47,482 nt of DNA from Neoconidiobolus thromboides FSU 785 (GCA_025603075.1 MU626410.1:1-47482); one strand, 5' to 3'. Shown: positions 1-47,482, counted from the first letter of the stretch. The notes: a model not told the origin generated them from the sequence alone. Numbers and translations: made by a program.

Positions 1-215
1 AATTTCTAAGTAGATTCTGAAACCAATTAGGACAGCCCCATATGGTATTTATATATAGATATACTATTCAATTATTAATGAGAATTTATGTTGATTCAAA
101 TATCAACAATAAAATAATTAATAGAAACCCACTTTTATATAGTATTGATAGAAATAATACGAATAGTTTATTAAGTTAAAAGACATTAAAGATATTATTT
201 TACAAACATAAAAGA

Positions 216-1406
216 CTAATTACGATTCAAGCATGTACTTATTGAACCCCAGAGTAAATTCGATAATGAAGCAGCACCAGCCATAACTGAAAATGCTAGT
301 AATGAATTTCTTTTATCACACCAACCATTTAAACCACCAATTGGACATGGATTATATTGAAAGGCTAAGGCCAATGTAGCACATATCCAAAATATAGTTA
401 ATATTAAATCCATACTTAAATTAATAATTTTTGGTAATTTGGGACGATAGCCAACTCTTCTTTGATAAAAATCGACCATATGAAAGATGCCAATTAAAAT
501 AGAAAGTGAGCTTAAAAAATAATAAAAATTGAATGTATTTGAATAGTCCGGTACATCTTTTCCTATATACTAAAAAAGTTTAATCACTTATTTATATTTA
601 CAAATAAATTTAAAGCTATTTACTTGAGTGGTAACAATAGTTAATATAAGACACATAAATGCAGCCGAAAACTCAAACATTCTTAAACCAAAACGAAAAA
701 GATTTGGTTTTCTTCCTCTTGAAGCATGACGATGACGTACTGTTAATTTTTTCCAAAATGTATCTGCTTCAACTAAATCTTCTGGCATACCTAACATTGC
801 TGGATGAGTAGGGTAATCAAACTTGGCAGGTGTTACATTGGGTGGTAAACTAATATCTTCTGGTGTTAATACTACTTTATTTTGTGGAGTGTTTTCATTT
901 TGATTTTCACTAACAGTTGTAGTATTTTCTGATACTTGGCTAATCTCATTATTTGAACTTGAAGTTCCAATTTGATTTTGTTCATCTGAAGTTTCTTGAA
1001 TTCTTTGGTTAATTAGATTTTGAGTTGGATCTTCGTTTATATTCACTTCATTATTCAACACATTAATTTTTATCCTACCATGATGTTGATAATCACTTTG
1101 TGATGTTGTTAAAGGTGGTGGATGAGATTGTACATAATGTACTGCATTATGTTGATTACTTAAAGGGATCTGACTTAAAGTTGGGGAACTATTATTAACT
1201 GGATTGGGATAAAGATGGTATTTTTGTGGTGAATATAAAGCTGGATTTGGATTTTGATAATAAAGCGTGGGGTTATAATGTTGTTCTGGTATCCCTTGAT
1301 AAGGAGAATGCACTCCATATTCTTGTGCTAAATTAGTTTGTTGAGCATAATACCTTCGATATCTTTCAGCTTCTTCAGGTGTTATATAGTTGATATTATT
1401 TTCCAT
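216..1406 (-). CDS. MARVEL-like 4-TM membrane protein with long Y/Q/P/N-rich N-terminus; 2 exons (1406-624, 569-216)
   Basis: A GT-AG intron at 623-570 joins the two track ORFs in frame (TTQ|YIGKDVPDY...HMVDFYQRR). Four hydrophobic segments follow LFRFGLRMFEFSAAF, with a CPIGGLNGWC loop before the last helix, as is typical of fungal MARVEL proteins. Confidence 0.7.
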
Positions 1407-2076
1407 ATTGAATAAATAAATTAAAAAATTAAAAGTGGATATTTAAGTTCTACTCACAAGTGTAAGCCTTGGCTTGAGTTCATGTTTGACATGGTTTATT
1501 AAACCAATCATCATAGTTTCCCAAACTTTATTTAATATAAACGAATAAGAATTTTATTATTGATTCCTTTTGGATATTTTTGTAGTCTCCAAATTGATTT
1601 TGCCCTAAATTATGATTTGATTTTTACAATTGTCAGGCTTTTATTTTTATTCCAAGATAATTTCATTATGAAAAACTGAGAAGGATAATTTTTGAGTCTC
1701 GAAGTAATAATGCCAAGCATACAAAAGAATATATTTTTATGTTCTTTAAAAATAAATAGGTAGTCTATTATAAATTAGACAAAGAAAGTTAATAAAAATT
1801 AGATAAAGGGCCAGAGAGTGCTTATTTTTTTACCTTTATTAATTACCAACATACCTCTAGACTAATGAGTTTGCTTATCAATGTTATTCTTATTAGACAA
1901 AAAACTACATAAGTATTTTCTTGTTTCCTTTAAAAAAACATTGTGAAAATATATATATACTTTAATAGACTAACAACATCAAAAAAGTGCAAAAATATTA
2001 AAAATAAGCCAAACTTAATAGTGAAGCATAAGTTCATTTTGATCAATAATTTGAAACTAACAATATAATGTGATAT

Positions 2077-2167
2077 GAGGATGTATTTTTTTAAAGAATT
2101 TTACTAACAATTTTTCCGTTGAAATAGCACTTAAGAAACAAAAATAATGAAACTAAAAAACATCCTC
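2077..2167 (+). mobile_element. Short MITE, copy A
   Basis: GAGGATGTATTTTT...AAAAAACATCCTC terminal inverted repeat; core AAGAATTTTACTAACAATTTTTCC..AAATAGCACTTAA..TAATGAAAC is shared with the other copies. Confidence 0.8.
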
Positions 2168-2365
2168 GTATGTAAGATTTCTAAATAACTTATTATTGTT
2201 ATAATTTTGATTTTTATAATTATATGCTATAAAAAACCTTATTTCAAAATACCGTTATCTTTTATACTTAACATTGACACATGGGCAGTTGCAATGTAAT
2301 ATGTATTATAAGTACTTAATAATAATATTTATGTGATATAAAGTTTGTTTTACAATAATATATAT

Positions 2366-2454
2366 GGATACCTCTTTGTTTAAAGAATTTATCATGTTTT
2401 TTCTTCTTAATAGCACTTAAAAGTGGAAAAAATTATGAAACCAAAAAACATCCC
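2366..2454 (+). mobile_element. Short MITE, copy B (degenerate left end)
   Basis: TAAAGAATTT..AATAGCACTTAAAAGTGGAAAAAATTATGAAACCAAAAAACATCCC|ATAT matches the family core and right end. Confidence 0.7.
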
Positions 2455-2854
2455 ATATATATTACAATTATTGAAGTATTGTATTATTTTTAATATTGTT
2501 AATACAAAGTACAAAATATTAGCGTTTTGATATAAAATAAAATAAAACCTAGAATTCATATTTAACAGTGAAAACTATTTTCATTGTCACCAAATGATAA
2601 TTATTCAAAAAACTTTAGTAAATAATTTAAGTGAATTTAACATTGTACAATTTATTTATGATAAACTTGTGAAAAAGCTAAAATAGAAAAATTACAATTA
2701 AAAAACCAAGATGAAGTGAATATACAAAAATTAATTTATGACAATCACCATGTCAACCACTACCTTGATATTTTGAAGCTTTCAATAAGTAGAAGTATTT
2801 AAGAGCTATCGATGTTATATATTTAAAATTACGTTATAGCTTTATTAGCTATAT

Positions 2855-2943
2855 GTGAGTTTTTTTTGGCTTCATCACTTTTTTATCTTTTAAGTACTAT
2901 TTAAGTGGAAAAATTGTTAATAAAATTGTTAAAAAGAAATCCT
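2855..2943 (-). mobile_element. Short MITE, copy C (degenerate)
   Basis: The reverse complement of TTTTTTTTGGCTTCATCACTTTTTTATCTTTTAAGTACTATTTAAGTGGAAAAATTGTTAATAAAATT matches the family core. Confidence 0.7.
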
Positions 2944-4295
2944 TATATTTAGTTCATTAACGTCTCCGAAATTGACTATTGTATAAAATTTAAAAAATAA
3001 AAACAATTAGAATTTATAATAGCGGGTAATCCTAAACAAATCATAAAATAAGTTATTAAAAGACCTTTGAGTAAAGGCTAATAACTATTTTAATGTTTTA
3101 TTTTAAACTTTATCCCTTCTAAGTTCATGGAATTCATAAAATATCAATAATTTGGAAAACACTCTCAATTTGTACAATCACTATAACCTCTCCGATATTA
3201 AGGTTTATGCTAAATATAAACTTGAACTACGGTATATATTGATTTTAAAATAAATATGAAATCACTTATTTTCCACTACTCTAGATAGCTTCGGTACTTA
3301 CTATAGAATGAACTTGTATTAACTTTTATAATAATTGAAAGTATGCACTTTGAATCTTTTATTTCCAAAATTAATTTAACCGAACTACTTGGGATTGTGG
3401 AATAAAAGGCATATTAATTCCCTTTATTTTATTTTGCCCATATTGTTAATGAATCCTATCTTCCAAATTAAATAAAACCTTAAAATATTATCCTTGTTTA
3501 CTACTGCTTTTCTGGTTTGAACTTTTAACAGATTTTAAAGTATAAAATTATTTAATATCATTCTCTTTCTTCTTTAAAGTGTACTAACCATTATGTAAAT
3601 TTTAATTTAAGTAAATATTGAAAATACATTAGCATTAGATCTAGTACATATATTAATTGTCATAAAAGGGAGACTATGTCCCCAATATTTGTTTGAAAAT
3701 TAGTATTATTAATAAAAATCGTTAATAAATTATAGTCAACAATAAGAAACAAGCCATTTAGAGCCTAGAAGAAATTTCGCGTTTATACTTGCATCTGGTT
3801 ATGCCATTTATAATTATCCTCTTGGCTACGTCGTGTTGCATTATTTTCGATTGTTTTACTTATGATATTTATACTTTGGATTACTCCGAACTATACATAC
3901 CAAATTTGTAGCTTACATCTTGAACCCTCTCTGAATTTGAACCGAACTTCATATATAATTTACTATTAAAAGTGTAATTAGTTCATCCCTCTATTTTATG
4001 GGTCGTAATACGCATTTTATTAAGGCTAAATAATAAATATTTAAATAATAAGCATTTATTAAAAATGATTTTTAACGTGTCATAGAACAATATACCGGAT
4101 TTAATTTTAGCTATTGAATTTTGTTACCAATTTTGTCAATAAAAATAATAGTTTATTATAATTTCATATTTGCTAGCAAAATGGAACATATATAAACCTT
4201 CACATAGAATTTGTATCATTAAAACATTTGAGTTCTACATTATCTCTATATATTTATTCCTTCCATTTTATAATTGATCGCTCTATATAACTACT

Positions 4296-6248
4296 ATGAA
4301 GGGTTTTCTTTTTATTATTTCCTTTGCCATCTTATTCTCGGGTTCAGCTACCACCGCAGATACTACAAGTGATGACTCTTATCTTTACAAGAAGAATGAT
4401 TATAAAACCGCTGAAAAAACTTATGACTATATAGTTGTAGGAGGAGGTTCAGCTGGTGGTATGGTAGCTATGAGATTAGCCAAATATGGTTATAAAACCT
4501 TATTGATTGAAGCTGGACCAGAGCCTGAACCAGGGCCAGCAAGTTATAATATAACTACCGCTGGTATCTCTTTCCGTGCAACTGAAGATCCAAAGATTTC
4601 CTTTGATTTTTCTGTTAAACATTACCCAGAAAGCACCGGTATCCGCCAAAATGTATTTTATCCAAGAGTAGGTGGATTAGGTGGATGTTCTTTACATCAT
4701 GCTCAAATTGAAATGTACCCACAGCAACAAGATTTCGACCAACTCAAGAGTTTAACTGGAAATGCAGTATTCGAAGAAAAAACTTTTAGAAACAAATATT
4801 TTAAGCCATTAGAAAATAATCAATATCCAACAGATCTTAGAAACGCTAATGACCATGGTTTCAATGGCTGGCTGCCTCTTTCTTACAACCCAGTAGAACG
4901 TGTTGGTCCAATTGATCAATCACTTATTGATTTCCTCTCCTTTTTAGGTCCAAATCCAAAGTATGATGTCAATGGTTATGTGAATGGTAAACTTGGCACT
5001 AGTCAAGAATCTACATTTACTATCCCAGGTGGTGTTCATCTGAATAATTTTACCAGAATGAATTTCCTTGGTCAAATGCAAATGGCCCGAGCTTTCACTC
5101 CATTAACTATTCTTACTGATACTTTTGCAACTAAGATCTTATTCGACAAGAACAAGAAAGCAACTGGAGTAGAAGTTCGTCATGGTAAATACCTATATAA
5201 AGCTTCACCAATGTATAAACAAGCCAATTGGGATTCAAGTGTAAAAAACCAGTTCTTTGCTACTAAAGAAATTATTATCTCTGGCGGTACCTTTATGACC
5301 CCACAACTACTTATGCTTTCAGGTATTGGAGATGCAACTCAGTTAAACAAATTTAAAATCCCAGTTATTTCCAACCTTAAAGGAGTAGGAAAAAACCTTC
5401 AAGATCGTTATGAGATCCCATACAGTACCGATTTAAAACAAAATCTTGAAATATTTAAAGGTTGCCCATGGGTCACGGACCCAACCAAAGATCGATGCTT
5501 TAAAAACTACTTAGAAACTAAGACAGGGCCTTATTTACATGCCCCTGGTTTTAGCGGTCAAATTAAAAACTCAAAAGCTGGCTTAAAAGAACCTGATACT
5601 TTTTTTATCAGTCTTCCTATCTATTTCCATGGTTACTATAGAGGATATACTCAAGACATTGTTAATAACCTTCATTATTTCACTCAACTAGTATTAAAAG
5701 CACATTCCAAAGGAAGAGGCCATGTTAACCTCGTATCCGCTAATCCTAATGATGTACCTGACATCAACTTATTAAAATTCAACCGTAATGGTGCTGAAGA
5801 TATGAATGTCTTAATTGATGGCATCTTGTTTTTGCGTAACCGCACTAATGCTAATGTAGGTACTAAATACCAAGAAGCGCTGCCAGGTAAAGATATTAAA
5901 ACACGCAACCAAATAGCCAAATGGATTATCGAAACGGTATGGGGTCACCATGTATGTTGTACTGCAAAATTGGGTGCTGACTCTGATCCTTATGCTGTAC
6001 TTGATTCTAGATTTAGAGTTCGTGGTGTTAAGAGCTTAAGAGTAGTTGATATGTCTATTTTCCCTGATATTCCTGGCTTCTTCCCTAACTTATTTATTCA
6101 TATGCTTGGAGATGTTGTTGCTGATTTTGTTCATGAGGATAACAAATCAGCTTCAGATGTACTTGCTAAGTCCCCCCCAACTACAGGCGGTGATTATACT
6201 GAAGAGTATGATGGCTTGAATGTAAACGATCCCAAGGTTGAGAAATAA
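4296..6248 (+). CDS. Secreted GMC (glucose-methanol-choline) oxidoreductase, intronless, 650 aa
   Basis: N-terminal signal peptide; FAD-binding YDYIVVGGGSAG; EAG; YPRVGGLGGCSLH; IISGGTFMTPQLLMLSGIG; GVGKNLQDRYE; WGHHVCCT; VLDSRFRVRGVKSLRVVDMSIFP. Confidence 0.95.
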   Translation: MKGFLFIISFAILFSGSATTADTTSDDSYLYKKNDYKTAEKTYDYIVVGGGSAGGMVAMRLAKYGYKTLLIEAGPEPEPGPASYNITTAGISFRATEDPKISFDFSVKHYPESTGIRQNVFYPRVGGLGGCSLHHAQIEMYPQQQDFDQLKSLTGNAVFEEKTFRNKYFKPLENNQYPTDLRNANDHGFNGWLPLSYNPVERVGPIDQSLIDFLSFLGPNPKYDVNGYVNGKLGTSQESTFTIPGGVHLNNFTRMNFLGQMQMARAFTPLTILTDTFATKILFDKNKKATGVEVRHGKYLYKASPMYKQANWDSSVKNQFFATKEIIISGGTFMTPQLLMLSGIGDATQLNKFKIPVISNLKGVGKNLQDRYEIPYSTDLKQNLEIFKGCPWVTDPTKDRCFKNYLETKTGPYLHAPGFSGQIKNSKAGLKEPDTFFISLPIYFHGYYRGYTQDIVNNLHYFTQLVLKAHSKGRGHVNLVSANPNDVPDINLLKFNRNGAEDMNVLIDGILFLRNRTNANVGTKYQEALPGKDIKTRNQIAKWIIETVWGHHVCCTAKLGADSDPYAVLDSRFRVRGVKSLRVVDMSIFPDIPGFFPNLFIHMLGDVVADFVHEDNKSASDVLAKSPPTTGGDYTEEYDGLNVNDPKVEK

Positions 6249-6577
6249 AGTTAATTAGTAGTTTCAATAAATTCTTACAAAATATTATAATCTATAGATA
6301 ATTATATGTGCTTTATTGAATAAACTTGGCCTGAGTTGTGTTCAAGAGGAGAAAGATGTTAAACTATAGACCTATAAGTCTTTTAATGAAACCTATCTTA
6401 TTTATAAAAAGCCAAATCAACAAGTTTGTTGTTATAAATCAATATATTTAGTTTTATATTAACTTTAAACTAAAACAAAATTTTAATATTGTACTACTAT
6501 TGTACTTTATAATTAGCAATTGTAATAATGTATTTTTTGTATGAGTCTTTACTGTATTCAACAATATTTTAATATAT

Positions 6578-6674
6578 GGGGATGTATTTTTGTGGTTAAG
6601 AATTTTATTAACAATTTTCCACTCAAATAGGCCTTGAAAGATGGAAAAAGCGATGAAGTCAAAAAAACATCCCC
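6578..6674 (+). mobile_element. Short MITE, copy D (best-preserved ends)
   Basis: ATATAT|GGGGATGTATTTTT...AAAAAAACATCCCC|ATATAT; 97 bp with the family core. Confidence 0.85.
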
Positions 6675-8002
6675 ATATATTTTGCTCAGAAAGAAAAACT
6701 TGTATACTAAAAAAAACCACAGTACATATTTTTTTGAATATCCTCATTTGGTAGTGACGATTAATATAGCCTATACCACGGTTATCTATCGCTTTATTGG
6801 ATTAGACAGAGCGTTATCCAAGCACTGTCAAAAGTATACAAGAAGCTAAAGCTAATAAACTACACCCTTTTTAAAGAAACCCTTCTTATTTTTAATCAGC
6901 CATTTATCTTCATTTATTGTCATTTTTATAACTACTATAAATACATAATAAACCAAGAAAATCATAATAAGCTGTATAATCTTATTTGAAACGAGACTTA
7001 GCTTGAACGAAAACCTTCAGATCATAGTCATGAAAATATACTTGTAATCAATATATAAGCAATAAACGCTGTAATCAACAGCTCAACTGATCTTCTTTTA
7101 AATGATTTATTCTTTGCATTTATAGTAGGCACATATATAAGGAAAAAATAATGTAAATAATGTAAAACTCGGACACTTAGCTTCCTTAAAAGATCCAAAC
7201 TGACCAGTGGAAAGATTTTCATCTGTTTTCTTCAATTCAAAATTGCAATGACCTAAAGCAGCGCCCTCTTAGGTTATAATGTTTAGCTTCAAGATATTAT
7301 TTTTATCCTTATAACTTTTGGCTTCAATAGTTATTTTTTTAACATGTATTTCATCACCAATAAAGTTTTTCCAATTTTTGACTTTAAATATAGTCTTAGG
7401 CCAATTTTTTTCATAAAGTGAGGAACTAGAATACTTACTTTTGCATCATCATTGATGTATATATTTATTTTATTATTAACCTATTTAAGTTCAAAGAATG
7501 GTTGTTTTATTTAGCTTGCTGCCCTATTATAACACTTTTTCAAATGTTAGAATCTGAATGATTATGAGGTAGCGTGTTTTTAAATTTTTGATTGGCGGGC
7601 TTAAAATGAGAGAAAACACGAAACATTTGAATTAAAATAGTTGCTCAAGTTGAAATAAACTCTACAAAGTTGATTTTACAATTTCATTGAATTTTTAAAC
7701 TCAGCACAATAGCTTTAGTTTCAACATAATTGGTTGATACTGAAATTAAACCAATGATAATCCCCAAAGTCAACCAATCTTTACAAAATCATTTCTAAAA
7801 AGTAAGCATAATGTAAGAATTCCCCAACCTTAAGCATTTTACACCTTAACTAGTTCACTATCCTTAGCTTAAATCATTAGCCAATCAAATTAACGTAGGA
7901 TCTAGATAAAACGAGCAAGCTACCATTTGAATTAGAAATAAAACTACGATGATGCAATAAAATTTAATTGTCTTTTTAACCAAAGAGATAACCCAAATTG
8001 TT

Positions 8003-8869
8003 ATGACCATGTCCAACTCATCTAATGAAAACCCAATGCGCGTTACTCCACTCCCTCTACAACATGAGTGGTGTTTTTGGTTAGAAAAGTAAATATTCAA
8101 ATAAACTATTAGTAGATTAATATTAAACACCCCAACTCATTTATAGGTATAACCCAACATTACCAAACCATTCTTATTCAACCAATTTGACTTTGATTTG
8201 CACAGTTAAGACAGTACAGGTAATTAGAAAGAAGAATAAGTTTATTGAATGCTACTAACTTTTAAAACGTAAAGGAATTTTGGTCTGCTTACAATAATAT
8301 AATTTCACCAGAACATTTACAAAATCGAAACAGTATTCATTTTTTTAAAAAAGGGGTTAAACCAATTTGGTAATTACTAATTATGATAATATTTTATTAA
8401 ATAATCAATTTGAATAGGGAAGATCCAAAAAATGAAAATGGAGGTTCTTGGTCCTATCGTATGCCAAAAGATCAAAGTGTAAAAATTTGGCCAGAGTTAT
8501 TGATGCTTTGTGTAGGTAGGATTTTAGATGAAGCTTTTACTCAAGGTAATATTAATCTTAGCTTTCAAATGCTTTCACCTGTGAATTAAATTTCTTTAAA
8601 TATACTAATATGATTTAATAGGCGACAGCTTAATTGGTGTATCCATCAGTTCACGTTGGAATTTGGATATCATTCAAATTTGGAATTTTTCAAGTGGTTT
8701 AGCAGCTACGGCTAAAGTTGAAAAAACTCTTCAAAACTTAGTTGAAGGTGTTGAGCTCCAACAGCCCTATTATAAAGGTAAGTTTGGATCTCTTTTTATA
8801 TAATAATTTTGTAACACGGTTGTGTTTTTAGCTCATAGTGAACATTCAGACTTTAAAAAGGGAGCTTGA
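8003..8869 (+). CDS. EIF4E3: Cap-binding translation initiation factor eIF4E, class III-like; 6 exons (not in ORF track)
   Basis: Spliced exons read PLPLQHEWCFWLEK|RYNPTLPNHSYSTNLTLICTVKTVQ|EFWSAY..FFKKGVKPIW|EDPKNENGGSW..KIWPELLMLCVG..|DSLIGVSISSRWNLDIIQIWN..QPYYK|AHSEH. All junctions are GT-AG; Trp43 is kept and the Trp56 position is Tyr. Confidence 0.9.
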
Positions 8870-9127
8870 TTTTTTTTCGAAATTTACGGTGACACTAATT
8901 CCTCTTTTAGTTCTCTTATTAAACTTTAAGTTATTTATCATGATTTATGTGTTTGTTTTTACCTGTTATGTTTTAGTCTGTATTATATATGTCATGTTAC
9001 ATAGCATATAATATAAATAGCCTAAGTATCTGATACATCATTATTTATGTGATTTTGGCCAATAAAATAACGAGTTTAAAAATAATTGCCATGACTGATA
9101 TTTAATCTTTTTTATAAAAAATATAAA

Positions 9128-10232
9128 ATGAGTTTATTAGCCAGAAGAATAGGATGGAATAATATAATAAAAACATCAAGAATCAATGTCCAACCATTTG
9201 CAAAGAATAAGTATGTCATCTTTAAAAATCAAACTGAAGTTTAACTTAATCCCATAAAGTTTAAAGATTAGCTTAAGATTTAATTTCAATACGCCACAAA
9301 AAAAGGATGATACAGAAGTACCAAAAGTAGCCTTAGTTCATATATGATTGATACTCGTTTTTAATTAATATTTATAGCTTCAGCTTAAAGAAAACATTTA
9401 TACTATTCCCAATTTATTAACTGTAAGTCGACTAGCTTCCTCACCATTATTAGGCTATTGGATAGTCAATGGGCAGTACAACTATGCTTTATCATTATTT
9501 ATAGTATCTGGGATAACGGATGTGGTAAATTTTATTTTTTTACGATAGAATATAATGATAAAAATAATAATACTGATGGTAAACTAGTTAGATGGATATA
9601 TAGCTAGAAAATACAATATGCAGACAATAGTAGGTTCAATCATTGATCCTTTAGCAGATAAAGTTTTAATGACAGTATTGACCGTTTCTCTCACTTGTCA
9701 GAATTTAATACCACGTGAGTTATTATACTATATTATACCATGTTGTTTTATATCATTTGCTATAATATAAGCTAATATTTTATGCTACATCTTTTTAAAA
9801 TTCTTAAATAATCTAATTGAACTTTTAGTTCCTTTAGCCATTGTGATCTTGGGAAGAGATGTGTTATTAGTTTTAGCATCTTTTTATTATCGTTATATAT
9901 CTTTACCAGCACCAAAAACATTTCAAAGATACTGGGATTTCTCAATACCTTCAGCTGAAGTAAGACCAACTAATATTTCTAAATTAAACACCTTTTTACA
10001 ATTGGCATTGATGGGCTCTACGCTTTTATCCACCGTTGTTGGAGCTATCGGACATCCGGCTTTGATCGGGTTACAGTGAGTTTTTTTGTTTTTAATCATT
10101 GAGTTTTTGATTAAATTATATTTTAGATACATTGTAGGAGCTACCACTATAGGTTCTGGGATCAGTTACGTTATTTCTAAAGATGCAGTTAGGATTTTAA
10201 AGCCTACTAAAAAGATTATTAAACAAAAGTAA
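9128..10232 (+). CDS. CRD1: Cardiolipin synthase (CDP-alcohol phosphatidyltransferase), multi-exon
   Basis: ENIYTIPNLLTVSRL; the motif TD.LDGYIARKYNMQTIVGSIIDPLADK is split across a GT-AG intron; GRDVLL; WDFSIPSAEVRPTNISKLNTFLQL; basic N-terminal presequence-like exon. Confidence 0.92.
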
Positions 10233-10804
10233 ATTTCTTAATGGTGTCTTATTTTTTTGTTTTAATTTTAACTTATTTTACAATTGTTTAATCACATCAA
10301 TTAAATAATCTTGTTTTAATTTCATACTGTTATTATGTTTCTAAAAGAATACAAACTCATTTTTCTTCTTATGATGGAAGAACAATGGGCTTTAAAAGTA
10401 TGTGTAATAGCGATAAAGAAGCTTGAAAACATTAATAATTACTATACTAGAGGTTAGCCAATATATATGAAAATAAAAGCTAACACTATTAAAAAACCTT
10501 GCTTTTTTATAGGACTTTGAAATATATGTTATAATTATAGTCTATTATGTTATTATTGTTAAACTAGTTATTTGTTGGATACTTTTTATCACCTCTTGAT
10601 TATAATAACTTTAGACTTATTATTAGATGTACTTCTAGAAAAACAATTAGACATTACTTTCGAACTATAAAAACAGCTATGGTATTATTGTGAAGTGTTT
10701 TAGGTAGTATGATATCCTAGAAAACTGTTATTAAATAAACAGTTTTATCACTGTTAAATTCTAGTTTCGACTTTTATTTTAGATGTGTAAAATAACATAC
10801 ATTT

Positions 10805-10902
10805 GGGGTTGTCTCTTTTTGTTAGAATTTTACTAACAACTTTTTCATTTAAATAGTGTTTACAAGATGAAAAAAGTAATGAAATTAGAAAAAATATTTC
10901 CC
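10805..10902 (+). mobile_element. Short MITE, copy E (diverged)
   Basis: GGGGTTGTCTCTTTTTGTTAGAATTTTACTAACAACTTTTTCATTTAAATAGTGTTTACAAGATGAAAAAAGTAATGAAA...TTTCCC. Confidence 0.75.
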
Positions 10903-11143
10903 TTTTCTATAACCAGTCGAGTACAACTGTTGGTTAATTTTAGCTCTTGGCTTTGGGATTTAATATAGTGATGAAGTATAGATTATTTTCCTGTTTTGTT
11001 TCTTTGTTTTTGTTATTAAAGTTAATTTAAAATCAGCTAAGGCACTACACAATATGTTTGCTTTAGTGCTTTAATAAATAATTATAAATTATAATGTATA
11101 CTTGATTTAATAAACTTATCCCTTATAAAAATCGTTATATAAA

Positions 11144-12658
11144 ATGTCAAACAATAAAATTACCTTATAGCGAAAATGGTGATAGTAAGAACAAAATATT
11201 AATCATAGCTAATGAGCAAGCCAACTCGATCGATTTAAATAATCGACCAAAAGAACTATTAATCAAGAAATAACAAGTGATAAAAGATTAACCGTGGATC
11301 TAGCTACCGACCTCGAGTATTTAAACAACTTGGAGTTTTCCGAGTTTATACAAGGAATAAATCACCTAAATTCATTATCAGTAAGCGAAAGTTATTTATT
11401 AGTAAAAAAAACTACTAGTTGAACCAAAGATAAAGCGGTGAATAACCAAAATTAAAATGTAAGTATCATAGATTATCTAAAAGAAAGAGAGATGATGGCG
11501 GTTTTCTACCTTGTTCCTATAGTATCTCCATTGGCCATGGAATTCATGACCAAAAATTCCTAAAGTCAATGTTAGTAACTGCATGCACAATCATCCTTCT
11601 TTCCTTAATAATGATAAAAAAACATGTAATAGATGATTATAGTATATCTGTTTTAAATGAACAACAGAATAATATTATAGATGTTAATAATCAATCACAA
11701 GAAACTAATAGTCTAGTGGCTACAAACTATGATGATCAAAGTGAACATATAGCCACCAATAAATATCCTTTAAATAATCTTGAGTTTACAGATGTAATAA
11801 AAGCCATGGGCCATATAATATCACTAACATTAAATAAGAACTATTTATTAGTAAAAAAAAATTGAAATCGAAGAAAAGATAACCCACTTTTTCATCAAAC
11901 ATTAAAATGTAAATATTCCAGTAAACCAAGTTTAAATAAAAATAATTTGAATTGCTTGTCATTTCCATATAAAGCCTCCAGTGGTCATAAAATTAAGGGG
12001 AATCTAACATTTAAAGTTACTGTCTTTAAGTTTATCCATAATCATCTACCTGTATTTATCAATAATCTAGAAGAGGGGATGGAGTTGATAAAGGATCCTA
12101 CCAAAAAGCCGATATCATTAGAATACTCAAATGAAGGAAATTTAAAGGGTCACAAAACGTACCACAGTTAGATTCAGAGGACTCAAATACTCAATTTTCT
12201 ATTGAAGAAGCTAAAGATAAATCTAAAAAACAAATTACTAATTCTATTAAGCTTCTATCGATTTCTAATGTTACAAGTAGACATTATGATAAGTTATCGC
12301 CACTAAATAAGTAGCCTCTTATTGCTAGCACATCATTTTTAAAAAATAACCATAGTACAATTATAACATGAAAACAATCAAGATAGCGCTAAGGGTAGAG
12401 CTATATTGTATGAAAGTAATCCAACTAATACTAGTCATATGAGCATTGTATCTAGAAACAATCAAGACAAAAATAATATAACTATATCACTAAATAATAC
12501 CCAAAAAAAGACTGTTATGTAATTATATCACATGAAAATAAGCAAAATAACGACAGTATCATAACTACATATGAAGTTAGTCGAAATAACATTAGCGCAG
12601 CTATATTGCCTGAAAATAATTATAAAAAAGTTCTAAAAAATTCAAACATTAAAAATAG
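11144..12658 (+). pseudogene. Frameshifted/nonsense paralog of the 13054-14709 tandem zinc-finger gene
   Basis: Starts ATGTCAAACAATAAA like the intact gene. Fragments LEYLNNLEF..GINHLNSLSVSESYLL, LKCKYHRLSKRK..FLPCSYSISIGHG..KVNVSNCMHNH and HIATNKYPLNNLEF are collinear with the intact copy but broken by stops and indels. The 3' end aligns with the KKPKH terminus. Confidence 0.85.
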
Positions 12659-13053
12659 TATATTTCAAATTTAAGCTCTTTTTGTGTTTTTTAATAAGTT
12701 TTTTTTAACTTAGACCTTAATCTTTTGTTATATGGAATTTGAACTAATACTCATTTTTATTAACATTTATTTAGCCAAGACATCATTAATGATGACTAAA
12801 ATTATTGTTTTATAGCCAATCAAATCTAACCATCAGTTGGTTTTAAACTAGGCTGTAAATTTAGTATGGTGATGAGTAACAAATTTTATCTCTGATAACT
12901 AATTTAACTTATTTTAAACATATATTACAATATATATAATATAGCCATAAATATTATAAGGTATCATAAACTTACATTTTAACAAACAGTAACCAAAAAT
13001 TGTTCTTTAACTTTTATTTAATAAGTATTTACTGATAAAAATAAACATTTTAA

Positions 13054-14709
13054 ATGTCAAATAATAAAGTTAATAGAGAGGATGACAATAAAGATGATAA
13101 CTCATCAACTATAAAAAGTATTCAAGATAATAGAATAAATTCAAATACAGAAGATTCTTATAATCACAATGATAACAATAATGTTAATAAAATATATACA
13201 CAAGATGAACAAACTAAATCAATAGATTCTAATATTCAATCACAAGGAGCTAACGTCTCAAATTTAACAAAAAAACAACCAACTGAAACTTTGACTACAA
13301 AGCTCGAGTATCTCAATAGTTTAGAATATAAGAATTTAGAAAATGGTGTGGATCATCTTGTGTCATTATCATTAAGTGAAGGTTATTTATTAAACAAAGC
13401 AAAATACAAAAGGCTTAAAGATAATAGAATGAGTTATGTAAGATTAAAATGCAGGTTTCATCGATTATCAAAAAGGAAAAAAGGAGATAATAATAATTTT
13501 GTTCCTTGTCCTTATTCAATTTCAATTGGTCATGGTGTTCGTGGTAGAGATGTTTTTAAGGTTAATGTTAGTAATTGTAGCCATAATCATTATTCAATGT
13601 TTAATAAAGATAAAGAGAAGAAAATTGATAATAACAATGCCATTTTAAATAAAGAAAGCAGCGAAAATGAAAACAAAAATACATCAGTTATTAATCAACA
13701 AAATAGTACATCAGATATTGATGCTCAATCACAAAACAATACAACAAATAGTAGTAATCAGCACGAAGAAAACAGCGCAACAGATGATAATAATCAACCA
13801 CGACAGATTAATAGTGTAATATTCACAGTTAATGACAACCAAACTGAGCATATAACTACGAATCAGGATTCCTTGAATAAGCTAGAATTTCCAGATATAA
13901 TCGAAGGTGTCAACCGTATTGTATCATTAGCAGTAAGTGAAGGCTACTTATTAGTCAAAAGTAAAACAGATCGAATAAAAAATAAATCCCTTAATCATCA
14001 AGGATTAAAATGCAAATTTTATCGAAAATCAAGTTTAAATAATGATAATTTAAATTATTTGTCTTGTCCATATAAAATTTCAATCGGCCGTAAAATTAGG
14101 GGAAGTACAACCTATAGAGTAAATGTAATTAATTGTAAACATAATCATCCACCTATGTTTCAAAATGAGATTAAAAAAGAGCTACAAGTTGTAGAGGGTA
14201 TAAGTAATCAATCATCTCTATTACAATATTTGAATAACAGAAAATTTAAAGATATCGATGCAATACTACAATTGAACTCCGAAGACTTAAATCATCAATT
14301 TTCTATTAAAGATGCTAAAGAAAAATTGAAAAAGCTAATCTCAAATACTTTGGATTTACTACCAATTAATAAACTCTTATCGATTTCTGATGTTATTAAT
14401 TCGTATTATGATGAACTATTAAGAGCTAATAATCAAAATCTTTCCAATGGTGCTTTTGCTCTTCAATATGATTCTACAGAATTCGCTATAGAAAACGAAA
14501 ATGAGCAAATTAATACTAGAGATAGAATTTTAGCAATCCTAAATGAACAAGATGGTAATGATATTGGGTCTAGATCGCCTGAAAATAACCAAACCATTAG
14601 TGATACAACTTTGCCATCCAAAATAAGTCAAAATAATACTAATAGTCCAAGTATATTGCATGAAGATAATCCAGAAGAAAGGGTTAAAAAACCAAAACAT
14701 CAGCAATAG
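13054..14709 (+). CDS. Intronless Asn-rich protein with two tandem C-x17/18-C-x24-H-x-H domains (FAR1/AFT/WRKY-GCM1-fold-like putative DNA-binding protein)
   Basis: 551-aa ORF with an internal duplication: LKCRFHR..VPCPYSISIG..KVNVSNCSHNH and LKCKFYR..LSCPYKISIG..RVNVINCKHNH, each preceded by LN.LE...GV...VSL..SEGYLL. No DDE catalytic domain seen. Confidence 0.75.
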   Translation: MSNNKVNREDDNKDDNSSTIKSIQDNRINSNTEDSYNHNDNNNVNKIYTQDEQTKSIDSNIQSQGANVSNLTKKQPTETLTTKLEYLNSLEYKNLENGVDHLVSLSLSEGYLLNKAKYKRLKDNRMSYVRLKCRFHRLSKRKKGDNNNFVPCPYSISIGHGVRGRDVFKVNVSNCSHNHYSMFNKDKEKKIDNNNAILNKESSENENKNTSVINQQNSTSDIDAQSQNNTTNSSNQHEENSATDDNNQPRQINSVIFTVNDNQTEHITTNQDSLNKLEFPDIIEGVNRIVSLAVSEGYLLVKSKTDRIKNKSLNHQGLKCKFYRKSSLNNDNLNYLSCPYKISIGRKIRGSTTYRVNVINCKHNHPPMFQNEIKKELQVVEGISNQSSLLQYLNNRKFKDIDAILQLNSEDLNHQFSIKDAKEKLKKLISNTLDLLPINKLLSISDVINSYYDELLRANNQNLSNGAFALQYDSTEFAIENENEQINTRDRILAILNEQDGNDIGSRSPENNQTISDTTLPSKISQNNTNSPSILHEDNPEERVKKPKHQQ

Positions 14710-15065
14710 TGATTATATCTCATTCTATCCTTTTCATCTCTTTTTTAATAAACGCGAATTACACTTATTTTTAATATTATATTTATTTTTAATTTAGTTC
14801 AAAATTTACAGTAAAATTAGTTAACCATATTAAAAATAAATTGAAAAATGATATTACCTAAACTTGGAAAATGAGGTCATTATTTGAAAGATTTCGAAGG
14901 AGATATTCAAAATCAATTCAAGCCACTTTTTAATCAAAAATTAATTGTTAACTATCACTTTTAAATTTTTTATTATAAAAAAAGCCACTCATTTCACTAT
15001 AATTAACATATAACAAGTATAGTCAATAAAAAAACAAATAAAAGAAGAAGTAGGACGATCCAAAT

Positions 15066-18046
15066 ATGGACAATAGCAATTTAAATTACTTTAGTATAAG
15101 TCCACCATTAACCAAAAGAAATTCTCAATATGAATTAAAAACAATTAAAAGTAAAACAATAGTAAAAATACCTTATTCAAACCTAAGTAACATGTATACA
15201 AATCATGAAGAAAATCCAATAAAATCTCCACCAAATGCCTTATTAAGTCCTATGAAACCCAGTACTTATCCATTAATGCAACAAGCTTTATTTAATAAAC
15301 ACAATTTTTATAATTTAGAAGATAGTTCGGGGAAATTGTACAATTATTTAAACAATAATATATTACAACAAAAACAGCAACAGTCATTAAAAGAAGAAAG
15401 GGAAGAAAGGTTACAAGTGTTAAAGAAACTAGGTAGTACTAATAATCATAGAGTAAGAGCTATGTCTCATTCTAATTCCTATCCGCCAAATTCACCAAAG
15501 AGATTAATGTTATTGTTACAATCGAATACTACCAGTAGTCAACCAAAATTATTGTCCGAAGAACCAGAGGAGTACTCATATACTAATTCAGGAACAAAAA
15601 GTCCACCATCAATAGAATTAACACAAACCTTCTCTCAAGCTTTATCCACAGATAAAAATCATTTGAATGTTCAAACAGGAAATCGACCTGGAAGTGGCAT
15701 AGTTAAACCAATCAAATTCAATGAAAAATTCACTATAACAATATTAAATGTAAATCACAATCGACCATTAAATCCAAGTTATGTGGTAGTTACTTTTGGT
15801 GATAAAATTTATCAAACTCCTTTAAGTAAAGAAAAGAATGGAAATTGGAATTGTACTTTCGAGTTTGAAGTTTCTTATCATTATCAATTATTTGGTACTT
15901 GTCAGGTAAATGACAGTTGTTAAGGATTTATTGTAATGAAATTAATTGACCTTGTTCCTTTAGTTAGATTTATATGAATATACTTGGCTTATACCCGACA
16001 GTCATAAAGGTAGAGCAGAAATAAGATTAGCTACTTTAGATGGATTTCCAGAAAGTTTTAAAAAGTAAATAACTAATAATAATATAAAATGTAATTAATA
16101 ATTAACAATAATAATTTTAGTTATTATGAATTATATGATCGAAAATATTCACTTGGAACAATATCTGAATTAGCAAGACGTACTAAATTAACTCAAAATT
16201 TAGGGGCAATTCAAGTCAAAATTAATTATCGATTTATGAAACCAAGCAGCAGAAAGGATTATTTAAAATTCAGTAGTCAACATAATAATAATAATCAATT
16301 CAGTTCAATCGAACGAGAGAGTATAAAAGAAGAAGACAATAATATTGATAATAATACTAATAATGAAGAAAATAATGAAATTGAAATTGATACTAAAGAT
16401 ATTGAAAGTGAAAGACAATTACACGAAGTTTTAATAAACCCATTGATTAAAGAAAATTTTAACAAAATTGAAGAGGACGATAACAATAATAATAAAGATC
16501 CTTATTCATATGGTAAAGTATCTCTAATTTCTGGAGATTCTGATTCTATTCACGATCAATTGTTAAATAATGATGATGATGAAGGTATGTTTAATTTTGT
16601 AGGTTCTTATATTTTATCTAAAGGTACTAGAGCAGTACTGAAGGGTATAACTAGAGTTTATTTGGCGTTTGTAAGTTTGTATTATAATATGTTATAATAT
16701 ATTTATTAATATTCTATTTTCAGAATCAAGGTTTAGAATTAAAATATATTGAATTTTTCAATGGTATATTGTTATTAGAAAAATATTATTTGAAAGAAAC
16801 AGAATTATTGTCACAAAAAGAAGAATGTGTATCGGACTCGAGTTTGTTAATTACCAATTTTTCTAAAGTGAAGGAAGCCAATTATTTTTATAAATATGCT
16901 TTAGCAGCTTACGGTTGGCGAGGTTTAGTATTTTTTTCCAAAATAACGCCTTTAACAGCAGGACAAATAATGACAGACCATGGGGCAATTAAAGAATATT
17001 TAAAATTAAATGATAATTTATTATTAGGCTATGAATTTCGATCTAATGAATTATTTCAACCTACTTATTTTATTGCTTTGGATCAAATTACTCAATCTCT
17101 AGTTATTAGTATTAGAGGAACTATGGTAATTTTATTGCTTATTGTTATTATATTATACATTCTATCCCATTAAGTTATTTTATTTATTGTTTATTATTAG
17201 AGTGTTTTAGATACTTTGACAGATTTAGTATGTGAATACCAACCTTGGCGAGGTGGATTAGTCCATTCAGGTATTTTAGCTGTAGCCCAAAGTTTAATGA
17301 AAAACGTAATTCCTAGTGTGATGGCACATGCAATACAACATCAAGTACGAAAGATCTATCTAGTCGGTCATTCGTTAGGTGGGGCCACTGCTTCATTATT
17401 AACAATGATGTTAATAGATCATTTACATGAATTTCGACTACCTAAACCAGAATTTGAACTAAGATGCTTTGCTTTTGGACCACCACCTTCCTTTTCCTTA
17501 AATTTAGCTAAATCAGAAAGATATTTACCTTATATTCATACCTTTGTGGTACAAAATGATATTATTCCTAGATTATCTTATGGTGCTATGATGGATTTTA
17601 AAGCTGCAGTTTTGGCAGCAACAGAAGTTATTAATGAACATAATCCATCAGTATTGTCAATGGAAAGGTTTACTTCGATGTTTCAAACCTCAGAAGAAGC
17701 TAAAAAACAATTAGAATTGAAATTTGAGATATTAGATAAAGCTTTGAAGCATCAATTAAAAGTGGAACAGCTAAATCCTAAATTATATTTAGCAGGGAAA
17801 ATTTATCATCTAAAGTCAAAAGATAAATTAGTTACTCCATTTGATAAGTTAAACAATGGCAGTAAAGAGAAACAAAAGAAAAAAATATTTTATTATTGTT
17901 TTTCCGAAGAGGCAGATAACTTTTTGGGGATTAAAGTTAATTCGTCGATGCTTCTAGATCATTTACCTTCCGCTTATGATTTTGCTTTGGAACAAGCTCA
18001 AGATCTGATTGATCAATTGGCCGACTTTGCTGATACTAAACTTTAA
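15066..18046 (+). CDS. C2-domain plus class 3 lipase (DAG-lipase-like) protein; ~5 exons
   Basis: C2-like segment (YVVVTFGDKIYQT..GNWNCTFEF..LDLYEY); lipase motifs VISIRGT, GLVHSG, LVGHSLGGA (nucleophile elbow), FAFGPP, DIIPRL, DHLP..Y. GT-AG introns link the track ORFs. Confidence 0.88.
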
Positions 18047-18350
18047 ATAAGGGTGATTTTAGTGTAATTAGGTTTATTATATTTTAGAATGTAATTTGTA
18101 CATGTATTATTTTTTATAGTTAACTAATTTTATCAAATTCAATTAAATTATATGAATCTTTATATTTATTAATTTAATCCTTTTTATATAATAAAAAACA
18201 ATTTGAATCAAAATAGTATAAAAAGGTTGCTATTACTTTCATATAATTACTAACAATACCTAGTCTCTAAAAAACCTTTCTACTTTATTTTATTATAATA
18301 TAATATTCCTATTATCCCTTCATGATGAACAACATTTTTTTACTTGTCTA

Positions 18351-18931
18351 TTATTTGTTTTTTTTTGACGTATAGTATCATTATCATTAATTTCATGACC
18401 TTCATTTAAGTTTAATTCTATATTTAAAAAAAAATTAGTAATCTATCTCTTTTTTAAAATTTACTATTTGATAAAAATAATAAAAATAATAAAAATATGA
18501 ACTTACTATAACTTGCACCTTCTTTAGATTTAACTGCTTGCACTACATTTCTTTCTAATATTTTGGCTACTTCTTTGGCGTATTGGATGGACTTTTGGTG
18601 AGAATAGATTAAATAAAAGATTAATTCAAATGTTTTTATTAATAATAAATGGATATGGAACTTACCTTGTTTATTGTATCTTCATTTGTTTCATTTCTAT
18701 ATAACTCAAACTCACTTCGTGTCTTCAAATGAGCAGCTATTTTAGAAGATTAATTCAATTCAAATTACAATCCATCATATCAATATTAAAACTACCTTTT
18801 AACGTTGGCAAATCACCTGGATAAGCAAAAGTTAATAAATTTGAAAAGCTTTGGGATTGTATTTTACCTTTAAAGCAAGTACGTTGTACTTTGAGTAAAT
18901 AGCGATAAACTTGAATGGCTTTTGGGTTCAT
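18351..18931 (-). CDS. MZM1: LYR-motif complex III assembly chaperone Mzm1/LYRM7; 5 exons (not in ORF track)
   Basis: Spliced: MNPKAIQVYRYLLKVQRTCFK|GDLPTLK|AAHLKTRSEFELYRNETNEDTINK|SIQYAKEVAKILERNVVQAVKSKEGASY|KLNLNEGHEINDNDTIRQKNK. The VYR (LYR) motif, F.GD and NVVQ are typical of Mzm1. Confidence 0.82.
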
Positions 18932-19189
18932 TTAAAAAACAAGGATAGAAGCTAATTTTTGGATTAAACTGAATTTTAAAGTAAAATTCGAGTTTAAAAT
19001 AAAACTAAAAATTGAAAAAATCCTTCTATGATCATATCTACAATTAATTAATATTAAACTAAAATCAACAAATAAAACATTGTTGGAAAAACTATTCTTT
19101 TTTAATTTATAATATATTTTTATTTTTTAATATAAATCATCAATTTCAATCTCTCATAACCCTATTCCTCAATTCGCTTTACTAGAATT

Positions 19190-19478
19190 CTATTTCTTCT
19201 TTTCAGTTTGGTGGTCTATATCTAAATCAAACAGCTCTTTCCCATCTTTAACAGGAAATTTCTGTTCTAATTTATCTGATACAAAAGTACCTAATAATGC
19301 TATGCTAATACCAGCTAAAAAAATTAAATAATTAAAATTAATATTTTAATGAATAATAACATTTACTTAATCCTATAACCAACCTCGTTCTCTTTGGTAA
19401 TGACGTAAATGATTGAAATATACTTTTACTTTTCTTTGTTGATGGTGGGGGATTGATAGATTGCTTGTATAAGGCCAT
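19190..19478 (-). CDS. Small (~77 aa) single-pass membrane protein, 2 exons (not in ORF track)
   Basis: ATG at 19478 in ACAATCATGGCC context. MALYKQSINPPPSTKKSKSIFQSFTSLPKRTRLVIGL|TGISIALLGTFVSDKLEQKFPVKDGKELFDLDIDHQTEKKK*, with one GT-AG intron and one hydrophobic helix. Confidence 0.65.
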
Positions 19479-19635
19479 GATTGTTTTTTCTGTAATAAAG
19501 AATGAATAAAATGTTTTTGAAACTGAAAAATTGAAAAGCTTAAAATGGGTTGTATTTTTTCTAGAATATAATTAGTCATCAAAGTCAACTTTAAATTGAG
19601 ATTTCAATTACTTTTTTAGTTCTTCATCTTTTTAT

Positions 19636-20537
19636 ATGATGTTCCTTCAACGCACCAAATCGACATTACAAAGTTTAAAACAAACAGTAAATTAATATTA
19701 AGTATAAATAGAACAGGTATTTTAACCCTTAAACTCAGCCCATAATAACCAAAGGGATATCATTGAATCCTAATATATTATTTGTACGGGGAGAGAAAAC
19801 TGATGTCAATAGTTTAAAGCAAGGTATGTTTGTTGAATATGAAAATAAATTATGGAATATATTACATAAAGAGCATGCTATTTCTGGTAGAGGCTCAGCT
19901 AAGATAAAGGTAAGTTATTATTAAATTAATATTTTTGAAAAAAATATGAACTGAGTTATTTTTTTAAAATTAGCTTGAACTTTCTTTAGTTACTGGTAAC
20001 TTAAAAAAAGTAGAAAGATTTAAACCTGGGGATACTTTGGACGGTAAGGAGAAAATATTGATGATTATTATGATATTCATTTTTCACATTATAAATAGTG
20101 AAAACAGTCAAACCTGAACTTTATCAATATTTATATTCGGATGGGGAAGAAGTGCACTTATTACATCCAGAAACGTATGATCAAATCTCATTACCAGAAG
20201 CAAGTTTTTCAGGCAATGAACGTGGTAAATTGTTTTTAGAAGGTAATAAAAAAAACTCAATTATAACTTAATACTTGGTAATAATGAAACCTGTACAGAT
20301 GGTATGAACGTATATGTTGATGCTTTAGAAGGAGAAACTCCAATTTCTTTTCGCTTACCAGAAAATTATAAATATGAAGTAGTGTCTGTTGATATTAAAA
20401 AACAAGCCTCTAGAGGGGTATCAAATTGTCCAGCTACCCTTAAAAATGGCGTTACTTTAACTGTACCTGAATTCGTTAAACCAGGTGATTTTATTATTGT
20501 AGACTTACTTAACTTAAAGTATAAAGAAAGAGCTTAA
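19636..20537 (+). CDS. efp: Bacterial-type elongation factor P, probably mitochondrial; ~5 exons
   Basis: DVNSLKQGMFVEYENKLWNILHKEHAISGRGSAKIK|LELSLVTGNLKKVERFKPGDTLD|..YQYLYSDGEEVHLLHPETYDQISL..|..PATLKNGVTLTVPEFVKPGDFIIVDLLNLKYKERA. This follows the three-domain EF-P pattern, and the N-terminus is basic and presequence-like. Confidence 0.88.
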
Positions 20538-20833
20538 AGGGATTTTTGTAAAAAAACCGTGGTGAATAAACTAGATGAACTAATATTGTTTTATTCATCA
20601 TTATAATATGCTATTAAATAGCTTGAATATGTTAAAATTATGTAATAGTTTTTTCAACATAACTAATACTAGTTAGTTTCAAATTTTAATAGTGTAATAA
20701 AATATGGGGCTTTGATAATATTTACTTTACTGTAGCATTAACTTAAAAGGTCAAAAATCGATATATATATTGATTAGCTTTATATTTATTTAAAAAGCAA
20801 TTTAGTTTTTATTTTTGATAACATTTGGTAATA

Positions 20834-22220
20834 TCAGTCTTTGCAGTCGCCAATTCCACCAGGGTATATAGAGTATCCTAAAAACAATTACTAATAGATT
20901 CAAATGCCTAATAACTATTATTTACTAGCTTCACTTTCTGGCATATCTGGAGAATCATAAATCTTTACTATTCTTTCCTCTCCTTTTCCTTTTCTTAAAC
21001 TTAATCTGGTAGTTGAACTAATAATGATCAGTATTTATCTATTATCTTAGTTCATTTATTTACGCATGTGCTAGAATATGACCTCCAACCGGTTTTTTGG
21101 GATCTGATGTAAACATCATAGTCGCACCAGGATCAGAAGTCATCTACTAATAGTTAGATTATTTATAAAGGCATCATTATAATAACTTGATTTGTAATGA
21201 ATACAGCAAGATTGAACTCTTCGGATATTTTAATTAACCTTGACAAAAAATAATTCAGTTTTTGTTGTCTTTCTCCAAGTTCACCACGACCAGAAAAGTC
21301 AGTTCGAAACAGGGCTATAACAGAATCAACAATCTAACAATGTGTTATTTTGATTTTATATTTATTAACTACTAATAGCTTAAAAGATCTCTCTTCAATA
21401 AACCTTGCTACTAAATCCGATAATAGATCTATTTGATGTTCTGAATTATAAGCCCTAGCAAAGGTTATATTATCTAAAACTGCGTCTGGATCAAGATCAA
21501 ATCTTTCTGCTATTTCTTTAATCCTTTCTGGCCTAAATGTTCCTTCGGTATCAATATAAGCAGCTTTCCCACTTGCACCTCCTACTGATAATGGGAGCTG
21601 ACAAGTTACACAAAGGGTATGGGCTATTTGAGTCTTACCAGTTCTAAATTCACCAAATGCTTCAGTTATCGACATGGATTGAATACCACCTATATATTAT
21701 TATAATTCGACTTTTTAATCAAGTTATTTCATTACCCCCTAATAACACATCAAAGTCCTTACAGCCAGTAGTGATTCTTAATATTGATTTTCTTTTTAAC
21801 AAGAAATCTGAAGCAGATATGAAGCTACAGTTCTAAAAAGTTAGTTGAGATTGAACCATAGTTAGTGAGTTTACAAGGATTTTAGATGCTGCTTCTTTAA
21901 TTTTGTCAACTTTTAGCTCAGCCAAACCTTTTATTTTACACAAGTTTCGTTTTGTTGTCATTTGAACAGCCTATTAGGATTATATATAGAAAGATAGATA
22001 AAAAATATTTACTTTAATTGTACATATTCCATTAGATTTTAATTTGGAAATATCTGAACTGTTAATTCCATGGGATTGTAGTTCATCTATCTCAATCAAC
22101 GTGATATCCTATGATTATCAGGATTATTTACTAAGTTAGTAGTATTATTACTTCAGTTGACTGCTCCTCTTCAACCTCAAATTGAGTAGCTACACTTTTT
22201 TCTCTTTCTGAAGTTGCCAT
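20834..22220 (-). CDS. DMC1: Meiotic recombinase Dmc1; ~8 exons
   Basis: [28 protein letters not shown] (DMC1-type Walker A context), [61 protein letters not shown]. The introns checked are all GT-AG. Confidence 0.95.
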
Positions 22221-23864
22221 TATATTAGTTATTTTTTGATTATTTTATTGCTATTTATTATTATTGTTAAAATGCATTTTACTAATAGCTGATTTGGGCT
22301 ACTAGTGCTATTATCAATGCCTAATATTTGTAATAAAATGCATTTTTATAGCTATATTCTATATTCTAGTTAATGAAGCTAAAAATAAGTAATTTAAAAA
22401 CAAATCTAAATATATTATATATATTAGATAAGAAAGGCTATTATTAGAAAGTATTCAAATAGTTATGATGCATATAAGTTGTAAGGAGCCAAAGATAGCT
22501 AAAAACGAATTGTAATCAATTAACCAATTGAGAATAAAATTTATCAGTTTAATTTTTAACATGTTGCTATAAAAATAAATTTTAATATTAATTCTATAAA
22601 ACACTTTCATTTTCAAAATTAAAGCATGATTTTAATTTAAAAAAATAGAATGAATAAAGATAAACACATTAAAACTTATATGGCTATACTGCAACACTAA
22701 AATAAATAACATACTTTTATTAAAAAGGATATATATTAAGAAAAGATAATGTTATCAATGAAGAAATGATCTAATAAATTGCAAACATTAAATCACTAAA
22801 TTGCGAAAAGAATGCTTAAAGCGAATTGTTACTATATGATTTCATTTTTATTTTCCCAAGAAAATAAACCAAGGTATCTATTATTAAAGTTATTATTTGA
22901 ATTATTTTGATTTATTTGTTTATTTATAAAAAAAATAACATAATATTTTAATATAAAATATGGGATCAATGCTGTATTACATTATATAAACTAGTATTTT
23001 AGACTCAAATTATTTGTTATTTTTAAAACCCTGTTGACCTAAAAAGTCAAATTACAGCTGTCAAGTCAAATTAAAACAAAAATAAAAGCAAAATTCAATA
23101 AATTAATTTTGATTGGATAGAGATTTCCAATACAAAATAATAAATTTTATGTTCTGTAATACTATAGCTATGAGATCAGGATGATATAACAGTTGTCATA
23201 TAACTTGTTAGTCCTTGCCAATTTATTAAACGTACGATAAGGAGCTAAATATAGTAATAGCTTAATAACATAATAAAGTACTTTAATTAACGGCCAGAGT
23301 TTTTTATTATACTGTCTTAAGCCTAATTTTTATTGGAAATTCCATGGGCAAATACTTTTCAGAATTCAATAAGAAAAAAGCCAATTTTAAACTTGAGGTG
23401 GTGTGTTCGATTTGTTGGGGCGATTCATTTTTCATATGAAGGAACTTAATTTTATTTCATCCAATTAATTAAATTCAATATTTAATCACATTCATTTAAA
23501 CTAACTTCTTATCTAATTTCTTATATCTATTTTTGGTTAAATCCCTGCTTAGCAAGATTTTCTCTTATCTCCACCCAATAATAGACTTAGTATTTCTCTA
23601 ACAAGTCTTACATTATGTTTTAAACGAATTAATAGAGGAGCCTAGAAATAAGGTATAAAAATCAGCATATCAATCGCAAAACATATATAAACAAAAGCTA
23701 AACTCCTAACAAGATTAATTTTTCAATAAATTTAAATCATTGATATCTTATAAAGCGTTATTAAATAGTATTTGCAACTATTGAATGGAATTAAGCCCCC
23801 AATCTGTGAAATACTATACCCTAAATCAATTATCCATATATTATACTTTTAATTCATATCCAAG

Positions 23865-24422
23865 ATGATCGAAGTTCCAAGACATACTCAAATGAATCAA
23901 ACCATTAACAAAAATGAAGTACCTTTTGTACCAAAGTTATTGCCTCCTCTTCCTCGTGTTTCTCCAACCAACCAAGCCAATGTTGACCAAGTCTGTTTCC
24001 AATGGAATAATGGTCAAAAAGGTCTAGAGCCATCCATGCTCTGCTTTGCTTCAAGTAAAGCTGAAGGAGACCAGTTACGCCATAATCCATTTTCAGGGAT
24101 CTATATCAATTATCTATATGGACAACAATCTTGCGATAAGTACCAAGAATGTAGCCAAAAAGGAAGAAAATTCCAATTCGATACTAACAGTCAAAACCAT
24201 CAGTTGGACCTCGGGCATGGCTTCGAAAATATGAAGCAACATGCTGTAAAAGTTTGCCAACCTACTATTGAAACTGGTTCTAATTACTTACAAAGTTGGA
24301 CTAACGGGTTTCAAGAAAAATTCATGAAAAGTTATTTTAATGCTATCAAAGAAGGGGAGGGAGTTAACTTGGCTAAAAAAATGATAAATAGCCTTAGTAC
24401 AAAGAGCAAAGATGAGGAATAA
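23865..24422 (+). CDS. Hypothetical intronless protein, 185 aa
   Basis: Long open frame with coding-like composition in AT-rich surroundings; no family recognised. Confidence 0.65.
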   Translation: MIEVPRHTQMNQTINKNEVPFVPKLLPPLPRVSPTNQANVDQVCFQWNNGQKGLEPSMLCFASSKAEGDQLRHNPFSGIYINYLYGQQSCDKYQECSQKGRKFQFDTNSQNHQLDLGHGFENMKQHAVKVCQPTIETGSNYLQSWTNGFQEKFMKSYFNAIKEGEGVNLAKKMINSLSTKSKDEE

Positions 24423-25283
24423 TATTAATATTTAGAGTAGCATTCCTTTTAATTTATTAAATAAAATTTTTATTCTTTAATACTGATTATTTTATTGTTA
24501 AAATTTATTTTAATGCCATTAAATTTGGAGAAATTCACTTTCACATGATAGATCCTCAGGGTAAATTTGTGTTGTTATCTAATAGACATTAATATGGTTA
24601 ACATTGATGGTTCCTCATCTTAATATGTAATGAACTAATGACATATTATTATTTATTGCAAATATATGACGCAGCAATATAGGAATGTTTTAATTTAACA
24701 TAGAATATAAACATAATAATATTAAGTTATTGCAGATAAACTTTGTTTTTTATCAATAATAAACTATCGTGTTTGAAGTTCATTAACTGCTATCAGTTTT
24801 ATCATGTGAACTTAATATTATCAATAGTGGTAAAAGATAAAAATGATATTCATAAATAATCAATAATAAAAGTAATATTTTTATATGAAAACTTTGTCTG
24901 TACTAATGTCTTTAATTTGGTTAGTTAAATTGAACTTTAAAGTTTTAAACAGTTTGAGTTTAGTCTAAATAATTTTAATCCACACTTTAATATTCTTTGT
25001 GAGGTTTTATTTTTAAGCCTGGGCCTTATTATTTTATTAATTTTATGTAAAACCTTTCTTTAATTATGTAATAAATTTTTTAGTGTATTTCTTTGAATAT
25101 ACTTTTAAAAATCAAAAAATTATTGTTTAGTGTATAATCAAATATGCTAATAAATTAATTGAAAAAACTATTTATCAACTGTTAAAAAAGAGTGTAGAGA
25201 TTTATTTAGAAAATGCTAAAATTTTATTTTATTAATTAGAAATATAAACAACTTGAAACATAAAGCGGATATTTAAAAAAACT

Positions 25284-26087
25284 TTACTTCTCATCCTCTT
25301 GAAAATAATTGATATCAAACCCTTTAAAGACATTGCCGAAATCCGGTTTATAATCATCGTCATGGACCTTAATATCCAAACTAGAATTGACTAAGGTATC
25401 TCTTGAAGTATTGATCGACAATCTTCGCTGCTGTTGAGCATACTTTGGCAGTTCACTAATTTTTTTGCCACGAAATGAACTTTTAGGCCTATTTGGACCC
25501 AAAAATTTCTTTGGGTCTGTTTTTAACATTTCTTCAAAACTCATCTCTTGTTCCAATTCTGACTCATCATAACAATCAAAATTAAGCATAGAGAAAGAAG
25601 TTGACATGCGTCTTGAATGGTTACTAGAAAAGGGATTAAATAATAGCCCTTTTTTAGTTGTTTTTTTCTTTATCATTTTGTTTTTTTCCCCTTTTTCTAA
25701 TAAACTTGGACTTTTTTTTGGTTTACAATGAAAGCTTTCATCCATTTTCTTATTAAATGACTTTCTAGCTATGACTATGATAATAATAATTAATATCAAT
25801 AATACCCCACCGGCTATTCCTACAATCAACCCTATCGGCGTTGATGAGCCATTGCTTGATGTTGTGCTTTTGTTCACTTGAGTTGAATTTCCCACACAAC
25901 TTACGGAAGGGCATGTGTCACATGTGCGTACGGATACTATACATATCTTATCATCTGGACATTTTGGACACATTGGACGCGTTATTGGACATTGTACGCA
26001 TTCAGTGCTTGTCTCATTTAAATTCATTTTTTGGTCATCAGCAATTAATAAATAATTAGGTGTTATGTCTAATTTACTGTTAGACAT
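25284..26087 (-). CDS. OPY2: Opy2-like type I membrane protein (Cys-rich extracellular domain); start probably MSNSKL
   Basis: CVQCPITRPMCPKCPDDKICIVSVRTCDTCPSVSC (8-Cys Opy2 pattern), Ser/Thr linker, TM helix PIGLIVGIAGGVLLILIIIIIVIA followed by RK. Confidence 0.8.
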   Translation of the reverse strand: MSNSKLDITPNYLLIADDQKMNLNETSTECVQCPITRPMCPKCPDDKICIVSVRTCDTCPSVSCVGNSTQVNKSTTSSNGSSTPIGLIVGIAGGVLLILIIIIIVIARKSFNKKMDESFHCKPKKSPSLLEKGEKNKMIKKKTTKKGLLFNPFSSNHSRRMSTSFSMLNFDCYDESELEQEMSFEEMLKTDPKKFLGPNRPKSSFRGKKISELPKYAQQQRRLSINTSRDTLVNSSLDIKVHDDDYKPDFGNVFKGFDINYFQEDEK

Positions 26088-27305
26088 AATTTTAAAAATG
26101 TTAATAACAATAAAAAAAAGCAAGGAAAATAAAAAGTTAAAAATTAATCTGTCTTATTTTATAAATTGACTTTATTAATAGTTGTTTATTGCACTGTATT
26201 ATACCATATTATATAATTTTTTCAGAGGTAATTTATTATTATTAAGTATAGGTTCCCTTCCTATTTTTTTAACAGTAGAAATCATTAACCCGCTAATATT
26301 TTTACCAGTTCTAAGTTAATCAAAGTTTGACTGAATTGCTCAACATGATTGGGCTTTGTTTAATAATCTTAAATAAATAAAAGTATTTTAAATATTTGTA
26401 TTCGTGTTTGTATGATTTTCTTATTACCAAACCTTTGCTTTTAAATTTAATTAATTAGTTTATTATTGTTGGAATTTGAAGCTGCATTTTAATTGTTTTA
26501 TTTATTGATGAGTAATAAAAATATTAAGCAAAGGAACAACCATTTTTGGTAATATTATAGAACTACGTTTTGTTAAATGGACTTACATATAAAGCTAAAG
26601 AAGTAAAATTACTATTAGCTTTTATTTTTAAATAAATGTTTTGAACAATTCTACTTTGAGCCTCTCTTTGATATAGTTTATTAATCAACTAATTGGTGTG
26701 TTTTTATACAGCATTTTTTAATTTGTTATAGACAAAACCATTGAATCTTCTATTAATAGCAACTGCCTTGATCACTTGGCTTACCCACCACCAATACTAT
26801 AAACCGGCCTTTGGAATTTAATCTAGCCCGACTCCTCTTGAAATCTGTGCCTCCAAACGACTAGTTTAGTTGGTTAGGAAATTCTCCCTTGTTTAGCTAA
26901 AACTAACTCAGTTTAAAATAGTGAAAGAGCTTCAGACAGGTAGTTCTTTTGGTATAATACTTTAGTAACAATATATAGCCCTTCAGTTTTTTTTGTTTAC
27001 TTCGTTACTATGCCTATTCCCTTCTGAATCTAACAAACTATAAGTATTCACTATAAATAAAAGTAACTATAAAACTACAAAGAAAATGTGTATTGAAACA
27101 AATAATAAGTAGAAAATCATTTTATTGAAAAATAACAAACATTGCAAATAAGAAAGTAACTATCTAAGTAAAAGAAGATGTGAGTCCATTTAAAAAGAGT
27201 GATATAAATTAATCAAAAAAGGATTATTATTGGTGATGCTTCATTAATAATATCATCAATGCTTCAAAATTACAGAAAGCATGCACTTATAATAAACCAA
27301 TAATT

Positions 27306-28097
27306 TCAGCTAAAGTTATAAAATATCATAGTTCGTGATGTTAACAAAATCATCTTATCACTTAAATAGCCATCATCTTTATCGATAGAAACTAAATCTT
27401 TGGAAGTTAAGATACTAGAACTCTCATTACTAAAATATTCTTTTTCATCAAATCTATCTGCTTCTTTAGTAGCAGCATTAGCGTAACCTTCGTCATCCTA
27501 GTTATTATATTCACTTGAATAAGCTTTATCCTTAGTGATGATATCAATATAATATTCACCATCTAATAAAATATGTCCATTATAAAAACAGGCTGCATTT
27601 TCGGAAGTGATAGTAATAGAGCTATCATCAGTCATGTAACCACCTCCTTCATCAAAACAAAACGTATCTTTAGAATTTAAACCAATATAAACTTTCTCGT
27701 CTAAGCATGTAGTTCTCTTACTAAATTGGCAAACTTTTTTAGGGGTAATGGTAGCAGAATTGTCACTGCTTATGTAACCATCTTCTTCATCAAAGTAAAC
27801 TGCATCCTTTATGATAATATTGGTATAATTACCACCATTTAAAAAAACAGATCCATTACTAGAATTAATAGTGTCCTTGATAGTAATAGTAGTATACTTC
27901 CCATCACCTGAATAATTGTATTCCTCGCCAAAGCGAGCTGTATCTTTAATATTAATATAAGCATAATTATATACATCTGAAAAACCAATTCTATCACCAA
28001 AACAATTAGTACCCTCAGCAGTAATATTTGCATAATCTTCAGAGTCAAAATCAGCTTTACTAAACTTTAGAGCTTCAATAATGGTAGAAATATACAA
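27306..28097 (-). pseudogene. Decayed 23-aa tandem-repeat (beta-solenoid, BspA/LRR_5-like) gene
   Basis: Strict 23-aa periodicity (INIKDTARFGEEYNYSGDGKYTT / ITIKDTINSSNGSVFLNGGNYTN / IIIKDAVYFDEEDGYISSDNSAT ...). The repeat pattern continues in frame past the TAG at 27498-27500 to a TGA at 27306. No ATG start, and upstream coding-like sequence is out of frame. Confidence 0.65.
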
Positions 28098-28286
28098 GTC
28101 TATTTTATTTAATCCGTAGCATTGAAATCGTTGTCAATTTGATTAAGTTGACTATCGTATTTTATAGCAGTATTGTTAAAGCTATAAAATGATAAAATCT
28201 TTATATACCTTTTAAAGAAATTAATGTTGAACATTTGAATCTGATAAAGTTAGTAATTAACCTATGTGTCAAATAAAACAATTTAT

Positions 28287-28386
28287 GGGGACGTATTTTT
28301 ATGTGTAAGAATTTTACTAACAAATTTTCCATTCAAATAGTGCTTAAAAGATAGAAAAAGTAATGAAGCCAAAAAAAAACAGCCCC
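28287..28386 (+). mobile_element. Short MITE, copy F
   Basis: AT|GGGGACGTATTTTT..AAGAATTTTACTAACAAATTTTCCATTCAAATAGTGCTTAAAAGATAGAAAAAGTAATGAAGCCAAAAAAAAACAGCCCC. Confidence 0.85.
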
Positions 28387-28588
28387 AAGTATATTAACTT
28401 TTAGAAAAATACCAGAAAATTATAACTAGATTTTATTTTTTAATTTGTTTTATCATATTTTGTAATAACGTTTTTTCAAACATTTTATCACTGAAGCTAT
28501 GTTACAAATAATATTAAAAATGTTAGATACTTTTAGTTAAAACACTAAAATTAGAATCGTCACCAGCTGACTCTAACAGACGTAATAT

Positions 28589-28684
28589 GTGGATATATTT
28601 TTTGGCTTCATCACTTTTCTATTTTTTAAGCACTATTTGAATGGAAAAAATGTTAGTAAAATTCTTGCACAAAAATACATCTCC
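28589..28684 (-). mobile_element. Short MITE, copy G
   Basis: The reverse complement reads AT|GGAGATGTATTTTTGTGCAAGAATTTTACTAACATTTTTTCCATTCAAATAGTGCTTAAAAAATAGAAAAGTGATGAAGCCAAAAAATATATCCAC|AT. Confidence 0.85.
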
Positions 28685-29854
28685 ATAGAATAATTATAAC
28701 ATGAAAAATTATTACATATATAAATACAATAGAAAATTAATAAAATTAATAAAACTTGACCAAACATTTTTTTAAAACTTGTATAGTAGTAAAAATAAAC
28801 AGAAAAGTGATTTAAGCTATAAATTCTTTTATCTGTTTTGACGTTTATAGTATAAAAAAGTCACAAGTAAGATGGTTTATAAATTATTCAATTCTATTTT
28901 AATATAGGATGCGATTGACTTACTAGAAATTAACTAAACATTACCAAAGCTTTTAAATCTATAATGCTTTGAATTTTATAAGAAAAGTTTTTGTCGATTG
29001 CTTTTAAATTTTAGATAGTACTTAATAGTACTTTTTATACTATATTTTATTATATTTTTATTGTAATATAAAATATTTTGCTTTTTATCTCCATATTCTT
29101 TATTTAATAAACTACAGGATTCTTAAATTTCGCTAAATAGACTTAAAATTCTCTAATTAAAGAATAGTACTTTGCATTTTTAGTAAATGCTTACATTTTT
29201 AAATGTACTTAAAACCTTAATATCATATGAATTTTATTTATAATATATGAAATTCTGCTTGGTTGCTGTATATTTTTTTGAAATTAAATAATAAAACTGT
29301 TTTTAAAAATTTATAGTAAGAGCATTTACTGTTTAGTGTCCGTTTTTATTTTCTCGCCTTAATTATTTGGTTACATTTGAAATGCTAAATAAAACATTTT
29401 GATGTTAAATCCTCATTCTTTAATTTTGATTATGTTTTAGCTTTAAGGGAATTGTTATAATATACTTATATCATTGTATATTATAGACACTAAATTTTGT
29501 TCTAATTTATAGTTTTATAAAATTTTGTAGTGTAAAAAGTTATCAAATATTTTAAAATATAAATTTAATTTGAAGTTTTAACTTTTAAAGTAAAAAAAGT
29601 TGACTCTAAGAATTTAGACTTGTTGACTTATATTTCTAAGTGACAGTTGTAATACAATTAATCGTATAGCCCAAAAACAATAAAATAGATAAAGTTCCAA
29701 ACACTATAATTATACTATCGCCCCCGTAAATTTAAGGAATTAAACAAAAAAAATAAGCAGGAAAAAACTAACTAGAATTCTAGTTAGTTTTTAAATCTTA
29801 GCCATTTAACTTTATTTTAATTTCTTTGCTTCACCTAATCCTTGTTTTACATGT

Positions 29855-29959
29855 GGAGATGTATTTTTGTGTTTAAGAATTTTACTAACAATCTTTCCAC
29901 TCAAATATTGCTTAAAAAATGGAAGAAGTAATGAAGTAATGAAGTCAAAAAAACATCCC
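29855..29959 (+). mobile_element. Short MITE, copy H (internal 8-bp GAAGTAAT duplication)
   Basis: GGAGATGTATTTTTGTGTTTAAGAATTTTACTAACAATCTTTCCACTCAAATATTGCTTAAAAAATGGAAGAAGTAATGAAGTAATGAAGTCAAAAAAACATCCC|AT. Confidence 0.85.
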
Positions 29960-30145
29960 ATGTTTATATAAGACTACAATTATTTTGATTTCTTTATTTT
30001 CCTCATAATTTTGTATTTACAAAAAGTTTGAACTTGTCTTTTATGAGCTTTAAAAAAACATTGTATAAATTCAATCAATTTTACAATTCTTTATTTCAAA
30101 AATGACAATTTAAAATGGTAAATTGTCTTTTTTTATTTTGAAATT

Positions 30146-30920
30146 ATGAATCAACAAAATTCAGCATCAACATCAAAACCTGGCCAAACAACCTACCCGC
30201 CAAAACCAAAGAGTACAAGTTCTATCCAAGTGCATCCAAACCAACGAGGGAATCCTTTATTACAGTACATAAGAAGCTGTCCGTGGACTTGGGCAGAAAT
30301 TGATATCAATAGAATATCTGACAACTTTCCTGATTATTTAGTAGGCAAGGGGCATGCACTCTTATTTTTATCCTTAAAATATCACAAAATCCATCCAGAA
30401 TATATTTACAATCGATTAAATCTAATCAGTGGCTATAAATTAACAGTGATTTTATGTCAAATTGACATCCCAGATCATCAAGACTTTTTAAAAGAATTAC
30501 ATCAACTATCATTTAACAGTTCAGCTACTCTGTTTCTTTGTTGGTCGTCTGAAGAAGCAGGTAGATACATTGAGTGTTTTAAGGTTATGGAAAATAAATC
30601 ACCAGATTTTATTCAATCCAAAGTTGCAATGGATCAGTTCGATAGTCCTTATTTAGCACTGATGAACGAATCTCTGACCAAAGTTAGGTCCGTTAATAAA
30701 ACAGATGTATTGACGTTGGCTTCTACATTTGGTAGCTTTGGAAAATTAGCATTTGCTACAAAACAGCAGTTGTCACTGTGTCCAGGATTGGGAGATAAGA
30801 AAGTGAGTTTTAACTTTTATTTTAACACTTAAAACTCAATTATCTATTTAGGTAGTTCAGTTAGAAAAGGTATTTAGTCAGCCATTTAACCTCAAAGACG
30901 AGGTTGGTCAGGAGGAGTAG
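30146..30920 (+). CDS. RAD10: DNA excision repair protein ERCC1/Rad10/Swi10; 2 exons
   Basis: IQVHPNQRGNPLLQYIR, PDYLVG, LFLSLKYHKIHPEYIYNRL, LCWSSEEAGRYIE, LTKVRSVNKTDVLTL, LSLCPGLGDKK|VVQLEKVFSQPF. Confidence 0.93.
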
Positions 30921-31087
30921 GAGTATTTATTTTGAGATTTAATGAATAAAATTTTGTTTATTGCAGTTAATTTGAGTAATAGTTTTTACATTTACTGGAA
31001 TATGTGGATTCTTTACAATCATAAAAACTAAAATTTACGAGATTTAATTTAAAACTTCTTTTCAAGGTTTAAAAAACTGAACAAATA

Positions 31088-32207
31088 ATGACGATAACTG
31101 AAGGTATGGATAGTAAATATAAACATGTAGATAATAAATTAAAGTAAACAGAGATTGATTCCAAAATATTAAAAGAAATCGAAGATGCCGCAGCCACAGG
31201 AGAAATAAAGTATTATTAGATTTAAATTTAATTTATTTTGAAAATAAACCAATTTAAAAGAGTGCCATGGGTCGAGTTCAAAAGATATCTTAAATTGAAA
31301 CTAGAACAAGTAAGTAGAACTATCGCCTGAGAGAGCAATTCTCTAACAATTATAAGAACTATAAAATCTATCTAGAAAATGAAAAAGAATCGGAATCCAG
31401 TATTGAAATACAGGATTTGTATTCAAAAGCAAATAGCTTGATTGAGCATATGCTTGGGTAATCTTGGATTTCAAATTGAATTTTACAAATCAGTTAATTA
31501 AATAAACAGTCGCCCCTTCACTTTCCAAAGGATATGTGAGATATTGTTGGAACCAAAACCTATTTATCCTACGTTATTTAGATATTTAAATGCAATTGTT
31601 AAGGTAAAAATAAACGGAAGTAGTTGTCTTAAATCTAATTAAAATTTCTTTAGTTGTGTATGGTAGTCACTTATGATGAAGAAAACAATGAGGAACTTAT
31701 AGATCAAGATGAAATCAACATAAGCGTGGTTGATTTTGACAACTGTGGTATAAAGTCAGAAATCACTGTGGAGTTACCACCAAAAAGAAGGTTGGAGGCG
31801 GAGGATTCAAAAAACGACGAAGATGATAACAGAGAACAGAAGGAAGAAGGTGAGTTAAAAAACAGATTCCATAAGTTATATATTAATGTTTTTTTTACGT
31901 AGATAAAATCGAGATGGAGGCTAATGGTGATAAAGAAGAAGAAAATGAGACTAAGAAAATTAAATTAGAGGGTGAGGATGATGAAAAAAAAACAAAGGAT
32001 GAAGGAAACAAAGATGGAGAACAAAAAAAAGAAGAAATAGAGGTTGAACAAGAAGAAAACAAGCAAGAGGTCGAAGATTCAACTTTTGGAGATCTAAATG
32101 ATGAACCTATTTTTAGAGATAAAGTCGAAGATGCTTTTATTTTGGAGACAGATGTTAGGGTGCCAACTGAAGAAAAGAAAATGGAAGAGGATGACAAAGA
32201 GGAATAA
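31088..32207 (+). CDS. PPP4R2: Protein phosphatase 4 regulatory subunit 2 (PPP4R2/Psy4)-like, acidic C-terminus; multi-exon
   Basis: Spliced exons give MTITE|EIDSKILKEIEDAAATGEIK|VPWVEFKRYLK..|RPFTFQRICEILLEPKPIYPTLFRYLNAIVK|VVCMV. The PFT.QR.CE.L motif is characteristic; E/D/K-rich tail. Confidence 0.8.
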
Positions 32208-32380
32208 GTTAGGCGAGGAATCAAATTTAACGTTATTATTTTAAGAAATAAACGAATTATTTTATTACTAAATAAAACTTTTTTACTTACGTTGTATAGT
32301 CTTTTTTAGTTATTAAGATGGCAAGTAATAGTTATGTAACATTTAAACAATTTGATGTTTTATTAAAAAATGGAATAAAT

Positions 32381-35300
32381 TTATTGAGCAAAACGGACTT
32401 GTCTTTCCTCATCTTCCTCATTATTTTTGTGGCGATACCCTTTTAAAAATCGAGTAAGCTTTAATTTGAACTTTCTGAAATCCCCATAGTGTACTTTCCT
32501 AAAATCAGATTAATATTAACATTAAGAAACTTATAAATTTAAAATAATTACTCTGAGGCTTGATCAAGCAAGCCACGTAAAGCGGGAGAGGGTATAGAAG
32601 GATCTTTTGGTAGGGCAAAGGGGGAATCTTTAATGTTAAGGAAAGCAAGTTGGAGCCAATGAACAATTTTTTCACGATTAAGTTCAGCTAGAAGCCCAAT
32701 AATTTCACATGCATCATGTAACTCATAAACTGAATAATACTCAATAGAATTAAGTATCAAACGTCCGATAATGGCTTGGCCATAATTACTAGTCAACGCC
32801 ACAATTTGTTGACAATGTTCATCATTTTTTTTATGATTGACTTCAGCCAATAAAGTATTAAGAATCAATATAAATGACTCAAACGTAGCTCCTAAACCAT
32901 GAGATTCATGCATATCTAAAGTGGCGTAATAGAATTCAAACAAAGTTTCAAAGATCGGTAATGAGAACACCTCACTTTTACTCCTTTTTACAATACTGCT
33001 GAGTAGATAGCAGAAATCTTCAATAACTAAAATTTATTAAAATAAATAAATTTAATTTGATATTAAAAAACTTACTTTGTGGCACTCTGTCGACATGGTA
33101 TGCTCTAGAAACGATCCCAAACGTAAGTTCCGAAGTTCTTTTTACTAAATCAAATGCTTCATACTTATTTGTTTTAAAGTAAGCAACAAATATTTTGCGT
33201 ACAACCCAAATATAAACTGCAGATTCCGAATATTTAAAGCTTTCAACAATCGCATTCGAAAAGCTAGACAAATAAGGTAAATTATGTGGGGCAAGTGACT
33301 CGATGATTTTAACAAAGACAGAAGCTAATACTTCTGAAATAGTTGGATGAGCGTGGTACTTTTCTAACAAATGTTCTAATAAATTCCACATTTGATGGAT
33401 ATAAGTTAATGCTGGGTGTTCATTGTTATTAAATGATACAAGTCCATTTGCTATTATTTTACAAAGTCTATCAAGATAAACTAGTTTTTGTGTTAATTTT
33501 TTTTGTAAAAACATATATATATACTTACAATTAAGTTCTTCAACATTGGAACTAAGCTGCGCTTCATTTGATATATATGTTTGAAGTTTAGCTAAAATTG
33601 GGTCGATGATACTAGTAAGTGCTTCTGCGTAATTTTCTTGTGGTATGTGCTTTAATACAAATCCAATCGCCCCAGTTAACTCTAGCAAATCATATTTCTC
33701 AAGTGTGCTTTCGTATTGCTTGTATAATTCTACTAAAGCTGAAAGATGTTGAGTCATATCCTAAAATAGTTAATTATATTTCAAAGCAAAATTGTCTTAA
33801 CAACTTACCTTGCCACAAAATTGTCCCAAGTAACATATAGAAAGAGCGGCAGCAGGTGCTATTTCTTTATCAGAAAGACCTTCAGAACAATAAGTTAAGA
33901 GAAAAGGAAGAAGGTTTGGATGTAAGGCAATCCACTCAGCATAGTTTGAAATGATAAGAGTGGCAGTTCTTCTAAGTTTAGGATGGGGAGGTAAATTTGG
34001 AAGGACGTTTATTACGTCAAGAACTATTTTGTCTCTTCGACTAATTTCAGATCCTAAAGATCTCAATGCAAATAGTACTGCTTCTATCTCTTGCCAATGC
34101 TCATAAATTTTATCAACTGGATACTGTAGTTGCTGAGTAAGTATTGTGTAAGGCGCTGAAAGGGCTCTATCTACACCCAAAACTGTTGCACAATCCTTCA
34201 AGATGTAACCGATCTCATGTCGAAAGTCTTTAAATTGATCCATTTCTTCTAATGACCAATCTGAATCATTCCTTGGCAATTGAAGTCTACTAATAATCGC
34301 ACTTAAAGTAGCTTCAAAGAAAGGAATAAATAATTCTCTCTTTTCCATATATTTATCATCATTTAAAGCTTGAGAAAATGAATAATAGAAACCAAACGTA
34401 GTTGAAAGTGAATTGATAGGACATTTCTTAATACATTCTACTATACCTTCTAAAAGATGTTGGAAAAGTTCTGGGAATTTAACAATTATTTCTAAATACG
34501 CTTCGCCAGCTTCTGAAAAGATCCTTACTAAACCTTGCAAAATGTCTTCTGGGAGTTCATGTCGTTTGACATAATTTAGTAGTTCACTTATCTTATTATT
34601 TATCTCTTGAATTACAACTTTAGAAGAGTCTACGTCTCTGGTTTCATAAATTATGCCGCAAATAACTTCACATGAGATATCGAATAGTTGGGGTTTGGTA
34701 ATTAAACAATTAAATATTAAATCAAGTAAGTAACTATTTTCTAGGTCATTGATTGCAATATCTCCGGACTTGAGCCAACTTTGTAAGCAGTCGAATACTT
34801 TTTGATAAACTCGATCATTTTTATTTTCTAAAAAGAGTAAAATTTAAATTAAACTATAGATTACAAGTTAATTACCTTCCGACTCTATGATTTTTAATAA
34901 AATATCTAATACAACTTTACTATTATCTGCCAGCAACTTATCACTTTGATCTCTAAACTCGTAATCCTAAAGCAGTCTTAATGGATAAGCACTTAAATTC
35001 TTCAATCTACCTATACTTACACTTAAAGTCTTAAACCCATAAATTGAATTAATTTCCTGAGGCAATACCGTTAAAAATAGAAGAAGGGATCTCAAATTGG
35101 CCATATTGTTTGACCATAATTGAATTAGCCCTGGTACTACGTTTTGCCATTCTTTTAATTGAATAGCAAGTAAAGCAAGTGATAAACATAATTGAGTTAA
35201 TAAGTGATCTGGCGCTTGCTGATGCGCTTCTATAATTTCTATCAAGGAGTCTCTGAGCGATTTGACAGAGTTTGAGTCAAGGTCAAGTAAGTCATTTTTT

Positions 35301-35647
35301 ATCTAATAGATAGAAATGTTCAATTTATTAAAAAAATAAGATTGAATCAAGATTAAGTTAAGCTAAATAATAAACAAGTATAATGAATTACTTTTGACTT
35401 AAGAGTTTGAGCCATAAAAATTTTAACTTCTAAACCTTGATTTGGGTCTCTTAATAGATAGTCAGCTATCTGCCAAGCTTCCAACTAAATTAACATTAGC
35501 AAAAAGTTAATAAGATGAAGAAATAATTACTCTTTGTTGAAATTGTAATAAAAAAGTATTAGCTTCTGATTTCAATTCGCTTTGTTGACGTGGATCATAT
35601 AATACTTTTAACGCATTGATCGTCTGATCTTTAAGTGAAAGTTCCAT
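32381..35647 (-). CDS. MTR10: Importin-beta family transportin-SR / Mtr10; ~7 exons
   Basis: MELSLKDQTINALKVLY..EANTFLLQFQ|..EAWQIADYLL..FMAQTLKSK; LLTQLCLSLALLAIQL..W; FLTVLPQE; FKDFRHEIGYILKDC; WQEIEAVLFALRSLG; LRRTATLII..YAEWI. HEAT-repeat helical composition. Confidence 0.9.
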
Positions 35648-36225
35648 GGTAAAAACTAAATTTCTTTTTTTCAAAGTTTTTTTCTTTATTTTTATTATTT
35701 TTCGAACATTGAATTTTTTTAATGCTTTTTGGAGGGTTTAATTTCAAATAGAAAAGTATTACTATTAGTATAAATGTTAAATGTAATAGTAGTAACAATT
35801 GAAATGTAATAAACTTAAGTATAAAAAACTACTAATAAAAATATTACTTATAATAATAAGCACCAAAAGGTATGCTTTTATATTCTAAAATACTAATTAA
35901 TGCTATTTTATTTTCAGCATACAAACTAACTTGAAAGCCTAAAATAGATATCATAATACTATTCTAGAAATTACATTATGTCAATTTATTTTAAATCAAG
36001 ATAGTTAACGGTATTTAAACTAACAATAGTTAACAACTAACAACTTTATCTTAATCTAAAGGTTACAAACCCCACCAAGTCGAACTACTAAATAAGTCCA
36101 AAGAATAAGTGTTCAATTTTCAACAAAACAATCAATTGGCTCAACGACAAAAATAGACACCAAAAAAACTCAATTTTTAATTTAAGACTATCTAACTTTT
36201 ATCCTATTTTTAAATATTATAAAAA

Positions 36226-37106
36226 ATGAAGTTTCACTTATTATTTAGTCTAATCCTAATCCTCTGTTTGGGTCTTATATCTTCAGCTTCAACGGATAAA
36301 AACAGTGATAATACAGAAACAGCTAAAGATTATAACTTTTCCTCGGTCATTGAGTTAACTGATAGTACTTTCTATGAAGCTATAAATAGTAATTCAGAAT
36401 GGTTGATTGCTTTGTAAGTATATAGATATATATTATAAAAGAAAGTATTTAAAAATACAAAAAAATAGCACAGCTAGTTGGTGTAAAGCATGTAATAACT
36501 TGAAACCAGAATATGAGCGTTTAGCTACTTTAGTAAACAATAAGTTGCCAAAAGTGAAGATTGGACGTATTGATGTTGATACTAATCCAGCTATCGTTAA
36601 TCAATTTGTTATACTTCGATTACCCACTATTTATCATATAAAAGGGAACGAAGGTAGGTTTGAAATAGATATGATATTGATTTATATTAGTTTTTACTTT
36701 TATTTTAGTGAGAGCAGTGGAAATCAATAGAGATTTCGAAAGTTTAAAAAAGTTTTTAATTTATAATGAATGGAAGGAAATTCAACCCTTTTCAGGTTTA
36801 TTAGCTCCATTTTCGATTATGTAAATTTATTATGTATTTGTTGATTATAATATTTATTTTATTTAAGTCCTATTGCTACTTATACTGTCATCTTCTATTT
36901 CAATCAATTGGTTCAATATGCTAAAACATTGCCGTAAGTTTTAATTTTGCTTTCTTTGGTAAGTTTTAAATAATTTTATTAGCACTTGGGCTGTTTCTTT
37001 CATTCCAGTTATGTTAATTGGGTTTGCTCTCTATCATATTTCGAAATCCACTCCAGATACAACCCCACAACCTCAACGCCCTACTACAGCTAAAAAAAAT
37101 AAGTAA
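36226..37106 (+). CDS. Thioredoxin-related transmembrane protein (TMX1-like); multi-exon
   Basis: Signal peptide; VIELTDSTF; WLIAL|..ASWCKAC (CxxC); KIGRIDVD..F.ILRLPTIYHIK; C-terminal hydrophobic helix and KKNK* ER-retrieval-like end. Confidence 0.85.
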
Positions 37107-37375
37107 ATTGAGTAAATTTTAGGATTGCAATAAAGTTGATTAGAAATTTTATTCATATAGATCTTATTTTTTATTTTGTTATTGTTTTATTCAAAATTAA
37201 AGTTTATTATGTTTTATAAATTAATTGCTGCAAATTCAGAACAGCGATATTCTATAGTTGCAAAAAATGACCTTGGATTGCTTACTAAATCTTAGCATCC
37301 CATTGAAAAACAAAAAACCAACTATTTTTACTTCATCAACTTGATTTTTAACTTTTAAAAGAAATTTGAAAAAAG

Positions 37376-37847
37376 ATGGCCAGTAAAGCAAAAAAGGGAA
37401 AAGGAGAGATGAGCGAAGAAGAATTAAAAGCGATTGAAGAAGAAGAATTTAATACTGGACCATTATCGGTATTAAAACTAGCCGTCAAAAATCACAACTT
37501 AGTTGCCATTAACTGCCGTAACAATCGTAAACTTTTGGGCAAAGTTAAGGCCTTTGATAGACATTGTAATTTGATTTTGGAAAATGTTAGGGAGGTAAGA
37601 GTTTTGGGATCATTTTTTTAGAGAAAATGGATTAATGTTAATGTTTTTTCTTTTAGATGTGGACAGAACAACCTAAAACTGGAAAAGGAATGAAAAAAGC
37701 CAAACCAATTTCCAGAGATAGATTTATTTCAAAATTGTTTTTGAGAGGTGATTCTATTATAATTGGTAGGCTTTTTTATCTGTTAACTTAGTATTTTGGC
37801 TAATATAATTATTATTTTTAGTTGCTCGAATTCAAGGAGACAGTTAA
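37376..37847 (+). CDS. SMD2: Small nuclear ribonucleoprotein Sm D2; 3 exons
   Basis: [42 protein letters not shown]|[20 protein letters not shown]. Confidence 0.96.
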
Positions 37848-38118
37848 ATTAAATAAATGGTTTTTAAATGGAAAAATTGCTTGAATTAAATGTTATTAGC
37901 TATATTTATATGTAATTTTATTCATTTTAATTTATAATTTACTTTAACGCTATAGTTGTGTCAACTAAGTAGAGTTTAATAGACTCATATATGTAAGTTT
38001 AATTGAACCTTGTTTATTTTAACGTAATAACTACAATTTAAAAATGTTAAAAATGATATCATAAAATAAATAAGAATGGTTAATGCTGACAATATAATAA
38101 TTAAAAAACATAATTTTT

Positions 38119-39553
38119 TTATTCCATATCATGATAATTTCTCAAAAAGCATAATACATTAAATATTAAAACTTTAATATCTACCTCAGTTCTAGAATCT
38201 AAACTAGCAACCATTTTTTTTAAATGCTCATTCACTCCACTACCTACAACATAAGATTCTAGATCATCTTCATCAACTGGATCTCCTTTAAATACCTAAT
38301 TATAACAACAAACCTACTTAAAGTACTACTCTTTTGTAATTATAATACTTACCTCCAACTCATCTACAATATATTCATTATCGTCCCAAATCAAATGAAT
38401 AAACAATGTAGGATAGACATCTTCCATATTATATTTAACTTTTAGAGTAGAATCATCAATTAATTTAACATATGTAACCTCATTGATTTTTGAAATACAA
38501 TCTTTAGCATAATCATAATGATTTATCAAAGCTTTCATTTTGGCTATATTTTCTTCTTTGTTTTCATATAGTCTAACATTAATCTCTTTTTTTAATTGAA
38601 TTACTTTGTTTCTTTTCATTTCAACCTCTTTCCTTAATGTCCCTTCCTCTTGCTGATTTAAATCATCTATTACTCTTTGTTTAGCTTCTTCGTAATCGAT
38701 ACCCTTTGTATTTGTTTAGTCGTTAATTGATTAATTTGGTTAGTTTTATTACTTCATGTTTTGCTAGTTCCATACTCATTTCATGGATCTCCATCTAGTT
38801 TATAGAATATTTTTAAGTGGTTTGTATCATTAGTAATATACTTACTTGACATTGTTTTTCGATCCTTTCAATTTTTTCTACTTCTTTTTTCTAACTATTA
38901 CTTATAGTTTTAATTCAAATACTATTATTATTACCATATAAATCATATTGGATAAGAATTTTCGACATTTATTAACAATTTTGGATGTTTTGCGATATTC
39001 TAAAATAATTTTTATTATAACCACTATAAGTGATAAAATAATGGTTACTTTTATAATATAATTTACACTGCTCTTCATAAAGTTCGATCACTTTTTTTAA
39101 CTCTTCTTTCTTTTTATCAATTTTATCTTCTAATATCAATAGTTTTACATCTAAAATTCAATTGTTATTTTATATTTGACTGTAAACTAATAATCATATC
39201 CACCTTTGTTTTTAATGTCCTTAACATTTAAAAAGCTGTTGTTTAATAAATTTTTATATAACTCATTTTTAGCATAAATATCAATAAATAGTTGAGGTAA
39301 TCCAGAATAAAACAATTGCTTTTTTAAAAAGATTTAATGTTATTATTATAGTTTTATTTGATAATTTATTTACTTTTATTCCTCGTAGCTCTTTAGTTAA
39401 ATCTACCACCTCTTCATCTTCTTTGATTTTAAGTACATCATATTTCTCCAGTTTTTGTTTAATACTAAGTTGATGTTAGTATGGCATGTTACATACAGTG
39501 AACCTAATTTACTTTCTTAATTCCTTCTTTTTCAACTCCAAATCCAAATTCAT
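38119..39553 (-). CDS. Multi-exon coiled-coil protein of unknown function
   Basis: ATG at 39553 (MNLDLELKKKELRK), successive GT-AG-bounded K/E-rich exons, the track ORF 38326-38619, and a last exon VFKGDPVDEDDLESYVVG...LCFLRNYHDME*. Middle exon boundaries are uncertain. Confidence 0.65.
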
Positions 39554-39727
39554 TTTCAAACTTGTACAAATAACAAAAACTATTTCTTACAATTCAAATT
39601 GTAAATTTATAATTGCTCATTAACCAATGAAATTAAACTTTAACAATGCATTATAAAATAGATAAAAAGATCATTTTATTTATAGTAAAAGAGTAGCGTA
39701 TAAAAGCTTATAAACATCTTCTTCTGT

Positions 39728-40585
39728 TTACTTACGGACTCTAATAGTTTCTTCAAAATTATCAAATGCGACACTAGATACTTTATCAAGTTCATCTTGG
39801 ATCTGCTCGACACCTTCCACTTCTGGAATATAATGCATCAACATATTTTGAATACCATGTTTTAAAGTAACCTCTGAACTTTCGCAAGTTCTACAAGCAC
39901 CTCTTAACTTTAGTTTAACTATACTATTTTCAAACCCGAGGTATTCGATATCACCACCATCTTCTTGAATTGAGGGTCTAATTCTAGTTTCTAATAATTC
40001 TTTAATCATTTGAACTACTTCATCATCTTCAGGATCAATTTTAGTGTCTTGGGCAACCTCATGTTCTTCATACATCATTGGTTGTTCGACAGAAAAGAAA
40101 TCCATTAACGTAGCAAAGATTTCTGGTTTTAAATTGGGCCAGTTAGCGTCAGCATTTTTATTAACGGTTACAAAATCGGGACCGAAAAAAATGGATTGAA
40201 TGCCATCAATTAAAAACAGTTTTTTAGCTAGAGGGGAGCTCATACCTTCTCTTGCATTCGTGAATTCTGCACTCTTATTGTTACCCATTACTTCCCTACC
40301 AGGTACAAATTTTATAGAGTCTGGATTGGGCGTATTCTCTGTTTGGATAAACATGGTTCTTGCTTTTATAACTGTTAATTTTTTTACATTAAGCTCATAT
40401 TAAGTAGTATTACCTCCTATCTTTATAAATGTTTGATTATTAATCAAACCATTTAAATTTTTGTTGCTTCTTAATTTACCGAAAGTAGTATGAGATAGAT
40501 TCTTTTTTGCATTGAATTGTATACATCTAGTTATTAAATATTGATTATTTAGTATTAATTTTAGTTGATTTTTAAACATCATCAT
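39728..40585 (-). CDS. NFU1: Mitochondrial Fe-S scaffold Nfu1; 2 exons (40585-40414, 40371-39728)
   Basis: Presequence exon joined by a 42-nt GT-AG intron to MFIQTENTPNPDSIKF; SPLAKKLF; IRPSIQEDGGDIEY; LRGACRTC (CxxC); LKHGIQNMLMHYIPEV. Confidence 0.95.
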
Positions 40586-40756
40586 TTCTTTTTTTTCTAA
40601 TATAAATTTATAATAAAATGTGTTTCTTGCATCCAAATTATTTAATTTTATCCAAATTTCAGCTTTTTTGATCTCTTTATCCAATCATCTCCATTCTTAC
40701 TCTTAGATTAAATAGATAATCTATTATTAATCGATTTTTAAAATATTAATAATATT

Positions 40757-41030
40757 GAGAATGTTTTTTACTAATTGTCCATTGTTGCTGCTTTTTTAAA
40801 ATTTAGAAATTAATCACTAGTGCAGCTGTTCAAACTTGGATATATACTAGCTAACTGTTTGTTTTATAATAAAAAATCAAATATCAAGCGACAAGTTAAC
40901 ATAACAATACAAATGGCCAATTATAAAATTTACCACTAGTGAGCACATATTTGAACTTAGACAACTGAGCTAATTGATTTCTAAATTTTAAAAAAGTAAC
41001 AAAAATGGACAATTGGCAAAAAACATTCCC
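40757..41030. mobile_element. 274-bp non-autonomous element with long (~70 bp or more) terminal inverted repeats
   Basis: Left GAGAATGTTTTTTACTAATTGTCCATTGTTGCTGCTTTTTTAAAATTTAGAAATTAATC matches the reverse complement of the right end, GGGAATGTTTTTTGCCAATTGTCCATTTTTGTTACTTTTTTAAAATTTAGAAATCAATT. The right flank is ATATAT. Confidence 0.8.
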
Positions 41031-41072
41031 ATATATCTAACTAAAAAATCTTAAGATAAAGATAAAGAGGGA

Positions 41073-41095
41073 TAAACTAAACTAAACTAAACTAA
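41073..41095 (+). repeat. (TAAAC)n microsatellite
   Basis: TAAACTAAACTAAACTAAACTAAA read directly. Confidence 0.7.
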
Positions 41096-41155
41096 AATAT
41101 GCTTTATATTTATTAAGAAAAAAACAAAGGAAGATAAAGATTACAACTTACTACT

Positions 41156-42791
41156 TTAATGCTTTGGTTTGTTGAAACTTCTTTTTGGATTATTTTCAGA
41201 AGATATTGTTCTATCGCCACTATTACTTTGATTATTTTCTGACAATATATTGATATTATTGATATTATTGGTATTATTTTGATTATTTTTAGATGATATA
41301 CTTATACAAATATTATTAGTTTGACTATTTTCAGGAGGTATAGCCAATTTTTTGGAATTATTCTATAGCAATATAGTATTAATAGAAAGAGACTTATTCT
41401 TAGTATCAATCAATCCACACTAATATTGACTAATAATACTAGAAAGTAAAAGAAAGTTTGTTAATTGGCAAAAGTTCAACTAAGCTACATATTATATTTT
41501 TTAACTTTTTAGCTTCTTTAGTAGAATGTTTGAATTTAAAGTTCTTAGAATTTGGATTATGAAAAATCTTGAATCTTTATTTTTTCTCTTGCAAATAATT
41601 TAACAATGTAGCTTAACTATTTGGATCTTCAATAAGTTGTGCTACTCTATTAAACAGACTTGTAACAATAGGTGGATAATCATGATTACAATTTTTGACG
41701 TTTACTCTGAATATTGTACTCCTAAGGAATCTACGACCAATGGAAATTCTATATGGATAGAATAAATGGCCTGGATTCTTTTTATTTAACTACGGTTTTC
41801 GAAAAAACTTACATAATGAAGGTTGGTAACTGATTATGTTATATGTTTTTCATTCGTTTTTACCTTTTATTAATAGATATCCTTTATTTATTGCCAAAAA
41901 TGTGATACGGGTCACACTTTCCGTTAAATCTCCAAATTCTAGCTTATTTAAATAATCCTCATTGGTCGTTATATGTTCACTTTGATTATTATTAATTCCA
42001 ACTACTAGATTGTTATTTCTTTGCGACTGACTATTGATATATGTTGTATCGGCTTCTTGTAGGTGGTTATTAATATAAGGTGATGTTTTTTTTGATTCCA
42101 TTACTTTTCCATTTTTTAAGCGCTATCTGAGTGGAAGAATTCTTAATAAAATTCTTAAACAAAAAAATACATTCCCATATATTGCATTAGTTTCCTGAAA
42201 TTACTTATTATTATTTGTATTATTAGCTCATGTCTGAATATTAATATCAGATGCACTGGTTTGTTACTCATTTATAGCTGATACATCTGCACTTATACTA
42301 CCCTCTATTTCTTTATTTTTGTCAAGAAAAGAGGGATAGTTATGTGTACAATTATTAACTTTAACTTTGAAAATATTTTCCTTGTTGGGTTCTACGACCA
42401 ATAGAAATCAAATAAGGATAAAGTACAAAATTGTTAGTATCTATCCCGTTTTTTAAGAAACTTGATAATATTTATATTTTATTTATTTATAATTATAAAC
42501 CTTATCTTTGGTTTGTTTACTTTTGGTTTTAATTAATAAAGAGTCTTCACTTAGTCCTAATAAAACGATATGGTTTATTCCATCTGCTAAACCTGTAAAC
42601 TCTAAGCTATTTAAATATGCTTTGTTGATTGTTAAAGTTGGGATTAATTGTTTATTTGTTATTACTTCCAAGTTATTGATTCCTTGTGATTGACTATCCT
42701 ATTTTCTTCAATTATCTTGTTCATTTTACGCACTTAGTATATTATTTTCATCACTAGCATTGCTTCTATAAAATTCTTTATTATTTGATAT
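41156..42791 (-). pseudogene. Second pseudogenised paralog of the tandem zinc-finger gene, interrupted by a MITE
   Basis: The start position reads ATA TCA AAT AAT AAA, against ATG TCA AAT AAT AAA in the intact gene. Fragments YLNSLEFTGLADGINHIV, YPYLISIGRR..FKVKVNNCTHNY, HITTNEDYLNKLEF, ISIGRR..FRVNVKNCNHDYPP and NNPKRSFNKPKH* are collinear, with many stops and frameshifts. Confidence 0.85.
42078..42176 (-). mobile_element. Short MITE, copy I, inside the pseudogene
   Basis: The reverse complement reads AT|GGGAATGTATTTTTTTGTTTAAGAATTTTATTAAGAATTCTTCCACTCAGATAGCGCTTAAAAAATGGAAAAGTAATGGAATCAAAAAAAACATCACC. Confidence 0.85.
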
Positions 42792-43261
42792 TTTGTAGTC
42801 TTGATTTTCATTAGTAAATATTTGTAAATAAATTACAATAACTAAATTTCATGATTAGTTCCTATTTGTATCAAACTTCTTGTGAATTTCTACCAGCTTT
42901 TGAATAAAAAGGGCATAATTAGAGAAGCATGGTAGTAATTATATGTGTTTAGTTTAAAAGCTCGGTTCAAATTTTGTCTAATTTTGATTTTGAATAAAAT
43001 CATAAATTAGACACTAAGTGCTGAAAAACAGTTGCTTTTTTCCCTAGTCTTACTGTATTAGAATATTCTTTATCTAATATTTAATATAAAAAAATTAAAT
43101 TTATGCCATATAAAGAGAAAAAAATGAAACTGAAAAAGTTTAAACTTTAATCAACTTTTACTTATCCATATCAATTTGGTAAGTTATAAAAGATCGAATT
43201 TATATTACCAAATAAGGTAAAAATGGAGCTATATCTTTTCTTTAAATAGTCCAAATTGAAT

Positions 43262-43445
43262 ATACTTGCCTAGCAGCAATGAACTTAATCAAACCCCTTC
43301 TTGTTCAGCCAGGGAAGTTAAGGAAGGTCAGCACATTCATAACATAGTGGGAAGCGACTTGAGAATAATGTGTGCTATTGGGTATTATATAGTGAGGATG
43401 TTCTAGCTCTCAATTGGTTGAGCTATTTGAGTTAGCTACTGTTCT
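43262..43445 (+). ncRNA. Candidate structured RNA, possibly a divergent U1 snRNA variant or pseudogene
   Basis: GC-richer island in an intergenic region. ATACTTGCCTAGCAG matches the human U1 5' end at 13/15. GTGGGAAGCGACT..ATAATGTGTGCTATTGGG is collinear with U1 SL3/Sm-site sequence (15/18 at the Sm site). Local hairpins are present. SL2 length and the closing helix fit poorly. Confidence 0.35.
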
Positions 43446-43832
43446 TGTTATTCTTTGTAGTTTTGAAATTTCTATAAAGTTAATATTTTAGAAATAGAAA
43501 ACTATCCATTTTAATTATAGGTTTATTTAATAAAATTTTCAGTATTGCTTTAATTATTTTTTAGCATATTGACCTGTATTTTTATAAATATGTTGAGCAA
43601 ATTTTAACGTAATAAAGTATTAACTATGAGCTAATATTTATAGATCTATTAACTATAATTTAGATAGTCTTACTTCTTATACTACATCAATCTAAATTTT
43701 ATATCCCAGTTTCAAAGCTAAATATCTTAAACAACAATAGTTATAAAAAAACTAACAGTGAATATAAATAAAGCACAGAGTATAACATATCATTCTATAA
43801 AAACTTTATTACCTATACTTTTTTATCAGGTT

Positions 43833-44800
43833 TTAAAATGTCTCATTCAAAAATTGAATAAAAAGATTAGGTATTCTTTCCAATTCAATGACGGATTTTT
43901 GTTTTTTATAGAAGGTCACAAACTCCCTCTTTTGTTTTTTCATTTCAATAATACTTAAAAATTTACCCTTTTTATTCAATGGAGTATCAACATTTGGCAA
44001 AAAAAGTACTGAATCTTTATTTTCATTTTGCATTGATAATATCTGTTGAATCAATTCAGTAACTAATTTATCTACTTCATATAAATGATTAGTGGTGGTT
44101 ATTGGTTGTATTACCGTAGCTTGAGTGGGTTTTAACGATTTTTCATGAATAATAGAATGATAGATTTGTGAAAATATTTCTTCATAAGAATCATCCGTAG
44201 GTATAATTAAAAATAAGGGCGAGTCCCAGCGGTTAAATGCTATTGGCTCTTCATATCGATTGATGAGTTCAGTTATTCTAAACGATAAAATAAAATGGTT
44301 TAAATTATTAAAATTATTTTAATTTAATTAAATATTTTAAATACTTACACTTGTTCACTATATTTGTCCTCTCTGATTTCATTCCATTCCATAGCTATTT
44401 GTGGTTGTAATCCAAACTGTACCTAAAATTAAAAATAATTATCTCATTCCAATTGATTAATTAAACTTCAACTTACCACACAATGATTGGTAGCATTAGC
44501 TCTAGCCACACAATATAATTGATATCTGAATCCTTTAATATAGTTATTACTGTCCAATATTAATATGGTGTCTTTATTAACTAATCTTTCCGCACATGCT
44601 AATAACGCTCCACGTAATTTCTTTTCTTCATATTGAGTAGCGTAACTAGACTTGAAAAAGCCAAGCTTTTCATCATTATATAATTCTACTTTATGGGTTA
44701 AGGATTCGGACTTGAGTTTGTTTTCAATATATATTTTAAGTTGGGTAGCGATAGTACTCTTCCCACTACTGGGTAATCCACATAATGTTATCAATGGCAT
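43833..44800 (-). CDS. KTI12: Elongator-associated protein Kti12 (PSTK-like P-loop ATPase); 3 exons
   Basis: MPLITLCGLPSSGKST; EKKLRG; ILILDSNNYIKGFRYQLYCVARA; RYEEP...RWDSPLFL; C-terminal KREFVTF..LFIQFLN. Confidence 0.93.
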
Positions 44801-46169
44801 CGTGAGAGTTGTCTATTGTCTATTTTTTGGAAAATTATTTGAATGTGGTTAAATTTAAATTTGAAATTATTCGCAACTTTAAACTTTTAAGCAAGAACTC
44901 TGCAAAACTGTTCAATATCTTTGGTTTTTTAAACATGGGTTTAGCTAATGTTCAATAGTTTTATTCATTATTTATTCTATTATAAATTTGAAGTATTTTT
45001 TACTATTAGACTATTATTTATAGACTAAAATATATAAAAAATAATATCATTGAAATACTATATTGAGTATCCCCATAAATGACAATACTTTTATAAAACA
45101 AAATTATTATTTACAGTATTATTTCTACTTTAGAATTATTTAATAAAGGTTCTATTAAATGGAAATTTATAAAACAAGTTATTTTTCAATAGATTTTATT
45201 ACTGTTATTGTAATTGTATATTCCTACCAACTTTAACTACCAAAAATATAAGTTTATTTATGCATAATCTCATAAACATCAAAGTTGCTATAACTGAAGC
45301 AAAGGATATAAACAAAATATTTGCTGTATTATATGATATGTCTTTTTTGATTACTTTTATTTGTCCTTTTTATATGCACAGAAAAAGTCGGACGGTTTAT
45401 TAAGGTTAGATAAGACACCCTTGTTTTGTCAAACAAACTTAATTGTTAAAATAAAAGGATATTTAAGTCCTAGCGTTTATTAAACCTAATTATATAACAT
45501 CAGATTAATAATCTATTTTCCTATAGTATCACTAGACAATAATAAAATAAACTAACTGGTACATATCTGCCAACGATTTCAATAGTTTATTTTCATAACT
45601 TGATATAAATCTATAGTGAAAGCTTCAAATTATAATTAACTTCGTCTAAAATATCAAAGGCTTTAAAAAAAGTTTAGATATTCTTAAAGTTAATTTAAAT
45701 ATAGAAAATATCAAACTATTTAAATATAGTAATACTTGGTATAAAATGGATGCTTTATTTTTAATATGCACTCATAAATATTCTATTTATTTTAAAAAAA
45801 TTCTTTTGGAAATACCCTGTCGGAGATCAGAACCTCCTTAGTTGATTGTAAACGAATAGAGTGGAGTTCAATATGGAGAAACTATTTTTCTAATTTTGTT
45901 GACACTCTTGATAATTTGACAAAATTATTTTTGGAAAATTATTTGATTTAATAAATATTTTATTCAAACAATTTATTTTATATTTTATGTACTTGATATC
46001 TAAATTAACTGTATTTAAGTAATAGCTGATACTATTTAATAAATTTTAAAGTTAAACATAATAATATAAAAAATACAAATAATTTAAACTCAAAAGATAC
46101 TTTTTTTATAAACTTATATTTTTATTAATCTTAAAAAATAAAAAAATCCTACAATGACCTTATATATTT

Positions 46170-47408
46170 TTAATTCTTAAGTTTAGATTTGAGGTCTTCG
46201 ATTTCCTTAACTGAATCCTTGCGGAACTTAGCATATTCAGAAGCCGTTTCAACTAATCTTTTACGGTTCTTATCATTATCTTCCAATAATTTACTATGTT
46301 GTTCGAATAACTGTTTATTCTCAGCTGTTAAAGCTTCCACTTGAGATTGAAGGTCTTCATATTTTTGATTCTCTTGTTTAATCTCTTTGTTTTCTTCTCT
46401 TAATTTATTTACTTCAGTTTCAAGATCTTCAATTTGAAGCTTGTAATTTGAGGCTTGTCCATTCTTTTTAGTCATATCCGCCATCTCTTCTTTTAACTTG
46501 TTATTAGAAAGACGTATACTATCTATTGTAGTCGTAAGTTCATGGATCTTATCAGTGGCACGATCCGAGATCTCTTCCGCTTTAACCTTTTCTTCTTTAA
46601 ACTTTTGTTTTTCTTGTTCAATAGTACTAATGGTTGCCTTTAACTCTTCAATTTCTTTTTGGCATTTTTCAAGTTGAGCTTGTTGTTCGCTTTGTTGTTT
46701 TTTAATACTTTCATTTTCTTCTTTAATACTTCCATTTTCAGTTTCTAGACTTTCTACTTTGGTTCTAAACTCTCCCATACTTTCTTCATGCTTTTCACGT
46801 AATTTAACCATGGTAATTTCATTCTGTGCTTTACCACTTTCAGCTTCTTGTAATTCAAGTTTAAGTTGTTCAATAGTAGCAGAATCAGTGGAAGATTGTT
46901 GACCATCGGTTTCATTTTTCTTACGCTCTTCTTCAAGTTCTTTGATAGCATCAGTTAACTTTTGTTTATATTCTTTAAGTTCTTCATCAACTTTTTGAGT
47001 ATCAATACCATTAACTTGACCTTTTTTGATTTCTTGTTTCAACTGTTTGATTTCCTCTTCTAATTTATTCTTTTCTTCGACAGTGAATTGAATTACTTCT
47101 TTTTGTAAATCTTCATTATTACCGTTTAAAAACTTACTTTCTTCTTCCTTTTTTTTCATTTCTTTTTCATATTTTTCTAAGGTTGCTTTAACTTGCTCAT
47201 ACTCCTTCTCTATCAACTCCTTTCTCTTTAAGTTTTCCTTTAACTTTTTTAACTCTTCTTGGGCTTCTTCAGCTAAAGCTTGACGCTGAATACTTTGGGT
47301 ACTTACACTATTCTTTTTAGCATAAGAGCTACTAGTTAAATAATAAACAAGGGGGGCAGTGATGGCTGAAGCAACAGCAGCAGTGGTGATATATTTTGAA
47401 TTATCCAT
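46170..47408 (-). CDS. Long coiled-coil protein with N-terminal hydrophobic anchor, intronless, 412 aa
   Basis: ITTAAVASAITAPLVYYLT followed by continuous E/K-rich heptads; no family recognised. Confidence 0.8.
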   Translation of the reverse strand: MDNSKYITTAAVASAITAPLVYYLTSSSYAKKNSVSTQSIQRQALAEEAQEELKKLKENLKRKELIEKEYEQVKATLEKYEKEMKKKEEESKFLNGNNEDLQKEVIQFTVEEKNKLEEEIKQLKQEIKKGQVNGIDTQKVDEELKEYKQKLTDAIKELEEERKKNETDGQQSSTDSATIEQLKLELQEAESGKAQNEITMVKLREKHEESMGEFRTKVESLETENGSIKEENESIKKQQSEQQAQLEKCQKEIEELKATISTIEQEKQKFKEEKVKAEEISDRATDKIHELTTTIDSIRLSNNKLKEEMADMTKKNGQASNYKLQIEDLETEVNKLREENKEIKQENQKYEDLQSQVEALTAENKQLFEQHSKLLEDNDKNRKRLVETASEYAKFRKDSVKEIEDLKSKLKN

Positions 47409-47482
47409 CTTTTAACTAAATGAATTAATTCAACCGTTACATGAAATTATTTTAGTTACCTCTTGATATAGATTCTACTCTA

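Follow-up and report, generated by a model that had tools for sequence, protein, structure and literature searches.

The reading frame at positions 13054 to 14709 raises the question of what a long, intact gene with two cysteine- and histidine-bearing repeats represents beside two broken relatives of itself. It could be a host gene for a DNA-binding regulator, a host gene with some other role, the debris of a transposon, or simply the last copy to remain without a stop. The window analysed here, 47,482 bp in length, is one entire contig (C153) of the Neoconidiobolus thromboides FSU 785 genome (24.6 Mb in 799 contigs, ~27% G+C). On this contig the gene is surrounded by ordinary fungal genes, namely those for a GMC oxidoreductase, Rad10/Ercc1, NFU1, pieces of importin-13, a class-3 lipase and Opy2.

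An intact gene with two repeats

The gene (13054..14709, plus strand) is intact and intronless and encodes a protein of 551 aa, as established from the ORF list, the composition and pI of its segments and a simulation of frame maintenance. All 551 codons are open, and the remaining five frames carry 33-108 stops over the same stretch; at the base composition of the window, such a run of open codons would arise by chance with P ~2e-21. From the N- to the C-terminus, the protein is composed of an acidic tail rich in N/S/Q/T, a basic repeat 1, an acidic low-complexity linker, a basic repeat 2, a conserved C-terminal region and an acidic tail which ends in a short basic motif. The acidic, N/S/Q/T-rich segments between and flanking the repeats have a pI of 4.1-4.9, and the short basic motif is common to this protein and to one of the two dead paralogues (copy B, described below). 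The C-terminal region comprises 92 residues (aa 379-470; 14188..14463, plus strand) and has been kept in both dead paralogues with 40-45% identity. It corresponds to no known family, and a word-indexed protein search with aa 380-475 retrieved only the protein itself. An Rfam scan of the window gave no match.

The two repeats, each of ~115 aa, share 44% identity (E 7e-35). Repeat 1 (aa 77-192; 13282..13629, plus strand) has a pI of 9.7 and a net charge of +11, and is recovered with E 4e-54 in the genome profile search; repeat 2 (aa 264-378; 13843..14187, plus strand) has a pI of 9.65 and a net charge of +9. Their putative ligands are spaced as C133-x18-C152-x22-C175-x-H177-x-H179 in the former and C320-x17-C338-x22-C361-x-H363-x-H365 in the latter, the common pattern being C-x17/18-C-x22-C-x-H-x-H. 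Only six cysteines occur in the 551 residues and all fall inside these motifs. The initial annotation had described an intact intronless gene with two repeats, each with C-x17/18-C-x24-H-x-H plus an extra Cys, preceded by a segment of the form LN.LEF...G...SEGYLL. The ORF, the alignment and the residue list agree with this description throughout, and the upstream segment is found in both repeats.

Judged by its sequence, the protein is an orphan. Pfam gave no match to FAR1, AFT, WRKY or ZSWIM3_N, either with the whole protein at E <= 1 or with each repeat at E <= 10. A word-indexed search of 5.8 billion clusters with the whole protein, as well as a HMMER search of 1.84 billion representative proteins with a six-repeat profile (E <= 0.001), returned the protein itself and nothing else, in line with the initial proposal of a lineage-specific family. 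We note that close Neoconidiobolus relatives may be absent from the libraries searched. At the curated cut-offs, the protein falls outside both FAR1 (PF03101) and AFT (PF08731). It also departs from classical WRKY proteins (PF03106), with a strand 1 that reads EGYLL-x-K, a Cys spacer of 17-18 residues and no Pfam match. When the genome was scanned in six frames with PF03101 (E <= 10), matches appeared on a single other contig (C57) and none at the locus studied here, and the AFT profile found no AFT-type gene in the genome. Comparison by hhalign of the repeats with the alignment of the C57 FAR1 genes, both alignments being shallow, gave a probability of 0.1%. For comparison, a word-indexed search with one of the C57 FAR1 proteins also returned that protein alone, and a literature search for fungal FAR1-domain factors found nothing specific. 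Sub-threshold Pfam rows obtained with the protein and its segments (DUF730, RNF220, DUF2058 and Ubiquitin_3) were set aside as noise, and searches of PDB sequences, run with the protein and with the repeat profile, yielded only OCP and SETDB2 rows at chance level.

The predicted fold and the proposed function

As the repeats could not be tied to FAR1 by any sequence method, the assignment of their fold rests on predicted structures of moderate confidence. Among the matches listed in the ESM Atlas, the structural neighbours of each repeat are overwhelmingly FAR1/AFT/MULE-associated clusters with TM 0.63-0.68 (0.63-0.66 for repeat 1, and 0.63-0.68 to FAR1 clusters for repeat 2), the alignments covering ~100 of ~120 residues. 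The feature neighbours listed are likewise mostly FAR1, AFT and ZSWIM3_N, with scores of 0.84-0.85 that serve as a lead only.

An AlphaFold2 model of repeat 2, built from a shallow ten-row family alignment and of moderate confidence (pLDDT 63), shows the order H-e-H-E-E-insert-E-E-H: a short helix, a bridge, a 14-residue helix, two long strands, a loop, two further strands and a closing helix (H19-32, E35-47, E50-61, E77-84, E91-97). The model thus predicts, at this pLDDT of 63, the helix N-terminal to a four-stranded antiparallel core that is described for FAR1-type domains (PMC1702500). In its numbering, Cys 57 lies in strand 2, Cys 75 two residues before strand 3, and His 100 and His 102 after strand 4. 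The FAR1-type ligand order, in which a Cys, a long insert and a second Cys are followed by H-x-H after strand 4, can be read from the sequence of both repeats. The FAR1-type family has been defined by an insert between the cysteines, by H-x-H in place of H-x-C and by a helix before strand 1 (PMC1702500), and the repeats show all three of these features. A Trp in strand 4 has also been called "typical" of the family (PMC1702500); in the protein studied here strand 4 reads T-Y-R-V and V-F-K-V, with an aromatic Tyr or Phe, and Trp occurs in none of the six repeats of the three gene copies.

Searches of the PDB with the repeat 2 model were examined next to a positive control from the same genome. 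Foldseek found nothing at E <= 0.001; the best E was 0.08, and the Aft2-DNA structure (4lmg) ranked fourth with E 0.29. In VIA-align against 48,161 chains, Aft2 (4lmg_A) ranked 11 with Z 5.5 and rmsd 4.1 over 77 residues, below DUF302 and KA1 at Z 6-7; its 21% identity to repeat 2 is the highest among the rows listed. These fold searches were not discriminating for repeat 2, the Z score of Aft2 not standing clearly above background. The control came from three small, intact FAR1 genes on C57, which score above the curated PF03101 cut-off in the six-frame genome scan. A model built likewise for the FAR1 domain of one of these C57 genes (pLDDT 66) has the same order of elements as repeat 2, and VIA-align placed Aft2 first among its neighbours (Z 6.9, 19% identity). 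The range of the Aft2 chain that aligns is 42-137 in both cases. Moreover, 32 of the 50 listed PDB neighbours are shared between repeat 2 and the control, including Aft2-DNA and also KA1, DUF302, the AMPK core, the METTL16 VCR, RnlA and SciW. Neighbour lists so alike, drawn from 48,161 chains, indicate that the two models are very similar in shape, and the placement of the two Cys and of H-N-H relative to the strands is equivalent in both.

From these models, it appears quite likely that the repeats are highly divergent, insert-containing WRKY-GCM1 modules of the FAR1/AFT type. The FAR1/WRKY-type fold put forward in the initial annotation is thus backed by predicted structure, through the Atlas, the AlphaFold2 model and the C57 control, while Pfam, the PDB sequence searches and hhalign do not reflect it.

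In this context, we consider it likely that the intact gene is a selected host gene for a tandem FAR1-type zinc-finger protein acting as a sequence-specific regulator of transcription; zinc binding, DNA binding, the regulatory role and a distant transposase ancestry are what we infer for it. Each module would probably hold one Zn2+ through the two His of H-N-H together with the cysteines that close strand 2 and precede strand 3, and the third conserved Cys, beside H-N-H, may be surplus or substitute for one of these ligands. On the model of Aft2, WRKY and GCM, whose first strands contact the major groove (PMC1702500), the basic modules (pI ~9.7) would probably bind DNA via the first strands of the sheet and the preceding helix. 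The two linked modules could together read a two-part DNA site, and the acidic, N/S/Q/T-rich flanks and the conserved C-terminal region might serve in activation or in the binding of a partner. Basic modules amid acidic low-complexity segments are how sequence-specific transcription factors of eukaryotes are usually built.

In an alternative scenario the gene is equally real, and its FAR1-like modules bind RNA or protein, or sense zinc or redox state, or else they constitute a new zinc-binding fold with a common alpha+beta resemblance. The PDB neighbours that reach a Z equal to or higher than that of Aft2 would fit this scenario, being non-DNA-binding alpha+beta domains (DUF302, KA1, AMPK). 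However, the same unrelated neighbours are retrieved with a genuine FAR1 domain, and so they reflect the general shape of the fold. The protein has no sequence link to any DNA-binding family and its extra conserved Cys adjoins H-x-H, both of which could also be accommodated by a module with another role; against this, every named Atlas neighbour listed for either repeat belongs to FAR1/AFT/ZSWIM3_N or is associated with MULEs, the H-N-H motif and the positions of the ligands agree with FAR1, and the modules are strongly basic. Overall, we regard this scenario as rather unlikely.

Two old relics, transposons and selection

A TBLASTN search of the window with the intact protein revealed two further copies, A and B. 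Delimited by protein similarity, copy A (11249..12323, plus strand) lies in tandem with the intact gene, 2.1 kb upstream of it, and the direct repeats D2 and D4 link the two with a spacing of 2103-2104 nt. Its coding sequence is split over three reading frames, which indicates frameshifts, and is further interrupted by TGA, TAG and TAA stops; two of its ten ligand positions are lost. Copy B (41451..42803, minus strand, also by protein similarity) is an inverted copy 27 kb downstream. It lies in a single reading frame with at least 14 in-frame stops (TGA, TAG, TAA) and has lost five of ten ligand positions. Its C-terminal tail extends to ~41156, with the conserved ...KPKH end at 41156-41347. 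In both pseudogenes the two repeats are still followed by the C-terminal region, and the stops align opposite residues of the intact protein, which marks them as nonsense changes and not introns. Introns as a cause of the stops were ruled out, given stops of three kinds, their alignment to residues and the loss of ligands. In total, the Cys/His motif positions are kept at 10 of 10 sites in the intact gene, and 7 of 20 are lost in the four dead repeats. The two pseudogenised paralogues noted initially are therefore real and broken, although the limits proposed for them (11144-12658 and 41156-42791) differ slightly from those given by protein similarity, being either broader or displaced; the lower limit of 41156 for copy B fits the conserved ...KPKH end.

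The divergence among the copies provides clues on their order and age. Comparing the intact repeat 1 with its counterparts gives 55% identity for copy A and 40% for copy B, and 34% against repeat 2 of either copy. Repeats thus group by position and not by gene, so that the internal duplication preceded both gene duplications. We propose that the two-module layout came first, that the gene was then duplicated twice, once in tandem and once as an inverted copy 27 kb away, and that both extra copies died long ago. The three copies differ at 35-41% of aligned nucleotides (K2P 0.49-0.62). Synonymous sites between copies are saturated (K2P ~0.5 in DNA of 26% G+C). As a rough reading from stop density, the relics have drifted by ~0.1-0.17 substitutions per site since their death. 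A six-frame search of the whole genome (24.6 Mb) with the protein and the repeat profile found no fourth copy, even at E <= 10, and the census consequently amounts to one live gene and two relics, all on C153. The family had been thought to be expanding and decaying quickly; three copies only, with K2P values of 0.49-0.62 that mark old relics, contradict this, and the decay of the old copies is slow, in contrast to fast birth-and-death.

Given the age of the copies (K2P ~0.5-0.6), a frame that is still open requires selection. We simulated neutral evolution of the intact ORF by random mutation with the base composition of the window. The frame survived in 10% of runs when divergence was 2% and in 0.36% when it was 5%; at 10% and beyond, none of 5,000 runs kept it open. 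Neutral drift cannot account for the intact frame, and the ORF belongs to a genuine host gene maintained by selection.

Could the copies be the remains of a Mutator-like or other transposon, the ORF representing the DNA-binding fragment of a once-autonomous element? FAR1-type domains are found most often at the N-terminus of MULE transposases, where they bind DNA (PMC1702500), there are several copies of which two are dead, and the contig is rich in MITEs. Yet the MULE transposase core (PF10551) has no match in the genome at E <= 0.01, no inverted repeats of at least 40 nt that bracket any copy were found in the window, and the DNA similarity between copies was found within the coding region only (D2, D4). 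The three copies lie on one contig, with no others at E <= 10 by profile, and one of these old copies has an open frame that requires selection. The hallmarks of a MULE, namely a catalytic core in the ORF, TIRs (sought here as repeats of at least 40 nt) and dispersed copies, are thus lacking from these three copies on one contig. The initial annotation had allowed that the copies might be fragments of full-length MULEs, which, without PF10551 and without inverted repeats of at least 40 nt, is not borne out, and we regard an origin of the ORF as a transposon fragment as very improbable. The lack of a catalytic transposase part, proposed at the same time, is upheld, as Pfam found no other domain in the 551-aa protein. 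A transposase ancestry is plausible only from the origins of the FAR1 family at large (PMC1702500), and is not seen in this locus.

A link between the pseudogenes and MITEs had also been suggested. A MITE copy (42088..42183; repeat families D3, I1 and I8) lies in the inter-repeat linker of copy B; relative to the intact gene, copy B has a 90-nt insertion, which may correspond to this MITE. A 274-bp foldback is also present at 40757-41030. The 83-nt core of this MITE has ~2,900 first-look candidate sites genome-wide, approximately one per 8-9 kb, and several copies per 47-kb contig are thus expected by chance in 24.6 Mb; on C153 there are at least 8 pieces. With ~2,900 sites in the genome and several copies in the window, the association itself looks like chance. 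The 42 MITE candidates scored are mostly 90-98% identical, which makes the MITE copies far younger than the gene copies (K2P 0.49-0.62). What happened, it seems, is that one MITE landed by chance in a gene copy already dead or dying.

Transposase-derived DNA-binding domains can retain affinity for transposon ends. The double finger might be a factor of genome defence or transposon control, binding the MITE or the repeats at its ends in order to repress or mobilise it, as the MITE copy inside copy B and others nearby could suggest. This we find hard to credit: the abundance of MITEs makes their co-occurrence expected by chance, they are much younger than the gene copies, the insertion sits in a dead copy and not beside the intact gene, and the protein has no sequence similarity to any transposase. 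Equally far-fetched is the more elaborate proposal of a species-restricted, fast-evolving double FAR1-type protein recruited to the termini of the hugely amplified MITE as a host tamer or mobiliser of transposons, in a genome where no MULE transposase was detected, and whose paralogues died as the target changed. Finally, a non-functional ORF, either the last paralogue still without a stop or a frame open by chance, might be suspected from the death of two of three copies and the lack of a known homologue elsewhere, but is highly improbable given the chance of ~2e-21 for 551 open codons, the closure of the frame in 99.6% of simulations by 5% neutral drift where the paralogues have diverged by ~50%, and the preservation of all ten Cys/His positions.

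Comparison with known zinc-finger families

If the intact gene is indeed a host gene for a tandem FAR1-type regulator, its closest counterparts would be the stand-alone FAR1-type proteins (PF03101, PMC1702500), including those of the C57 genes. These have the same predicted order of elements followed by H-N-H, lack a transposase part, carry a basic domain and are encoded by intronless genes in small local clusters. In contrast, the protein described here has no detectable sequence similarity to them and bears two tandem domains instead of one. Its strand 4 has Tyr or Phe where the C57 FAR1 genes have Trp, an extra Cys lies beside H-x-H where the C57 genes have C-x-C before strand 3, and its conserved C-terminal region is private.

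Among DNA-binding relatives, the yeast iron regulators Aft1/Aft2 (AFT, PF08731; Aft2-DNA, 4lmg) are the only ones in the hit lists with a solved structure. Aft is a transcription factor that derives from a transposase and has no catalytic domain (PMC1702500), in which respect it would resemble the intact protein. Aft has a single domain, whereas the domain is double here and without a match to the AFT profile. Aft proteins carry an iron-sensing Cys motif, of which the intact protein appears to show no sign.

Tandem arrangements are found elsewhere, since group I WRKY proteins of plants and multi-FLYWCH proteins of animals have two or more tandem WRKY-GCM1 zinc modules per factor (PMC1702500), similarly to what is predicted for the protein studied here. 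Classical WRKY domains, however, have a WRKYGQK strand, a C-x4-5-C spacer and no N-terminal helix, in contrast to the spacer of 17-18 residues and the helix predicted before the sheet in our repeats, and the Foldseek and VIA-align hit lists contain no WRKY or FLYWCH structure. FHY3/FAR1 and the MULE transposases have the same type of N-terminal DNA-binding domain that is predicted here, and most of the Atlas structural neighbours listed belong to FAR1-RELATED SEQUENCE clusters bearing MULE and SWIM domains. Unlike these, the intact protein has neither a MULE core nor a SWIM finger, and no TIRs of at least 40 nt were found.

Transposases are known to have given rise to transcription factors by way of stand-alone FAR1/AFT-type zinc fingers, which are almost unstudied in early-diverging fungi. 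Within this setting, the gene would be a new and unusually divergent member of the FAR1-type proteins and not a new class of system. It illustrates how far such a domain may drift, being invisible to Pfam and without a relative in 1.84 billion proteins, with its predicted fold and ligands kept. It should thus provide a useful test case for the structure-based annotation of 'orphan' regulators, and may itself be a lineage-specific regulator of this insect-associated fungus.

FAR1 genes on another contig

On C57, another contig of the N. thromboides genome, three small genes of 207-252 aa, intact and intronless, lie inside about 8 kb. All three encode an N-terminal FAR1 domain, each exceeding the Pfam cut-off, and they served as the positive control in the analysis of the zinc-finger gene. 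In the coordinates of their own stretches of this contig, they are found at L008:1123-1806 (minus strand), L009:1441-2064 (plus strand) and L010:1426-2184 (plus strand).

Repeats and a stretch described as U1 snRNA-like

The genome is extremely rich in a short MITE-like repeat, with about 2,900 candidate sites at first look across the whole 24.6 Mb. Identity among copies is mostly 90-98% (42 scored sites), and inverted pairs are a frequent arrangement. In the window, copies occur at 2073-2155, 2862-2940, 6576-6658, 10802-10884, 28286-28368, 28598-28676, 29854-29936 and 42088-42183. A genome-wide search detected no MULE transposase domain able to mobilise this repeat. Additionally, a foldback element (40756-41031; inverted repeat pair I4) separates NFU1 from the end of pseudogene B, the dead inverted paralogue of the zinc-finger gene; its 59-nt inverted repeats, the arms of which are 88% complementary, flank a 158-nt spacer.

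The initial annotation had described 43262-43445 as U1 snRNA-like. This stretch does not reach the cut-off of the Rfam U1 model, since a gathering-threshold scan of the whole window matched no RNA family.

Further ORFs on the contig of the zinc-finger gene

Directly downstream of the zinc-finger gene, a plus-strand ORF of 285 aa (15066-15923) has as its sole match a sub-threshold C2 domain at its end (19.6 bits vs. a cut-off of 22), and its frame probably runs on into more exons. On the minus strand, a 411-aa ORF (46170-47408) shows a sub-threshold bZIP_1 match at aa 192-240, followed by coiled-coil-like matches, and may be a further transcription factor on this contig.
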